From Clostridia bacterium (GTDB lineage Bacteria; Bacillota; Clostridia; JAAYHZ01), in the NCBI GenBank assembly GCA_050950825.1, contig JBMNIH010000009.1, forward strand, positions 160,001-224,000: a DNA stretch of 64,000 nucleotides. Direction: 5' to 3'. Positions 1 to 64,000 of this stretch are shown here, piece by piece. Position 1 is the stretch's first letter. The number at the start of each line of letters is the position of its first letter. Below the pieces are notes generated by a model. The model did no database searches and was not told where the DNA came from. It saw only the letters and a list, made by a program, of their open reading frames with translations. The position numbers and the translations under genes are program-made.

Positions 1-998
1 TAGCCAAAGACACCGAAATCGCCGTGGCCATGAAGGAGGAGGTTCTTTCTTTGTTTGACCAAAGACAGACAAAAGCCAAAGAGCTTTTTAAAATACGGTC
101 CCAAACGATTGCGGAAAAAGAAGGCCTACAGGTGGCTGCGGTATCCGGTATAACCACCGATTTGAAGCAAGAGTTGAGCAAGCTGATGGAGCTAAGCGCC
201 AAAAACAAAACCATAGGGACGGAAGAGATTTTATCCAATATCCAAGATATGATTACGGATCGCTATATCGCTTCCTCCGCAGCGGTTTCGATGACTCCCC
301 AAGAAAAGCTTTTGCAGGACCAAATTTCTGTTTTGGACTCGGCCATTGCCGATAATCGAAAGGTCGTGTATGCAAGCCAAAGCGGTATCGTGTCTTACAA
401 AATCGACGAAATGGAGCAATTTTTAAGGTTTGAAGATTATTCTACCGTTTCTCTGAAGCAAATCGATGCTCTGCGGAGAGAATATGAAAAATCGTCGAAG
501 GCGGAACCCTTTACCGTTTCAAAGAACCGGCCTTTTGTCAAGGTATTGACCGATTTCCGCTATCGAATATTGGCCGAAACGGACCCGGAAACCATCAAAA
601 GATTAAAGGAAGCCACCGTATTGCAGATACGGATTTTAAACAAAGGCATTACGGTAAACGCCGTTATGGAGTATACCGGCACGGACCCTGACGGACGAAG
701 CTTTGCGGTATTTTATTCGGATGAAAAGCATGAAGTACTGTCCGACCAGCGTTTCTTGAACATCGAGATTATTTGCGATGCCTACAGCGGATTCAAAGTT
801 CCTCTTACGGCTTTATTTGATGTGGAGGAGAACAAGGCAAAAATCATTATCGTGGAAAACAGTTTTGCATCTTTTAAAGATGTGGAAATCATAGCAAAAA
901 ATCATGAATATGCAATTATTAAAAGCAGTGACGTCAACCTTTACGATATATTTGCACTGGATCCGAAGAACATAAAGGAAGGACAGGTGTTGAATTGA
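1..998 (+). CDS. HlyD-like/membrane-fusion-type coiled-coil protein, 5'-partial
   Basis: Frame is open from the window edge. C-terminal 'GFKVPLTAL...KEGQVLN' pattern and position just upstream of yggS are typical of this clostridial family. Confidence 0.55.
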   Translation, partial: AKDTEIAVAMKEEVLSLFDQRQTKAKELFKIRSQTIAEKEGLQVAAVSGITTDLKQELSKLMELSAKNKTIGTEEILSNIQDMITDRYIASSAAVSMTPQEKLLQDQISVLDSAIADNRKVVYASQSGIVSYKIDEMEQFLRFEDYSTVSLKQIDALRREYEKSSKAEPFTVSKNRPFVKVLTDFRYRILAETDPETIKRLKEATVLQIRILNKGITVNAVMEYTGTDPDGRSFAVFYSDEKHEVLSDQRFLNIEIICDAYSGFKVPLTALFDVEENKAKIIIVENSFASFKDVEIIAKNHEYAIIKSSDVNLYDIFALDPKNIKEGQVLN

Positions 999-1002
999 AC
1001 CT

Positions 1003-1695
1003 ATGGATATACGGAAGAACATTGAAATCGTGAAATACAAAGTCGCCGAATCCGCCGAGAAAGCCGGTAAAAAACCGGAGGAAATACGGATTGTTGCCGT
1101 GGGAAAAACATTTCCCGCAGAGATACTCTTGGAAGCAAAAGAAGGCGGATTGCGTGAATTCGGAGAAAACAAGGTTCAAGAGCTTGTTGAAAAAATGAAT
1201 GCGTTAGGCAAGGAAGTCTCTTGGCATATGATCGGGCATTTACAGAAGAATAAAGCAAAATACATCGTAGGCGCCGTAGATTTAATCCATTCTTTGGATT
1301 CGTTTGATTTGGCTTTGCAGATTGACAAAACGGCCGAAAAATGCGGTTGTATCCAAGACGTACTGGTTCAGGTTAACATATCCGGCGAAGAAACAAAATT
1401 CGGTCTGCGTCCCGAGGATGTTCTCAATTTTATAAAGGAAGTTTCGATGTTAGAAAGAATACGAGTGAGGGGTCTTATGACCATCGGTCCGAATACCGAT
1501 GACAAGAACCTTATAAGGGAAAGTTTCAGAAGAATGCATTCGTTATATATTGACATGAAAGATAAAAAACTTGATAATATTAACATGGATATTTTGTCTA
1601 TGGGCATGAGTAAAGATTTTGAAATTGCCATACAAGAGGGGGCGAATATGGTTCGCATAGGTAGCGCCATATTTGGGAATCGAATGTACAGGTAA
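1003..1695 (+). CDS. yggS: PLP homeostasis protein YggS/YlmE
   Basis: VAVGKT, FGENKVQE, WHMIGHLQKNK, LSMGMSKDF, VRIGSAIFG motifs. Confidence 0.95.
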   Translation: MDIRKNIEIVKYKVAESAEKAGKKPEEIRIVAVGKTFPAEILLEAKEGGLREFGENKVQELVEKMNALGKEVSWHMIGHLQKNKAKYIVGAVDLIHSLDSFDLALQIDKTAEKCGCIQDVLVQVNISGEETKFGLRPEDVLNFIKEVSMLERIRVRGLMTIGPNTDDKNLIRESFRRMHSLYIDMKDKKLDNINMDILSMGMSKDFEIAIQEGANMVRIGSAIFGNRMYR

Positions 1696-1723
1696 AAAGC
1701 AAAAGAATTAAAAGGAGGAAACT

Positions 1724-2209
1724 ATGGGTAGCTTTTTAAACAAAATTTTGAGCGTCATCGGGTATGAGGATAAAGATGATTATTACGAAGAGGAAATCAT
1801 CGAAGAAGAAGTGGAGGACGTGACAAAAGACACGGAGGCTGCCGATAATCTTCAATTTGAACCGATCAAATATCCTACCAAGCAAAGGGGGAGCAAAGTC
1901 TTGAACGTACATACCAATATGCAGGTAAAGTTAATTGTGAAAAAGCCTCAAAGTTACGATGAAGCAACGGCCATTTGCGATTTTTTGAAGAACAAGCGAC
2001 CCGTTGTGGTCAATTTGGAGGATTTGCAAAGAGACGTGGCACAGAGAATTATCGATTTTCTAAGCGGAGCCACTTATTCTCTCGAAGGGAATATCCACAC
2101 GGTGACGAACAGCATTTTTATTATTGCTCCTAAAAACGTCGACGTAACGGGAGAAGACGATCAGCCTTACGAAACCGATAGAGAAGATACTTTTTCTTGG
2201 ATGAAATAA
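1724..2209 (+). CDS. sepF: Cell division protein SepF
   Basis: VVVNLE, AQRIIDFLSGATY, IFIIAPKNV; SD AGGAGG; follows yggS. Confidence 0.95.
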   Translation: MGSFLNKILSVIGYEDKDDYYEEEIIEEEVEDVTKDTEAADNLQFEPIKYPTKQRGSKVLNVHTNMQVKLIVKKPQSYDEATAICDFLKNKRPVVVNLEDLQRDVAQRIIDFLSGATYSLEGNIHTVTNSIFIIAPKNVDVTGEDDQPYETDREDTFSWMK

Positions 2210-2263
2210 ATGAAAATAAAATGAATAGAACAACATTATGCTTAGGATTATAGAAAGGATACT

Positions 2264-2533
2264 ATGCGATTATTATTAGCTGCAATAGACATACTGTTAC
2301 GGATTATTGAAATATTGATTATCATACGCATTATTTTATCATGGCTGCCGATGCAAAGAACCGGTCCGATCATGAATATTCTGTATCAGTTAACCGAACC
2401 GATATTAGGTCCTATTCGAAACCTCATTTCGAGATCATCCATAGGAAACAATATGATGCTGGACATTTCACCGATTATTGCATTTTTATTGATTAGCGTC
2501 ATACGAAATATCATATTCCGCCTTTTAATTTGA
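2264..2533 (+). CDS. yggT: YggT/YlmG membrane protein
   Basis: ILSWLP, LTEPILGPIR, LDISPIIA motifs; synteny with sepF. Confidence 0.92.
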   Translation: MRLLLAAIDILLRIIEILIIIRIILSWLPMQRTGPIMNILYQLTEPILGPIRNLISRSSIGNNMMLDISPIIAFLLISVIRNIIFRLLI

Positions 2534-2591
2534 TCGGATAGAAACGAAGTTTCAAAATACGCGATATATATTCGAATGCGGAGGATTCAAC

Positions 2592-3716
2592 ATGTCGATT
2601 AAGCCTATAAGAGAAAAATGGAAGGGTACGATGACCGACAGGGAACGCTTTAATGCCCAAATGCATTACAAGCCTTTTGATCGTTGCTTTAACATGGAGT
2701 TCGGATATTGGAACGAAAACTTTACTACGTGGGATATTTTTATCCGGAACAACATCAAAAATAACGCGGAAGCGGATATCTTTTTTAATTTTGATATCAT
2801 AAAAACCGTCGGCGGTGTAGACGAACTGAAACCTCCCTTTGAGGATAAAATTATCGGCGAAGCCAACGGAAAACTCATCATGCAAAACAGCGACGGGTTG
2901 ATCGCGGAAGTACCGAAGGACCGTCACGACACCATTCCTCATTATATTAAATCTTCCATCAACGGACCCGACGATTGGAAAAGAGTCAAAGAAGAAAGAA
3001 TGCGGATTGACGATCCCGCTCGAATCGTAAACATCGAAAGATTAAAAAAGCTTCATCCCGAAGACCGAGACTATCCGTTAGGAGTACACTGCGGTTCCAT
3101 GATCGGAAAAATCCGCGACATGCTGACCTTTGAAGGCTTGGCTTACGCTATTTATGATTATCCGGACATGGTAGAAGACATGGTGGAAACCCGCTGCCTG
3201 TTGGTAGAGCGTTTTTTGGATCAAGTACTTCCTCATTTCCAATTTGATTTTGCTTGCGGCTGGGAAGACATTTGCTTCAACCACGGTCCCATTGTAACGG
3301 TAGACTTTTTTAAGAACGTGGTCATGCCTCGTTACAAAAGAATATCTAAAAAATTAAAGCAATACGGAATCGATCTTTGGTACACCGACTGCGACGGTGA
3401 CGTTCGTCCTTTGCTTCCGTACTTTTTGGAAGGAGGCATTAACTGCCTGTTTCCTTTTGAAGTCAACAGCTGCGCCCATCCCGGCGAATTGCTGGACGAA
3501 TACGGAAAAGAACTGAGAATCATGGGCGGAGTAGACAAAATGGCCCTCGGCGCAGGTAAGGAAGCTATTAAGAAATATTTGGATAGCTTGGTTCCCTATG
3601 TTGAAAGAGGCGGCTATATTCCGTTTTGCGACCATCGTTGCCCTCCCAACGTAAAACCGGAGGATTACCTGTATTATTTGGACTTAAAAGAGGAAATGTT
3701 CGGATTAAAACCGTAA
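2592..3716 (+). CDS. Uroporphyrinogen decarboxylase-family (MtaA/CmuA-like methyltransferase superfamily) protein
   Basis: MTDRER start, WEDICF, DCDGDV, GGVDK, GGYIPFCDH motifs. Confidence 0.8.
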   Translation: MSIKPIREKWKGTMTDRERFNAQMHYKPFDRCFNMEFGYWNENFTTWDIFIRNNIKNNAEADIFFNFDIIKTVGGVDELKPPFEDKIIGEANGKLIMQNSDGLIAEVPKDRHDTIPHYIKSSINGPDDWKRVKEERMRIDDPARIVNIERLKKLHPEDRDYPLGVHCGSMIGKIRDMLTFEGLAYAIYDYPDMVEDMVETRCLLVERFLDQVLPHFQFDFACGWEDICFNHGPIVTVDFFKNVVMPRYKRISKKLKQYGIDLWYTDCDGDVRPLLPYFLEGGINCLFPFEVNSCAHPGELLDEYGKELRIMGGVDKMALGAGKEAIKKYLDSLVPYVERGGYIPFCDHRCPPNVKPEDYLYYLDLKEEMFGLKP

Positions 3717-3760
3717 GAGAACGGATATAACCTTTTCAAAAGGATAGAGAAAGGACTTTT

Positions 3761-4726
3761 ATGCTGTCAAGAGAACGAGTAATTGCGGTTATAGAGGGAA
3801 AAACCCCGGATAAAATACCGATTTACGGTTGGCTGAAGGAAAACCTAAAGGACGTTATTTCGGCAAAATACGGTAGCGTAGAAGCATTTGAAGATAAGTA
3901 CGAGTTTGACTTTGCTCATATATTCGGCGGACCTGGCTGTTATAACAAGGATCGGTTTGCCGCTTTAATAGAATCCTGTAACGGAGAAATCACTCCCGAA
4001 GACTTGTTATCGATCGATATGGCCGATGTTAATGACATGTCGAAATATGAGAATATCAAAAAATCCCTGGAGCATCATAAGATACAAAGAGGGCGATTTA
4101 CTTATGTTCAAACTCCCGGTATATTCGAAGCGAACAATACGTATTTCGGTATTCAAAACCATCTGTTGTATCTGGCGCTGTATCCGGAGGAATTAAAGCT
4201 TGTATACGAGCGGCAGGCAAAATGGAACCGCCAATTCGCTTTGAATTGTATTGACTTGGGAGTGGATATGGTTCATATTTCGGACGATTGGGGCGCTCAA
4301 AATTCGTTGCTTTTCAGTCCCGATGTCTGGCGGGAATTGATGTATCCGTACCATAAATTTACGATCGATGCCGTGAAAAAAACGGGAACCTACGTAAGCC
4401 TTCACAGCGACGGCAATATTATGCAAGTATTGGACGGCATCGTGGAATTGGGCTTTGATGTGATTCATCCTTACCAAGAGTCCGCCGGTATGAGCTACGA
4501 TGTTTATTTTGCGAAATATAAAGACTACTTCGCTCTTATGGGCGGCTTGGATGTGCAGACCGTTATCGGCTTCGGAAAGCTTGATCTTTTGAAAAGCAAT
4601 ATTGAAAGAATTATAAATTTGTTCAAAAAAGGGCACTTGCTGCTTTGCACGAGCCATTTCGTACAAGCCCACTGTACCCTTGAAGAGTTGGAATTTGCTT
4701 ACGATTTGATTTCGGAATTACGGTAA
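3761..4726 (+). CDS. Uroporphyrinogen decarboxylase-family protein
   Basis: SRERV, SDDWGAQ, HSDGNI, HPYQ, GGLDVQ motifs. Confidence 0.8.
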   Translation: MLSRERVIAVIEGKTPDKIPIYGWLKENLKDVISAKYGSVEAFEDKYEFDFAHIFGGPGCYNKDRFAALIESCNGEITPEDLLSIDMADVNDMSKYENIKKSLEHHKIQRGRFTYVQTPGIFEANNTYFGIQNHLLYLALYPEELKLVYERQAKWNRQFALNCIDLGVDMVHISDDWGAQNSLLFSPDVWRELMYPYHKFTIDAVKKTGTYVSLHSDGNIMQVLDGIVELGFDVIHPYQESAGMSYDVYFAKYKDYFALMGGLDVQTVIGFGKLDLLKSNIERIINLFKKGHLLLCTSHFVQAHCTLEELEFAYDLISELR

Positions 4727-4730
4727 AAAG

Positions 4731-5138
4731 CTATTTGACATTGATATTAAATTCCCTTTGTTGAATCGGTTTTTCCGATTCGTAAGCTTTTTCATATCTC
4801 ACGGATATAACCGTTTCGCCTTTGCCCATAGCGCGGAATATAAAGCGGTGCTGACCGGGAGTACCTTCTTTATCCGTTTCGCTAGGCGGGATGTATTCTT
4901 CACGAATGTATTGAACGACTTCACCGTTACTGTTTTGAAAACGCCATACGTATCCCGAGGAGGGAACCGTATCCAATTGGATCGTAAAAAAGGATCCGGA
5001 TTTGATCGTATGAGGCTTAAAAGCATCGTCGGCCTTTAAAACGATCTCGGGAGCATAAATGATTGAAAATACAAGAAAGCACCCGACGAAAACGATAAGT
5101 ATTGTAAATATGATCATTGGCAGCGAACGGTTTTTCAT
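4731..5138 (-). CDS. Chagasin/I42-family protease inhibitor with N-terminal membrane anchor
   Basis: PSSGYVW (cf. NPTTGYxW), GTPG, F-x-F-R-A, Y-E-K-A-Y-E (cf. YxRPWE); hydrophobic N-terminus. Confidence 0.75.
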   Translation of the reverse strand: MKNRSLPMIIFTILIVFVGCFLVFSIIYAPEIVLKADDAFKPHTIKSGSFFTIQLDTVPSSGYVWRFQNSNGEVVQYIREEYIPPSETDKEGTPGQHRFIFRAMGKGETVISVRYEKAYESEKPIQQREFNINVK

Positions 5139-5275
5139 AACGAAAGATTCTCCTTTTTTTCATTAACTATAACTATCGTATTGATTATAGCAAATACTCG
5201 GACGAATTTAAACTAACAACTGTAACCGGTTGTGCTATAATAGCATATGAATTTATTTTCAAGCAGGTGAAAAAT

Positions 5276-6403
5276 ATGAAATACAGAAAATTTGGAAACA
5301 CCGGAGTGAATATATCGGCATTAGGTTTCGGATGCATGCGTTTACCCATGTTGGATACGGATAACGGACAAATTGTGGACGAAGAAAAATCCGTTCAAAT
5401 CATTCGCCAAGCCATTGACCGAGGTGTCAACTATTTCGACACGGCTTACGGTTACTGCGGAGGAAAAAGCGAAGAGACATTAGGAAAAGCGTTGAAGGAC
5501 GGATATCGAGACAAGGTATACGTATCCACCAAAATGCCTACCTTTCACGTAAAAGAAAAAAGCGACTTTCGAAGGTTTTTAGAAGAGCAATTGCGAAGAT
5601 TGGATGTAGGTGCCATTGATTTTTATCATTTTCATGCCCTTAACGACAAGCTATGGGAAGACGTGGTTTTAAAATTTGATATGCTTGACGACGCCCTTAA
5701 AGCGAAAGAAGAGGGTTTAATTAAGCATATATCTTTTTCATTCCACGATAAACCGGAGATTATGATGAAAATCATCGATTCCGGCGTTTTTGAATCGGTT
5801 TTATGCCAATACAATCTGTTGGACAGAAGCAACGAAGAAGCTATTGCCTATGCCAATCAAAAAGGCTTAGGTGTGGTTATCATGGGACCGGTAGCCGGCG
5901 GAAGATTGGTTGCACCTTCCGATGTATTTAAAAAGCTTTTCGGTCGTGATGCAGCGGGTACACCGGAATTGGCACTGCGCTTTGTGTTAGGCAACCCCCA
6001 TGTTTCCTGTGCTTTGTCCGGAATGAGCGATGAAAACATGGTGGAAGAAAACGCAAAAACCGCCGATGATTCTTCGCCGTTGACCAAGGATGAATTGGAT
6101 AGAATCGCAAAGGCCTTGGATGAAATCAAGAACTTAGCGAATTTGTACTGTACCGGCTGCGAATACTGTTTGCCTTGCCCGATGAATATCAACATTCCTC
6201 ATTTGTTCCGCATTATGAATTATCATAAGGTATACGGGATGACCGCTTATGCCCAAGAATTGTATATGAACATCGGAAAAAACGAAAGGGAAGGCTCGAG
6301 ACCGACGGAATGCTCGGAGTGCGGGTCCTGCGAAAGCAAATGTCCTCAAAATATCGAAATACGAAAACAGCTTAAAGAAATTATAGAGGTTTTAGGAGAA
6401 TAG
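5276..6403 (+). CDS. Aldo/keto reductase with C-terminal 4Fe-4S domain (copy 1)
   Basis: LGFGCMRLP, YFDTAYGY, STK, CTGCEYCLPC and CSECGSCESKCP; ATG 5276 follows SD AGGTG. Confidence 0.92.
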   Translation: MKYRKFGNTGVNISALGFGCMRLPMLDTDNGQIVDEEKSVQIIRQAIDRGVNYFDTAYGYCGGKSEETLGKALKDGYRDKVYVSTKMPTFHVKEKSDFRRFLEEQLRRLDVGAIDFYHFHALNDKLWEDVVLKFDMLDDALKAKEEGLIKHISFSFHDKPEIMMKIIDSGVFESVLCQYNLLDRSNEEAIAYANQKGLGVVIMGPVAGGRLVAPSDVFKKLFGRDAAGTPELALRFVLGNPHVSCALSGMSDENMVEENAKTADDSSPLTKDELDRIAKALDEIKNLANLYCTGCEYCLPCPMNINIPHLFRIMNYHKVYGMTAYAQELYMNIGKNEREGSRPTECSECGSCESKCPQNIEIRKQLKEIIEVLGE

Positions 6404-6479
6404 ACGGTCCGTTTTGATCCGAGAAGGGTTATGGTATAATCATTTTAACGGAATAATGACGTAAAGGTAGGGTGTAGAT

Positions 6480-7604
6480 ATGAAGTACAGAAAATTCGGA
6501 AACACGGGAGTCATGGTATCGGCATTAGGCTTCGGATGCATGCGACTGCCTATGATCGAAACGGATAACGGGAAAGTAGTTAACGAAGAATTGTCTGTAA
6601 AAATTATTCGCCAAGCTATCGACCAAGGCGTCAACTACTTTGACAGCGCTTACGGTTACTGCGGCGGAAAGAGCGAAGAAACATTAGGAAAAGCCTTGAA
6701 AGACGGATACAGGGAAAAAGTGTATGTATCCACCAAGGTACCTACTTCTCGGATTAAGGAAAAAGGCGACTACAGAAGGTTCCTGGAAGAACAGCTTCGG
6801 AGGTTGGATGCAGGCCCCATCGATTTTTATCATTTTCATTATTTAACCGACAACGTATGGAACGATATCGTTTTAAAGTATGATTTGTTGAAGGAAGCGA
6901 TAAAAGCAAAAGAAGAAGGCTTAATCAAGCATATTTCCTTTTCATTTCACGATAAACCGGAAGTGATGATGAAAATCATCGACACGGGAGTGTTTGAATC
7001 CGTACTCTGCCAGTACAATTTGCTGGACCGTGCAAACGAGGAAGCCATTGCTTACGCTAACCGTAAAGGGTTAGGCGTGGTGATTATGGGTCCGGTAGGA
7101 GGGGGCAGGCTGGTGGCACCTTCCGAAGTATTTAAAAAAATATTCGGTAAGGAATCGGCAAGTACGCCGGAATTGGCATTGCGTTTTGTTTTAGGCAATC
7201 CAAACGTATCTTGTGCGTTATCCGGTATGAGCGATGAAAAAATGGTTGCCGAAAACATCAAAACCGCCGATGATTCTTCTCCTTTAAGCGAAGAAGAGTT
7301 GGCTAGAGTTGCAAACGCTTTGGATGAAATCAAGAGCTTAGCGGACTTGTACTGCACCGGCTGTGAATACTGTCTGCCGTGCTCGCAAGGAATAAACATT
7401 CCTCACCTGTTTCGAATCATGAATTATCATAAGGTATACGGATTGACTTCCTTTGCAAAAGGGCTTTACGGTCGGGTAGGAACAAGTGAAAAGGAAGGGA
7501 AAAAGGCGTCGGAGTGCGTGGAATGCGGAGCTTGTGAAACCAAATGTCCTCAAAACATTGAGATTCGTAAGCAATTAAAAGACGTGGTTTCCGTTTTTGA
7601 ATAA
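6480..7604 (+). CDS. Aldo/keto reductase with C-terminal 4Fe-4S domain (copy 2)
   Basis: Same motifs; colinear and closely similar to 5276-6403. Confidence 0.92.
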   Translation: MKYRKFGNTGVMVSALGFGCMRLPMIETDNGKVVNEELSVKIIRQAIDQGVNYFDSAYGYCGGKSEETLGKALKDGYREKVYVSTKVPTSRIKEKGDYRRFLEEQLRRLDAGPIDFYHFHYLTDNVWNDIVLKYDLLKEAIKAKEEGLIKHISFSFHDKPEVMMKIIDTGVFESVLCQYNLLDRANEEAIAYANRKGLGVVIMGPVGGGRLVAPSEVFKKIFGKESASTPELALRFVLGNPNVSCALSGMSDEKMVAENIKTADDSSPLSEEELARVANALDEIKSLADLYCTGCEYCLPCSQGINIPHLFRIMNYHKVYGLTSFAKGLYGRVGTSEKEGKKASECVECGACETKCPQNIEIRKQLKDVVSVFE

Positions 7605-7637
7605 GAAAGAGAAATAAAGGTATGATTTTCTTTGTTA

Positions 7638-7666
7638 TTGACAAAGATATGATATGATTGTATAAT
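7638..7666 (+). promoter_or_regulatory. Sigma-A promoter of ileS leader
   Basis: TTGACA (7638-43), 17 bp, TATAAT (7661-66): perfect consensus. Confidence 0.85.
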
Positions 7667-7691
7667 TTGAAAAATATTAAATGTTAACAAT

Positions 7692-7918
7692 CGATGAACG
7701 GAACGAGTACGTCGGACGGGTTTTCACAGAGAGTAACCGTAAGGTGAGAGGGTTATAAAACAGCCGACGGAAAATCATCCGGGAGATTTCTTTTCGAAAT
7801 ACAGTAGAAAAGAACGGTCTAACACCGTTATCATTGCCAAAGAGATTTTTGTAAAAAAATAAATTGGGTGGTACCGCGGAAGTTATGCCTTTCGTCCCTT
7901 TGGGACGAAAGGTTTTTT
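7692..7918 (+). ncRNA. T-box riboswitch (Ile-specific)
   Basis: AGAGAG and GGTGAGA stem I motifs, ATC specifier at 7774-76, T-box AATTGGGTGGTACCGCG, terminator CCTTTCGTCCC-TTT-GGGACGAAAGG-T6; precedes ileS. Confidence 0.93.
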
Positions 7919-7995
7919 AAAGTTCATTTATATTATAGAAGATCAACCGGTGATAAACGGAATAAAAAACAGGGAACATATACGGAGGTTTTATT

Positions 7996-10900
7996 ATGTA
8001 CAAAAAGGTAGACAAAGAACTGAACTTTGTCGACAGAGAATTAAAAGTATTGGAGTTTTGGAAGCAAAACGATATTTTCAAAAAAAGCATGAATATGAAT
8101 GAAGGCGGCCCCATATTCACTTTCTATGACGGTCCTCCTACCGCCAACGGAAAACCGCATATCGGGCATATTTTAACTCGTTCCATAAAAGACATTATAC
8201 CCCGCTATAAAACCATGAAAGGCTACCATGTATTGAGAAAAGCCGGCTGGGATACCCACGGTCTGCCTGTAGAGCTGGAAGTGGAAAAGGAACTCGGAAT
8301 CGACGGTAAACAGGATATTGAAAAGTTCGGAGTGGAAGCCTTCGTAAAAAGATGTAAAGAAAGCGTATGGAAATACAGTAACGAGTGGGAAAAGATGAGC
8401 GACCGTGTAGGCTTTTGGGCCGATATGGAAAACCCGTACGTAACCTATCATAACGAATATATCGAATCGGTATGGTGGTCATTGAAAACCATTTGGGAAA
8501 AAGGCTTGCTGTACAAAGGACATAAAATCATACCTTATTGTCCTCGCTGCGGAACCTCGTTGTCAAGCCACGAAGTTGCCCAAGGGTATAAAGACGTTAA
8601 AGAGCAGTCCATATACGTGAAGTTTAAAGTAAAAGGGGAAGACAATACCTACGTTTTGGCCTGGACCACAACCCCGTGGACTCTGCCTTCCAACGTGGCA
8701 TTAACGGTGAACCCCGTTGAAAACTATGCCAAAGTATCATGCAACGGCGAAACGTACATTATGGCGGAAGCTTTGTTAAAAGAGGTTTTAAAGGATCAAT
8801 ATACCGTACTTGAGATCAATAAGGGCCAAGATCTGGTCGGGTTGGAATACGAACCCTTGTTCGATTATGCCAAACCGGACAAAAAAGCGTATTACGTGGT
8901 TTCGGATTCTTATGTTCAGCTGACCGAAGGTACCGGCGTTGTACACTGTGCTCCGGCATTCGGTGAAGACGACTCCAGAGTCGGAAAAATATATGACTTG
9001 CCTTTTGTTCAATTGGTCAACGAAAGAGGCTGTTTTGTCGACAGCGTAAACGATTTTGCGGGTGCATTCGTAAAGGACGCGGATCCTGAAATTATTAAAA
9101 ATCTGGATGCTCGCGGATTGCTGTTCAAAGCGTTGGAATACGAACACTCGTATCCTTTCTGCTGGCGTTGCGACACCTCTTTGATCTACTATGCACAAGA
9201 TACCTGGTTCATTAAAATGACCGCCATCAAAGATATGTTGGTAGAGAACAACCGCAAGATCAATTGGTATCCTCCCAGCATCGGCGAAAACCGCTTCGGC
9301 AACTTCTTGGAAAACGTGGTGGATTGGGGATTAAGCCGTACAAGATATTGGGGAACCCCGCTGCCGATTTGGGAATGTGCTTGCGGACATCGAGAATGCA
9401 TAGGCAGTATCGAAGAATTGATTCAAAAAGGTATCGACGTACCGAAGGATATCGAGCTGCATAAGCCGTATATTGATGCGGTCTTCTTGCGCTGCGAAAA
9501 GTGCGGCGGCAAGATGAAGCGTGTTACCGAGGTCATCGACTGCTGGTACGATTCCGGATCCATGCCCTTTGCGCAATGGCATTATCCTTTTGAAAACAAA
9601 GAGCTTTTCGAGCAGAATTTCCCGGCGGACTTTATCAGTGAAGCTTTGGACCAAACCCGCGGTTGGTTCTATACTTTGCATGCCATTTCCAACCTGCTGT
9701 TTGAACAGCCGGCGTATAAAAACTGTATCGTGTTAGGGTTGGTGCAAGATAAAGACGGACAAAAAATGAGCAAGCACAAAGGAAACGTGGTGGATCCTTG
9801 GACCGTTTTGAATAAACAAGGAGCCGATGCGATCCGTTGGTATTTCTATTCCACAAGCGCTCCTTGGCTGCCTAGCCGTTTCTACGACCAAGCGGTCAGC
9901 GAAGGCCAGCGCAAGTTCATGGGAACCCTTTGGAATACCTACGTATTCTATATTATGTATGCCGACATCGACAACTTTAACCCCAACGATTACAAATTGG
10001 AATACGACAAACTGTCTTCCATGGACCGTTGGTTGCTGTCGAAATGCAACTCTTTAATCAAGTATGTTGACGAATCCTTGGCGTCCTACAAAATCACCGA
10101 GTCGGCTCGGGCATTGCAGAGCTTTACGGACGAATTGAGCAACTGGTACGTAAGAAGAAGCAGAGAAATATTCTGGCAAGAAGGAATGCCTCAGGACAAG
10201 ATCAGTGCCTATATGACCTTGTATACGGTTTTGGATGCCCTGACAAAATTGTCCGCACCCTTTACGCCTTTCATGGCGGAAGAAATGTATCAAAATCTGG
10301 TACGTTCGGTGAGCCCCGATGCTCCGGAATCGGTACATCTGTGCTCTTACCCTGAGTACAATCCGGATTGGATCGATAAAGAGCTTGAAGAAAAAATGGA
10401 TTCGGTATTGGATGTCGTAACCTTAGGAAGAGCCTGCCGAAATACGGCCAATATTAAGAACAGGCAGCCTTTGAGTCATTTGTATATCAAGAGCGACCGC
10501 GTTCCTGAAGACGAGTTTTTGGATATCATCAAAAACGAGTTGAACGTGAAGAATGTATCCGTCATTGACGATGAAGAGGCGTTTATAACCTACTCCTTTA
10601 AGCCGCAGCTGAAAACGGTAGGACCGAAATACGGAAAACTGCTTCCTCGTATCAACGAATACTTAAAGAACGCCGACGGAAGCCTTTTAATGAAAGAACT
10701 GAAAGCCAACGGAATTATTACCTTCGAAGCGAACGGCCAAACGGTCCGGTTGGCGGAAGAAGATTTGTTGTATGAAACGGCAAGAAAAGAAGGCTTTGTA
10801 TCCGACCGAAGTGAAAATACCGTTGTTGTCCTCAATACGCAGTTGACTCGGGAATTGATCGATGAAGGCTACTTAAGAGAGCTTTTGAGCAAGATTCAAA

Positions 10901-11112
10901 CCATGAGAAAGGAAGCGGACTTTGAGATTACGGACAACATCAACGTGTACTATGTTGGCAACGATACGATCCAAAGCATCTTCAATCGGTTTGACGCCTT
11001 TATCAAAAAAGAAGTATTGGCCAAGGAAATCATCGAAGGACAAACGGACGGCTATGTGAAACAGTGGGATATCAACGGAATCGACGTTGTTTTGGGAGTT
11101 AAGAGAGTATAA
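7996..11112 (+). CDS. ileS: Isoleucyl-tRNA synthetase (long, type 2/IleRS2-like)
   Basis: DGPPTANGKPHIGH, GWDTHGLP, AWTTTPWTL, LSRTRYWGTP, KMSKHKGN; 1038 aa; no C-terminal zinc finger. Confidence 0.96.
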   Translation: MYKKVDKELNFVDRELKVLEFWKQNDIFKKSMNMNEGGPIFTFYDGPPTANGKPHIGHILTRSIKDIIPRYKTMKGYHVLRKAGWDTHGLPVELEVEKELGIDGKQDIEKFGVEAFVKRCKESVWKYSNEWEKMSDRVGFWADMENPYVTYHNEYIESVWWSLKTIWEKGLLYKGHKIIPYCPRCGTSLSSHEVAQGYKDVKEQSIYVKFKVKGEDNTYVLAWTTTPWTLPSNVALTVNPVENYAKVSCNGETYIMAEALLKEVLKDQYTVLEINKGQDLVGLEYEPLFDYAKPDKKAYYVVSDSYVQLTEGTGVVHCAPAFGEDDSRVGKIYDLPFVQLVNERGCFVDSVNDFAGAFVKDADPEIIKNLDARGLLFKALEYEHSYPFCWRCDTSLIYYAQDTWFIKMTAIKDMLVENNRKINWYPPSIGENRFGNFLENVVDWGLSRTRYWGTPLPIWECACGHRECIGSIEELIQKGIDVPKDIELHKPYIDAVFLRCEKCGGKMKRVTEVIDCWYDSGSMPFAQWHYPFENKELFEQNFPADFISEALDQTRGWFYTLHAISNLLFEQPAYKNCIVLGLVQDKDGQKMSKHKGNVVDPWTVLNKQGADAIRWYFYSTSAPWLPSRFYDQAVSEGQRKFMGTLWNTYVFYIMYADIDNFNPNDYKLEYDKLSSMDRWLLSKCNSLIKYVDESLASYKITESARALQSFTDELSNWYVRRSREIFWQEGMPQDKISAYMTLYTVLDALTKLSAPFTPFMAEEMYQNLVRSVSPDAPESVHLCSYPEYNPDWIDKELEEKMDSVLDVVTLGRACRNTANIKNRQPLSHLYIKSDRVPEDEFLDIIKNELNVKNVSVIDDEEAFITYSFKPQLKTVGPKYGKLLPRINEYLKNADGSLLMKELKANGIITFEANGQTVRLAEEDLLYETARKEGFVSDRSENTVVVLNTQLTRELIDEGYLRELLSKIQTMRKEADFEITDNINVYYVGNDTIQSIFNRFDAFIKKEVLAKEIIEGQTDGYVKQWDINGIDVVLGVKRV

Positions 11113-11127
11113 GGATATAAATATGGG

Positions 11128-11157
11128 TGCCCCTTACGACAAGGGGCATTCTTTTTT
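11128..11157 (+). terminator. Intrinsic terminator after ileS
   Basis: TGCCCCTT-ACGAC-AAGGGGCA followed by TTCTTTTTT. Confidence 0.8.
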
Positions 11158-11234
11158 GCTTATTTTCATGGTTGAAAAACCGGATGCATAAGGATATGAT
11201 AGAAAGAAAAAACTTCGGGGTTTAGGCCAACGAT

Positions 11235-12356
11235 ATGTATAATTGTTATTTGGAAACGGATTTAAATAGATTGGAACAAAACATTATAAACATTCGAAAA
11301 CTCTATTCTCGTCCCGTGAAAGTGATGTGCGTTTTAAAAGCAAATGCCTACGGTCACGGTATCGAAGGAATTTCGAGGTTTCTCGACCGATCGGAGCATA
11401 CCCATATGTTTGCCGTTGCGAATGCGGAAGAAGCGCTTAATTTAAAGAATTCCGGCATTCAAAAGCCCGTATTGGTTCTTTCCGGAGTGCCGAAGGAATG
11501 GGCGGAAGCCATGATCACTCATGACATTCGTTTCACGGTATACGATATGGAAGATGCCCTCTTTATTCAAAACACCGCAAAAAGATTGAATAAACACGCT
11601 TTTATTCATGTCAAAATCGATACCGGTATGCACCGAGTGGGATTCATACCCGACTCCGATTTCGTGACGGGTTCGCTTAAGAAAATCGCTTCGATGGACC
11701 ATATTAAATTGGAAGGAATCATGTCCCACTTCGCCGATTCCGACAATCCGGACAGTTCTTACCAAAAAGAACAGTACCGCCGTTTCGTCGAAATTCTAAA
11801 AGGCTGTAAAGAATGCGGGATTCTTTACGATACGGCCCATATTTCCAACAGCGCAGCAGCCATCTCTTCGCCTTATTACGAAACGGATATGATTCGCTTG
11901 GGTTTAGCCATGTACGGATACAATCCCTTTGGTAAGGGTTCTATCGGTTCTTTGGATATTAAGCCTTGTGCAAGCATGTACGCAAGAATAAACCATATCA
12001 AAACCCTTTCGGAGGGCTGCTATATCAGCTACGGACTTAAATACAAGACGACCGCAAAATCGGTCATTGCCACGGTAGCTGCCGGATATGCCGACGGGTT
12101 TCCGAGATTTTTAACGAACAATTACGAAGTGAAAATCAGTGATCGGTATGCCCCGGTTTGCGGCGCCGTTTGCATGGACCAGTTCATGATTGATATAACG
12201 GGGATCGAAAACGTACGGGTAGGGGATTACGTGATGCTGTTCGGTTACGATCCTTCCGGCAAATGTACGGTAGATACCATAGCGGAAAAAGGAAACACCA
12301 TCACCTACGAAATTTTGTGCAACATCAACGACAGAGTGAAAAGAATATATAAATAG
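11235..12356 (+). CDS. alr: Alanine racemase
   Basis: VLKANAYGHG, KIDTGMHRVG, GYADG, CMDQ, TITYEILC. Confidence 0.95.
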   Translation: MYNCYLETDLNRLEQNIINIRKLYSRPVKVMCVLKANAYGHGIEGISRFLDRSEHTHMFAVANAEEALNLKNSGIQKPVLVLSGVPKEWAEAMITHDIRFTVYDMEDALFIQNTAKRLNKHAFIHVKIDTGMHRVGFIPDSDFVTGSLKKIASMDHIKLEGIMSHFADSDNPDSSYQKEQYRRFVEILKGCKECGILYDTAHISNSAAAISSPYYETDMIRLGLAMYGYNPFGKGSIGSLDIKPCASMYARINHIKTLSEGCYISYGLKYKTTAKSVIATVAAGYADGFPRFLTNNYEVKISDRYAPVCGAVCMDQFMIDITGIENVRVGDYVMLFGYDPSGKCTVDTIAEKGNTITYEILCNINDRVKRIYK

Positions 12357-12365
12357 GGGGTCCTT

Positions 12366-14537
12366 ATGAATAAATGGGAAGCGAAATTCGGGTTTTTTTG
12401 GTACAACGATGACGAATTGTTCAAGTTTACGCAAAAGGACTTTGACGAAAAAGCAAAAAGAATAGCCGATGCGGGAATCAATATCGTCATGACGTTCAGC
12501 TGTACCCACTTTCGATGGACTTTCTATCGGTATTGGGATAGAATTTTACGGTGCATCGAAATGACGGTAAAAGCTTGCCACAAATACGGAATTAAAGTGG
12601 TAGAGCATCATAGTTCTCATTTGACGTTTAATCCCCAATGCCAAGATGATTGGGACTACATGGAACGCATTCTCCATGCAAGGGGAAGCTCGATCGCTTC
12701 ATGGGAAGGACTTGCCGAAACCGTGAACGACGATATCTGCATTAACGGAAAACCGATATCTTCTTTTCGTCAAATCGACGGAAGAACGGGTAAACACGCT
12801 TGGAGCAATTACCGAGGCTACTGCATGTGCTTTAACAATCCGGACTACAGACAAGCCTACTTTCAATACTTGGAAAGGGTATATCAAACCGGCGTAGACG
12901 GCATCATGACGGACGACGTACAATACTTTGCCCAAGGACATGCTTGTGCTTGCGAGTACTGCAGAAGACTGTTCAAAGAAGAAACCGGATACGATTTACC
13001 CGAACCCGGAAAAGCGTGGGAGGCTTTTTGGAGAGATTACGATAATCCCGTCTACATTGCTTGGGAACGCTTCCGTCGAAAATCTACGGAAAGATTTCAA
13101 AGGGCTGTCAATCGGCATTTTGAAGACTTGGGATTGCATTTGTTAAGACCCAATTACGTCTCGGGTGCACTAAACAGCAATCCTACCGCCTACTGCTTCG
13201 ATATGGGATCGGATTTATGGGATTGGATTTTCCAAGAAAACTGTTTTTCCACCTTGATCCGCGTTTCTTGGCCCTATTGGTACGTAGAAAGCCTGCACCG
13301 CTATGCATTGGCAAGAAAACACGGTGTTCCCTCCATGTCCTTGTTCTATCCCGACCGAGAAGATTCCTATTACTTTGTATGGGCATTGGCTCAATCTTGG
13401 GGACAAATGCTGACCGTAACGCCGGAGGGATATGATTTGTCCTCTATTGAGAAAAAATACCGTACCTTTGAGAAAAAATACGACCGTATCTATTCCGATC
13501 AACAAAAAATCGCCCCGGTTGCTTTATTGTTTTCCTTAAATAACGCATACTACGTAAAAGCGCAAAAACATACCGAGGAGATCTTCGGCTTTGGACAAGG
13601 GATGTATTTGTCGAACATTCCCGTAGATATGGTATTCGATGACGATCCTTTGGAAAAGCTTGAAGAGTACGCTATGATCGTTTTACCGAATCTTGTTATG
13701 CTGGACGAGCTTCAAATAACAAGATTGAGAAAATACGCAGAACAAGGCGGCATGCTTTTTATTACCGGTTTACCGGGGATCAAAGCGCAAGACGGAACGA
13801 CAAGACCTTTGGAAAAGGTATTGTCGTTGCTCGGAATCACATCCGTTCCGAAAAAGGTCACTGCCGAACCTTCGAACTTTACGGTAAAATACGATGGCGA
13901 AGAATCGGGTACAATCTTAGGTCAACAATCGGAATACATATTCGAAGATGCGCAAAACAAAGGATTCCTCTTTGCAGAAAAAGGCGTTGCCGGTATTTGG
14001 GAAAAGGTAGGGAAGGGGCGTATTTATTGGATTCCGAGCGGACTTTCACTCGATATTTTGAGACCTTTGAACGCGGACCGTTTCCAACGGACGGAAGTCC
14101 GAGTACAAACGCCTCCGAACAATGCCGACAATATAAAGAAGACGATGAGACTTTTGATGTCACCTGTTAAAAAGGCATTACCCGTAGCTTTTGAAAAAAT
14201 AGCGGAGGACCGGGTTGCAACCGTATATTTGTCATCGGACAAAAAGAAGCTTATCGTCCATGTCGTCAATACGGAAAACGTTTATCCGAAAAAACCCGTA
14301 ATGATCGGTCACAGCGATCTTGTACCGTCCTTTGTTTCCGATTATCGGCCGAAGGAATCGGAAGATACCGTTTTACGACTTCGAGAGGATTTTAAAATTT
14401 CAAAAGCGGTACTGATATCACCTGAAAATAAAGAAGAAATAGGCATTCCCGTGTCTGTTCAAGAAGGTTCTTACGTATTGAGCATACCGATGGAAAGCTT
14501 TTATTCTTATGCAGCCATTGTTTGCGATTTGGAGTAA
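12366..14537 (+). CDS. Putative glycoside-hydrolase-like protein (TIM barrel + beta-galactosidase trimerisation-like domain)
   Basis: MCFNNPDY, DGIMTDD, CACEYC motif, then a class-I-GATase-like 'YAMIVLPN...YAEQGGML' segment. Confidence 0.55.
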   Translation: MNKWEAKFGFFWYNDDELFKFTQKDFDEKAKRIADAGINIVMTFSCTHFRWTFYRYWDRILRCIEMTVKACHKYGIKVVEHHSSHLTFNPQCQDDWDYMERILHARGSSIASWEGLAETVNDDICINGKPISSFRQIDGRTGKHAWSNYRGYCMCFNNPDYRQAYFQYLERVYQTGVDGIMTDDVQYFAQGHACACEYCRRLFKEETGYDLPEPGKAWEAFWRDYDNPVYIAWERFRRKSTERFQRAVNRHFEDLGLHLLRPNYVSGALNSNPTAYCFDMGSDLWDWIFQENCFSTLIRVSWPYWYVESLHRYALARKHGVPSMSLFYPDREDSYYFVWALAQSWGQMLTVTPEGYDLSSIEKKYRTFEKKYDRIYSDQQKIAPVALLFSLNNAYYVKAQKHTEEIFGFGQGMYLSNIPVDMVFDDDPLEKLEEYAMIVLPNLVMLDELQITRLRKYAEQGGMLFITGLPGIKAQDGTTRPLEKVLSLLGITSVPKKVTAEPSNFTVKYDGEESGTILGQQSEYIFEDAQNKGFLFAEKGVAGIWEKVGKGRIYWIPSGLSLDILRPLNADRFQRTEVRVQTPPNNADNIKKTMRLLMSPVKKALPVAFEKIAEDRVATVYLSSDKKKLIVHVVNTENVYPKKPVMIGHSDLVPSFVSDYRPKESEDTVLRLREDFKISKAVLISPENKEEIGIPVSVQEGSYVLSIPMESFYSYAAIVCDLE

Positions 14538-14558
14538 TAAAATGAGGAGGGGATAATC

Positions 14559-15404
14559 ATGAAAGTGTATATTATGACCGATTTGGAGGGCGTTGCCGGT
14601 GTTATCAATTTTGCCGATTGGGTTTGCAGCGATTCCAAATACTACGAAGATGCGAAAATTCTTCTTACGGAAGAGGTTAATGCCGCTATCGACGGATTTT
14701 TCAGCGCAGGAGCTACCGAAATCTTGGTAGCGGACGGCCACGGATACGGAGGAATTAACCTGAAGAAATTGGATCCTCGTGCTCGTATGCAAAGAGGCTT
14801 TCCCGATCCTTATCCTTTCGGATTGGATGAAACCTTCGACTGCATATGCCACATCGGCCAGCATGCGAAAGCTTCCTCGGAAAAAGCTCACATTTGTCAC
14901 ACGGGTAGCTTTGACGTGATCGACCATACCATAAACGGGGTGTCCATCGGGGAGTTTGGGGAAATGGTCTATTGCGCGAACGAATTGAAAGTACCTGAAA
15001 TTTTTGCAACCGGAGATTTGGCTTTTACGAAAGAAGCGGAGGATTTGGTGGAAGGTATCGTGACGGTTGCAGTGAAGGAAGGATTGGCTCCGGGAAGAGG
15101 TATTGAAAAAACTTTGGAGGAAACCGTTAATCGAACGGATGCCGCTATTCATCTTCATCCTTTGAAGGCAAGAGAACTCATACGTAACGGTGCTTATATC
15201 GCATTGAAAAAATTCATGGAGAATCCGGAATCCTTTAAAATCAAGAAACCGATTCAAGCGCCTTATGAATTGGTTACCCGATTCCGTGCAAGCAAAAATC
15301 GTCCGGCCTTTACATCCATTCGGAGACATGAAAACAGCGTTATCCGTCTTTTAAACTCGAGACCGGAAATAAAAGAAGGCGTGGACCTCAGCGATTTATT
15401 ATAA
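14559..15404 (+). CDS. M55-family D-aminopeptidase (DppA-like)
   Basis: MKVYIMTDLEGVAG, EEVNAAI, ADGHG, IGQHA, HT, GD, VAVKEG. Confidence 0.9.
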   Translation: MKVYIMTDLEGVAGVINFADWVCSDSKYYEDAKILLTEEVNAAIDGFFSAGATEILVADGHGYGGINLKKLDPRARMQRGFPDPYPFGLDETFDCICHIGQHAKASSEKAHICHTGSFDVIDHTINGVSIGEFGEMVYCANELKVPEIFATGDLAFTKEAEDLVEGIVTVAVKEGLAPGRGIEKTLEETVNRTDAAIHLHPLKARELIRNGAYIALKKFMENPESFKIKKPIQAPYELVTRFRASKNRPAFTSIRRHENSVIRLLNSRPEIKEGVDLSDLL

Positions 15405-15412
15405 CATTCATG

Positions 15413-15459
15413 AAAGCAACCGGATCAGGAAGCGTTTGATGCAATGATCCGGTTGTTTT
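15413..15459 (+). terminator. Probable terminator after alr-GH-M55 genes
   Basis: AAAGCAACCGGATCA...TGATCCGGTTGTTTT inverted repeat. Confidence 0.6.
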
Positions 15460-15529
15460 ATTCTTGCCCAAGATTATTTTTATGTTATAATTATAACAAA
15501 CTAACCGATAATTCAGTTGAGGTGAAAAA

Positions 15530-16561
15530 ATGTATAAAACGGAAAAAGAAATCATGGGACAACCCCAATCGTTGAAACAAACGTATGAGCTCATTCTATC
15601 CTTGAAAGAACAAATTATAGACTTTTTTAAAAACACAAAAAAGGTGGTATTTGCAGGCTGCGGCTCCAGCTTCAGCTTATGTAAATCTGCCGCCGTATCC
15701 ATGAACGTGCATACCGATAAAACGGCTTTTGCCGTTGCCGCCGGCGATGCCATGATCAATTTCGATTATTATGAAAATATATTTAAAGACGCCGTAATCG
15801 TAGCGCCTTCCCGTTCCGGAAGCACCAGCGAAGTGGTCAATTTGGTAAAATTGGCGAAAGAAAAATTCGGCAGCAAATGCTTATGCATCTGTGCGAAAGA
15901 AAAAAGCGCTCTTTCGGAGTTATCCGAATTATCCATAGAGCTTCCTTGGGCTTTTGACGAAAGCGTTTGCCAAACTCGTACCGTAACCAATCTTTATACG
16001 GTGAATTTAACCTTGGCAGCCCTTGTATCCGGAAAAAAAGAAATTTTAAACGACATCGAAAAGGCCGTATCGCAAATCGCTTCCTTTATTGAAAGCAACA
16101 AAGAATTATGCAAAACCATCGGGAATTCCGCTCAATGGAACAAAGTCGTGGTTCTGGCCGATGCCGAAGTCGAAGGAATTGCGGAAGAAGGATCCCTTGC
16201 TTTCAAGGAGATATGCCAGCTGCCCTCGAATTACTACCACGTATTGGATTCCCGTCACGGCCCCATGGTACTGTTTGACGATAAAACATTAATCATCGCC
16301 GTATTAAGCCCGAAGGATGAAAAATACCAAAAAGACTTTGTTGCGGATATAATGGAGCGCAATTGTACCGTTTTGACCGTAAGCCAAGACGAAGAAAACA
16401 TATGGGGCTCTACGTACCATATCGCTCTTCCGAAGTTGGCATTTGCCGCTTGCGGTATTCTCTTTATTACGGCTCCGCAGATGCTTTCGCTGTATAAGGC
16501 GCTGAGTATCGGTATCAATCCGGATCTTCCGAAGGGCTTGGATCCTTGGATTAAGCTGTAA
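15530..16561 (+). CDS. Double-SIS sugar-phosphate isomerase/deaminase (AgaS/FrlB-like)
   Basis: EIMGQP, GCGSS, SRSGSTSE, EGSLAFKE, RHGP, NPDLP. Confidence 0.85.
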   Translation: MYKTEKEIMGQPQSLKQTYELILSLKEQIIDFFKNTKKVVFAGCGSSFSLCKSAAVSMNVHTDKTAFAVAAGDAMINFDYYENIFKDAVIVAPSRSGSTSEVVNLVKLAKEKFGSKCLCICAKEKSALSELSELSIELPWAFDESVCQTRTVTNLYTVNLTLAALVSGKKEILNDIEKAVSQIASFIESNKELCKTIGNSAQWNKVVVLADAEVEGIAEEGSLAFKEICQLPSNYYHVLDSRHGPMVLFDDKTLIIAVLSPKDEKYQKDFVADIMERNCTVLTVSQDEENIWGSTYHIALPKLAFAACGILFITAPQMLSLYKALSIGINPDLPKGLDPWIKL

Positions 16562-16573
16562 GGAGTAGGTAAG

Positions 16574-17875
16574 ATGCATCCTTTACTAAAAATCATCGAA
16601 GACAGAAAAAAAGGTATCAAATCCGGAATCGTTTCCATTTGCAGCGCCAATCGCTATGTGACGGAAGCCTCCATGAACCGTGCAAAAAAGGAAAACACAT
16701 ATGTCCTTATCGAAGCCACGGCCAATCAAGTGAACCAATTCGGCGGCTACACCGGTATGCGTCCTGCGGATTTTCGCGATTTTATCTTTCAAATTGCGGA
16801 TGAAATCGGGTTTGAAAGAGAAAGGATCCTATTAGGGGGAGATCATTTGGGACCTTTGGTATGGAAGGATCTGCCCGAAGAAAAAGCCATGGAGTACAGC
16901 CATACCTTGATTGATCAATTTGTTTCCGCAGGCTTTACGAAAATCCATTTGGATACCAGCATGCGCTTGAAGGATGACGATCCGAACGCTCCTTTGGAAA
17001 CCTCGGTTATTGCCAAAAGAGGGGCTCTTTTGTGTAAGACGGCGGAAGAAGCGGCGAAAAGAGCGGGAACCAAACCGGTTTATGTCATAGGAAGCGAAGT
17101 GCCGATCCCCGGAGGAAGCCAAGAGGAGGAAGATACGGTTTCGGTTACTACCGTGGAAAGCTTTGTCAATACGGTGGAAACGTATAAAAAAACGTTTTCG
17201 GAATTGGGCTTGGACGAAGCCTTTGACCGAGTCATCGGTGTCGTGGTTCAGCCGGGGGTGGAATTCGGTGACGAAACCATTCATCCCTACGACCGCGAAA
17301 AAGCGGCTTTATTGACGGCAAAGAAAGCGGAATACCCGAATATCGTTTTCGAAGGTCACTCTACCGACTACCAGCTGCCCGAATTAATGAAGCAAATGAA
17401 CGAGGACGGTATCGCCCTTTTGAAGGTAGGACCTGCTTTAACCTTTGCCATGAGAGAAGGCTTGTTTGCCTTGGAATTGATTGAAAAAGCCCTTGTGGAC
17501 CCGGAAGAACAATCCCGATTTTCCGATATTCTCGAAAAAGTAATGACGGAAAAACCGGACAACTGGAAAAAGCATTATCACGGTGATGAAAAGCAATTGA
17601 AGATTAAAAGAAAGTTCAGCTATTCCGACCGTGCTCGTTATTATATACCGGATGAGAATGTAAGTGCGGCCCTTTCAAAGCTTTTATCCAATTTGGAAAA
17701 GGTGTCCATTCCCTTGACCTGCTTAAGCCAGTACATGCCGATACAATATTTAAAAGTACGTCGAGGACAATTGAAGAACCGGCCTCATGATTTGCTGCTG
17801 GATAAAATCGATAATTTATTGGATGATTATTACTATGCCATCCGACCCATTACGTTCGAGGAGGGTGCAAAATGA
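16574..17875 (+). CDS. gatZ: GatZ/KbaZ-family protein (tagatose-6-phosphate 4-epimerase type)
   Basis: SICSA, EATANQVNQFGGYTG, GGDHLGP, IGSEVPIPGG, FEGHSTDYQ, LKVGPALT, YSDRARYY. Confidence 0.9.
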   Translation: MHPLLKIIEDRKKGIKSGIVSICSANRYVTEASMNRAKKENTYVLIEATANQVNQFGGYTGMRPADFRDFIFQIADEIGFERERILLGGDHLGPLVWKDLPEEKAMEYSHTLIDQFVSAGFTKIHLDTSMRLKDDDPNAPLETSVIAKRGALLCKTAEEAAKRAGTKPVYVIGSEVPIPGGSQEEEDTVSVTTVESFVNTVETYKKTFSELGLDEAFDRVIGVVVQPGVEFGDETIHPYDREKAALLTAKKAEYPNIVFEGHSTDYQLPELMKQMNEDGIALLKVGPALTFAMREGLFALELIEKALVDPEEQSRFSDILEKVMTEKPDNWKKHYHGDEKQLKIKRKFSYSDRARYYIPDENVSAALSKLLSNLEKVSIPLTCLSQYMPIQYLKVRRGQLKNRPHDLLLDKIDNLLDDYYYAIRPITFEEGAK

Positions 17876-18798
17876 GCAAATACGATGTCTTTACCATTGG
17901 AGATTCCTGTGTAGATATGATCCTGAGAGGGAAGGATATTGTTCCCGAATTTAACCAAAAAGAAAAGATGTTCGAAGATTACAACATTGTGATGGGCGGT
18001 TCCACCTTGATTTTCGCAAGCCAATGTGGAAGACTGGGTTTAAAAACCGTGGTTGCGGGAAAAATCGGCAAGGATCCTTTCGGCGACATTATTTTAAGCA
18101 CCTTAAGAAAATCCCGCGTATGCACCGATTACATGATCGCATCGGAAGAATTAAAAACCGGGGTTACGGTGGCCTTGTGCAAGGAAAACGACCGCGCCAT
18201 GCTGACCTATAGCGGAACCATCGATGCCATGAAGCCGGAGGATATTCCTTGGGATGTGCTGGAGCAATCCCGCCATCTTCATATCGGCAGTTATTTTCTT
18301 TTGAAGTCCGTTCAAAAGTGTTTCCCGGACATGATCGATTGCATTCACAAAAACAAAGGAACGGTCAGCTTGGATACCAACTGGGATCCGGAAGAAAAAT
18401 GGGAGAGCGGATTGAAAGACATCTTATCGAAAATCGATGTATTTTTCCCGAATGAAAACGAAGCCATAGCCATTACCGGAGAGTCTTCGGCGGAAAAAGC
18501 CATAAACATTTTAAAGGATAACATTCCCGTAGTTGCCGTGAAGCTAGGCCCGAAAGGCGCCATCACTTATTACAAGGGAGAATCCGTGTTTTCTCCTTCC
18601 ATCGACGTGCCGAAAGTAGATGCGGTAGGTGCCGGAGACAGCTTCGATGCAGGCTTCGTATACGGATATATTACGGGTGAAGATATTAAAACCTGTACGC
18701 GGATGGGGAATATCACCGGAAGCTTGAACATAAGGGGAGAGGGAGGTACCCAAACCCAGCCCTTCTACGATGAGTTTATAAAATATTTGGAAAAATAA
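17872..18798 (+). CDS. PfkB-family carbohydrate kinase
   Basis: MGGS, PNENE, KLGPKG, DAVGAGDSF; ATGA overlap with gatZ. Confidence 0.92.
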   Translation: MSKYDVFTIGDSCVDMILRGKDIVPEFNQKEKMFEDYNIVMGGSTLIFASQCGRLGLKTVVAGKIGKDPFGDIILSTLRKSRVCTDYMIASEELKTGVTVALCKENDRAMLTYSGTIDAMKPEDIPWDVLEQSRHLHIGSYFLLKSVQKCFPDMIDCIHKNKGTVSLDTNWDPEEKWESGLKDILSKIDVFFPNENEAIAITGESSAEKAINILKDNIPVVAVKLGPKGAITYYKGESVFSPSIDVPKVDAVGAGDSFDAGFVYGYITGEDIKTCTRMGNITGSLNIRGEGGTQTQPFYDEFIKYLEK

Positions 18799-18801
18799 TG
18801 A

Positions 18802-18830
18802 AAGGGAGACGATTCGTCTCCCTTCTTAAT
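18802..18830. terminator. Bidirectional terminator
   Basis: AAGGGAGACG-ATT-CGTCTCCCTT between convergent genes. Confidence 0.75.
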
Positions 18831-18852
18831 TTATTTAACCTTTTTATTCCCT

Positions 18853-20124
18853 TTATTTTGCAAATGCTTCGTCCACTTTTCTGTATGCTTCGTAGATCAT
18901 ATCGATAACTTCATCGTTATCCCAGCTTTCATTAATGGACAAGTTGTATTGAACGGAAATGGCGGCTAATGCATTGGGAACGGGGAAGTTGGCCTTTTCT
19001 TTGTCTTTGTATTCGCCGGTGTATTCGGCTGCAGACCAGGGCAGATCGGTTCCCGGGAATACGTTTCTGTTCTTGTACCAATCCATTAAATGCGGGAAAG
19101 CTCTGTATTCGGGGTTAACAGGTACGCCTTCCGCTCTGAGAGCGTTCAAATATTCGAACTTGTCCTTGCAGGTGATGGCGTCCAAGTTCACTTCCAGTCT
19201 CCAGAACCAGTAGGATGCTTCGGCACCGGGAAGCTGTTCGGGTACTTTAACCGACTTTAAGTTCTTGAATTTTTCCGTTAACTTTCTTACAACATTTTGT
19301 CTTCTTGTTACGAGATCGGGCAGTTTTTTCAATTGTTCGCTTCCGATAACGGCTTGCAAATCGTTCAGGTTCATATTAATGGATGCAACTACGTTGCCGT
19401 TGCTTCCTTGGATACCGAACGGCTTACCTCTGTCGGAGTATTGGCGTGCTTTCCAATACAATGCTTCGGATTTGGTATATACCACACCGCCTTGTCCGCC
19501 GGTGCAGAAGTGTTTACCGTTCATTGTAGAAAATGCCGCGATATCGCCGAAGGTTCCGAGAAGTTTTCCGTTTAATTTTGCATAGTGAGCTTGAGCACAG
19601 TCTTCAATAACGGGTATCCCTTTTGCATGAGCCATTTCTACGATTTTATCGATATTCGTAGGTTCGCCTGCGATATGAGCTACGATGATGGCCCCTGTCA
19701 AAGGAGTAATCATTTTTTCAATTTGTTCGGCATCGGTATTGTATTTACCGGGCGCTGTATCGGGAACAACAGGAATGCAATTGCACATAACGACAGGCAT
19801 AAATCCGCCGGGGTCCGTGATGGGTCCTACAATAACTTCGGAGAAAGGCTTTACTTCCAAGGCTCTTAATGCTACGTATACGGCGTTAGAACCGGAGTTA
19901 ACGGCATCGGCGTATCCGCCGCCCATAAATTCGGCAAATTGCTTACAGAATGCTTCTTCGTGAGGACCGTTGTATCCTTGAGGAGCTCCCGCTTTGATGG
20001 CTTCGTCAAATAATTTGTTTACAGCGGCTTTTTCTTCTTCACCGAAATGACCTCTATTCGGCAAAGGCTTACAAACGGCTTTCGGTCCGCCGTTTATGGC
20101 TAAATTCGACATATTCTTAGACAT
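18853..20124 (-). CDS. DegT/DnrJ/EryC1/StrS-family PLP aminotransferase
   Basis: VNSGS, IEDCAQAH, FSTMNGKH (PLP Lys), GQGG. Confidence 0.9.
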   Translation of the reverse strand: MSKNMSNLAINGGPKAVCKPLPNRGHFGEEEKAAVNKLFDEAIKAGAPQGYNGPHEEAFCKQFAEFMGGGYADAVNSGSNAVYVALRALEVKPFSEVIVGPITDPGGFMPVVMCNCIPVVPDTAPGKYNTDAEQIEKMITPLTGAIIVAHIAGEPTNIDKIVEMAHAKGIPVIEDCAQAHYAKLNGKLLGTFGDIAAFSTMNGKHFCTGGQGGVVYTKSEALYWKARQYSDRGKPFGIQGSNGNVVASINMNLNDLQAVIGSEQLKKLPDLVTRRQNVVRKLTEKFKNLKSVKVPEQLPGAEASYWFWRLEVNLDAITCKDKFEYLNALRAEGVPVNPEYRAFPHLMDWYKNRNVFPGTDLPWSAAEYTGEYKDKEKANFPVPNALAAISVQYNLSINESWDNDEVIDMIYEAYRKVDEAFAK

Positions 20125-20389
20125 GTTAATACCTCCATTGATTCATCAATCGTTCTTATAATATAAATTAACGATAATGCTCACTATGTATATTATAAAC
20201 ACAGGTAAAGATTGTAGTCTATACTTTTACGTGACGAATGTTGAATTATTTAATTGTTATCTCCTTTAAAACCGGCTTAAATTCGGCATATACGAGTTAA
20301 ACGGTTGAAAAATATTCTTTTATTCTGTTCCAAGAATACCGTTAAAATGATATAATAACTAGAAGTGTGAATTGCGGGAGGGATTATTC

Positions 20390-21466
20390 GTGTTGCAATT
20401 AAAACAAGTAAAAGAATTGGAATTGAAACATTTAAGGGAAAGTCAGCTTGTGAACGGTGTCCAAGCCTTTATAATCAAGGACAAATTCAACTGTACCTAT
20501 GTCACCGGATATACGGGCGAGTTTTTTACCGCTGTGATCACGAATGGGAACAATTACTTGGTGGTTAATTCCCTGTACGAAGAACAGGTAAGACAAGAAA
20601 CATTCGGATATATCCCCGTGGTGTTTTCTAACGATGCTTATGAAACCGTTGCGCAAATTTTAGAAAAGGAACAAATCCGACATATTGCAGGGGAATTTTC
20701 TTCCGAGGAAGAAGCCGTAGCCAAATTTAGAGTCATAAGTGCTCGACCGGAAAATAATTTCTTAACCCAAAAAAGAATTGTAAAGAACGAATACGAATTG
20801 GAATGCATTCGAAAAGCAAACAAAATCTCCTGTGACGCCTTTAATCACTGCTTGCATATGATTAAGCCCGGTATCACCGAACTGGAAATTGCGGCGGAAA
20901 TCGAATATTACATGAAGAAAAACGGATCGTATAAAACGTCCTTTGAAACCATTGTGGTTTCGGGTGTACGATCCGCACTGCCTCACGGTACTCCTAGCGA
21001 AAAGAAAATCGAATACGGAGATCCCGTGACCTTGGATTTTGGAGCCACTTATCGGTCCTATTGCGCGGATATTACCCGTACCGTTTTTGTCGGGAAGCCT
21101 TCCGATGAAATGATAAAGATCTATAATACCGTATTGGAATCCCAAAGACGGACGGTAGAATTCGTTAAAAGCGGATTGACGGGTATTCAAATCGATGCTT
21201 TTGCACGTGACATTATTGCGAAAGCCGGTTTTGGCCAAAATTTCGTCCACGGACTCGGTCACGGTGTAGGCTTGCAGGTTCATGAGGCGCCAAGACTCAA
21301 TAGCAAAGGAGATACTGCTGTTCCCGAAAATGCGGTGGTTACCGTAGAGCCCGGAATTTATATCGGCAATGTAGGCGGAGTTCGTATCGAGGATTCCGTT
21401 ATCGTGAAAAAAGACGGGGTAGAAGTGCTTACGGCATCGGCGGATAAATCTTTAATTATTTTATAA
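20390..21466 (+). CDS. Xaa-Pro aminopeptidase (M24B)
   Basis: ALPHG, DFGA, ADITRT, HGLGHGVGL, HE, TVEPG, GVRIED; GTG start after GGAGG. Confidence 0.92.
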   Translation: MLQLKQVKELELKHLRESQLVNGVQAFIIKDKFNCTYVTGYTGEFFTAVITNGNNYLVVNSLYEEQVRQETFGYIPVVFSNDAYETVAQILEKEQIRHIAGEFSSEEEAVAKFRVISARPENNFLTQKRIVKNEYELECIRKANKISCDAFNHCLHMIKPGITELEIAAEIEYYMKKNGSYKTSFETIVVSGVRSALPHGTPSEKKIEYGDPVTLDFGATYRSYCADITRTVFVGKPSDEMIKIYNTVLESQRRTVEFVKSGLTGIQIDAFARDIIAKAGFGQNFVHGLGHGVGLQVHEAPRLNSKGDTAVPENAVVTVEPGIYIGNVGGVRIEDSVIVKKDGVEVLTASADKSLIIL

Positions 21467-21504
21467 TATTTCGAGTTACGATTTACGATATAGAAGGAAG
21501 GCAT

Positions 21505-22752
21505 ATGAAGTTTGACAAAAAGATCCTTTTAATAGGGTTAGGGTTTTTTACCGTAACCGTTGCATGGGCCGTATACAACGCATTCGTTCCGATTTTTTTG
21601 GATCGCATGATTGAGAATACCGTTTTTATCGGTTTTATCATGACTTTTGATAATATATCCGGGGTTCTTTTGCAGCCTTATTTCGGAAGCTTAAGCGATA
21701 GGACCAAAACACGTTTCGGAAGAAGAATGCCTTTTCTCATGATCGGCATACCTATTGCCGCTTTGGCTTTGTCTTTGATTCCGTTTCATGTAAACCTGCT
21801 AACATTGATGGCCGCCATTATCGTTATGAACTTCGGCATGAGCGTCTATCGCGCTCCCGTTGTTGCCATGATGCCGGACTGCACGCCGGAGCACAAGCGA
21901 AGCAATGCAAACGGAATCATTAATTTTATGGGTGGCTTAGGTACGCTGATCGCCTTTTTATTGGGAGGTATGCTGTTCGATTTGAACGAAAAGCTGCCGT
22001 TTATAGCAAGTGCCGTTATTATGCTTCTGGCGGTCAGCATTTTGTTTCTTTTTTACAAAGAACCGCCTCAGCCTTTGTACGAACAGCCCGTCGTCGAGAA
22101 AACCGGCGACGATTCGGATTTTGACCCCGAAGACGATTCTCCTTCGGGATTGGTAAAGAAAGCAAAAAGCTTAATGAGCGAGCATAGGGAGTTAATTGCC
22201 ATCCTTTTTGCAATTTTCTTTTTGTTTTGCGGATACAACGCCATTGAAACCTACTTGTCCTTGTATTCCACCTACATATTGAATATCACTCCGGGAGAAG
22301 CCTCGACCATATTTGCTCTTTTGGCGGGAGCTTTTTTGGTATTTACCATACCTGCCGGATTTATAGGGGAGAAGCTGGGCCGGTTAAAAAGCATGATCAT
22401 CGGTCTTGCGGTTATAACGGCATGTTTATGCGTCATTATGGTTTACCCGGTGAAAGAAATCGTGCAAGTTCTTATGATCGTAAACGGTTTTTCTTGGGCT
22501 TTAGTCATGATCAACTCGTATCCTTACGTGGTGAGCCTTGCACCATCAAACCGCCTTGGGAAATACACCGGATATTATTATTTCTTTTCGTTTTTTGCAA
22601 GCATCGTAAGTCCTTTGTTGTTCGGTGCCATCGTGAATCGAACAAAGGATTATAAAATTTTATTCGTATACTCTGCGGTCATGTTTACATTGGCCTTATG
22701 CATTTTGGTTCCTTTATGGATTGTAAACACACGGCAAAAGAAAGCGGATTGA
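21505..22752 (+). CDS. MFS sugar transporter (GPH/sucrose-maltose-like)
   Basis: QPYFGSLSDRTKTRFGRRMPF motif; about 12 hydrophobic segments. Confidence 0.85.
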   Translation: MKFDKKILLIGLGFFTVTVAWAVYNAFVPIFLDRMIENTVFIGFIMTFDNISGVLLQPYFGSLSDRTKTRFGRRMPFLMIGIPIAALALSLIPFHVNLLTLMAAIIVMNFGMSVYRAPVVAMMPDCTPEHKRSNANGIINFMGGLGTLIAFLLGGMLFDLNEKLPFIASAVIMLLAVSILFLFYKEPPQPLYEQPVVEKTGDDSDFDPEDDSPSGLVKKAKSLMSEHRELIAILFAIFFLFCGYNAIETYLSLYSTYILNITPGEASTIFALLAGAFLVFTIPAGFIGEKLGRLKSMIIGLAVITACLCVIMVYPVKEIVQVLMIVNGFSWALVMINSYPYVVSLAPSNRLGKYTGYYYFFSFFASIVSPLLFGAIVNRTKDYKILFVYSAVMFTLALCILVPLWIVNTRQKKAD

Positions 22753-22952
22753 AAGTAAAGAAAAAAGGCAGGATTAGACTTTTAATGCATCGTTTACCCT
22801 GTTCTTTTTTTTGATACTACCGTTATTTTATAAAGAATTGCAAATAATAAAGTTGTTGTTCGAATCGTTGAAATTATAACGATTCGAAAGCCGCTGATGT
22901 AACCATTAATATACATAATGCATATGATAATGTGTATTGAGAGGTGTATTAT

Positions 22953-24212
22953 ATGGGAAAATTTATTGTAAGAGGAGGTCATCCTCTAAACGGTAGTGTT
23001 AAAATACAAGGTTCGAAAAACGCTGTTCTACCGATTCTTGCCGCTTCTTTGTTGAATAAAGGAACATGCAAATTGAACAACTGCCCCAATTTGCGTGACG
23101 TCAACGTTGCCATTGAAATTCTGAATATTATCGGGGCAGAAACCTCATTTACCGATCATACCATCCGAATCACCTGTAAAGAAATCAAGGAAACCGTCGT
23201 GCCGAATCATTTGGCGGCGGAAATGCGCTCTTCCATCATTTTTTTAGGACCGATGCTTGCAAGATGCAAAGAAATCAGCATTAGCTATCCGGGTGGTTGT
23301 GAAATCGGACCGAGGCCTATCGATCTACATATAAAAGCTTTAAAAAAAATGGGTGCGGAAATTTTTTTTGCAAATGAAGGGATTTTGCGCTGCAGAGCGA
23401 ATGAACTAATAGGCTGCGAAATGAATTTGGATTACCCGAGCGTAGGCGCTACCGAGAACATCATGTTAGCGGCAGTCTATGCAAAAGGACGCACCATCAT
23501 TAACAATCCCGCAAAAGAGCCGGAAATCATTAGCCTGCAAAACTTTTTAAAGGCAATGGGGGTTTCCGTTTACGGTGCGGGTTCCGGTAGAATAGTGATT
23601 GAGGGACGGGAAGAAATTGCCTGCGACATGGAATTTGACATCATTCCGGATCGCATCGAGGCAGGAACCATGATGGCGGCGGCAGCCATCACCGGAGGCG
23701 AATTGTATCTTCAAAACATTATTCCGGGTCATATACGGCCCATTATTTTAAAAATGACGGAGGCAGGCTGCCATATACAAGAAGAAGAGGACAGTCTGAA
23801 AGTAACGGCACCGAAACGGTTGAAGGCGGTAGATATTACCCGCACATCGCCCTATCCCGGATTTCCGACGGATATGCAGCCGCAAACGGTAGCCATGTTG
23901 TCTCTAGCCCAAGGTACTTCCATCATGATCGAAACGGTTTTCGACAATCGATTCGGCTATACGGAAGAATTGAAGAAGATGGGAGCGGACATTTTTGTAG
24001 AAGGAAGAGCGGCCATTATCCGCGGAGTACCGGAATTATACGGTTCTTATGTAAAATCCAAAGATTTAAGAGGCGGAGCGGCATTAATCTTAGCGGGGTT
24101 AGCCGCAAAAGGGGAAACGATTGTGGATGGCGCTGTGCATATTGAAAGAGGATATGATAAAATAGAAGACAAATTAAGAAACGTAGGTGCAGATATTATA
24201 AAAATAGACTAG
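22953..24212 (+). CDS. murA: UDP-N-acetylglucosamine 1-carboxyvinyltransferase
   Basis: GSKNAVLP, PGGCEIGPRPIDLH, PSVGATEN, PGFPTDMQ, DLRGGA, ERGY. Confidence 0.96.
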   Translation: MGKFIVRGGHPLNGSVKIQGSKNAVLPILAASLLNKGTCKLNNCPNLRDVNVAIEILNIIGAETSFTDHTIRITCKEIKETVVPNHLAAEMRSSIIFLGPMLARCKEISISYPGGCEIGPRPIDLHIKALKKMGAEIFFANEGILRCRANELIGCEMNLDYPSVGATENIMLAAVYAKGRTIINNPAKEPEIISLQNFLKAMGVSVYGAGSGRIVIEGREEIACDMEFDIIPDRIEAGTMMAAAAITGGELYLQNIIPGHIRPIILKMTEAGCHIQEEEDSLKVTAPKRLKAVDITRTSPYPGFPTDMQPQTVAMLSLAQGTSIMIETVFDNRFGYTEELKKMGADIFVEGRAAIIRGVPELYGSYVKSKDLRGGAALILAGLAAKGETIVDGAVHIERGYDKIEDKLRNVGADIIKID

Positions 24213-24227
24213 ACAGGCGGTTTTTGT

Positions 24228-25046
24228 ATGAAGGTAAGGTATTATATACCTGTTGTTTTACTTTTGGCGTTGGTTGCATTTTTGGCATTGATTTTAAATC
24301 TGGAATACTTTAATATCACACGGTTGGAGTTTGAAGGGAATGAACGTTATTCTGACGCCATTCTATTAAAAAACACCAACCTGAAAACAGGTGAAAACGG
24401 ATTTAAACAATTATTTGACCACGGGGGTAAGGTATACCTGCTAAGGTTTACGAAAGAAGAAGAATACTTAAAAGAAGTTTTCCCGTACATAAAAAAAATC
24501 GAAATCACGTATCGACTGCCGAATCTCATAAAATATAATATCGAAGAAGGAAAGTCCATCTTCTACACCGCTTATTTGGGAACCTACTTGCTTTTGGATT
24601 ATGAAGGAACCGTTCTCGAGGTTACGGATAATGTGGCAAAGGATGAACTGATTTTATTGTCCGGGATATCCTTTACCACTTTTAAGACCGGTAGAAAGTT
24701 GGATTTGGACGACAAAAAGAAGTTAGATACGTCAACGACGGTTTATCATACCGTAAAAAAAATCGACGAAAAAAACAAGTACATTGAAGAATTCTTACCT
24801 CTTATTAAAGAAATCAGCTTTGCCGATAAAAAGAATATCCATATTCTTCTGGAAAACAATATTGTGGCCATTATACCTGCGGACGATAATATCGGCTACA
24901 ACGTCACTTCGTTAATGGATATCTATTTCAAAAGCTTACAAGTCAAGGGAAACGGCATTTTGGATTTTACGGGAAGCGATCCCGTTTTTATTCCGTATAA
25001 AGATGACCGGAATACGGAAGAAACCACATCTGCAAAAACGGGATAA
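24228..25046 (+). CDS. ftsQ: Cell division protein FtsQ/DivIB
   Basis: Single N-terminal TM helix, POTRA-like 'FNITRLEFEGNE...PYIK...LPN'; position between murA and ftsA/ftsZ. Confidence 0.75.
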   Translation: MKVRYYIPVVLLLALVAFLALILNLEYFNITRLEFEGNERYSDAILLKNTNLKTGENGFKQLFDHGGKVYLLRFTKEEEYLKEVFPYIKKIEITYRLPNLIKYNIEEGKSIFYTAYLGTYLLLDYEGTVLEVTDNVAKDELILLSGISFTTFKTGRKLDLDDKKKLDTSTTVYHTVKKIDEKNKYIEEFLPLIKEISFADKKNIHILLENNIVAIIPADDNIGYNVTSLMDIYFKSLQVKGNGILDFTGSDPVFIPYKDDRNTEETTSAKTG

Positions 25047-25151
25047 CCGATTTCTATTTAATTAGGAGATAGAGCATAATGTATTATGGTATTATGTATA
25101 TGTACGTAAAAATACCATAATCGTGTAATATTTGCGAAAGGAAGTGTCCGT

Positions 25152-26814
25152 ATGAGCCGAAAAACCCGACTTCTTAGCGTACTTTTCCTATCGGTCGTTC
25201 TTGCTACGATATCATGCCATGATCAAAAATCCTTTCAATCCCATATCGTCGGCGAAGAAGATCCCGTTCAAGAAAATGGGTGAATATATTTCTTATCTTA
25301 ATGACGAGCCTTTTGTCATTCTTTATTCGTATAACGATTATTGGGGAGTTCCTCTTGTTTCCGGATCCAATATGACGCTGAATCACATCACTCTATCCGA
25401 TTTGTGCAAAAAACAATTGGGCTTTTCGCTAAAGTTTAAGAGAATTTCCCCGGATATGTATGAAGATAATTCATACGCCAAACACATTATGTCCGGTGAT
25501 AGAGGTGACTTGATTTTTCCGAAGCAACTTACCGGGGGAAAACGTTTCTCAACCGGCGATCACTATTGGTGCGATCGATATATCCGGCAGGGGATTTATA
25601 AAGACTTAACCCCTTATATCGAGCGGTTTTGTCCCGAAGCCATTATCCAATTTGAACGATATCCCGAAATAAAAGCCATGTGTGTGAAAGAAGGTAAAAC
25701 CTATGCTATTTATGCCGGTATGCCCGATATTTCCGTTCTTACTCTGATAGCCAAAAATGATTTATTAAATGATAACGGTATAAACATCCAAGATATTAAT
25801 AATTTCGATGCACTTTTTGAATTCATGAAGAGCTTATACCAAGGGCGTGAGCCGACCTCCGATTTTAACAAAATTATGGTCAATCCGGTTTGGTTATTCA
25901 AGTATGCCGTCTATAATTCCGGTTATTACCCCATGAATTTCGATATGTATGACGTTGTGTTTAAAATGAACGATGAACGATGCATACCGTACCTCGTTGA
26001 AAATACGGAGATATTCCCGTATTTTATGGAGCGCTTTTCAAGATTTTTTACCTGTTCCTATTTCACATCTGAATACTTATACATTTATATGGAACCTCAC
26101 AAGAATTACGATTTGTACATAACCGCAAATCCGCTGTTTTTTATCAACAGGCAATCCCGATTTTGCACAAACGATACGAATAATTTTTTTACCAATCATT
26201 CTATCGTATTGTTTGACGACCAAAAGGTTTTAATCAATGACTTTACCAATATACTACTTATTACCGTTCCCGAGGCTAGCGAGCAGCCTGAAAAAGCTTT
26301 AATATTCATGCAGTGGCTTATGACGAACCAAGAAGCGGCGGATATATTGACATTCGGCTCGCGGCTCATGGGTTCGAATCATTTCCGGTATTCTTACGAC
26401 GGGACCATCATTCCCGAAAAATATAACACGATCTACGTTTTTTATAATTTGGTCTCGAATTTTTCGGAGAAAGCGTTTTTGTCAGGAAACAAGGATTTTG
26501 ACATATCGCAGCAATACAAGGAATTGACCTTGCATGCGGAATATCCGACACTCTATAATATGATTGATGCGCAGCACCCTCATTATTTGACATTCGAAGA
26601 ATTTGATGAATCTATTGAACCTGTTCAGTACAAACGGAAAGCATACATCGACAATTGCTTGTCCGAGTTGATGAACAACCCCGATAACCGCATCGATGCA
26701 AACAAGATCACTACCGAACTGTACGAGCTGACGGATATGGAAAAAATGATTGAAGATTATCGAGAGTTTGTTCGCAAGATTTTTGAATCCGGCGAAGTCA
26801 TTTATGGAAATTAA
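25152..26814 (+). pseudogene. Frameshifted extracellular solute-binding lipoprotein (DUF3502-like C-terminus)
   Basis: ATG 25152 gives MSRKTRLLSVLFLSVVLATISC (lipobox) and stops at 25281-83. The body (GDRGDL, DLTPYI, SEQPEKAL, LTFG) is in the +1 frame. Confidence 0.6.
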
Positions 26815-26958
26815 AGCCGGCCTTTGTTTACCTTATCTTTGTTCATTTACACCCTTTTTGTGAAATGCTATTGAACTTGAAACATAAAGACGTTATTATG
26901 TAAATATATACGAGTGTCAAGGATTTCAAGTACTTCGTATTAAAATCGGAAGCCGGGA

Positions 26959-28191
26959 GTGAAAAATTTGGATTTTGATGTTGTCGCAATTGACATTACA
27001 TCGTCAATGCCGAGTATATGTATCGGAAACATAAATAAAGCCGGTCAGATTCAATCAAAAGCGCAAGTTTGCGTCGAGTGCAGCGGGATTAAAAAAGGTG
27101 TCATAGAAGATCTTGAAACCGTTACCGTATCCTTATCTCAAATGATCAAAGCCGTTAAAACCCAATATGGAATCGATACAAGATCCGCTTTTATTAATGT
27201 TCCCTGCTACATGTGCAAAATCAGCTACCATTCGGTTACCGAAGATATATACAACAAAGAAATTGACGATGAGATTGTTCAGAAAATAAAGAGTAAGCTT
27301 TTATCCGCGCCAAGGCATGAAGGTTATACGGTTATCGATATTGCGTTAACCAAGTTTATGTTGGACAGCAATTTGGAAACGCGGGATCCTTTAGGAAAAT
27401 TTGCGAACCGGTTATCCGCTTCTGCAAATATCATATCGATAAAAACAGAGTATTTCGAAATTTTGAAGAATCTGTTCGAAAAGCTGGGCATGCAAATGGA
27501 CGGAATTGTGATGAATACATTAAGCGGGCTTTCCTTGTTGCCCTTTTCGGACAGCGAAAGATCGAATGTGGTCGTCCTTAATATTTCACGGGAAATAACC
27601 GACATCACGGTGTGCCAATTCGGTAAAATTGCCTATGTGGATACCATTTTTGCCGGAGCAAAGAACATCATAAAGGATGTTTCCATTGGACTGAATATCA
27701 GCCCGGAAGACGCTGAAAAGGTACTGCGGAATTATCCCATTGCCGATCCCCAATACATAATCCAAGATATAGAAAATTCAGTAAAAACAGCTTCCGGTGA
27801 GAGCATTACTTTTATGCTGTCCGATATGGTCACCTTCGTTCGGGATCGAATATTGGATATTTATGATATATGTTTGGAACGGTTAGAACAGGAGGGAATT
27901 CTTCTGTCTAAGGATTACAAAATCTGCATATACGGATCCGATATTGAGAAATATTCCGGCTACATGGATTTGGCTCAGCAGGTTTTTGACATAAAAATCA
28001 AAAAGATACCCTATGCCTTGTTTGAAGTGGAAGATATATGCTATGGAGCCGGCTGCGGAATGATACGGTACATATCCCAGCACCCCTTGTTAAGGAAAGA
28101 AAGCAAATTGCACGTAAAGCACGAGCCGGTGTTCCGCAAGAAAAAGTCTTCTTTATTGAAAAAGTTTATAGGTTTCTTGAAAATCGATTGA
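26959..28191 (+). CDS. ftsA: Cell division protein FtsA (divergent)
   Basis: GIKKGVIEDLE, DPLG, I-x-x-D-V-S-I-G-L, C-terminal amphipathic helix; directly upstream of ftsZ. Confidence 0.78.
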   Translation: MKNLDFDVVAIDITSSMPSICIGNINKAGQIQSKAQVCVECSGIKKGVIEDLETVTVSLSQMIKAVKTQYGIDTRSAFINVPCYMCKISYHSVTEDIYNKEIDDEIVQKIKSKLLSAPRHEGYTVIDIALTKFMLDSNLETRDPLGKFANRLSASANIISIKTEYFEILKNLFEKLGMQMDGIVMNTLSGLSLLPFSDSERSNVVVLNISREITDITVCQFGKIAYVDTIFAGAKNIIKDVSIGLNISPEDAEKVLRNYPIADPQYIIQDIENSVKTASGESITFMLSDMVTFVRDRILDIYDICLERLEQEGILLSKDYKICIYGSDIEKYSGYMDLAQQVFDIKIKKIPYALFEVEDICYGAGCGMIRYISQHPLLRKESKLHVKHEPVFRKKKSSLLKKFIGFLKID

Positions 28192-28307
28192 TTTTACTTC
28201 TAACTTAACGTTATAATCTATGCAAGAAGTATAATTTATAAATATGAGTGGAAGTAAAAGCGATATTGAGGATAGATAAAAGGTAAAGTTGAAGAGGAGG
28301 AGTTTAC

Positions 28308-29486
28308 GTGCTTGAATTTGATTTTGATACGGAACGTTTTGCCCAGATTAAAGTAATAGGAGTTGGCGGCGGCGGTAATAATGCTGTAAACAGAATGATT
28401 GACATGGGATTACGAGGTGTCGAGTTTATCGCGGTTAATACGGACAAGCAATCGCTGTTTCAATCCAAAGCCAATACAAAGATACAAATAGGGGATAAAA
28501 TTACAAAGGGACTTGGAGCAGGTGCGAATCCTGAAATCGGTGAAAAATCCGCGGAAGAAAGCAAAGAAGAAATCGCTCAAGCAATAAAAGGAACCGATTT
28601 GGTTTTTGTTACCGCAGGTATGGGGGGAGGAACAGGAACCGGTGCTATTCCCGTTATTGCTCGTATTGCCAAAGAGATGGACATTCTGACCGTCGGAGTC
28701 GTTACGAAACCCTTTACTTTTGAAGGACGCAGAAGAAAACTCAATGCCGAAGAAGGGTTGGAAAAGCTGATACAAGAAGTGGATACGCTTATCACGATAC
28801 CGAACGATCGATTATTGCAAATTTCCGATAAGAAGACACCGATCGTGGATGCCTTTAAAATGGCGGACGATGTATTACGTTTAGGGGTTCAAAGTATTTC
28901 CGACCTTATTGCCGTGCCCGGCCTTGTCAATTTGGACTTAGCCGACGTTAAAACCATTATGATGCGTTCCGGTATCGCTCATATGGGTATCGGTCGTGCA
29001 TCCGGCGACAGCAGAGCGGAAAAAGCCGTTAAGACGGCAATCGAAAGTCCCTTGCTTGAAACCTCCATTACCGGTGCAACTCGCGTTCTGATTAACATTT
29101 CCGGCGGACCGGAATTAAGCTTAAACGAAGTCTACGAAGCTTCGGAACACATTTACAACTTGGTGGATCCGGAAGCGAATATCATTTGGGGAGCCGGAAT
29201 TGACGAAAGCTTAGGAGACGATGTAGCCATTACGGTTATTGCTACGGGCTTTAATGAAAAAGACAGCAAGCTGCTCTTATTCGACGATAAGGAAACAACC
29301 CGTAAGCAACCGGAACCCTCCCGAACTTCGGCACAGGAACAAGCACAACAGCAACGGCAACCGCAACAGCAGCCTTATCAAGCACAAAAACAACCCTCAA
29401 AAGAAAGCGGTTACGGTTTGAAGACAACATTTAGCGACAGCGAATTGGAAATACCGCCTTTCTTAAGAAATACAAGAAGAAGATAA
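28308..29486 (+). CDS. ftsZ: Cell division protein FtsZ
   Basis: [15 protein letters not shown] tubulin signature, C-terminal LEIPPFLR. Confidence 0.98.
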
Positions 29487-29653
29487 CGAATACATAGCAG
29501 CAATTATTGCAATACAAGCATTGTCTTTTCGGAGATAATGCTTTTTTCATGTTCTTTTCTTTATCTACCGACTCAACATTAAGGGAAATATTCCATGAAA
29601 TACCATGTATGCTACAATGGACTTGTACGATTAAAGACAGCGGGTGTACTTCG

Positions 29654-30493
29654 GTGACATTGTATTTAGACGTGATTTTTATTGAAAATTTGGTTATAAA
29701 TTTCTTTTTGCTGAAAGCGGTTACCCTTCTTTTGGGGATAAAGTGCAACAACATCCGATTGTTGGCCGGCGCTTTAATCGGAAGTCTTTATGTGGTTGCC
29801 ATGATTCTATGGCCCGAGCGTATATTCTTTCATTTCTCATCGAAATTCCTTTTGTCCGTCGTTATGGTTTCGGTATCCTTCAAGCCTAAATCATTAAAAA
29901 TATTTATAAAATCATTCGTCATTTTCCTATTAGGAACCTTTGCTCTTGCCGGAATAATGATGGCTTTGGATATGTCGTATTCGACTGTACAAATCGGGAA
30001 GATCCTTGTCTCGCTGCTGCTTTTGGTCATGATTTTTTTACTTATTCGAGAGTGGATCATGAAAAAATACAAAAATTGCGAATACCAAGTACGGATATGG
30101 TTCTTGGATCGGCAAATTACCCTTCCGGCATTGGTGGATACCGGAAACTTTTTAAAAGAACCGGTGACTCGCATTCCGGTTGTTATCGTAGATATGAAAG
30201 CTCTGGAAGAATTTTTACCGGAGGATATGTACAAAATGCTCAGTGAAAACAGGTGGACCGAAGAAGAAAAAGAAGATACGAACGAGTACTGGCGTATACG
30301 CATTCGTTTCATACCTTACAACACCTTGGATCAAGAAAGCCGCGTTATGATGGGGTTTGAGGCGGATTACGTGGATATATGGGGAGGTGATTTGCCTGAA
30401 ACAAGAAAGAAAGCCGTTATCGGATTTTCCAACAAGGAACTGAGCAAAAGCAAAGGCTTTCAAGCGTTAATCAATCCTTCTTTGATGGATTGA
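29654..30493 (+). CDS. spoIIGA: Sigma-E processing aspartyl protease SpoIIGA
   Basis: GTG start 'VTLYLDVIFIEN', TM helices, catalytic DTGN; upstream of sigE. Confidence 0.9.
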   Translation: MTLYLDVIFIENLVINFFLLKAVTLLLGIKCNNIRLLAGALIGSLYVVAMILWPERIFFHFSSKFLLSVVMVSVSFKPKSLKIFIKSFVIFLLGTFALAGIMMALDMSYSTVQIGKILVSLLLLVMIFLLIREWIMKKYKNCEYQVRIWFLDRQITLPALVDTGNFLKEPVTRIPVVIVDMKALEEFLPEDMYKMLSENRWTEEEKEDTNEYWRIRIRFIPYNTLDQESRVMMGFEADYVDIWGGDLPETRKKAVIGFSNKELSKSKGFQALINPSLMD

Positions 30494-30577
30494 TAAGGAT
30501 TGTTGTATCACTCGATAATATTTTTTCTGTTGTTGTCATAAGTATATATAAGGGATTTTAGAAGAGAGGGAGAAGTC

Positions 30578-31282
30578 ATGATTAAAGTTTTTTTCGATAA
30601 GATAATAAAACGCATCAAAAGTATGTTTGTTCGGTTTCTCTATTACCTTAACGGCAATGAAATATTACCGCCTCCTTTGACTAAAGAAGAGGAAGACGAA
30701 CTGATCGAGAAAATTGACGACCCGTCCGGTGAATCCAAAAAGATTTTAATCGAAAGAAACCTGCGTCTGGTCGTCTACATAGCCGGAAAATTCGATAATT
30801 CCGGTGTCAATATCGAAGATTTAATATCGATCGGAAGCATCGGCTTGATTAAAGCGGTAAACACTTTCGATCCTTCGAAAAATATAAAATTAGCTACATA
30901 CGCTTCTCGCTGCATAGAAAACGAAATATTAATGTATCTTAGGAGGAATAATAAGACGAAATCAAACATCTCTATAGACGAGCCTTTGAATGTGGACTGG
31001 GACGGAAACGAGCTTTTGCTTTCCGATATTTTAGGTACGGACAGTGATATCATATCAAAAAACATTGATAACGAGACGGACATTCAATTGCTGAAAGAAG
31101 CTTTAGGAAAGCTTTCCGAAAGAGAAAGAAAAATTATGGAATTGCGATACGGACTAACGTCGCTTGGAGAAAAAACGCAAAAAGAAGTTGCCGATATGAT
31201 GGGCATTTCGCAATCCTACATTTCAAGACTGGAAAAAAGGATCATAACGAGGTTGAAAAAAGAAATTATCAAGCTGGTATAA
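30578..31282 (+). CDS. sigE: RNA polymerase sporulation sigma factor SigE (pro-form)
   Basis: Pro-sequence then [40 protein letters not shown]. Confidence 0.96.
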
Positions 31283-31305
31283 ATAAAACCTCCGAGGAAA
31301 TAATG
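31277..31305 (+). promoter_or_regulatory. Possible sigma-F/G promoter of sigG
   Basis: GTATA, 14 bp, GGAAATAATG resembles the SigF consensus; spacing is one short. Confidence 0.35.
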
Positions 31306-31360
31306 ATTTGTGTAGACAGTTCGAGATTGTTTATACAAATCTTTTTTTGGAGGAATATTT

Positions 31361-32134
31361 ATGCCGGTGAACAAAGTTGAAATCTGCGGCGTTAATACTT
31401 CGAAGCTGCCGGTATTAACCGACAAACAACAGCGCGAACTATTGGCTAAAATAAAAAAGGGAGATGAGAAAGCAAGGGAGGAATTTATCGGCGCCAATCT
31501 GAAATTAGTGTTAAGTGTCATCCAGAAATTCACACATCGCGGCGAACAAGCCGATGACTTGTTTCAGGTAGGCTGCATCGGATTGATAAAATCCATTGAC
31601 AATTTCAATACCGAGCTTAATGTAAAGTTTTCCACTTATGCAGTACCCATGATCATCGGCGAAATCAGAAGATATTTAAGAGACAATAACACCATCCGAG
31701 TAAGCCGTTCTTTACGAGATACGGCGTACAAAGCTCTTAAGGTCAAAGAACAGCTGACCGCTCAAAAAAACTCGGAACCGACCATATCGGAAATTGCAAA
31801 AGAAATGGAAATGGATAAAGAAGAAGTTGTCATGGCCATCGAAGCCATACAAGAGCCCGTATCCTTGTTTGAAACGGTGTACCAAGACGGCGGAGACGCC
31901 ATCTTGGTGATGGATCAGGTGAAGGACGAAAAGAACAGCGATTCCAGTTGGATTAAAAAAATATCCTTAAAAGAAGCTGTCAGTAAACTAAACGAAAGAG
32001 AAAAGCAAATTGTCAATATGCGTTTTTTCCAAGGGCGTACCCAAATGGAGGTGGCCAACGAAATCGGAATATCGCAAGCACAGGTATCCCGATTGGAAAA
32101 AAATGCTCTGAACAGTATGCGAAAATACGTATAA
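31361..32134 (+). CDS. sigG: RNA polymerase sporulation sigma factor SigG
   Basis: NKVEICGVNTSKLP, DDLFQVGCIGL, RRYLRDNN, ISQAQVSRLEK. Confidence 0.97.
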   Translation: MPVNKVEICGVNTSKLPVLTDKQQRELLAKIKKGDEKAREEFIGANLKLVLSVIQKFTHRGEQADDLFQVGCIGLIKSIDNFNTELNVKFSTYAVPMIIGEIRRYLRDNNTIRVSRSLRDTAYKALKVKEQLTAQKNSEPTISEIAKEMEMDKEEVVMAIEAIQEPVSLFETVYQDGGDAILVMDQVKDEKNSDSSWIKKISLKEAVSKLNEREKQIVNMRFFQGRTQMEVANEIGISQAQVSRLEKNALNSMRKYV

Positions 32135-32161
32135 ATTATGACGAAAATTTGATTCTTTCGA

Positions 32162-32191
32162 TTCTATTCCGGGCACTTTTCTCATATACAT
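32162..32191 (+). promoter_or_regulatory. Possible sigma-E promoter of ylmC
   Basis: TTCTATT, 14 bp, CATATACAT matches the SigE consensus pattern. Confidence 0.45.
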
Positions 32192-32227
32192 GAATGAGAC
32201 CCTGTGATCTTTCGAGAGAATCCGATT

Positions 32228-32485
32228 ATGATTAGAATATGGGATTTCAAACAAAAAGAAGTCGTCAATGTATCTAACGGCAAGAAGCTAGGTTATCCGA
32301 AAGACATTGAGATTGATCCGGATACCGGTAAAGTTTCCACGGTCATCATTCCTTTAGGACGTTCCCTTACAAGCATTTGGGTTCAGGAAAAGGAATTGAT
32401 TATCCCGTGGAATTATATTGTCAAAATCGGAGTTGATGTTATCTTGGTAGATATCGATGAAAAAACCGTTAATGAATGGGAATAG
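32228..32485 (+). CDS. ylmC: YlmC/YmxH PRC-barrel sporulation protein
   Basis: KEVVNVSNGKKLG, DIEID, IPW, KIGVDVILV; follows sigG. Confidence 0.9.
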   Translation: MIRIWDFKQKEVVNVSNGKKLGYPKDIEIDPDTGKVSTVIIPLGRSLTSIWVQEKELIIPWNYIVKIGVDVILVDIDEKTVNEWE

Positions 32486-32557
32486 CAATTTTCACCCCGT
32501 ATCATAAGACTTTCCCGGTCGGAATATATATATACCGTAACATACATAAGAACAGGC

Positions 32558-33697
32558 GTGATTCCCATACTGGTCCATATTGTAAAACCCGACGAATCCT
32601 TGTTTGATGTGTCAAGATGTTACGGAGTACCGGTTGAAAAGCTTTGCAGCGATAATTTCATAGAAAAACCCGAGGATTTGCTTGCCAACCAAGCCCTTAT
32701 TGTCGATATTCCCGATGGGGAGCATCAAAAAATGTCGTCTTTTATTGAAACCTTCGGCTACGTATATCCTACGGTGAAGAAGGATGCTCTTGAAAGAGCT
32801 TTAAAGGATTTGACTTATCTATGTATCTTCAGTTACGGAGTTAACATGGACGGTACCCCGGATATAATTGACGATGAACCGATTATCGAACAAGCTTTAA
32901 AGGCGAATGTCGCACCCGTCATGGTGATAACCAACAAATATTTCAGCAGCTACGCAGCAAGAGAAATATTGAATAATAAGGATGCGCAAGATCGTTTAAT
33001 CAATCACGTTCTATTCACTTTAAAAACAAAGAATTATCGAGGTCTTAACATCGACTTTGAATACATATTTCCTCAAGACCGAATCGCATACAACGAATTT
33101 TTAGAAAAGGTTACCGCTCTTCTTTATCCCATGGGATTGAAGGTCTTTTCTTCTTTAGCTCCGAAGACCTCGGAGGAAAACAAAATTCTATACGAGGCTC
33201 ACGACTACCAAGTGCACGGTAAACTGTCCCGGAGAGTCTGTTTAATGACTTACGAGTGGGGATACACTTACGGACCTCCCATGGCGGTATCTCCCGTAGA
33301 TAAAGTAAGAAAGGTTCTCGATTATGCCTCTACAAGAATCTCTGCGGAAAAGACGGTAATCGGTATACCGAATTACGGTTACGAATGGCGTCTTCCTTGG
33401 GTCGAAGGAACGGCGGCGACGGCCGTCTCATACGAGAGTGCCATTCGAAACGCCATCGAAAACAAAGCCGAAATCCGATTTGATACTTGCGCCCAAGCAC
33501 CGTACTTCTACCGATACGGAAAAGATAACAAGTTGTATGTAACCTGGTTCGAGGATCCGAGAAGCATCCGGGCCAAATTGGATTTGGTAGAAAAATACAA
33601 AATCGCAGGAGTGAGTTTTTGGATATCCGGTAATCGATTTTGCCTTATTCGGACCTTGATTTCTTCCATGTACAATATATTGAAAGTGCTCGAATGA
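32558..33697 (+). CDS. LysM + GH18 spore cortex-lytic protein (YaaH/SleL-like)
   Basis: N-terminal LysM, GLNIDFE, LYEAHDY, MTYEWG, GPPMAV, WFED; SigE-like promoter at ~32502-32531. Confidence 0.88.
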   Translation: MIPILVHIVKPDESLFDVSRCYGVPVEKLCSDNFIEKPEDLLANQALIVDIPDGEHQKMSSFIETFGYVYPTVKKDALERALKDLTYLCIFSYGVNMDGTPDIIDDEPIIEQALKANVAPVMVITNKYFSSYAAREILNNKDAQDRLINHVLFTLKTKNYRGLNIDFEYIFPQDRIAYNEFLEKVTALLYPMGLKVFSSLAPKTSEENKILYEAHDYQVHGKLSRRVCLMTYEWGYTYGPPMAVSPVDKVRKVLDYASTRISAEKTVIGIPNYGYEWRLPWVEGTAATAVSYESAIRNAIENKAEIRFDTCAQAPYFYRYGKDNKLYVTWFEDPRSIRAKLDLVEKYKIAGVSFWISGNRFCLIRTLISSMYNILKVLE

Positions 33698-33821
33698 TGA
33701 TATAATGTATACAACTCTAGGTTTATGTTGACAAAAGGTTGGACATAACATATTATTGAAATGTTAGTTTATATGAAACCTACCTAAACATAAGGCAATA
33801 GAAAAAGGAGATTACATAGCA

Positions 33822-34304
33822 ATGAAGTGTCCGTTTTGTGGATTTACCGAGGATAAAGTCATTGATTCGCGACCGACGGAAGAAAACGAGGCCATTCGAA
33901 GAAGGCGAGAGTGCAACGCTTGCAAAAAGCGCTTCACTACCTATGAGAAAATTGAGAAGATTCCGGTGATGGTGATTAAAAAGGATAAAACCGTAGAAGC
34001 TTTTGACCGCAACAAATTGATCAACGGAATGCTGAAAGCATGCGAAAAAAGGCCTGTAAATATCGTGAAAATCGAAAAGATCGCCAACGAAATCGAAAGC
34101 AAAATTCACAATTCTTTAAAAAGCGAGGTTTCTTCCACCGATATCGGCGAGATGGTTATGGAGAAGTTAAAGGATTTGGATGAAGTAGCTTATGTGCGGT
34201 TTGCTTCGGTTTATCGGCAGTTTAAAGATGTGAACACTTTCATGGAAGAGATTAAGAATCTGAAAAAAGAAGGTGTCGTAAAAAGCAAAGAGGTTAAAAA
34301 ATAA
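33822..34304 (+). CDS. nrdR: Transcriptional repressor NrdR
   Basis: MKCPFC, RRRREC, RFTTYE, ATP cone, [10 protein letters not shown]. Confidence 0.97.
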
Positions 34305-34314
34305 ATGTGGAATT

Positions 34315-34341
34315 GAAAAGGGGTGATCGGCACCCCTTTTC
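34315..34341. terminator. Bidirectional terminator
   Basis: GAAAAGGGGTG-ATCGG-CACCCCTTTTC with A/T tails on both sides. Confidence 0.75.
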
Positions 34342-34387
34342 TTACGATGTTTTTCGTCGAAAGTCCATTATTAAAGGATATCGCTTT

Positions 34388-34489
34388 TTAGTCGCAGCAA
34401 CGTCCGTATCCGGAGAACAGGCACAAGAATACCAAAATGAAGAACAATACGGTACAATCGCCTCCAAACAAATTCATCCCTTTACTCAT
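34388..34489 (-). CDS. Small hydrophobic Cys-rich protein, 33 aa (MSKGMNLFGGDCTVLFFILVFLCLFSGYGRCCD)
   Basis: Strong SD GAAAGGAGG 8 nt before ATG; paralogous to 34527-34646; below the ORF-track length cutoff. Confidence 0.7.
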   Translation of the reverse strand: MSKGMNLFGGDCTVLFFILVFLCLFSGYGRCCD

Positions 34490-34526
34490 AATGTAATCCT
34501 CCTTTCACAGATTTGATAACGTTTCA

Positions 34527-34646
34527 TTAACCACAGCAAGTCGAAGCTCCGGCAACTCCGTATTGGCCGTCGGATGCGAACAACAAGAGGAATAAAATAA
34601 TGAAGAACAGTATCGCGCAATTATCTTTTCCGAAGAGACCTCCCAT
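34527..34646 (-). CDS. Small hydrophobic Cys-containing protein, 39 aa (MGGLFGKDNCAILFFIILFLLLFASDGQYGVAGASTCCG)
   Basis: Strong SD GAAAGGGAGGT before ATG; shares LFG..C..LFFI..FL.LF...YG...CC pattern with its neighbour. Confidence 0.7.
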   Translation of the reverse strand: MGGLFGKDNCAILFFIILFLLLFASDGQYGVAGASTCCG

Positions 34647-34825
34647 AATTAAGTACCTCCCTTTCTTGGTTTACTACATGTTATTCAGGATTATGTAAAT
34701 ATGTTACTGTCGAGTTTTCATACTTTTCATCAAAGAGCGTCACTTTTTGGAAATATGCTTTTACAGAAAGGCAAATTTATGCTATGATGTGATTGATATC
34801 CTGTCTATATATGAGGTGTGACAAA

Positions 34826-35656
34826 ATGTATAACGATTATTATGAAATTTCATTTAAAAAGATACTCAAGTGGATCCTTGCGATTATCATACTCGTGATT
34901 TTGCTATCTCCCGTAGCCGTTATTACGTATTTGAATGTCAATACACCGGTTTTCTCATATAAGTACATAAGCACCCAGAACTTGATGCAGCAGTTGACAA
35001 GCAATGTCGAATTCAATTCGGCGACAAAAGGTATCACCGTCCGAGTGACATCCGATATGATCAACTCTTACATAGATGATGAAATTAAGAAAATGGATTT
35101 GGGACTGCCTGAAAAAATAGAAATTTTAGATGTTCATGTCGACACACAACAAGGAAGAGCCTTTGTGAATTTAAAGGCTTATTTTCTGAAGTTACCTATT
35201 TCTGCAGCCATAACGCTGAAGCAAACCGATACTACCGTCACAATCTCATTCTCAGGCTTCAAATTAGCCGACCTACCTCTAAAACAAGAATGGGTGGATA
35301 AATTCTTAAAAGGACAAAAATTAACATACTCCATGAGATTAAGCGAACTGGACGTGGTACCGTACTTTAAAATCAAGTCCATCAACTGGAAAGCAAACGG
35401 TATTGATGTGTTTTATGAAGTGGATTACCAACAGATTTACAACCAGTTAAGAAGACGTCCCGACCGTATAGCTGCCGAGCTGACGCAAATCATTGAGAAA
35501 AACCAAGCTCTTGCACCGATGTTGGATTTGGTAACGTATTTGGCGAATACCGATGAACTGACCTTAAATGAAATCAAATACTATTTGGATATGTTGTTGG
35601 AAAACCAACAGGTAGCCGATGCGCTGATCGACATGGTAAAAAGCGGACAATTATAG
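34826..35656 (+). CDS. Hypothetical membrane-anchored protein
   Basis: SD GAGGTG before ATG 34826; one N-terminal TM helix; no family recognised. Confidence 0.6.
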   Translation: MYNDYYEISFKKILKWILAIIILVILLSPVAVITYLNVNTPVFSYKYISTQNLMQQLTSNVEFNSATKGITVRVTSDMINSYIDDEIKKMDLGLPEKIEILDVHVDTQQGRAFVNLKAYFLKLPISAAITLKQTDTTVTISFSGFKLADLPLKQEWVDKFLKGQKLTYSMRLSELDVVPYFKIKSINWKANGIDVFYEVDYQQIYNQLRRRPDRIAAELTQIIEKNQALAPMLDLVTYLANTDELTLNEIKYYLDMLLENQQVADALIDMVKSGQL

Positions 35657-35674
35657 AAAATGAAAAATAGGACA

Positions 35675-35726
35675 GAATAATTGTTCGAATAAACCTCTTT
35701 ACAATGAACTTATGTTCTGTTATAAT
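35675..35726 (+). promoter_or_regulatory. LexA (DinR/Cheo)-box-containing sigma-A promoter
   Basis: TTTACA (35698-703), 17 bp, TATAAT (35721-26) with extended TG; GAAC-TTAT-GTTC at 35706-17 in the spacer; second box GAAT-AATT-GTTC at 35675-86. Confidence 0.8.
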
Positions 35727-35764
35727 GAGAACGGAACGAATGATTTGTAAAGGCGGTGAGCTAT

Positions 35765-36028
35765 TTGAAAGTGCTGATGAAACCCGTGGACATGATTTCA
35801 TACAATAGCACGAACGGCGATTTACAACCCATTAAGTACCGATTATCCGATGAAAACGGAATGACGAAAATCATAAAAATCGACAGGATCATACAAACCA
35901 CCGAAGAAAAGCTTTCGGGAAATCGTATGATCATATTTCGCGTCCAAAGCATCATTAACGGTTTGGAACGAGTGTACGAACTGAAGTACGAACCGGCCAC
36001 TTGCAAGTGGTATATATACAAAATGTAA
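35765..36028 (+). CDS. Small hypothetical protein, probably SOS-regulated
   Basis: TTG start MKVLMKPVDMI after GGCGGTGA; 87 aa; preceded by LexA boxes. Confidence 0.7.
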   Translation: MKVLMKPVDMISYNSTNGDLQPIKYRLSDENGMTKIIKIDRIIQTTEEKLSGNRMIIFRVQSIINGLERVYELKYEPATCKWYIYKM

Positions 36029-36106
36029 GGCGACTGAACACCGGCATGGTTCAAACAAAATGCCGGTGTGCACAAACCTTGTTTTTACAAAGGAGAAGCG
36101 AATGGA

Positions 36107-37174
36107 ATGAACGATCAGGTATACTGGGTTTGGTTCAGTATGCTGAACCGTATTTCCCCCCAAATGAAAATTTCTTTGATAAGACAATACGAAAATCCAT
36201 ATAACCTATGGACTTTTTTTAAGAAAGAACACAATCCCGCCGATATCTCTCCCGGAGCCTACCGGGACCTTGTATCGGATGAATTGAAAAAGAAATCCTA
36301 TCGAACGCTGAAACGAACATTGGACTTAGGTATCGGCATCATTTCTTATAACGACAAAGATTATCCTCCCTTGTTAAAACAAATACCGGATCCACCTGTG
36401 GTATTGTATTTTCTGGGTAATAAAGCGTATTTAAAAAATTGCTTTGCCATTGTAGGATCCAGAAAAGCCACGATATACGGCAAGAACAGCGCCATGGAAA
36501 TCGCATCCTATTTGGCGGAGCAAGGCATTGTCATTGCAAGCGGACTGGCCAAAGGAATCGACACCTATGCCCACAAAGGCGCTTTAAAAGCCGGAGGGAA
36601 AACCGTGGCGGTACTGGCCTCCGGAGTAAACGTGGTTTATCCGTATGAAAACAAAGCTTTATACAGCGAAATCATCGATCAAGGTACGGTCTTGTCGGAG
36701 CATCCTGTGGACACACAGCCCCTTCCTTATTATTTTCCTTTGCGAAATCGAATTGTCAGCGGCCTTTCGAAAGGAATCTTGGTTATTGAAGCGGGGGAAA
36801 AAAGCGGAACCTTAATTACCGTGGACTACGCTTTAGCCCAAGGTCGCGAAGTGTTTGCATTGCCCGGGAATGTTACAAGCAGCCAAAGCAAAGGAACCAA
36901 CCGATTGATTTATCACGGAGCTACACCGGCAATTGATCCCGAAGATATACTTCGATTGTATCGTTGGGATGTAAAAAATAGAACAATCGTACCCACGGAT
37001 ATGGACGAATCGGAAAAAATAATATATGATTTGGTTTACCAAGGAATATCCGATTTTGAATCCATTTCCGAAAAAGCGGGATTTGATAGGAAAGAAGCGT
37101 TGGCCGTTCTTCTATCACTGGAGTTAAAGCTCTATGTAAAAAGAAGAGAGGACGGAGGATATATTCCTTTTTAA
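36107..37174 (+). CDS. dprA: DNA processing protein DprA/Smf
   Basis: YPPLLKQIPDPP, AIVGSR, SGLAKGID, FPLRNRIVSGLS, EAGEKSGTLIT. Confidence 0.95.
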   Translation: MNDQVYWVWFSMLNRISPQMKISLIRQYENPYNLWTFFKKEHNPADISPGAYRDLVSDELKKKSYRTLKRTLDLGIGIISYNDKDYPPLLKQIPDPPVVLYFLGNKAYLKNCFAIVGSRKATIYGKNSAMEIASYLAEQGIVIASGLAKGIDTYAHKGALKAGGKTVAVLASGVNVVYPYENKALYSEIIDQGTVLSEHPVDTQPLPYYFPLRNRIVSGLSKGILVIEAGEKSGTLITVDYALAQGREVFALPGNVTSSQSKGTNRLIYHGATPAIDPEDILRLYRWDVKNRTIVPTDMDESEKIIYDLVYQGISDFESISEKAGFDRKEALAVLLSLELKLYVKRREDGGYIPF

Positions 37175-37345
37175 TTTTGACCGGATACATGAGAACATAT
37201 GTGGATTTTATAATAAATTACCGGTATTATGTTGATTGTTAAGGTTTTTGATGTATAATGAAATGACTTTTGTATTACAATGTTGTTTAATGAATATACA
37301 TATGAATGATTTCGATTCTTCGAATGAATGTACGGGGAGGAAAGA

Positions 37346-39454
37346 ATGGCGAAAAACCTAGTTATTGTGGAATCTGCATCCAAAGCTGCAACCATAAAAA
37401 AATACTTGGGCAAAAATTACAAGGTAGTTGCATCTGTGGGGCACGTAAGGGATCTTCCGAAAAGCCAAATGGGGATCGACCTTGAAAACGATTATCAACC
37501 GAAATATATCACCATCAGGGGGAAAGGCGAAATAATCGCAAAATTGAAAAAGGAAGCGAAGGGTATGGACAAAATTTATTTGGCTACCGACCCTGATCGT
37601 GAAGGAGAAGCCATAGCATGGCATTTGGCCTATATATTAAACATCGATCCTGACGAGAAAGCAAGAATCACATTTAATGAAATCACCAAAAGCGCCATTG
37701 AGAATTCGTTGAAAAAACCCAGAAGTATCGATCTTGATTTGGTAAATGCACAGCAAACCCGAAGATTTATCGATAGAATTGTGGGATACAGCATAAGCCC
37801 GATCCTGTGGAAGAAAGTAAAAAAAGGATTATCGGCAGGTAGGGTTCAATCGGTTGCCGTACGAATGATATGCGACCGAGAGAAAGAAATAAATGATTTT
37901 GTACAAGAAGAATACTGGACATTGGACATGAAGGGCCGTGTTGCGGGAACGGATAGCGTATTTGAAGCCGCTTTTTACGGCCGCGACAATGAAAAAATCG
38001 AGCTTTCAACCGGGGAGCAAACCGATAAAATTATTGAACAATTGAAAAAAAGCGAATTTACCATCACTTCCGTCAAGAAAGGTACGAGATCTCGCAGTCC
38101 GGCGGCGCCATTTACTACCAGTACGCTGCAACAGGACGCTGCTCGTAAGCTGTCTTTTTCAACGAAAAAGACCATGATGTTGGCACAGCAGCTTTATGAA
38201 GGCGTCGAGATTAAAGGTCTGGGGAGCACCGGTTTGATTACATATATCCGAACCGATTCCAGACGGATTTCCACCGAGGCTGCAGAAGCGGCAAAACAAT
38301 ATATTGCGAAAGAATACGGAGAAAAATATTTACCCGATTCTCCCAGAGTATATAAAAACAAATCTTCGGCCCAGGACGCGCATGAAGCCATACGACCTGC
38401 TCATCTGGACCTTCCTCCGGAAACGGTAAAAGATTCTTTGTCTAGAGATCAGTACAGGCTGTACAAGTTGATTTGGGATCGATTTATCGCAAGCCAAATG
38501 GCTAATGCCGAATACGACACGATTCGGGCGGAAATCACCGATTCCCAAGGTTATGTTTTCAAAGCCGGCGGTTTGAAAACCGTTTTCAAGGGATTTATGA
38601 AGATTTATACCGAAAGCCGTGACGAGGAGGATGAAGAGGAAAAAGAGTCCGAACTGCCGCAGTTGAACGAAGGGGATAAGGTAGAGATCGTGGAATTGAT
38701 TCCGAAACAGAACTTTACCCAGCCGCCTCCTCGATACAACGAGGCTTCCTTGGTAAAGGCGTTAGAAGAAAAAGGGATCGGTCGACCCAGTACGTATGCT
38801 CCTACCATCTCCACGATTATTTCTCGGGGATATGTGGCAAAAGAGAATCGCATTTTGTATCCTACGGATTTAGGGAAAATCGTGAATGAAATTATGACCA
38901 AATATTTCCCCGAGATCGTGGATTTGACATTCACGGCCTCGTTGGAAGAACGTATGGACGATATCGAAGAAGGAAAAGTATATTGGAAATCCGTCGTGGA
39001 TGATTTTTATAAACCTTTTTCCGTGGTTTTGGAGAACGCGCAACAGAAAATCGATAAGGTCGAGGTTCCGGAAGAAGTCAGCGATGTTGTGTGTGAAAAA
39101 TGCGGACGAAATATGGTAGTAAAGCTTGCGAAAACCGGTAAGTTTTTAGCATGTCCCGGATTTCCGGAATGTCGAAATACAAAACCGATCATTGTTAAGA
39201 CCGGCGTTTCTTGCCCGAAATGCGGCGGTGAAATTATCGAGAAAAAATCGAAAAAAGGAAGAACCTATTACGGGTGTGAGAATCATCCGGATTGCGATTT
39301 CTTCCTCTTTGATAAACCCATAAAAGAAAGATGCCCGAAGTGCGGCGATCTGTTGATACGAAGATATTCGAATATAAAATGCTCGAATCCGGAATGCGAC
39401 TACTTACGTAAAGCGGATAAAGAAAAGGATACCGATACGGATAACGAAGAATAA
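37346..39454 (+). CDS. topA: DNA topoisomerase I
   Basis: LVIVES, ATDPDREGE, SAGRVQS, ITYIRTDS, AHEAIRP, C-terminal zinc ribbons. Confidence 0.97.
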   Translation: MAKNLVIVESASKAATIKKYLGKNYKVVASVGHVRDLPKSQMGIDLENDYQPKYITIRGKGEIIAKLKKEAKGMDKIYLATDPDREGEAIAWHLAYILNIDPDEKARITFNEITKSAIENSLKKPRSIDLDLVNAQQTRRFIDRIVGYSISPILWKKVKKGLSAGRVQSVAVRMICDREKEINDFVQEEYWTLDMKGRVAGTDSVFEAAFYGRDNEKIELSTGEQTDKIIEQLKKSEFTITSVKKGTRSRSPAAPFTTSTLQQDAARKLSFSTKKTMMLAQQLYEGVEIKGLGSTGLITYIRTDSRRISTEAAEAAKQYIAKEYGEKYLPDSPRVYKNKSSAQDAHEAIRPAHLDLPPETVKDSLSRDQYRLYKLIWDRFIASQMANAEYDTIRAEITDSQGYVFKAGGLKTVFKGFMKIYTESRDEEDEEEKESELPQLNEGDKVEIVELIPKQNFTQPPPRYNEASLVKALEEKGIGRPSTYAPTISTIISRGYVAKENRILYPTDLGKIVNEIMTKYFPEIVDLTFTASLEERMDDIEEGKVYWKSVVDDFYKPFSVVLENAQQKIDKVEVPEEVSDVVCEKCGRNMVVKLAKTGKFLACPGFPECRNTKPIIVKTGVSCPKCGGEIIEKKSKKGRTYYGCENHPDCDFFLFDKPIKERCPKCGDLLIRRYSNIKCSNPECDYLRKADKEKDTDTDNEE

Positions 39455-39455
39455 G

Positions 39456-41513
39456 GTGATAGGATTGGCAGGCGAAACGCTTCTAAAATCGAATATCGGC
39501 ACCCTAAAAGGTGTAGGGAAGGTTCGCGTCGAATTGTTCAGAAAGTTAGGAATCGATACCGTCGAGGATTTGTTGTACCACTTTCCAAGGCGTTATGAAG
39601 ATCGGGGAAACATAATGAAAATTGCCGAGATTGTCCCCGAGGAATCTTGTTCGGTTTTAGGAACGGTTACGTATCCGCCTGTCAATATTCGTTCCCAAAG
39701 AGGTGTCCGATTGACGCGATCCTTGGTAAAAGACGGAACGGGGACATTGGAGATCGTATGGTTTAACCAACCCTACATCACTTCAAAATTGGCTTTAGGC
39801 AAGCAATATATTTTTTACGGTAAAGCGAAAAAAACATCCCGTATGCAAATGATAAATCCGACTATTATTCAATTGGAGGATATGGATAAAGAATGCGTGT
39901 TGGTGCCGGTATACCCGACCGTAGCCGGTTTAACGCAAGCCGTAATAAGGCAAACCATTCGACAAGCCTTGGATATGCTGAAGGATATTGAAGATCCTCT
40001 TCCCGAATCCGTCTTGCGTAAGTATCGCTTGGCGGATTTCGGAGAATCCATCCGTCATGTCCATTACCCGAAAGATATGGAATCGTTGGAAAAGGCCCGT
40101 CGTCGTTGTGTTTTCCAAGAGCTTTTGGAATTTCAATTGGCCCTTTTATCCATGCGGAAGCAAGACAACGAGGCTGCCGGAATTATGTTTAATAAAAGCA
40201 CCTTGACGGATTCATTTATTAAAAGCTTACCCTTTGAACTGACCGACGCTCAGCACCGGGTTTTTAACGAAATATATACCGATATGACCCTTCCGAAAAC
40301 CATGAACCGTTTGGTTCAAGGAGACGTAGGGTCGGGGAAAACGGTGGTTGCGGTTTTAGCCATGTTGGTAGCCGCCGAAAGCGGATACCAATCGGCAATG
40401 ATGGCTCCAACGGAAATATTGGCACAGCAGCACTTTAACACCGTATCCCGCCTTTTGGAAGGTTTTCCTTTCCGCGTCGCTCTTTTGACCGGCAGCACTA
40501 CGGCAAAAAACGCAAAAGAAATATTGTCCGGATTGGCAAACGGAGATATACATATTATAATCGGAACTCATGCTTTGATCGAGGAACGGGTCCAATATCA
40601 TAATCTGGGCTTGGTGATTACCGACGAACAGCATCGATTCGGTGTCAAGCAAAGAGCTCTCCTGTCTCGGAAGGGAAACAACCCGGACATGCTGGTTATG
40701 ACGGCAACACCGATACCGCGTACGCTGGCCATGATTTTGTACGGAGATTTGGATATTTCCATCATCGATGAAATGCCTCCCGGAAGAATAAAGGTAAAAA
40801 CCTATGTGGTCACGGAAGACTACAGAGAAAGAATCGATCGGTTTATTCTAAAAGAAGTGGGCGAAGGAAGGCAAGTGTACATCATTTGTCCTTTGGTGGA
40901 AGATTCCGAAATGATCGATGCTTACTCGGCCGTAAAAACGGCGGAAGAAGCGGCTGCCAAATTCAAAGACTGTAGGGTGGGTATCATTCACGGCAAAATG
41001 AAACCGGCGGAAAAAGAAGAGGTCATGAAAAGCTTTGCCGAAGGCAGCATCGATATTTTGGTTTCCACTACTGTCGTGGAGGTAGGGGTGGACGTACCTA
41101 ATGCTTCCTTAATGGTAGTCGAAAACGCCGAACGCTTCGGATTAGCTCAGCTGCACCAGCTTCGAGGCAGGGTAGGAAGAGGAAAAAATCAATCCTATTG
41201 TATTTTATTTAACCAAGGAAGCTCGGAGGTCTCAAAAGAACGCTTGGAAATCATGACGAAATCTACGGACGGTTTTTACATATCGGAACAGGATTTGAAG
41301 TTAAGAGGTCCGGGTGAATTTTTCGGTACGCGTCAGCACGGTTTGCCCGAGTTGAAAATTGCCAATTTGTATACCGATATGAACATATTAAAAGAAGCCC
41401 AAGAATGCTCGGAAAGAATATACCGATACGGATATTTGGAAAAAGAAGAATACTCTCGCTTAAAAGATAGGGTTTATCATTTCTACAATTTGAATTTCGG
41501 AGGATTGTTATGA
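39456..41513 (+). CDS. recG: ATP-dependent DNA helicase RecG
   Basis: QGDVGSGKT, DEQHRFG, TATPIPRT, QLRGRVGRG, RGPGEFFGTRQHG. Confidence 0.97.
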   Translation: MIGLAGETLLKSNIGTLKGVGKVRVELFRKLGIDTVEDLLYHFPRRYEDRGNIMKIAEIVPEESCSVLGTVTYPPVNIRSQRGVRLTRSLVKDGTGTLEIVWFNQPYITSKLALGKQYIFYGKAKKTSRMQMINPTIIQLEDMDKECVLVPVYPTVAGLTQAVIRQTIRQALDMLKDIEDPLPESVLRKYRLADFGESIRHVHYPKDMESLEKARRRCVFQELLEFQLALLSMRKQDNEAAGIMFNKSTLTDSFIKSLPFELTDAQHRVFNEIYTDMTLPKTMNRLVQGDVGSGKTVVAVLAMLVAAESGYQSAMMAPTEILAQQHFNTVSRLLEGFPFRVALLTGSTTAKNAKEILSGLANGDIHIIIGTHALIEERVQYHNLGLVITDEQHRFGVKQRALLSRKGNNPDMLVMTATPIPRTLAMILYGDLDISIIDEMPPGRIKVKTYVVTEDYRERIDRFILKEVGEGRQVYIICPLVEDSEMIDAYSAVKTAEEAAAKFKDCRVGIIHGKMKPAEKEEVMKSFAEGSIDILVSTTVVEVGVDVPNASLMVVENAERFGLAQLHQLRGRVGRGKNQSYCILFNQGSSEVSKERLEIMTKSTDGFYISEQDLKLRGPGEFFGTRQHGLPELKIANLYTDMNILKEAQECSERIYRYGYLEKEEYSRLKDRVYHFYNLNFGGLL

Positions 41514-42349
41514 TAAAAGAATTTCTGTTTAAAACCGGTGCCGTAATGGTAAGCAACCACACGGAGCCTTTTTGGTATGCATCCGGAACCTTCGGACCCT
41601 TTTTTATTAATACACATTACTTGTTCGGTTCGGAAACCGAAGCGAAAGCTTTTTTAAATATTATCGACCGTTATGTTTCCGATAAAGATACCGCTCCTTC
41701 GCTCTTTTGTAAAATAGTTAAACAGCAATACGAAAAAAGCCGAATATACAAGAAGGTCATCGACACGTTGATCCGATCCATATCGGATCGTCCTGAAATT
41801 GAGAAAATCGATTATATTTCCGGCGGTGAAAGAAGAGATTGGTTCTTTTCCTATATAACGGCCATTCTTTTGGACAAGCCCCACATAACCCTGTTCAAGG
41901 ATTTGAGCAGCAACGTTATTTACAAAGATACCGTCACGGAAACTCCGGATTTGTCCGGCAAGAGAATTATTCATATCTGCGATTTGGTAACACTGGCTTC
42001 AAGCTATATCAAGTCTTGGATTCCGGCATTGGAAAAATACAACGGAAAACTTCAAGAAACCTTTACGATCGTGGACCGATGCCAAGGAGGAAAAGACATT
42101 CTTGCACAACAGGGAATACGATTGCATTCTTTGGCGGACATCGATGAAAATCTTTTTATCGAAGCAAAAAACCAATTCATCATCAACGCGGAACAGCTGG
42201 ATATGGTTTTGTCTTTTATAAAGGATCCCGATCAATTCATGCAGGATTTTATTCGCCGAAACCCCGAGTTTTTGTCCCGATCCGTTGAAAAAGGGGGAAA
42301 GGATAAGGAACGGGCGGAAGCGTTTATGAAACAATTTTACAAAAGATAG
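41510..42349 (+). CDS. Orotate-phosphoribosyltransferase-like (type I PRTase) protein
   Basis: PFWYASG, variant PRPP loop ICDLVTLASS, IVDR; ATGA overlap with recG. Confidence 0.65.
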   Translation: MIKEFLFKTGAVMVSNHTEPFWYASGTFGPFFINTHYLFGSETEAKAFLNIIDRYVSDKDTAPSLFCKIVKQQYEKSRIYKKVIDTLIRSISDRPEIEKIDYISGGERRDWFFSYITAILLDKPHITLFKDLSSNVIYKDTVTETPDLSGKRIIHICDLVTLASSYIKSWIPALEKYNGKLQETFTIVDRCQGGKDILAQQGIRLHSLADIDENLFIEAKNQFIINAEQLDMVLSFIKDPDQFMQDFIRRNPEFLSRSVEKGGKDKERAEAFMKQFYKR

Positions 42350-42396
42350 TGATTTGTCGGCTTTGGGCTGCAGATCACGGAAAGAGAGTTTTGATC

Positions 42397-43062
42397 ATGC
42401 ACCAAGGACACAGAGAACGAGTCAGAGAACGTTTTTTAAAAGAAGGGTTGGATTCTTTTCAACCCCATGAAGTTTTGGAATTTTTATTGTTTTATTGCAT
42501 TCCCCGTAGGGATACCAATGAAATTGCTCATCGATTGATAAATGAATTCGGTTGCCTATCCAACGTATTGGAAGCTCCCGTAGAAAAACTGGCGGAAGTA
42601 AAGGGAATATCAAAAAATACGGCGGTTCTTTTATCGATGCTGCCGCATCTTTCACGTTATTATCTAAAAGATCGATGGGGACAAAGACCGGTTTTAAACA
42701 GCTCCCGAAAAGCCGGACAGTATGCGGCGGCGCTTTTAACCGGCAAAAGCTACGAGGAGTTTCTCGTGATATGTTTGGATTCCCAAAACAAGGTCATTCA
42801 AGTGGAAAATATACATAAAGGTACGGTTAATGAGGCGGTGGTTTATCCTCGTCTGGTTTTGGAAACGGCATTGAAGTACAAGGCCAACAGCGTCATATTC
42901 GCTCATAATCATCCCGGCGGCAGCTTAAAACCGTCCTCCGCCGATATCGAATTGACGGCAAAACTGAAGCATTTGCTCAACGGGATCTCCATTCGTGTAA
43001 ACGACCACATTATTGCAGCCGGTACCGAATTTTTCAGCTTTGCGGAAAACGGAATGATTTAA
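42397..43062 (+). CDS. radC: RadC (JAB/UPF0758) protein
   Basis: GHRERVRERF, HhH, GTVNE.VYPR, AHNHPGG..PS.AD, DHII. Confidence 0.93.
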   Translation: MHQGHRERVRERFLKEGLDSFQPHEVLEFLLFYCIPRRDTNEIAHRLINEFGCLSNVLEAPVEKLAEVKGISKNTAVLLSMLPHLSRYYLKDRWGQRPVLNSSRKAGQYAAALLTGKSYEEFLVICLDSQNKVIQVENIHKGTVNEAVVYPRLVLETALKYKANSVIFAHNHPGGSLKPSSADIELTAKLKHLLNGISIRVNDHIIAAGTEFFSFAENGMI

Positions 43063-43095
43063 CCTGAATGTAACCTGAAAGGAACGTGGCTTCTG

Positions 43096-43123
43096 TTGAG
43101 TTCTTTTTTTTCTATGCTATAAT
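43096..43123 (+). promoter_or_regulatory. Sigma-A promoter immediately left of the IS
   Basis: TTGAGT (43096-101), 16 bp, TATAAT (43118-23) with extended TG. Confidence 0.55.
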
Positions 43124-43286
43124 CAAAGCATAGTCCAAACGGACGAATGGCCTAGTTGCTACTTTAAGGAGCATTCCTGTAGTGAAATAAAATGAACTTT
43201 GAAAAAGAAGATGCCGTACTGTAGAATTTGAAATGTGAGTTGCACAACATGTAACCACAAATCAAAATCAACAGGAGGCATCTACA

Positions 43287-44570
43287 ATGAAGTATACCCA
43301 AAATGAAAGAATAATGCAAATAACAGAAAAAACATTGATTGTTGGAATTGATGTTGGAAGCGAAACACATTACGCCCGAGCATTCAATTTCAGAGGATTG
43401 GAATACGGAAAGCTATTGAAATTCAATAATGACGCGGAAGGGTTTTCAAGGTTTGAAGATTGGGTCAGGAAACTAGTCAATAACAATGGATTCAAGGATG
43501 TGACGATAGGTATGGAGCCCACCGGGCACTATTGGTTCAACCTTGGAGAATATATCGAAAGACAAAGCGGTATGAGGATCGCGTTGGTTAATCCTCACCA
43601 TGTAAAGAAAAGCAAGGAATTGGATGACAATAACCCGAGTAAAACCGACCGAAAAGATCCGAAAACCATCGCCATGCTGATTAAAGACGGCAGATATATA
43701 GAACCCTATCTACCGGAAGGGGTATACAAGGAATTGCGAACGGCTATGGACAGCCGTTGGCGAATTATGAAGGAGCTTTCCGCAATCAAGAATAGGATTA
43801 GCCGATGGCTTTGCATATACTTTCCCGAATTGACGAAGGTGTTTAAGGATTGGGAAGGGAAAGCGGCGATCCTCGTATTGAAAGAGTACGCGACACCGAC
43901 GAAGATAAAAGAGAAGGGTATTGACGGAATCATAGCCGTTTGGAAGGAACACAAGATACGAGCAGTCGGAAGAAACAGGGCAAAGATGCTGTTGGAGGCA
44001 GCCGTCTCGTCCGTAGGAACGACGGAAGGGCTAATTTCCGCCGAGTATGAGTTGGAAATGCTGCTTGAAGATTATGAAAGCAAAAAACGCCAATATGATA
44101 AAACAATGGAGTTAGTCGAAAGATTGACGAAAGAAATACCGGGGTTTGAGAAATTGCTTGAAATCAAGGGAATAGGACTTGTTACGGCGGCAGGATTCAT
44201 AGCGGAAATAGGTGACATAAAGCGTTTTTCGCATCCGAAACAGATACAAAAGTTGGCAGGACTAAGTCTGAAAGAGAACAGCTCCGGGAAACATAAAGGC
44301 AAGACCACCATATGCAAGCGAGGGAGAAAACGACTGCGATATTATCTGACATTTGGGATGATGCCGTTGTTATCCAAGAATGAGGAATTTAGAGCTCTGC
44401 ACGAGTATTACACAAGCCGGAAGGAAAATCCGCTGAAGAAGATGCAATCTTTGGTTGCATTGAGTAACAAACTGATTCGGATTTTTTATGCGATACTGAC
44501 GAAAAACGTAGCGTACGATCCGCAAAAGATGATGAGCGATATAAGAAGACCTGAAACCAAAGCTGCATAA
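43287..44570 (+). CDS. IS110-family DEDD recombinase/transposase
   Basis: IVGIDVGS, GMEPTGHYW, VNP, KTDRKDP (RuvC DEDD), GIG, EIGDIKRF, LAGL, ENSSGK (catalytic Ser), RGRKRLR; intact. Confidence 0.95.
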   Translation: MKYTQNERIMQITEKTLIVGIDVGSETHYARAFNFRGLEYGKLLKFNNDAEGFSRFEDWVRKLVNNNGFKDVTIGMEPTGHYWFNLGEYIERQSGMRIALVNPHHVKKSKELDDNNPSKTDRKDPKTIAMLIKDGRYIEPYLPEGVYKELRTAMDSRWRIMKELSAIKNRISRWLCIYFPELTKVFKDWEGKAAILVLKEYATPTKIKEKGIDGIIAVWKEHKIRAVGRNRAKMLLEAAVSSVGTTEGLISAEYELEMLLEDYESKKRQYDKTMELVERLTKEIPGFEKLLEIKGIGLVTAAGFIAEIGDIKRFSHPKQIQKLAGLSLKENSSGKHKGKTTICKRGRKRLRYYLTFGMMPLLSKNEEFRALHEYYTSRKENPLKKMQSLVALSNKLIRIFYAILTKNVAYDPQKMMSDIRRPETKAA

Positions 44571-44694
44571 CTTACACCGCTTATGGAAGGATACATTGCT
44601 CTCGTAAGACGGTCAAGGGCAAGACTGCGTTCGGCTTGCGCCGACCCTTGACAGTCTTCCTCGAGCAATGACGGAAGTAACTAAGCGGTGCAAG
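44571..44694. repeat. Long imperfect palindrome directly after the transposase stop
   Basis: Nested arms CACCGCTTA/TAAGCGGTG, CATTGCTC/GAGCAATG, AAGACGGTCAAGGG/CCCTTGACAGTCTT. Confidence 0.8.
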
Positions 44695-44754
44695 GGGACA
44701 GAGTAAAACTCAAGTTTTCACTATTCATTCATTATAGATTGAACATTGACAAGA

Positions 44755-44900
44755 AGAGCCGGATAGTCGGGATGAATTTTCACCATAAGGGCAATGACCC
44801 CGTGAAGGAGCTTGACTGACATCCACCTCCATGGGCAGGCAGAACGAAGGAATTAAGGGCTATGACCCCGTTAGACATGGGAGGGTTGCCACCGGAGAAT
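44755..44900 (+). ncRNA. Candidate IS110 bridge/seek RNA
   Basis: Two copies of TAAGGGC(A/T)ATGACCCCGT (44786-803, 44854-871), stem CCTCCATG/CATGGGAGG, short matches to target and donor ends. Extent is approximate. Confidence 0.55.
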
Positions 44901-45130
44901 GTGTGGATACTAATGGCCGTAAAACAGCAAAACGACGCAGGTTTAATTAGTATGCACTATGGAATCCATAATTATGCAACAATGTATTGTCTGTCCATGT
45001 GGCTCATCTTGAAAAATGAGAAAATCTAAGAATGAGTGAGATATTCAAAGAAAATCAAAGTATTATTAGGGAGGTGAAGAGGGTTCTTTTACGCATGTTT
45101 CATTTGCGTTTCGTTTGAGCCCTCGGATTT

Positions 45131-46432
45131 ATGAAAATTGGAATAGCTGAAGGGAATATTAGAACGCCAATCGGGATGCAAATGACCGGATATGCCGGGA
45201 GAGTATTCGGAGCCATGGATATCCATGATCAATTAAAGATGAGCGCCTTGTACATCGAATCGGAAGGTGTCGAATCCATGATTATCGTTTGTCAAGTGTT
45301 AGGCTTCGACCCTGATTTTTCTCGTGTTACCGAAGCAAAGATCTGTCAAGCCATAAATATACCGGAGACCAATCTGATCTTAGGTGCCATACATACCCAC
45401 GGCGGTCCGGCATCGGGAACCTTGTACGGATGCGGTTGTGCGGATCCGGTATGGTTGGAGCAAACGCAGCAGGACTTGATTGATCTTGCGAAAAAAGCGG
45501 TGGCAAACTCCTTTGACGGCTACTTTGAATATGCGTCCGGCACATGTGAAATTGCATTGAATCGCGTTGCCATGAGCAAATATCCGAATTACATGGATAT
45601 GATCGACAAGGAAACGGCCGTTGTGAAGTTTTATGAAACCGCTACCGGACAATTGAAAGCCGTTTTCTTAAACTACGGATGCCATCCGGTTGTTTTAAAC
45701 CACAAAAACCATTTATACACCGCCGATTATGTATATTACGCCATTAAAAAACTGCAGGAAGCATACGGAGAAGACGTAGCCGTTATATTTTCCACCGGAT
45801 GCTGCGGAGATTTAAATCCCCGTTATCGCTTTACCTTTGAAATGGCAGAGAAAACGGGTAACCTGTTAGCCGATTCGGTTGTCTCCGCAAAAAAGATATT
45901 TACAAACCGCCAAGCCCAAATCAAATGCCATGCCAAGCAATTGGTCATACCCTTGGTGATTGACTACACTTACGATGATTTGGCGGAATTTAAGAAAAAA
46001 GCGCTTGCCGAGGTCGAAAGACTTACCGAGCAAAACTACAACGAAAACTTCATTATGATTCAAGTGGAAGCCGTTAAAGCATTATGGGCGGAATTATGTA
46101 TGAAAGGTTTTGAATCCGGAGATTTGAAAACAACGATTTATCCCATGATCAAGGTTCTGCAGATCGGAGATTTGAGCTTTATAGCGCTGCCTTTTGAAGT
46201 CTTTCATGAATTGGGGTTGAAAATAAAGGGGTTGTTTAATCGAGCCGGCCGTTCCATTGTCATGGGATATTCCAACGGTGTATACGGTTATTTGCCATAC
46301 GGTGAGCTCTATGAAAAAGCAAGCTACGAAGCGAAAACCGCATTCCGTTATTACGGTTATCCCGGTCCCGTATGCAAAGAAGCCGGAGATATTATTTACA
46401 AGTATTTAGAGGAAATAGTGGATACCAACTAA
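45131..46432 (+). CDS. Neutral/alkaline ceramidase-superfamily (N-terminal domain) hydrolase
   Basis: MTGY, IHDQL, AIHTHGGP, NR, NYGCHP, TADY, GCCGDLNP, PFEVF, GYSNG..GYLP. Confidence 0.75.
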   Translation: MKIGIAEGNIRTPIGMQMTGYAGRVFGAMDIHDQLKMSALYIESEGVESMIIVCQVLGFDPDFSRVTEAKICQAINIPETNLILGAIHTHGGPASGTLYGCGCADPVWLEQTQQDLIDLAKKAVANSFDGYFEYASGTCEIALNRVAMSKYPNYMDMIDKETAVVKFYETATGQLKAVFLNYGCHPVVLNHKNHLYTADYVYYAIKKLQEAYGEDVAVIFSTGCCGDLNPRYRFTFEMAEKTGNLLADSVVSAKKIFTNRQAQIKCHAKQLVIPLVIDYTYDDLAEFKKKALAEVERLTEQNYNENFIMIQVEAVKALWAELCMKGFESGDLKTTIYPMIKVLQIGDLSFIALPFEVFHELGLKIKGLFNRAGRSIVMGYSNGVYGYLPYGELYEKASYEAKTAFRYYGYPGPVCKEAGDIIYKYLEEIVDTN

Positions 46433-46473
46433 AAAAATGTAACTAAAATCGACAAAATACAACCGAAACATCA

Positions 46474-46532
46474 AAAGCGGGTCTTTTCAATATTCTGCCG
46501 TGATACAATGGCGTCATGAAAAGACCCGCTTT
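46474..46532. repeat. Perfect 16-bp inverted repeat overlapping the comEC start codon
   Basis: AAAGCGGGTCTTTTCA (46474-89) / TGAAAAGACCCGCTTT (46517-32). Confidence 0.85.
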
Positions 46533-48807
46533 GTTTCTATTGATCGGATACATATCCGGCATACTGATATACGTCAATAGGAAATCCTTTGCCGTTTATT
46601 TAATACTCTTTTTGTTTTGGCTTATCGTTATTTTCGATACGAAGCCTGAAAAAAGAATCCGCGTTTTAATCTTCATGGTTATTCCGTTGGTGATAGGCTT
46701 CATATACTCCGCTTATACCTTCCGGAGGCTTTATCCCGACAATTTAAATCAATATGACGGCAGGTATACGGAAGGATACGCCGTCGTAAAAAATATCAAA
46801 GAAAAAAGCGAAACGAATTTGATTATTGCAAAGGTTAAAAGCATGGAAGAAGCAACCATGAATGTGACCGTCACCATGGAGGTTCCGAAAGATGAGGATG
46901 TTTTACCGGGCGATCTTATTCGGTTTTACGGAACGCTTTCCATCCCTACAGGACAAAGAAATCCGGGTAACTTCAATTCCCTTCACTATATGGCAAGCAA
47001 AAAGCACGGTGCAAAAATCAACGGCGGGGGATTGATTGTCATGCAAAAAAGCTTTAAAAAAAGACCGATTATAAAAGGGGCGATTGCCGTCCGAAGAATG
47101 ATTCTTACACGTATAGAAAAAATATATCCCGAAAAACATGCCGCTTTATTGTCCGGTATGACCATCGGATATACGGAGAATATGGATGATAACACCAAAG
47201 AAGCATTTTCTTTGTCCGGGATATCCCATATTATTGCAGTGTCGGGAGCACATGTAGCCTTTATTGCGATTCCTTTTCTTTTCGTTTTTAAAAGATTGGG
47301 CTTGAATATTTTTGTTTCGAACCTTTTATTTCTTCCGATTTTGTTTTTCTATGCTTTTGTCACCGGGTTGGAAGCATCCGTCGTAAGAGCGGTTGTGATG
47401 GCCGGAATCGGCTTTTTAGGAACACCTCTTTTGCGAAAACCCGATATTTTAAACACCTTGTGCGTAAGCTGCATTCTTTTACTTTTGTACGACCCCTTTA
47501 TGCTATTAGGCGTAGGCTTTATGCTTTCTTACGGCGCTACTTTAGGAATCGTTTTGATTTTACCGAAACTACGTGTTTTAAAACTATTTGTCAAGCTGCA
47601 GGGCGGCACTACCGATATTTTTCTAAGCTCCTTTGCCGCCACCGCAGCCATTCTTCCTATCACCGTCAAATATTTCTACATGTTCACCCCTTATTCTTTA
47701 ATCGCCAACATGCTTATCATTCCTTTTACCGCCATTATAACCGTATGCGGGTTGCTGTCCGTGTTTCTTCCTTTGTTTTTAGGAAATATCATCGCTTATC
47801 CCGTTACGGCTATGTTGGAATTTATTATGAGAATAACCCGAGGGATATCGGAGCTCCCCGGGGCTAAGCTGCTTATGAACATTCCTTCGGATTACCAAAT
47901 AGCCGTTTACTATATGATCCTTTACTATCTTTTGACGAAAAAGGAGCGCAAGCAAAAAATCAAACCTAAAAGAATAATTCTTGTTGCCGTTGTCATTCTG
48001 TCCGTTGTTCATGTTTCTCTTTTTTACTTCGATCGAACGCAGGTAACCTTTATCGACGTCGGACAAGGAGACGCAATTTATATTAAAACGGCAAGCAACA
48101 AAGTGTTCTTGGTTGACGGGGGAGGCAGTGCAACTTATGATGTAGGTCAAAACATTGTGATTCCTTTTTTACTTTCCCGGCATGCGAAAAAAATCGACGG
48201 GTTGTTTTCAACTCATAATGACATTGACCATATCGGCGGATTGGTTGAAGTTGCACGTCATCTCACGGTGAAAAACGCCTATTTGCCTTACTATTACCGG
48301 CAATCCGAAAGCGAAAGCGTTCAATCCGTTATACAAAACAGTTTGAATGTTACCTATTTATATGCCGGTCAAATCGTCCGGATCGATAAAGACACATCCA
48401 TAAAGGTTCTATGGCCGCCGGTTACGGTGAATCCTTCCGATTCAAGCAACCATTTGTCGTTGGTTCTTTTGTTTCAATACAAGAAGTTTAAGGTTTTGTT
48501 AACCGGAGATTTGGATGAAGAAGGAATAAGAAGGATGTTGTCCGATTATTCGAAGCCCTATTGTACGGCTTTAAAAATACCTCACCACGGCGGTAATAAT
48601 TTGGAAATGGAAACTCTTATCAAACATTCCGCTCCGGATTTGGCCGTCATTTCGGTAGGAAAAAACAATCGATACGGTCATCCCGCTCCAAGCGTTCTTG
48701 ATGTATTGGATCGGTACGGTATACCGGTTTTGAGAACGGACCAAAGCGGCGCTATTACCATTGTCACAAACGGAGCTTCTTATTCAATTAGAAAATATTT
48801 GAATTGA
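46516..48807 (+). CDS. comEC: DNA uptake channel ComEC/Rec2
   Basis: RNPGNF, SHIIAVSGAHV, SVVRA, GFMLSY, DVGQGD, THNDIDHIGG, LTGD, PHHG, NRYGHP, RTD. Confidence 0.95.
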   Translation: MKRPALFLLIGYISGILIYVNRKSFAVYLILFLFWLIVIFDTKPEKRIRVLIFMVIPLVIGFIYSAYTFRRLYPDNLNQYDGRYTEGYAVVKNIKEKSETNLIIAKVKSMEEATMNVTVTMEVPKDEDVLPGDLIRFYGTLSIPTGQRNPGNFNSLHYMASKKHGAKINGGGLIVMQKSFKKRPIIKGAIAVRRMILTRIEKIYPEKHAALLSGMTIGYTENMDDNTKEAFSLSGISHIIAVSGAHVAFIAIPFLFVFKRLGLNIFVSNLLFLPILFFYAFVTGLEASVVRAVVMAGIGFLGTPLLRKPDILNTLCVSCILLLLYDPFMLLGVGFMLSYGATLGIVLILPKLRVLKLFVKLQGGTTDIFLSSFAATAAILPITVKYFYMFTPYSLIANMLIIPFTAIITVCGLLSVFLPLFLGNIIAYPVTAMLEFIMRITRGISELPGAKLLMNIPSDYQIAVYYMILYYLLTKKERKQKIKPKRIILVAVVILSVVHVSLFYFDRTQVTFIDVGQGDAIYIKTASNKVFLVDGGGSATYDVGQNIVIPFLLSRHAKKIDGLFSTHNDIDHIGGLVEVARHLTVKNAYLPYYYRQSESESVQSVIQNSLNVTYLYAGQIVRIDKDTSIKVLWPPVTVNPSDSSNHLSLVLLFQYKKFKVLLTGDLDEEGIRRMLSDYSKPYCTALKIPHHGGNNLEMETLIKHSAPDLAVISVGKNNRYGHPAPSVLDVLDRYGIPVLRTDQSGAITIVTNGASYSIRKYLN

Positions 48808-48874
48808 CCAAATAACTTTAATTATAAGCCCATATGATATACTTTTAGTAAAGAGAATATATTAAAAGAAAGTA

Positions 48875-50375
48875 TTGTTAGACGGGCCGATTTTGCACAA
48901 ATGTTATTGCCCTGCATGCAGCAAAGAATTCAAGGCCGTATACGGAAAACCGATAACCGAAACTTCCTATGGCGAGCATTTAAGTTCCAATGTTGACGGG
49001 ATAACGGATTTTATGAAAGAAATTTACGGTATTGTAAAGTCCGTAAACCCCGAACTCATGCTGTACATTAACAACTCGGCACTTCGGGCGGATGTTACCG
49101 GCAGCAATACGCGAAAAGTGGAGCCCTATGTGGATACAGTGATTTTTATTGCGGGTGACTACAAACCCCGGTCCTTCTATATGCATACCTACCATGAAAC
49201 GAAGCTGTATTATGCCCAATCGTTGGCTAACGGAGCAAATGTATGGTATGGAATACAAGGTCCCTTTGACCAAATGAATACCGAGGGCGGAAAAGCGGCA
49301 ATCGAAATGAATGCATTCATCAACAAGCACAAGGATATCTTTGCAGGCTCTAAAGAACAATCATGAGTTGCGCTCATGTGGCCGCAGGACAGTGCGAATT
49401 ATTACTCGTCCGGTGTCATCAAAACCGATTTTACCGAAGCCGGTCAAATAGGAACGAAAAAAGCGGTATGCAGCAACCATTACAAAGCGTTTATGGGCTA
49501 CTACGAGGTTTTACAGCGCAGCCATATCCGGCACAGCATTATCGATGAGGACAGTATATTAAACGATGATCTTTCAAAATATGATTTGCTGATTTTGCCT
49601 GTCTGTGCTTGCATGAGAGATGAGGTAGCGAATAAAATTCGCGACTTTGTTGCAAAGGGCGGTAATTTGATATCCGAATTCGATACGGGATATTACAACG
49701 AATACGGAACAAAATCCGACGCTTTAAAGCTTGCGGTCATTCAAGGCATTGAAAAAGTCAACGGGTTTGTCGAGTACACGAACGGTATCGGAACAGGTTA
49801 TCAACGGGTAACCGATGAATGTGCCGTAACCGAAGGATTAAGCCGGAAGTATACGCCGGCACCGGTTCTTGCCGGATGTTATGCCGAACAAAAATGCTGC
49901 GGTTCATGCCGAATACTGCATCCCGATGGCAAGTCGCTATACGGAGATTCCGAAAGATTCTTATCCTTCGGTAATAAGTAACAAATACGGTAAAGGCGGA
50001 AGTATATACTTTTCGGTGCTCTCGGAGAGTTTTATAACGGAATGACAAATCCCGATCATAAGCAAATGATTAAAAATGCGGTATGTGATTTGGCGGATCC
50101 TTTGGTTTCGACTAATGCACCGGGGAGCGTTGAGGTTGTGCTTCGAAAACAAAACGACAGATTCCTTTTGCATATTATCAATATGACGGGAGAACCGGAG
50201 CGTCCGATTAAAAAGCTTACCCCCGTAAGAATATTCAATTTTCGCTAACACTTGATACGGATGTCACATCCGTGAAAACGGTTTCCGGTCAACATGTTGC
50301 TGACGTATCCAAAACCGAAAACGGTATAGAATTCATGTTACTGAGGTTTCGAATTATGAAATCATGCTCATTGAC
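48875..50375 (+). pseudogene. Degraded glycoside-hydrolase-like gene (beta-galactosidase trimerisation domain)
   Basis: No plausible start; CYCPAC motif; in-frame TGA at 49364-66; frame changes near ~49875, ~50015 and ~50235; 'YDLLILP...FVAKGGNL', 'LLHIIN'. Confidence 0.75.
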
Positions 50376-50581
50376 TGACATGACGGTTTTCTTCTTAATT
50401 TATGGATATCGACATTTGTGCAGGCATGAATTTTGCGACGTTTCGCCCGGAAGCAAGCCCGGATACTGCTAAAAAATTCTGCAAAAGTGTTGCAATTTTA
50501 AAAAAGGCATGTTATACTGAACTGCGTGTCTACGATAGACTTAATTTTACATAGAATCCTTGTCAGTAGGAGGTGAATCAA

Positions 50582-50845
50582 TTGGCAAATATTAAATCAT
50601 CTATTAAGAGCATTAAGAAAACCGAAGTTCAAACGTTAAGAAACCGGTCTATAAAATCAGCTATGAAAACCGCATGCAAGAAGGCGATTCAGGCCATTAA
50701 TGATAAAACCGCTAACGCGGAAGAGTTATATAAGACGGCAATCATCGCTCTTGATAAAGCTGCGACCAAGAACGTTATTCATAAGAATGCTGCTGCTAGG
50801 AAAAAATCACAATTAACGAAAGCTTTCAATTCAATGAATGCATGA
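50582..50845 (+). CDS. rpsT: 30S ribosomal protein S20
   Basis: TTG start ANIKSSIK, RNRSIKS, DKAA, IHKNAAARKKS; SD GGAGGTG; promoter TTGCAA...TATACT at ~50490-50518. Confidence 0.96.
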   Translation: MANIKSSIKSIKKTEVQTLRNRSIKSAMKTACKKAIQAINDKTANAEELYKTAIIALDKAATKNVIHKNAAARKKSQLTKAFNSMNA

Positions 50846-50880
50846 TAAAAGACCGGGCAACCCCGGTTTTTATTATTTTA
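50845..50880. terminator. Bidirectional terminator rpsT/holA
   Basis: ATAAAAGACCGGG-CAAC-CCCGGTTTTTAT. Confidence 0.7.
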
Positions 50881-50885
50881 TACGG

Positions 50886-51902
50886 TTATACAGCCTCTAT
50901 ATTGAATTTCTTTTCAGCTAAAGCCGGAATGAGAATATCCAGTCCGGCTTCAATGGACATTCTTCCCGATTTTATATCCATATCGATTCTATTCAGAAGC
51001 CCTATGGCTTCCTTTAGTCCTGCTTGTCCGTATCTTTCGGCATTGGTCATATTTTTCCGTGTTATAAAATCCGGTGTTTTCATTTTTGCCGATATATCCC
51101 GAACGGATAATCCGTTCTTTTTCATAAACAGAATATCGTTTAAGACCATAAATTGTCTTGCGATCATAAAAAAGATCATAAAATGCGGTTCCTTTAGTCG
51201 GATTAAACCGTACAGCTTACGGTAAGCCATATCCGTTTGCCCCGCCGCTAAAGCATCCGTTAATTCAAAAATTCCCGCTTTGATTGATGTCGCACAGACT
51301 TCTTCTACATCTTTTAAGGTAATTACGGGATTATCTCCGCCGTATAAAATCAATTTGTTCAATTCGTTTTCCAGTTCGTAAAGCCCGTTTTCCGCATTCA
51401 AGGTCAAACGAAGAGCGGCTTCTTTTTCAATGGTTTTGCTATGCTTTTTCAGCATTGATTGGATCCATTTGAGCAATTCGTCTTGGCTTCTGTATTCGAA
51501 ATCGAAAAATATGCCGTTATCGGAGACAGCTTTATACAAAGCATTTCTTTTATCGATTTTCGATTCCCAAAAAATCAAGCAGGTACTCTTGCAGGGATTC
51601 TTAACATAGGCAATCAACGGCTCCAGCTCTTCCTTTTTTTTCTGAAACAGCCCCGATTCTTTGACTACAACCAACTTTTTGTCCGAAAACATGGGCAAAC
51701 TGACGCAAGCATTTAAGATCCTGTCTATATCGCTGCATTCATCTAAAACTTCGTAATTCAATGTTTTCGTTGCGGGGTTTAAAATCCCTTCTTCAATCAT
51801 GGCGACATAGCTGCGGATCAAGTATTGCTCTTCGCCCGTGAATAAGTAGCAGTTTTGAAATATGCCCGATGTAATTTGCTTCTTCAATTCGAGTATTTGC
51901 AT
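50886..51902 (-). CDS. holA: DNA polymerase III delta subunit
   Basis: YLFTGEEQYL, SLPMFSDKKLVVV, ELNKL, IFELTDA, DMDIKSG. Confidence 0.92.
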   Translation of the reverse strand: MQILELKKQITSGIFQNCYLFTGEEQYLIRSYVAMIEEGILNPATKTLNYEVLDECSDIDRILNACVSLPMFSDKKLVVVKESGLFQKKKEELEPLIAYVKNPCKSTCLIFWESKIDKRNALYKAVSDNGIFFDFEYRSQDELLKWIQSMLKKHSKTIEKEAALRLTLNAENGLYELENELNKLILYGGDNPVITLKDVEEVCATSIKAGIFELTDALAAGQTDMAYRKLYGLIRLKEPHFMIFFMIARQFMVLNDILFMKKNGLSVRDISAKMKTPDFITRKNMTNAERYGQAGLKEAIGLLNRIDMDIKSGRMSIEAGLDILIPALAEKKFNIEAV

Positions 51903-52057
51903 GATTCATGGCTCCTTTTTGCTATTATACCATAGTTTCATAGCCGAATGAATATTGAAGTCTCGTCGCTAATTGTAATCAAAGGTTGTTATAAAACGCA
52001 CAAGTTATGAGAAAAATACATGTATTAAATAATGATCAATCTGAAAGGAAGCGGATA

Positions 52058-53044
52058 ATGACAACTTATTCTAATCGAACCGATTTGACTTTAGAAGCAC
52101 AAGAATTGCTGGTAAGAGGCGAACCGGATAAAAAGGATTTTGACGGTATCATTACTCATACCCGTAGAGAAGGGAAGTTGAATATAACGAAGGTGGAGGT
52201 AACCAACGATAACGGTGCCGCTAAAATCGGAAAATCCGTAGGGACTTATGTTACGATCGAAATGGGTAACAGCGAGTTAAAAAGCAACGAGGATTACGTA
52301 CATGCCCGCTCGGCCATCGCAACCGAGTTAAGCGCTTTGATCCCGAATATCGAAAACAAAACCGTCCTTATCATAGGATTGGGGAACTGGAACGTAACCC
52401 CGGATGCATTGGGTCCGAAAGTCGTTTCAAAGCTTGCCATCACCCGACATATCCTTGAACACTTTCCGGATGAGCGGGAAAAGAATTTAAACCCCGTCTG
52501 CGCTATTGCTCCCGGAGTTTTAGGGATTACCGGAATAGAAACGGCCGAGATAATCAAAGGTGTAGCGGATCGTGTCAAGCCGGATTTCATTATCGCCATT
52601 GACGCCTTAGCATCCATGAGAACGGAGCGGGTGAATAAAACCATTCAATTGTGCGATACCGGTATATCGCCGGGATCCGGGGTAGGAAACAAACGTAAAG
52701 AATTGTCGAAGAATACCCTTGGAGTTCCGGTTTATGCCATTGGCGTTCCTACGGTAGTCGATGCCATTACCATGGCCAATGAAACCATCGAGGCTATAAT
52801 CAACGCATTGAAAGAAGAAGTCAAAACTTCCGAAAATATTTACTCGTTTATGAAGGACATTGATCCGCAAGATAAACAAGAGTTGATTTCAAAAGTGTTT
52901 AACCCCGGAGACGAGAACATGATTGTAACGCCAAGAGGCATAGACGAAGCCATTACGATTATGTCCAAATTAATTGCCGACAGCTTGAATGTATTTATCC
53001 ACCGTCATAACTACAGCTATTTGCAGCAGGCATATTTGATGTAA
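52058..53044 (+). CDS. gpr: Spore germination protease GPR
   Basis: RTDLTLEA, GLGNWNVTPDALGP, PGVLGITGIET, AIDALA, PGSGVGN, GVPTVVDA, IVTP. Confidence 0.95.
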   Translation: MTTYSNRTDLTLEAQELLVRGEPDKKDFDGIITHTRREGKLNITKVEVTNDNGAAKIGKSVGTYVTIEMGNSELKSNEDYVHARSAIATELSALIPNIENKTVLIIGLGNWNVTPDALGPKVVSKLAITRHILEHFPDEREKNLNPVCAIAPGVLGITGIETAEIIKGVADRVKPDFIIAIDALASMRTERVNKTIQLCDTGISPGSGVGNKRKELSKNTLGVPVYAIGVPTVVDAITMANETIEAIINALKEEVKTSENIYSFMKDIDPQDKQELISKVFNPGDENMIVTPRGIDEAITIMSKLIADSLNVFIHRHNYSYLQQAYLM

Positions 53045-53081
53045 AAGTCCCCTTCGGTATGATATAATTTAGGCATTATAA

Positions 53082-55121
<2,040 letters not shown>

Positions 55122-55149
55122 GTAGCTTTGATAGTATTTAAAGAATAAA

Positions 55150-55188
55150 TAGGGGATGAGAAATGAATTTTTCTCATCCCCTAAATTT
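55150..55188. terminator. Bidirectional terminator
   Basis: TAGGGGATGAGAAA...TTTCTCATCCCCTA. Confidence 0.75.
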
Positions 55189-56109
55189 TTAGGCATTTAA
55201 GCTCCGATAATCTCCCGGAACACGACCTGTCAGCCTTTTAAACGTTCGGTGAAAATAAGATATATCGGAAAAACCGCATTCTTTGCAGATGTCGTACTGG
55301 ATACGATCCGTTGTTGCAAGTAATTCTCGCGCCTTTAGTACACGCAGATACAACAGATAATCTACAAAGGTTTTTCCCGTGATTTGCTTAAATATATGCG
55401 AAAAGGAGCGCACGGACATCATCGCAATTTTCGCTACGTCTTCCAAATAGATTTTTTGGTTGTAATTTGCATGAATAAAGTCCAGAGCATTTTGTATGGA
55501 TTCTCGATACTCCACAAACATTTGATTGCGCTCGAATGAATATTTCTCATTGTATTCTTTTAGAATCAAAGCAAGAAGTTTGATAATGTTCGCTCTGATG
55601 AACATGGAAGAAAACAAATCTCGTTTATAATATGCCTGATGTAATTCCTCAAATACGGCTTCAATTTCTTTGGCGGCATCTCCGGTAAAGTAGTGATAGG
55701 GCTCCATGAGATCTGCTTTTATGAGCAACGGTTCGATATATACAAGGTTAAATAAAGATGTATGCTGTTCCGAATTGGATGTATCGTTGATAAAGCTATC
55801 GGAAAACTCACAGCGATACAATGCGGAATCTTCCGACAAGCTGGTATCGAGGTAATGTGCACAAAATTGCGGTACTACTAATAGTGAGCCTTTCCCGAGA
55901 ATAAACTCACGATTTTCAAACACATGCCGATAAGTTCCGGATATTACATACCACATCTGAATGTAGTCATGGCAATGTATAGCATCTACAGCTTTTGATT
56001 TGTCGATGGATGTACGGAAATTGCTGATGTCGTTTCGAAAGCCTTGAACTATTCTTGCCGTATAACTCCGATTGGAAGCTACACTTAAGGTTTTAAAAGG
56101 AAGCGACAT
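55189..56109 (-). CDS. AraC-family transcriptional regulator
   Basis: Cupin (HCHDY), C-terminal HTH 'FKQITG...CGFSDISYFHRTFK'; ATG 56109 follows AAGGAG. Confidence 0.9.
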   Translation of the reverse strand: MSLPFKTLSVASNRSYTARIVQGFRNDISNFRTSIDKSKAVDAIHCHDYIQMWYVISGTYRHVFENREFILGKGSLLVVPQFCAHYLDTSLSEDSALYRCEFSDSFINDTSNSEQHTSLFNLVYIEPLLIKADLMEPYHYFTGDAAKEIEAVFEELHQAYYKRDLFSSMFIRANIIKLLALILKEYNEKYSFERNQMFVEYRESIQNALDFIHANYNQKIYLEDVAKIAMMSVRSFSHIFKQITGKTFVDYLLYLRVLKARELLATTDRIQYDICKECGFSDISYFHRTFKRLTGRVPGDYRSLNA

Positions 56110-56382
56110 ATAGAAGAGTACTCCTTTCATAAATCACAACATCTAGGCATCTCTATTATAATAATTCCGGTCAGTCAATACAATTATCTCTATATAAAAT
56201 GCAAAATAATTCAAATATTCATTTTTATTAACCGTGAAAATTTTCGGGTCTTTTAGAACGAAGATATGAATTGCCAAATAATTCAACCGCAAATGCTTAA
56301 CAGTAGAACATTCTCATATTATGATAAAATTATAAATACAACATATACATTAATGCTATGAATGAGAGGGACAAGGAGTACA

Positions 56383-57966
56383 GTGGATATCATTTGTTTT
56401 GACTCGAATGTAGGTATTGGAAAACAGGGATTAAAAAACCCGAAAGAAATATGGAAAACCGAAGACATTTTATCCGTAATGGAGCAATGCGGCGTTTCGG
56501 CTTCTCTTGTTTACAGTCGTTATTCAAAAGATTATGCACCGAAATACGGTAATGAAGATCTGGCGAAAGAATTAGAGAAAAGCGGGCGCCTTTTTGGTTG
56601 TTACACAATATTACCGAGCTTGTGCGGAGATTTTTTAAATCCGGAAGAGACGACGCAAGATATCAAAGAAAAGAAGATGGTAGCTGCCAAAATTTTTCCT
56701 CGCTCGCATCGGTACTTTCCCGATGAAAGGACTATGGGTGAATATTACCGAGCATTGGCACAAGAGAATATTCCTCTTTTGGCGGATTGCTCGGAATTGA
56801 ATATCTCCCAATTGGAAAGTGTTCTTGAGAATCACCCGGATTTGAATATCGTATACCAAGGCGTAAGATGGGACGAAGAACGAATGATATTCCCTTTGAT
56901 GCGTGAATTCAAAAATTTATACTTGGACTTTTCGGTTTTGCAATCCAATTATGTAGTTGAACGTATGGTGGAATCATTCGGTGCCGACCGTTTTGTTTTT
57001 GGCAGCGGAATGCCTGCCATGAGTTTAGGAGCTGCCCGCGCCCTTATTGATTATGCGAATATTTCGGATTCGGATAAACAAAAGATCTTCGGAGGCAATC
57101 TGGCACGTTTATGTCATGTTCCGCTTCCCGGACCCCAAACGTTAAAAAACGATTCCATTGCCAAAGAAGCTTTGGAAGGGAAACCGATCTCGGTTTTTCT
57201 GTTTGACTCCCATACTCATGTCCTGGAGGATGGGGGTCACTGCGGAGGAGGCTTACCCATGATGAAGGGCGATTTGGAACATATGGACGCGCTTTACAAA
57301 CGAATCGGCGTCGATAAGTACTGTGTTGCTCCTTGGCTCGCCATTTGGACGGATTCGGAAGCAGGTAATAAGGTTATGCTGGATATGGTCCAAAGAAAAC
57401 CCGAAAGAGTGTACGGTTATGTGTTGATTGATCCGAATTATGTACAAGACATAGAAGGAGAAGCGAAAAAGTATCACTTGGATTACAAAATTCCCGGTCT
57501 TAAGATGTTTTATGCACGTACAAGAGTAAGGTATAACGACCCGGTTTATGATCCTTGGTGGAAGATAGCAAATGAAAATTCTTTGTTTGCCCTAACGGAT
57601 AATGGCAGTTATCCAAGCTTTCTCAATGATGTTGAAGAACTTGCCATACGTTATCCCAATGTAACGTTTTTCTTGGATCATGCAGGCCAAAGCTTCGATG
57701 TCGCCATTAATTATGCACAATACGCAAAAAAGTATCCGAATGTCTATTTGCAAATTACATATACATCCGTAACCCAAGGAGTCATTGAATATTTTGTTCA
57801 AGAAGGATTGGCCGGCAAAGTACTCTACGGTACGGATTCCCCTATGCGTGATCCTCGACCGCAATTAGGCTGGGTAGCTTATGCGAATATCTCGTATGAA
57901 GACAAGAAGAAAATCTTAGGTGAAAATATGGAAGGTATACTTAAGCGTTGTTTTAAAAAAAATTAA
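56383..57966 (+). CDS. Tandem amidohydrolase_2-family protein
   Basis: Two repeats ending FGSGMP...KIFGGN and YGTDSP...KILGEN; DSHTH in the second; GTG start after AAGGAG. Confidence 0.8.
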   Translation: MDIICFDSNVGIGKQGLKNPKEIWKTEDILSVMEQCGVSASLVYSRYSKDYAPKYGNEDLAKELEKSGRLFGCYTILPSLCGDFLNPEETTQDIKEKKMVAAKIFPRSHRYFPDERTMGEYYRALAQENIPLLADCSELNISQLESVLENHPDLNIVYQGVRWDEERMIFPLMREFKNLYLDFSVLQSNYVVERMVESFGADRFVFGSGMPAMSLGAARALIDYANISDSDKQKIFGGNLARLCHVPLPGPQTLKNDSIAKEALEGKPISVFLFDSHTHVLEDGGHCGGGLPMMKGDLEHMDALYKRIGVDKYCVAPWLAIWTDSEAGNKVMLDMVQRKPERVYGYVLIDPNYVQDIEGEAKKYHLDYKIPGLKMFYARTRVRYNDPVYDPWWKIANENSLFALTDNGSYPSFLNDVEELAIRYPNVTFFLDHAGQSFDVAINYAQYAKKYPNVYLQITYTSVTQGVIEYFVQEGLAGKVLYGTDSPMRDPRPQLGWVAYANISYEDKKKILGENMEGILKRCFKKN

Positions 57967-58214
57967 TTATAAATCAAATTTAAGGAGGGATGTAACGGTA
58001 TAATGACGGAATAAGCAAAATTATTATAGGAACGGACAGAGTATCGCTAAAGGCGTATTACTCTCGATAACGTAATTTCCGTTTCCGAAGATTCATTACG
58101 GAACAAAAGCGAAACGTAAGAAGTTACTAACGTTTTTCTGTATTCGCCGTAACGGCAATGCAGGAATAAGAAGATCCCTATTATTAATTGAAAATTTTAT
58201 TCTGGAGGCTAAAA

Positions 58215-60101
58215 ATGAAAAAATTCATTATTTTTGCTTTGATTTTTTCACTGCTATTATCCTTTGCTGCTTGTACAAGTAAATCCGAGGAGAAAACTCC
58301 CGATGTAACAACGACTGCAGCATCTACGACGACAAAAGCGTCTACGACAACAAAAGCTACAACAACGACACAAGCAACGACGACGACAGCAGCTCCGGTT
58401 GAAGAAAACCCCTTCGAAGAGTTTTTTGAAATCACTTGGTTAACCGAGATGAATAAAGACTGGGTAGAAGGAAGATGGGATGAAGTGGAGCTTGAAGAAA
58501 GGTTTAACGTAGACTTCGATGTCTGGCCTATGGACTCCTATAACGACAGAGAAGCTATGGCCGCCCTTATTGCAGCAGGAGATATTCCGGATTTCATGTT
58601 CATGCCTGCAGGGCCGTTACAACCTCATGCTATGTATGAACAAGGTCTAATCCGTACACTTCCTTTGGATATGATTAAAAAGCATCTTCCGGGAATGTAC
58701 AGATTACTTGAAATGATGCCCATCGGTTTTAAGTACAATTTGGTTGAAGGAACAACGGATCAATACTATGGAATTACTCATATCGGTTTTGCTTCCGCTC
58801 AATATTTCTATGATGCAACCTGTGTCAATTTGGATTGGCTCGAAGCAATCGGATACAGTGTGGATTTAGATTCGTTTAAACCGGTTAAAATTCCGACTGT
58901 AGGCTTTGAAAGGTACGGTGAAAATTTACTTGTCGGAGAAGGCAATTTCACCTTTGACGAGCTGAACGATATCCTGAGAAAGTTTACCGAAGATGACCCG
59001 GACGGAAACGGTGAAGACGATACATACGGAATGGTGTACATCTCCGAACGTCCGAACGTTAACATGACTCAAGAAGGTCTTTTCGGATTTGTAAGCGACT
59101 TGAATTATCTTTACAAGGATCCGGTAACCGGTGATGTGGTTCCGAAATATGCTTACACACCGTACAGAGATTACTTGGCTTGGATTTCGGAAAATCTGCA
59201 AAAAGGCTATATGCGTACATTACCGGGACAACAAAGCTGGGTAACCGAATTCCATCAAATTGCAGCAACGAACAAGGTCGGTATCATGCAAATACATAGA
59301 GACGCCTACTTGCAACCGACCAGTGACTTGTTCATTAATTACCCGCCCGCAAGCATTATTACGGGAGTTGACCCCAACGCTCGCTTTATTATAGGTAAGA
59401 TCTTCAACGGTCCGGACGGTAAAGCCGTAAATATGACTTACAGTATCGACACATTCGGCGTAGGATTAAGCAGAACCGAAATGTTCGGTGCCCAAGTTGA
59501 AGATGCGAAGATGCAAAGAATATTGGAAATCCTGAACTATATACTCTACACCGATGAAGCGACATATAACCGTTACGTTTACGGTATTGAAGGTATTCAC
59601 TGGAAATGGGCCGGAGAACCCTTTAATAGCACAAAGATAATCACCCCGAATTCGGATTTACCTCCCGAATATAGAGCATCGAATATCTGTGTATTCGCAG
59701 GGTATCTGCTGCGTTGGCCTACGGCTCAGTTGGAAATCAATGCGGCCGTAAATGACGGCTATTGGTCATGGCCTGCCTATGCTTATACATACGACTTGTT
59801 TGAAAAGTATGCATGTATTCCGGAAAAATATATTTCGGCTGTTTACATGGGTAACGAATTATATGATAAACATACCCAGTTGAAGGCAGAGTTGGATCCT
59901 CAAATGAATCCGATTATCAACGACTTTAAGAATCGTGCTTTAAACGGTGAAATAGCCAACTTTAATACGGAATGGACCCAGTATATTGATCAGCTCTACG
60001 CGGCCGGGCTGGAAACATTGATAAAAGAAGTGTATAACTTGCAAGACTTCGCAAAATTCAATCCCGGTGACAAGTTCAAGGTTAAGGGGCCTCTATATTA
60101 A
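58215..60101 (+). CDS. Extracellular solute-binding lipoprotein (carbohydrate ABC type) with Thr-rich linker
   Basis: Lipobox FAAC, AAGDIPD, NLDWLE, DPDGNGEDDTYG, YGIEGIHW. Confidence 0.85.
   Translation: MKKFIIFALIFSLLLSFAACTSKSEEKTPDVTTTAASTTTKASTTTKATTTTQATTTTAAPVEENPFEEFFEITWLTEMNKDWVEGRWDEVELEERFNVDFDVWPMDSYNDREAMAALIAAGDIPDFMFMPAGPLQPHAMYEQGLIRTLPLDMIKKHLPGMYRLLEMMPIGFKYNLVEGTTDQYYGITHIGFASAQYFYDATCVNLDWLEAIGYSVDLDSFKPVKIPTVGFERYGENLLVGEGNFTFDELNDILRKFTEDDPDGNGEDDTYGMVYISERPNVNMTQEGLFGFVSDLNYLYKDPVTGDVVPKYAYTPYRDYLAWISENLQKGYMRTLPGQQSWVTEFHQIAATNKVGIMQIHRDAYLQPTSDLFINYPPASIITGVDPNARFIIGKIFNGPDGKAVNMTYSIDTFGVGLSRTEMFGAQVEDAKMQRILEILNYILYTDEATYNRYVYGIEGIHWKWAGEPFNSTKIITPNSDLPPEYRASNICVFAGYLLRWPTAQLEINAAVNDGYWSWPAYAYTYDLFEKYACIPEKYISAVYMGNELYDKHTQLKAELDPQMNPIINDFKNRALNGEIANFNTEWTQYIDQLYAAGLETLIKEVYNLQDFAKFNPGDKFKVKGPLY
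58308..58397 (+). repeat. Five imperfect 18-bp coding repeats (TTTxAx)
   Basis: TTTAAS-TTTKAS-TTTKAT-TTTQAT-TTTAAP. Confidence 0.75.
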
Positions 60102-60120
60102 CTAATTTAATATAATCAAA

Positions 60121-60162
60121 AAACACAAAGGGCGAGGTTTTAACCTTACCCTTTGTGTTTTT
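60121..60162. terminator. Bidirectional terminator
   Basis: AAACACAAAGGGCGAGG...CCTTACCCTTTGTGTTT. Confidence 0.75.
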
Positions 60163-60190
60163 ATATAGATATCAATTTCTATCTTCCTTG

Positions 60191-61657
60191 TTATAGATTT
60201 TTCAATCTGTTCAGGCTAATCCGCATTCTTGATAGGGTTTCTTCTTTGCCGAGAAGGTCGGCAATTTCGAAGGCTCCTCCGGGTGTGGATTGTTTTCCGC
60301 TGATAGCCGTACGAACAGGCCATAGTATTTGGCCGTTTTTCACTCCCAATCGTTGAACGGTATCCATCAATGCTTGCTCGATGGTTTGGACGTTCCAGTC
60401 TTCAATCGGTTCTAAAGCCTTCAACGACTCTTCCAAAAATCCCACGGAATTTTCAACGGTGGTTTTCATTTTTTTATGCGCAAACATATTCAAATCGTAA
60501 TCTTCCGGCATCTTAATTAAAAAGTCTACCATTTCCGGTATTTGTTCAAAATATTCAACTCGCTCGATCAGTAATTTGCTGACCTTGCTCAAATCAATAT
60601 TCGTTTCGTACAAGCCCGCTTTTTCATACCACGGTAAAGCCTTTGCATGGAAGGAATCCATATCCAGCTTACGAATATATTCACGGTTCATCCAGTTCAG
60701 CTTTTCCATATCGAAAACGGAAGGTGACTTGCTGATACCGCTAATATCGAAGGCTTCCGCCAATTCTTGTAAAGAGAATATTTCTCGATTATCTCTCGGG
60801 CTCCATCCTAATAAAGCAACGTAATTAACAATGGCTTCCGGTAAATAGCCTTTTTCCACCAAATCCATGAAGGAAGCATCGCCTTCACGCTTCGACATCT
60901 TTCTGCCGCCTTCTTTTGTGATTAATGGCAAGTGAACAAATACCGGCACGTCCCAACCGAAAGCTTCGTACAACAAAATATACTTCGGTGTTGAGGATAC
61001 GTATTCACTTCCTCTTACCACATGGGTAATTTTCATCAAATGGTCGTCGATTACGTTGGCAAAATTGTAAGTAGGAAATCCGTCGGATTTTATCAATATT
61101 TGATCCTCCAATTCGCTGCAGGGAACGGTTATGGTACCGAAAACAGCGTCTTCGTAGGTGACGGATCCTTCTTGGGGCATTTTTTGTCGTATAACAAAAG
61201 GTACCTTCGCTTCAAGATTCGCTTTTATTTCCTCATCACTTAAAGAAAGACAGTGTCGGTCGTACTTGACTCCTTCGTGTCCTTGGGATTTTCTTAACTC
61301 TTCCAAACGCTCCTTGTCGCAGAAACAGTAGTATGCTTGTTTTTTTTCTACCAATTCAAGAGCATAGGGAAGATACAAGTCCTTTCTTTGGCTTTGGACA
61401 TAAGGACCGTAATCTCCGCCTACATCGGGACCTTCGTCATGCTGAATACCTGCCAATTTAAGCGTATCATATATTTTCTCTATGGCACCCTCTACCAGCC
61501 TGCTTTGGTCCGTGTCTTCAATACGAAGTATGAAGTCACCGCCTTGGGATTTGGCTATTAAGTATTCATACAGTGCCGATCGTAAATTTCCAATATGCAT
61601 AGACCCTGTAGGGCTCGGGGCATACCTGGTTCTCACACGTTTTTCTTTCATCTTCAA
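60191..61657 (-). CDS. gltX: Glutamyl-tRNA synthetase
   Basis: RYAPSPTG.MHIGN, LRIEDTD, GPYVQS, THVVRG, KMSKR; start may be ATG 61651. Confidence 0.96.
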   Translation of the reverse strand: MKMKEKRVRTRYAPSPTGSMHIGNLRSALYEYLIAKSQGGDFILRIEDTDQSRLVEGAIEKIYDTLKLAGIQHDEGPDVGGDYGPYVQSQRKDLYLPYALELVEKKQAYYCFCDKERLEELRKSQGHEGVKYDRHCLSLSDEEIKANLEAKVPFVIRQKMPQEGSVTYEDAVFGTITVPCSELEDQILIKSDGFPTYNFANVIDDHLMKITHVVRGSEYVSSTPKYILLYEAFGWDVPVFVHLPLITKEGGRKMSKREGDASFMDLVEKGYLPEAIVNYVALLGWSPRDNREIFSLQELAEAFDISGISKSPSVFDMEKLNWMNREYIRKLDMDSFHAKALPWYEKAGLYETNIDLSKVSKLLIERVEYFEQIPEMVDFLIKMPEDYDLNMFAHKKMKTTVENSVGFLEESLKALEPIEDWNVQTIEQALMDTVQRLGVKNGQILWPVRTAISGKQSTPGGAFEIADLLGKEETLSRMRISLNRLKNL

Positions 61658-61868
61658 TTACTCCTAGTTAATGATACAGAAAGTATAAAAATAATTGTCT
61701 CTGATAATGTCTAATAATACCATAGATTCAAACAAAATTACACCGAAATGCGTTATTTTCTATGCTATAATAATGATAATCTTTCGTAAGAGATAAGATC
61801 GAACGATTTTTTTCGGAAAGGAGCGGTTCTTCTTTTGTTTCGAAAAACGTAAGAAGACCAAGGTTCTT

Positions 61869-63095
61869 ATGAAAAAATACGTTATTGCAGGTACGGGAAC
61901 AAGAGGCTTACATATGTTCGGAAAGCCGTTGGTTTCAAAGTATTCCGAATTTGCTCGGCTTGCAGGTGTTTTTGACACCAACGTAAAAAGAGCAAACGTA
62001 TTTAAGAAAATGACCGGCGGGGATTTCGAGGTTTTCGAGGACTTTGACCATATGCTGGATGCCGTCAAGCCGGATACCGTCATCGTTACCACCCAAGATG
62101 CGTTTCATGACGTGTATATCGTAAAGGCTTTAAAAAAAGGCTGTGACGTCATTACCGAAAAACCGATGACCACGGACGAGTTTAAATGTAATAACATTCT
62201 TCGAACCGAAAGAGAAACCGGTAAAAAGGTCACGGTTACCTTCAATTGCAGGTACATGCCTTTTCTATTGGAGATCAAAAAATTGATGATGCAAAACATT
62301 GTGGGTGAGGTAACCTCCGTTCACTTTGAATGGCTGCTAGACCAAGTCCACGGTGCCGATTACTTCCGGCGCTGGCACAGCAACAAGAGGATTTCCGGAG
62401 GACTTCAAATTCACAAAGCCACCCACCATTTTGATATCATCAACTGGTTAATTGACGATGAACCTCGAATTGTAAGTGCATTCGGTTCGCTTCGTTTTTA
62501 CGGCTCAAACGGTACCTACAAAGGCAATCACTGCTTTAACTGCGAGCACAAAGACCTCTGCAAATTCTATGTAGATAAAGCGAACAATCCTTTTTACAAG
62601 GAATTCTATTTCGACAATATGGATATCGACGGCTATGCTCCGGATATGTGCGTATTTCGAAATGAAATCGACATTGAAGATACATTGAGCGTCAGCGTCC
62701 GCTATAAAAAAGGAGCGGTGATGAGCTATACATTGACAGCGTATTCTCCTTACGAAGGATACAAGATCAATATTAACGGCACAAAAGGTCGCTTGGAGAT
62801 TGAAAATTATGCAGGGAAGCACTTGAAAGAACCTGTTAAGCAAGTAAGATATTTTGACGAAGAACACAAGATGACCCTCATCGACATTGAAGAGGGGAGA
62901 GGAAGCCACGGCGGGGGAGACAGCGCTTTGCTAGAGGTTCTATTTAAAGGATCCGATGAAGACCCTTACAACAGGCATGCGAACTCTCGTGCGGGAGCGA
63001 TGTCCATCGGTATCGGAATTGCTATCAACAATTCCATACGCGAACAAAAGCAAATCAAAATCAAAGATATTTTATGGGAATTGGATGTAGATTAA
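61869..63095 (+). CDS. Gfo/Idh/MocA-family oxidoreductase
   Basis: GTGTRG, TEKPM, HGADYFRRWH, HKATHHFD, HGGGD. Confidence 0.9.
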   Translation: MKKYVIAGTGTRGLHMFGKPLVSKYSEFARLAGVFDTNVKRANVFKKMTGGDFEVFEDFDHMLDAVKPDTVIVTTQDAFHDVYIVKALKKGCDVITEKPMTTDEFKCNNILRTERETGKKVTVTFNCRYMPFLLEIKKLMMQNIVGEVTSVHFEWLLDQVHGADYFRRWHSNKRISGGLQIHKATHHFDIINWLIDDEPRIVSAFGSLRFYGSNGTYKGNHCFNCEHKDLCKFYVDKANNPFYKEFYFDNMDIDGYAPDMCVFRNEIDIEDTLSVSVRYKKGAVMSYTLTAYSPYEGYKININGTKGRLEIENYAGKHLKEPVKQVRYFDEEHKMTLIDIEEGRGSHGGGDSALLEVLFKGSDEDPYNRHANSRAGAMSIGIGIAINNSIREQKQIKIKDILWELDVD

Positions 63096-64000
63096 ATGGC
63101 TAAAGTATTTGTAAACTTCAAAGATCAGCATTATACGTTGGAAACCGAGGAAAACAAGGTGCTTTTGGATTTATTGAGAGAAAATAAAATTGACATTCCG
63201 GCACCTTGCGGAGGCAAATCGCGATGCGGTAAATGTACTGTACAAGTGGTAGGCGGTCATGTCAGCGACATGACGGAGCATGAAAAAAACATATTGGGAA
63301 AAGAACGCACGGATGCAGGTTACAGGCTGTCTTGCATGACGAAGGTTCTCGGCGATTGCCGTGTTATTGTACCGGATTTTTCAAGCCAAGCTGCCATTAT
63401 GACGGATTTATCCGGTATAACCTTTACGGGAAACGGTATTGTGAATAAATTAACAATAGAATTGAATAAACCCAATGTTCACGACCAGGTATCGGATTTA
63501 GAGAGGATAAGTCAAAAGTGCAGTATAAAATTATTCGAAAACAATCCGGTCTTTTTAAACAAGCTGCCGAAGCTTTTGCGGCAGCAGGACTTTAAACCTA
63601 AAGCCGTATTTATCGAAGGCATGCTTGCCGATATTCCGGACAGCAACCGCAAGAAAGACTGTTTTGGTATCGCCGTTGATATCGGCACAACGACGGTCGC
63701 CGTTTACTTATATGATTTTGTAAGTAAAGCGCCTTTGGACCAAATGTCCTTCTTAAATCCTCAAAAAGCTTTCGGAGCCGATGTCATTTCCAGAATAGAC
63801 AGCTGTATTCAATCGGAAGAAAATTTAATAAGGCAGAAAAATTTGATAACGGACGGAATTAATCGGAGTATTGAGACCTTATGCAATAAAAACGGATTGG
63901 AAAAAGAAGATATTTATACGGTGTCCGTCGCGGGAAATACCACCATGATGCATTTGTTTATGGGAATATCTCCGGTCAATATCGCTTTTTCGCCGTTTAT
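63096..64000 (+). CDS. ASKHA-type reductive activator of corrinoid proteins (RACo-like), 3'-partial
   Basis: ATG immediately after the upstream TAA; 2Fe-2S motif CGGKSRCGKC...RLSC; GIAVDIGTTT, NPQ, FGADVISR, GNTTM.H. Confidence 0.88.
   Translation, partial: MAKVFVNFKDQHYTLETEENKVLLDLLRENKIDIPAPCGGKSRCGKCTVQVVGGHVSDMTEHEKNILGKERTDAGYRLSCMTKVLGDCRVIVPDFSSQAAIMTDLSGITFTGNGIVNKLTIELNKPNVHDQVSDLERISQKCSIKLFENNPVFLNKLPKLLRQQDFKPKAVFIEGMLADIPDSNRKKDCFGIAVDIGTTTVAVYLYDFVSKAPLDQMSFLNPQKAFGADVISRIDSCIQSEENLIRQKNLITDGINRSIETLCNKNGLEKEDIYTVSVAGNTTMMHLFMGISPVNIAFSPF

What the first reader, a model, noticed from the sequence alone, without database searches (positions are those of the whole stretch)
44755..44900. 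Candidate 3'-encoded bridge RNA of an IS110 element, with a duplicated loop module and putative guides matching both donor and target
Seen: the 18-nt motif TAAGGGC[A/T]ATGACCCCGT (a GGG...CCC mini-hairpin) occurs twice, 68 nt apart (44786-803, 44854-871). With an inferred AG core the empty target reads caaagcatAGgtgaag and the circle junction reads tattagggAGtccaaacgg. Near module 1, TTCACC (44779-84) and CACCT (44824-28) are reverse complements of target GGTGAA/AGGTG, and CATA...GTGAAG flanking the hairpin spells the target. At module 2, CCGTTAGAC (44868-76) is near-complementary to left-end GTCCAAACGG, and ATGGGAG (44877-83) resembles right-end TAGGGAG. Established: IS110/IS1111 recombinases use an ncRNA with target- and donor-binding loops. 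Inference: this is such an RNA, in a right-end position without obvious subterminal inverted repeats. The guide matches are short (5-9 nt) and could be chance or internal stems.
Basis: partly seen in the sequence, partly recalled or inferred. Interest (0 to 1): 0.78.

Follow-up and report, generated by a model that had tools for sequence, protein, structure and literature searches.

The report
Bridge RNA of a clostridial IS110
This stretch most likely encodes the two-loop guide ("bridge") RNA of an IS110-family insertion sequence that steers the element into ribosome-binding sites; the kind of system is already known, so it is a well-supported new example and not a new mechanism.

Summary
The 18-nt motif occurs exactly at 44786-803 and 44854-871 (2 matches, 0.01 expected). 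It lies in the ~500-nt 3' non-coding end of an IS110-family element (tnp 43287-44570). Two other copies in the genome, 80 relatives and empty-site contigs place the element at 43172-45073, inserted at tactttAAGGAG|GTGAAG, a Shine-Dalgarno-like site.

The region is conserved 3' of tnp, on the same strand, in 75 of 80 relatives. It fits a two-stem-loop RNA (31 pairs, 91.5% paired, 17 with changes on both sides).
- Loop 1, 3' strand (GAAGGAG, 44804-10) tracks the left flank across independent insertions (228/350 against 187.9±5.7; 0/20000 shuffles).
- Loop 1, 5' strand (TTCACC) tracks the right flank only weakly.
- Loop 2 strands match the element's own ends (AGGAAT with LE ATTCCT; TAG..GGGAG with RE TTAGGGAG).

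This is a bridge/seekRNA with the guide order described for IS1111. However, the recombinase is long (427 aa) and I found no clear subterminal repeats. Transcription, RNA ends and function are not shown. Verdict: new member of a known kind, moderate interest.

The parts
43165..43171 (+). Left half of the target (TAAGGAG) including the core AG (43170-71), Shine-Dalgarno-like
   Evidence: The flanks of copies A, B and C differ up to this point. Empty-site contigs in 2 RNA-library runs join ..GCTACT to TTAaGGAGGTGAAG. Left flanks of relatives end in ..GGAG.
43172..45073 (+). IS110-family insertion sequence (1902 bp), copy A
   Evidence: Comparison with copy B (C10, 99%) and copy C (C11). Contigs from 4 studies match from 43166-43169 to 45074 and then run into different flanks.
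43199..43227 (+). Promoter-like site TTGAAA-17-TAGAAT in the 115-nt left end, upstream of tnp
   Evidence: 10 of 12 positions. The sequence is conserved in the closest relatives. This is a consensus match only.
43287..44570 (+). tnp: DEDD/serine recombinase, 427 aa
   Evidence: Pfam PF01548 (residues 19-180) and PF02371 (289-372). NCBIfam NF033542 scores 215.5 bits against a cutoff of 140. The C-terminal domain aligns to the IS621 transposase 8wt6 at E 2.8e-10. GLSLKENSSG lies at residues 325-334.
44574..44691 (+). Long hairpin directly after the tnp stop codon (CACCGCTTA ... TAAGCGGTG closing)
   Evidence: Fold of 44565-45080 (whole 3' end z = -5.34). It is present only in the closest relatives (window, L010, L032, L009) and absent in L011, L012 and L021. 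Function unknown.
44756..44920 (+). Candidate bridge RNA (true 5' and 3' ends unknown)
   Evidence: nhmmer finds this region in 75 of 80 relatives, always on the + strand and 39-246 nt after tnp. Model R1 matches 44756-44920 at 132.9 bits.
44766..44820 (+). Stem-loop 1, the target-binding loop. The basal stem is 44766-70 with 44816-20.
   Evidence: Helix 2: 96.7% of cells paired, and 3 of 6 pairs show changes on both sides.
44779..44784 (+). Right-target guide (TTCACC), 5' strand of loop 1. It is complementary to the top strand G|GTGAA (45073-78).
   Evidence: Hypervariable block. Covariation with right flanks is weak. There is a 9-nt match to copy C's flank GGTGAAAAT.
44786..44803 (+). Motif copy 1, the hairpin cap of loop 1
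   Evidence: helix 3.
44804..44810 (+). Left-target guide (GAAGGAG), 3' strand of loop 1. It has the same sequence as the left flank plus core, so it would pair with the bottom strand.
   Evidence: z is 7.2, 3.6, 3.8, 3.0 and 4.6 at positions -3 to -7, and 0.6 at -8.
44822..44907 (+). Stem-loop 2, the donor-binding loop. The outer stem is 44822-26 with 44903-07; inner stems follow.
   Evidence: Helices 4-6. Compensatory ATCCAC/GTGGAT against TTCTAC/GTAGAA (L021).
44848..44853 (+). Guide for the element's left end (AGGAAT), 5' strand of loop 2. It is complementary to LE ATTCCT (43173-78).
   Evidence: 65 of 65 loci keep a 6-nt complement, in three co-varying states.
44854..44871 (+). Motif copy 2, the hairpin cap of loop 2
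   Evidence: helix 7 (98.1% paired).
44872..44883 (+). Guide for the element's right end, 3' strand of loop 2: TAG (44872-74) ... GGGAG (44879-83), same sequence as RE TTAGGGAG
   Evidence: the base before GGAG equals RE position -5 in 68 of 69 loci, and the triplet equals RE -7..-5 in 55 of 69.
45066..45073 (+). Right terminus TTAGGGAG (ends in the core AG). It re-creates an SD-like GGAGG with the first flank base.
45074..45079 (+). Right half of the target (GTGAAG)

Best explanation
Window 44756-44920 (+) encodes the bridge RNA (seekRNA) of the IS110-family element at 43172-45073.

Inferred structure: the RNA folds into two stem-loops, each an internal loop capped by a similar hairpin. The two copies of the 18-nt motif are those caps.

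Inferred pairing of loop 1 with the target AAGGAG|GTGAA:
- Its 5' strand (..UUCACC) pairs with the top strand to the right of the AG core.
- Its 3' strand (GAAGGAG) pairs with the bottom strand to the left of the core, core included.

Inferred pairing of loop 2 with the joined ends of the excised element (..TTAGGGAG|CATTCCT..):
- AGGAAU pairs with the left end.

By analogy with IS621, ISEc11 and CazIS110-1, the 427-aa DEDD/serine recombinase bound to this RNA would then recombine donor and target at the AG core. Because the guide spells a Shine-Dalgarno sequence, the family lands between promoter and start codon, co-oriented with the gene. The right end (..AGGGAG) restores an SD.

Shown here: sequence conservation, position and strand; structure covariation; guide-flank and guide-end covariation; and the exact boundaries.

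Inferred only: that the RNA is made, where it starts and ends, that it binds the recombinase, and that it is needed for movement.
For: Element and ends:
- Copy B (99%) and copy C share sequence with the window only between ..GAG|C.. and ..GGGAG|.
- Contigs from 4 RNA-library runs of 4 studies match 43166/43169 to 45074 and then diverge into different flanks. Two runs hold the uninterrupted site.
- The recombinase has PF01548 and PF02371, and NF033542 scores above its cutoff.

Conservation:
- 586 of 600 scanned stretches encode relatives, and the best 80 were kept.
- The RNA region is found in 75 of those 80, all on the + strand, 39-246 nt (median 175) after tnp. Three of the 5 misses have under 260 nt of downstream sequence.

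Structure (66 sequences, 31 hand-drawn pairs):
- 91.5% of cells are paired, against 28-51% when the partners are slid.
- 17 pairs change on both sides, against 8.4±1.8 in shuffles (0/500).
- There are 64 compensatory cells, against 14.5±3.4.
- Many G-U pairs (for example 53, 51 and 43 sequences at three pairs) fit the + strand only.

Target guides:
- Left-target guide against left flank, 50 loci, positions -3..-9: 228/350 identical, against 187.9±5.7 and a maximum of 211 in 20000 shuffles. The diagonal runs from -3 to -7. Single-locus variants match their own flank: L019 ATGAAG, L065 AGAAAG, L011 GGAAAG, L018 ATGGAG, L020 AGGGAG, L009 TTGGAG.
- Right-target guide, 54 loci: allowing a shift, 273 against 250.7±6.0 (0/5000). 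Ungapped, 215 against 195.7±8.0 (53/5000).

Donor guides:
- AGGAAG with LE CTTCCT (43 loci), AGGAAT with ATTCCT (15), GAGAAG or AAGAAG with CTTCTT (6), and one G-T case.
- The right-end guide base equals RE position -5 in 68 of 69 loci.

Target biology: 37 of 53 insertion sites have a start codon 6-11 nt after GGAG| with an ORF of at least 40 codons, against 397 of 2250 random flank positions.

Literature: the IS1111 group has its RNA in the long right end (PMC11208160, section 12 read). In IS1111 seekRNAs the top-strand match lies 5' of the bottom-strand match (PMC11187229, sections 9, 12 and 14 read).
Against: - No direct evidence that the RNA is made. All runs are stored as contigs, which show neither strand, ends nor level, and DNA can be present in RNA libraries.
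- The scan found no terminator-like site in 43100-45150. Promoter-like sites (5) are at the shuffle expectation of 3.9±2.4, and none lies upstream of the RNA.
- The isolated 241-nt stretch does not fold better than shuffles (z = +0.99).
- RNAalifold alone recovers only 16 pairs at -7.75 kcal/mol. I drew the fuller structure from these same sequences, which favours it over the slid controls.
- The right-target guide signal is weak. Only position +1 (z 3.9) exceeds the largest control value (2.6-3.1), and many sites need a 1-2 nt bulge.
- In this copy UUCAC and GUGAA can pair with each other.
- Donor guides and ends are inherited together, so their agreement rests on a few independent changes.
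- No Rfam family matches.
Confidence: 0.85

Rival explanations
1. The 3' region encodes a structured passenger or regulatory RNA, or a 3'-UTR element, that travels with the IS but does not choose the target. The precedent is Ssr9 downstream of tnp in ISPpu9, which is not needed for transposition and also occurs as solo copies.
For: The ISPpu9 precedent comes from the abstract and outline of PMC12288879. Solo 3' modules without tnp exist here too: copy C, and G001. There is no functional evidence for guidance in this family.
Against: A passenger RNA would not be expected to co-vary with the flanks of independent insertions, nor to keep complementarity to both element ends through three sequence states. 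The left non-coding end is only 115 nt and holds the tnp promoter-like site and leader, which leaves little room for another guide RNA.
Confidence: 0.07
2. The repeated 18-nt motif and its surroundings act as DNA. They would be recombinase-binding sites or subterminal repeats used for end recognition, not an RNA.
For: The motif occurs twice in direct orientation inside the right end. IS1111-type elements use subterminal repeats (PMC11208160 section 12).
Against: The motif lies 200-290 nt from the right terminus and has no partner near the left end (best LE/RE inverted match scores 14, against a shuffled mean of 12.1 and a maximum of 20). Compensatory changes and frequent G-U pairs point to a folded single strand read from the + strand. 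The variable blocks next to the motifs track the flanks and ends.
Confidence: 0.04
3. The guide-like matches are chance or merely internal stems of an unrelated fold.
For: In this copy TTCAC and GTGAA pair with each other in the minimum-energy fold. The matches are 5-7 nt long. SD-like GGAG strings are common.
Against: 0 of 20000 shuffles reach the observed agreement between left guide and left flank. The TTCAC/GTGAA pairing is peculiar to this copy: in the main subfamily the two strands are not complementary. Single-locus guide variants match their own unusual flanks.
Confidence: 0.02

Closest known systems
IS1111-group seekRNA / bridge RNA (ISEc11, ISKpn4, ISPa11; Siddiquee et al. 2024, PMC11187229; Durrant et al. 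2024, PMC11208160)
   Same: The long non-coding region and the RNA lie downstream of tnp, with a short left end and a long right end. The segment complementary to the top strand lies 5' of the segment complementary to the bottom strand. The recombinase is of the DEDD plus PF02371 type. There is no target duplication, and a short core is shared by target and ends.
   Different: The recombinase is 427 aa, against 330-350 aa stated for the IS1111 family. I found no subterminal inverted repeat of 7-17 bp. The target is an SD sequence. The donor-reading part is a simple internal loop, whereas Durrant et al. note multi-loop donor parts in many IS1111 members. Phylogenetic placement was not done.
IS621 bridge RNA (Durrant 2024; Hiraizumi 2024, PMC11208158)
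   Same: The RNA has two internal loops, target loop first and donor loop second. Each loop has one strand for the bottom-left and one for the top-right of its DNA. A core dinucleotide is included in the left guides. The recombinase C-terminal domain is detectably related (8wt6, E 2.8e-10).
   Different: In IS621 the RNA is in the left end, upstream of tnp. In IS621 the 5' strand of each loop reads the bottom strand; here it is the 3' strand. The core is CT there and AG here. The right guide here reaches only one core base. The recombinase is about 100 aa longer between its two domains. I did not identify handshake guides.
CazIS110-1 of Caloranaerobacter azorensis (Sun et al. 2025, bioRxiv 10.1101/2025.10.25.684509; abstract, section 5 and passages read)
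   Same: The host is an anaerobic member of the Clostridia. The bridge RNA is about 170 nt, with a target-loop part of about 77 nt and a donor-loop part of 87 nt. These sizes are close to stem-loop 1 (about 65 nt) and stem-loop 2 (86 nt) here.
   Different: The main text gives no sequence, no target and no RNA position, so I could not test relatedness. Its supplements were not available.
ISPpu9 with its downstream ssr9 module (Pares-Guillen et al. 2025, PMC12288879; abstract and outline read)
   Same: An RNA gene lies downstream of an IS110-family tnp, and solo copies of the RNA module occur elsewhere in the genome.
   Different: Ssr9 is reported as not required for transposition. Here the 3' RNA carries the guide-like segments.
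IS900/IS901/IS902 group of mycobacterial IS110-family elements (recalled, not checked in any call)
   Same: As I recall, these insert in one orientation between the ribosome-binding site and the start codon of a gene, at an AAGGNG-like site.
   Different: The hosts are actinobacterial. I did not compare sequences or RNA position. My searches for papers that link IS110 with an SD or RBS target found nothing relevant.

Membership tests
IS110 family (DEDD/serine RNA-guided transposase) | N-terminal DEDD RuvC-like domain and C-terminal Transposase_20 domain | tested here: met
   PF01548 E 4.7e-25 (residues 19-180) and PF02371 E 2.7e-24 (289-372). NF033542 scores 215.5 bits against a cutoff of 140.
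IS110 family (DEDD/serine RNA-guided transposase) | Conserved G..P....SG-type serine motif in the C-terminal domain | tested here: met
   GLSLKENSSG at residues 325-334. It aligns with the ESGSS region of IS621. The P of the published motif is L here.
IS110 family (DEDD/serine RNA-guided transposase) | Site-specific insertion without target duplication, with a short core shared by target and element end | tested here: met
   AG is shared by all left flanks and right ends. Empty-site contigs confirm a simple insertion.
Bridge RNA / seekRNA | Conserved non-coding region next to tnp on the same strand | tested here: met
   Found in 75 of 80 relatives, all on the + strand.
Bridge RNA / seekRNA | Fold with internal loops supported by covariation | tested here: met
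   91.5% paired, and 17 of 31 pairs change on both sides. Caveat: I drew the structure from the same sequences.
Bridge RNA / seekRNA | Loop segments that co-vary with both sides of the target | tested here: met
   The left side is strong. The right side is weak but above shuffles when a shift is allowed.
Bridge RNA / seekRNA | Loop segments matching the element's two ends (donor) | tested here: met
   65 of 65 loci for the left end and 68 of 69 at RE position -5. The number of independent changes is small.
Bridge RNA / seekRNA | The RNA is expressed, binds the recombinase and is required for transposition | not testable with these tools
   Only contigs of RNA libraries were available. They do not show transcription.
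IS1111 group | Long non-coding region and RNA downstream of tnp; short LE, long RE | tested here: met
   LE is 115 nt and RE is 503 nt. The same layout is seen in whole-IS contigs of relatives.
IS1111 group | Top-strand match 5' of bottom-strand match in the RNA | tested here: met
   compared with PMC11187229 sections 9 and 12.
IS1111 group | Subterminal inverted repeats of 7-17 bp | tested here: not met
   the best LE against reverse-complemented RE local match in the window scores 14 (7 nt). The shuffled mean is 12.1 and the maximum 20. The six relatives tested scored 14-19.
IS1111 group | Transposase of 330-350 aa, related over its full length to that of IS1111 | tested here: not met
   The length is 427 aa, with about 108 aa between the two Pfam domains. 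Relatedness to IS1111 itself was not tested because no reference sequence was at hand.
Any Rfam family | Match reaching the gathering score | tested here: not met
   6 matches, best E-value 0.13, all far below the gathering scores.

The most novel reading that the evidence does not exclude
This widespread clostridial lineage may be a hybrid architectural class within the IS110 family. It has a long, IS110-proper-like recombinase without subterminal repeats. It nevertheless has a 3'-encoded bridge RNA with the guide order of IS1111. Its left guide is programmed against the Shine-Dalgarno sequence itself, and its right end rebuilds that sequence. If so, RNA position and guide order would be decoupled from the recombinase clade. 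The recurrent tnp-less 3' modules (copy C, G001) and the one-loop deletion form (copy B) could be products, or trans-acting helpers, of partial 'direct-transfer' events. They need not be mere debris.
Probability: 0.3. Interest if true: 0.55.

Novelty: new member of a known kind. Interest (0 to 1): 0.4.

Why it matters
- **Annotation.** It fixes the annotation of an unannotated 165-nt RNA gene and of the true ends of an IS that is common in Clostridia from digesters and guts. 586 of 600 scanned stretches in species-representative genomes encode relatives. No Rfam family covers the RNA.
- **Engineering.** The family offers many natural guide variants with matched insertion sites, a 7-nt left guide and a very short right guide. 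This is useful for understanding how little pairing a bridge recombinase needs.
- **Host biology.** The element targets real ribosome-binding sites in one orientation and restores the SD. It therefore separates genes from their promoters while keeping them translatable.
- **Classification.** The mix of IS110-like protein features with IS1111-like RNA features bears on how the two groups diverged.

Tried and rejected
- **Rfam**: only chance-level matches (StyR-143 E 0.13; RT-1 E 2.8 on the post-stop hairpin).
- **Promoter and terminator scan**: nothing usable for the RNA. The conserved CATTGACAA at 44745-53 has no -10 partner at 16-18 nt (read by eye).
- **Single-sequence folding of 44690-44930**: no better than shuffles. 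RNAalifold on the MAFFT alignment gave only a sparse consensus.
- **Subterminal inverted repeats**: none above shuffles.
- **RNA-library runs**: all are stored as contigs, so they cannot show transcription, strand or RNA ends. Contigs covering the 3' part have 2-3.6 times the k-mer depth of contigs covering tnp in X1, X2 and X7. The tool warns that contig depth cannot rank parts of a gene, and solo 3' modules would give the same picture. Bins without cover (43050-43120) say nothing.
- **Perfect 11-mer target AAGGAGGTGAA in the own genome**: 3 sites, equal to the reversed-pattern control, so not informative.
- **PDB sequence search**: only IS621, ISCro4 and one other IS110-type chain, all distant. 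No IS1111-type structure was available to compare.
- **Placement of the recombinase against ISfinder IS110 and IS1111 references**: not done, because no reference sequences were available. The 'green group' of IS110 members with a 3' NCR in PMC11187229 Fig. 1b is not named in the text. Supplements were closed and may list this family.
- **Literature searches for an SD or RBS target of IS110-family elements or bridge RNAs**: one unrelated paper, none, and unrelated papers. The two key papers do not mention Clostridia, Firmicutes, IS900 or Shine-Dalgarno in their main text.
- **The search of earlier findings** was not open.
- **Mechanism of copy C**: I looked for resemblance between its internal breakpoint (44578/79) and the LE or RE and found none.

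Full report
**1. Observation**

The 18-nt motif TAAGGGC[A/T]ATGACCCCGT occurs at 44786-44803 and 44854-44871 on the + strand, 68 nt apart, and nowhere else in the window. The chance expectation is 0.01 matches, and 0 of 100 shuffles gave two or more.

**2. Context and true boundaries**

An ORF at 43287-44570 (+, 427 aa) carries DEDD_Tnp_IS110 and Transposase_20. It passes the NCBIfam IS110 model at 215.5 bits against a cutoff of 140.

The host genome holds three related places:
- **Copy A** is the window copy.
- **Copy B** (contig C10) is 99% identical but lacks exactly one 68-nt period, so it has a single motif copy.
- **Copy C** (contig C11) is a 500-bp piece, 100% identical to 44579-45078, with no tnp.

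Sequence shared with the window starts at ..GAG|CATTCC and stops at ..TTAGGGAG|. The flanks read:
- A: tactttAAGGAG | GTGAAGagg
- B: ttgAATGAG | GTATATcatATG
- C: aaaAAGGAG | GTGAAAATG

The 80 best relatives have recombinases 51-77% identical (586 of 600 scanned stretches confirmed, 80 kept). All show the same anatomy:
- The left flank ends in ..GGAG (rarely GAAG or AAAG).
- The LE starts C(A)TTC(C/T)TGTA.
- The RE ends ..A(G/A)GGAG.

Contigs from four RNA-library runs of four studies match from 43166-43169 to 45074 and then run into different flanks. Two runs contain the uninterrupted site..GGCCTAGTTGCTACT joined to TTAaGGAGGTGAAG...

The element is therefore 43172-45073 with core AG.

**3. 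The 3' region across relatives**

A profile of 44738-44928 finds the region in 75 of 80 loci, always on the tnp strand, 39-246 nt (median 175) after the tnp match. Three of the five misses have under 260 nt of downstream sequence. L023 and L041 have enough sequence but no match.

Both modules are present in relatives. The 'duplication' is therefore ancestral architecture, and copy B is a deletion derivative.

I aligned 73 sequences: the window plus 72 loci. I left out L001 (the same place as the window) and the partial hits L009, L040 and L069. The own-genome copies B and C were not included. In the alignment, highly conserved blocks alternate with four short hypervariable blocks that flank the two hairpins.

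**4. Structure**

I drew seven helices (31 pairs) on alignment A2. A2 holds 66 sequences; identical ones were collapsed and L087 was dropped because its 3' part is replaced by unrelated sequence.

Counts:

| Measure | Observed | Control |
|---|---|---|
| Cells paired | 91.5% | 28-51% with slid partners |
| Pairs with changes on both sides | 17 | 8.4±1.8 in shuffles (0/500) |
| Compensatory cells | 64 | 14.5±3.4 |

- Frequent G-U pairs fit only the + strand.
- CCACCTCC (44823-30) lies in the stems that enclose loop 2.

Caveats:
- The structure was derived from these same sequences.
- RNAalifold alone finds only 16 pairs.
- The isolated stretch is not more stable than shuffles.
- The whole 3' end is more stable than shuffles (z = -5.34), mostly because of a long hairpin at 44574-44691.

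**5. Target loop**

*Left-target guide.* The 3' strand of loop 1 (window GAAGGAG, 44804-10) has the same sequence as the left flank plus core.
- Over 50 loci with at least 9 nt of left flank, positions -3..-9 agree in 228 of 350 cells. Shuffled pairings give 187.9±5.7, with a maximum of 211 (0 of 20000).
- The position-by-position matrix shows a clean diagonal from -3 to -7 (z 7.2, 3.6, 3.8, 3.0, 4.6) and nothing at -8.
- Rare guide variants sit in matching rare sites: L019 ATGAAG, L065 AGAAAG, L011 GGAAAG, L018 ATGGAG, L020 AGGGAG, L009 TTGGAG.
- Mismatching cases also exist, for example L028, L027, L034, L053, L059, L060 and L063.

*Right-target guide.* The 5' strand (window ..TTTCACC, 44778-84) is the reverse complement of G|GTGAA(A).
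- It matches copy A over 6 nt and copy C over 9 nt.
- Across 54 loci the signal is weak. Ungapped, 215 of 486 against 195.7±8.0 (53 of 5000 shuffles reach it). With the best shift from -1 to +2, 273 against 250.7±6.0 (0 of 5000).
- In the matrix only position +1 (z 3.9) exceeds the control maxima of 2.6-3.1.
- Several sites fit only with a 1-2 nt bulge after GG (L012, L015, L055, L051, L032).

**6. Donor loop**

*Left-end guide.* The 5' strand of loop 2 keeps a 6-nt complement to the left end in 65 of 65 loci:

| Guide | Left end | Loci |
|---|---|---|
| AGGAAG | CTTCCT | 43 |
| AGGAAT | ATTCCT | 15, window included |
| GAGAAG or AAGAAG | CTTCTT | 6 |
| AGGAAG | CTTCTT (G-T) | 1 |

*Right-end guide.* The 3' strand carries GGGAG, or AGGAG where the RE ends ..GAGGAG or ..AAGGAG.
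- The base before GGAG equals RE position -5 in 68 of 69 loci.
- A triplet directly after the hairpin (TAG, GAG or TGG) equals RE -7..-5 in 55 of 69 loci, and 11 more fit with a G-T pair.
- This suggests a split guide with a 5-nt bulge. The register is unresolved.

Guide and end are inherited together, so these agreements rest on a few independent changes.

**7. What the target is**

The left guide spells a Shine-Dalgarno sequence. In 37 of 53 relatives with at least 80 nt of right flank, a start codon lies 6-11 nt after GGAG| and opens an ORF of at least 40 codons. The rate is 397 of 2250 at random positions in the same flanks.

Insertion is always co-oriented with the downstream gene, and the RE (..AGGGAG) plus the first flank G rebuilds GGAGG. 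The window copy sits in an SD-like site 57 nt before the next gene rather than in its RBS.

**8. Comparison with what is known**

- Durrant et al. (PMC11208160; sections 6, 7 and 12 and passages read) describe two-loop bridge RNAs. They lie in the left end for the IS110 group and in the right end for the IS1111 group. In IS621 the 5' strand of each loop reads the bottom strand.
- Siddiquee et al. (PMC11187229; sections 6, 9, 12, 13 and 14 read) report a downstream NCR in IS1111 and an upstream NCR in IS110, with some exceptions. They find the top-strand match 5' of the bottom-strand match in IS1111 and the reverse in ISEc21. They give transposase lengths of 330-350 aa for IS1111 and 395-455 aa for the IS110-proper subgroup.

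The element here has the RNA position and guide order of IS1111. Its protein, however, is 427 aa with about 108 aa between the two domains, and it has no subterminal inverted repeat above shuffles. I therefore file it as an IS110-family bridge RNA and not as a tested member of the IS1111 group.

CazIS110-1 from a thermophilic member of the Clostridia has an RNA of similar size and partition, but its main text gives no sequence to compare.

Targeting of an RBS by mycobacterial IS900-type elements is my recollection only.

**9. Expression**

Eighteen listed RNA-library runs hold at least 0.62 of the sampled words. The four I laid cover the element. They are contigs, so transcription, strand and RNA ends remain unshown.

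**10. Verdict**

The finding is real and its main interpretation is right. The left boundary, the reconstructed target and junction, and half of the proposed guide matches are wrong. The system belongs to a known kind, with some unusual features: SD targeting with SD regeneration, mixed IS110 and IS1111 characters, recurrent solo RNA modules, and a one-loop deletion variant.

Noticed in passing
own genome contig C11 (L003 1501-2000, minus strand), equal to window 44579-45078: This is a solo 3' module, 100% identical to the window copy, with no tnp and no LE. It is inserted in a perfect target, aaaAAGGAG|GTGAAAATG, 5 nt before a lipoprotein-like ORF (MMKKAFILLMVTAVILNFAAC..). Its left breakpoint lies inside the post-stop hairpin and does not resemble the LE. 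It could supply bridge RNA in trans. How it arose is unexplained.
   Followed up: partly
own genome contig C10 (L002 about 1296-3145, minus strand), equivalent to window 44804-44871: Copy B has an intact tnp (99%, no stops). A 68-nt deletion between the two motif copies fuses the right-target strand of loop 1 to the right-end strand of loop 2. The resulting single loop would match an RE/right-flank junction. Model R1 scores it only 25.5 bits. The same deletion form appears as a 52-nt contig in RNA-library run X13.
   Followed up: partly
L100 (genome G001, same genus), about 1490-1900: A diverged RNA module (78% identity, R1 score 91 bits) has an RE-like end ..AAAGATAGTGGAGGG just before a small ORF. 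No tnp was found in that genome at E<=1e-60. This is a second case of a tnp-less 3' module.
   Followed up: partly
window 44574-44691: A long, nearly perfect hairpin follows the tnp stop codon directly. It is present only in the closest relatives (L009, L010, L032) and absent in L011, L012 and L021. It has no T-run, so it is not a classical terminator.
   Followed up: no
relatives L033-L086 (main subfamily), RE plus LE: Joining the ends would create TTGACT-17 nt-TATAAT, with the -35 in the RE and the -10 in the LE. This is a junction promoter of the kind described for other IS110-family circles. The window subfamily lacks it and instead has TTGAAA-17-TAGAAT inside the LE (43199-43227). I read this by eye.
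   Followed up: no
window 43166-43171 joined to 45074 onward, in runs X1 and X2: Contigs representing the uninterrupted target (empty site) co-exist with occupied-site contigs in two digester or sludge RNA libraries. The insertion is therefore polymorphic in natural populations.
   Followed up: partly
L028 (Pseudobacteroides cellulosolvens), right end: The terminal GATTATTGAGGGAGG occurs twice in tandem at the right junction.
   Followed up: no
own genome C2:175641-176699, C2:192457-193398, C3:48498-49517, C7:22127-23146, C10:50164-51183; C3:44104-44238: Five further IS110-family transposase genes are only 27-28% identical to this one, so they belong to other IS110-type elements. There is also a 46-residue remnant at 76% identity.
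   Followed up: no
window 42349-43062 and 45131-46432: The neighbouring genes are radC-like (RadC JAB domain) upstream and a neutral/alkaline ceramidase-like gene downstream. The IS sits in the 2-kb gap between them.
   Followed up: no
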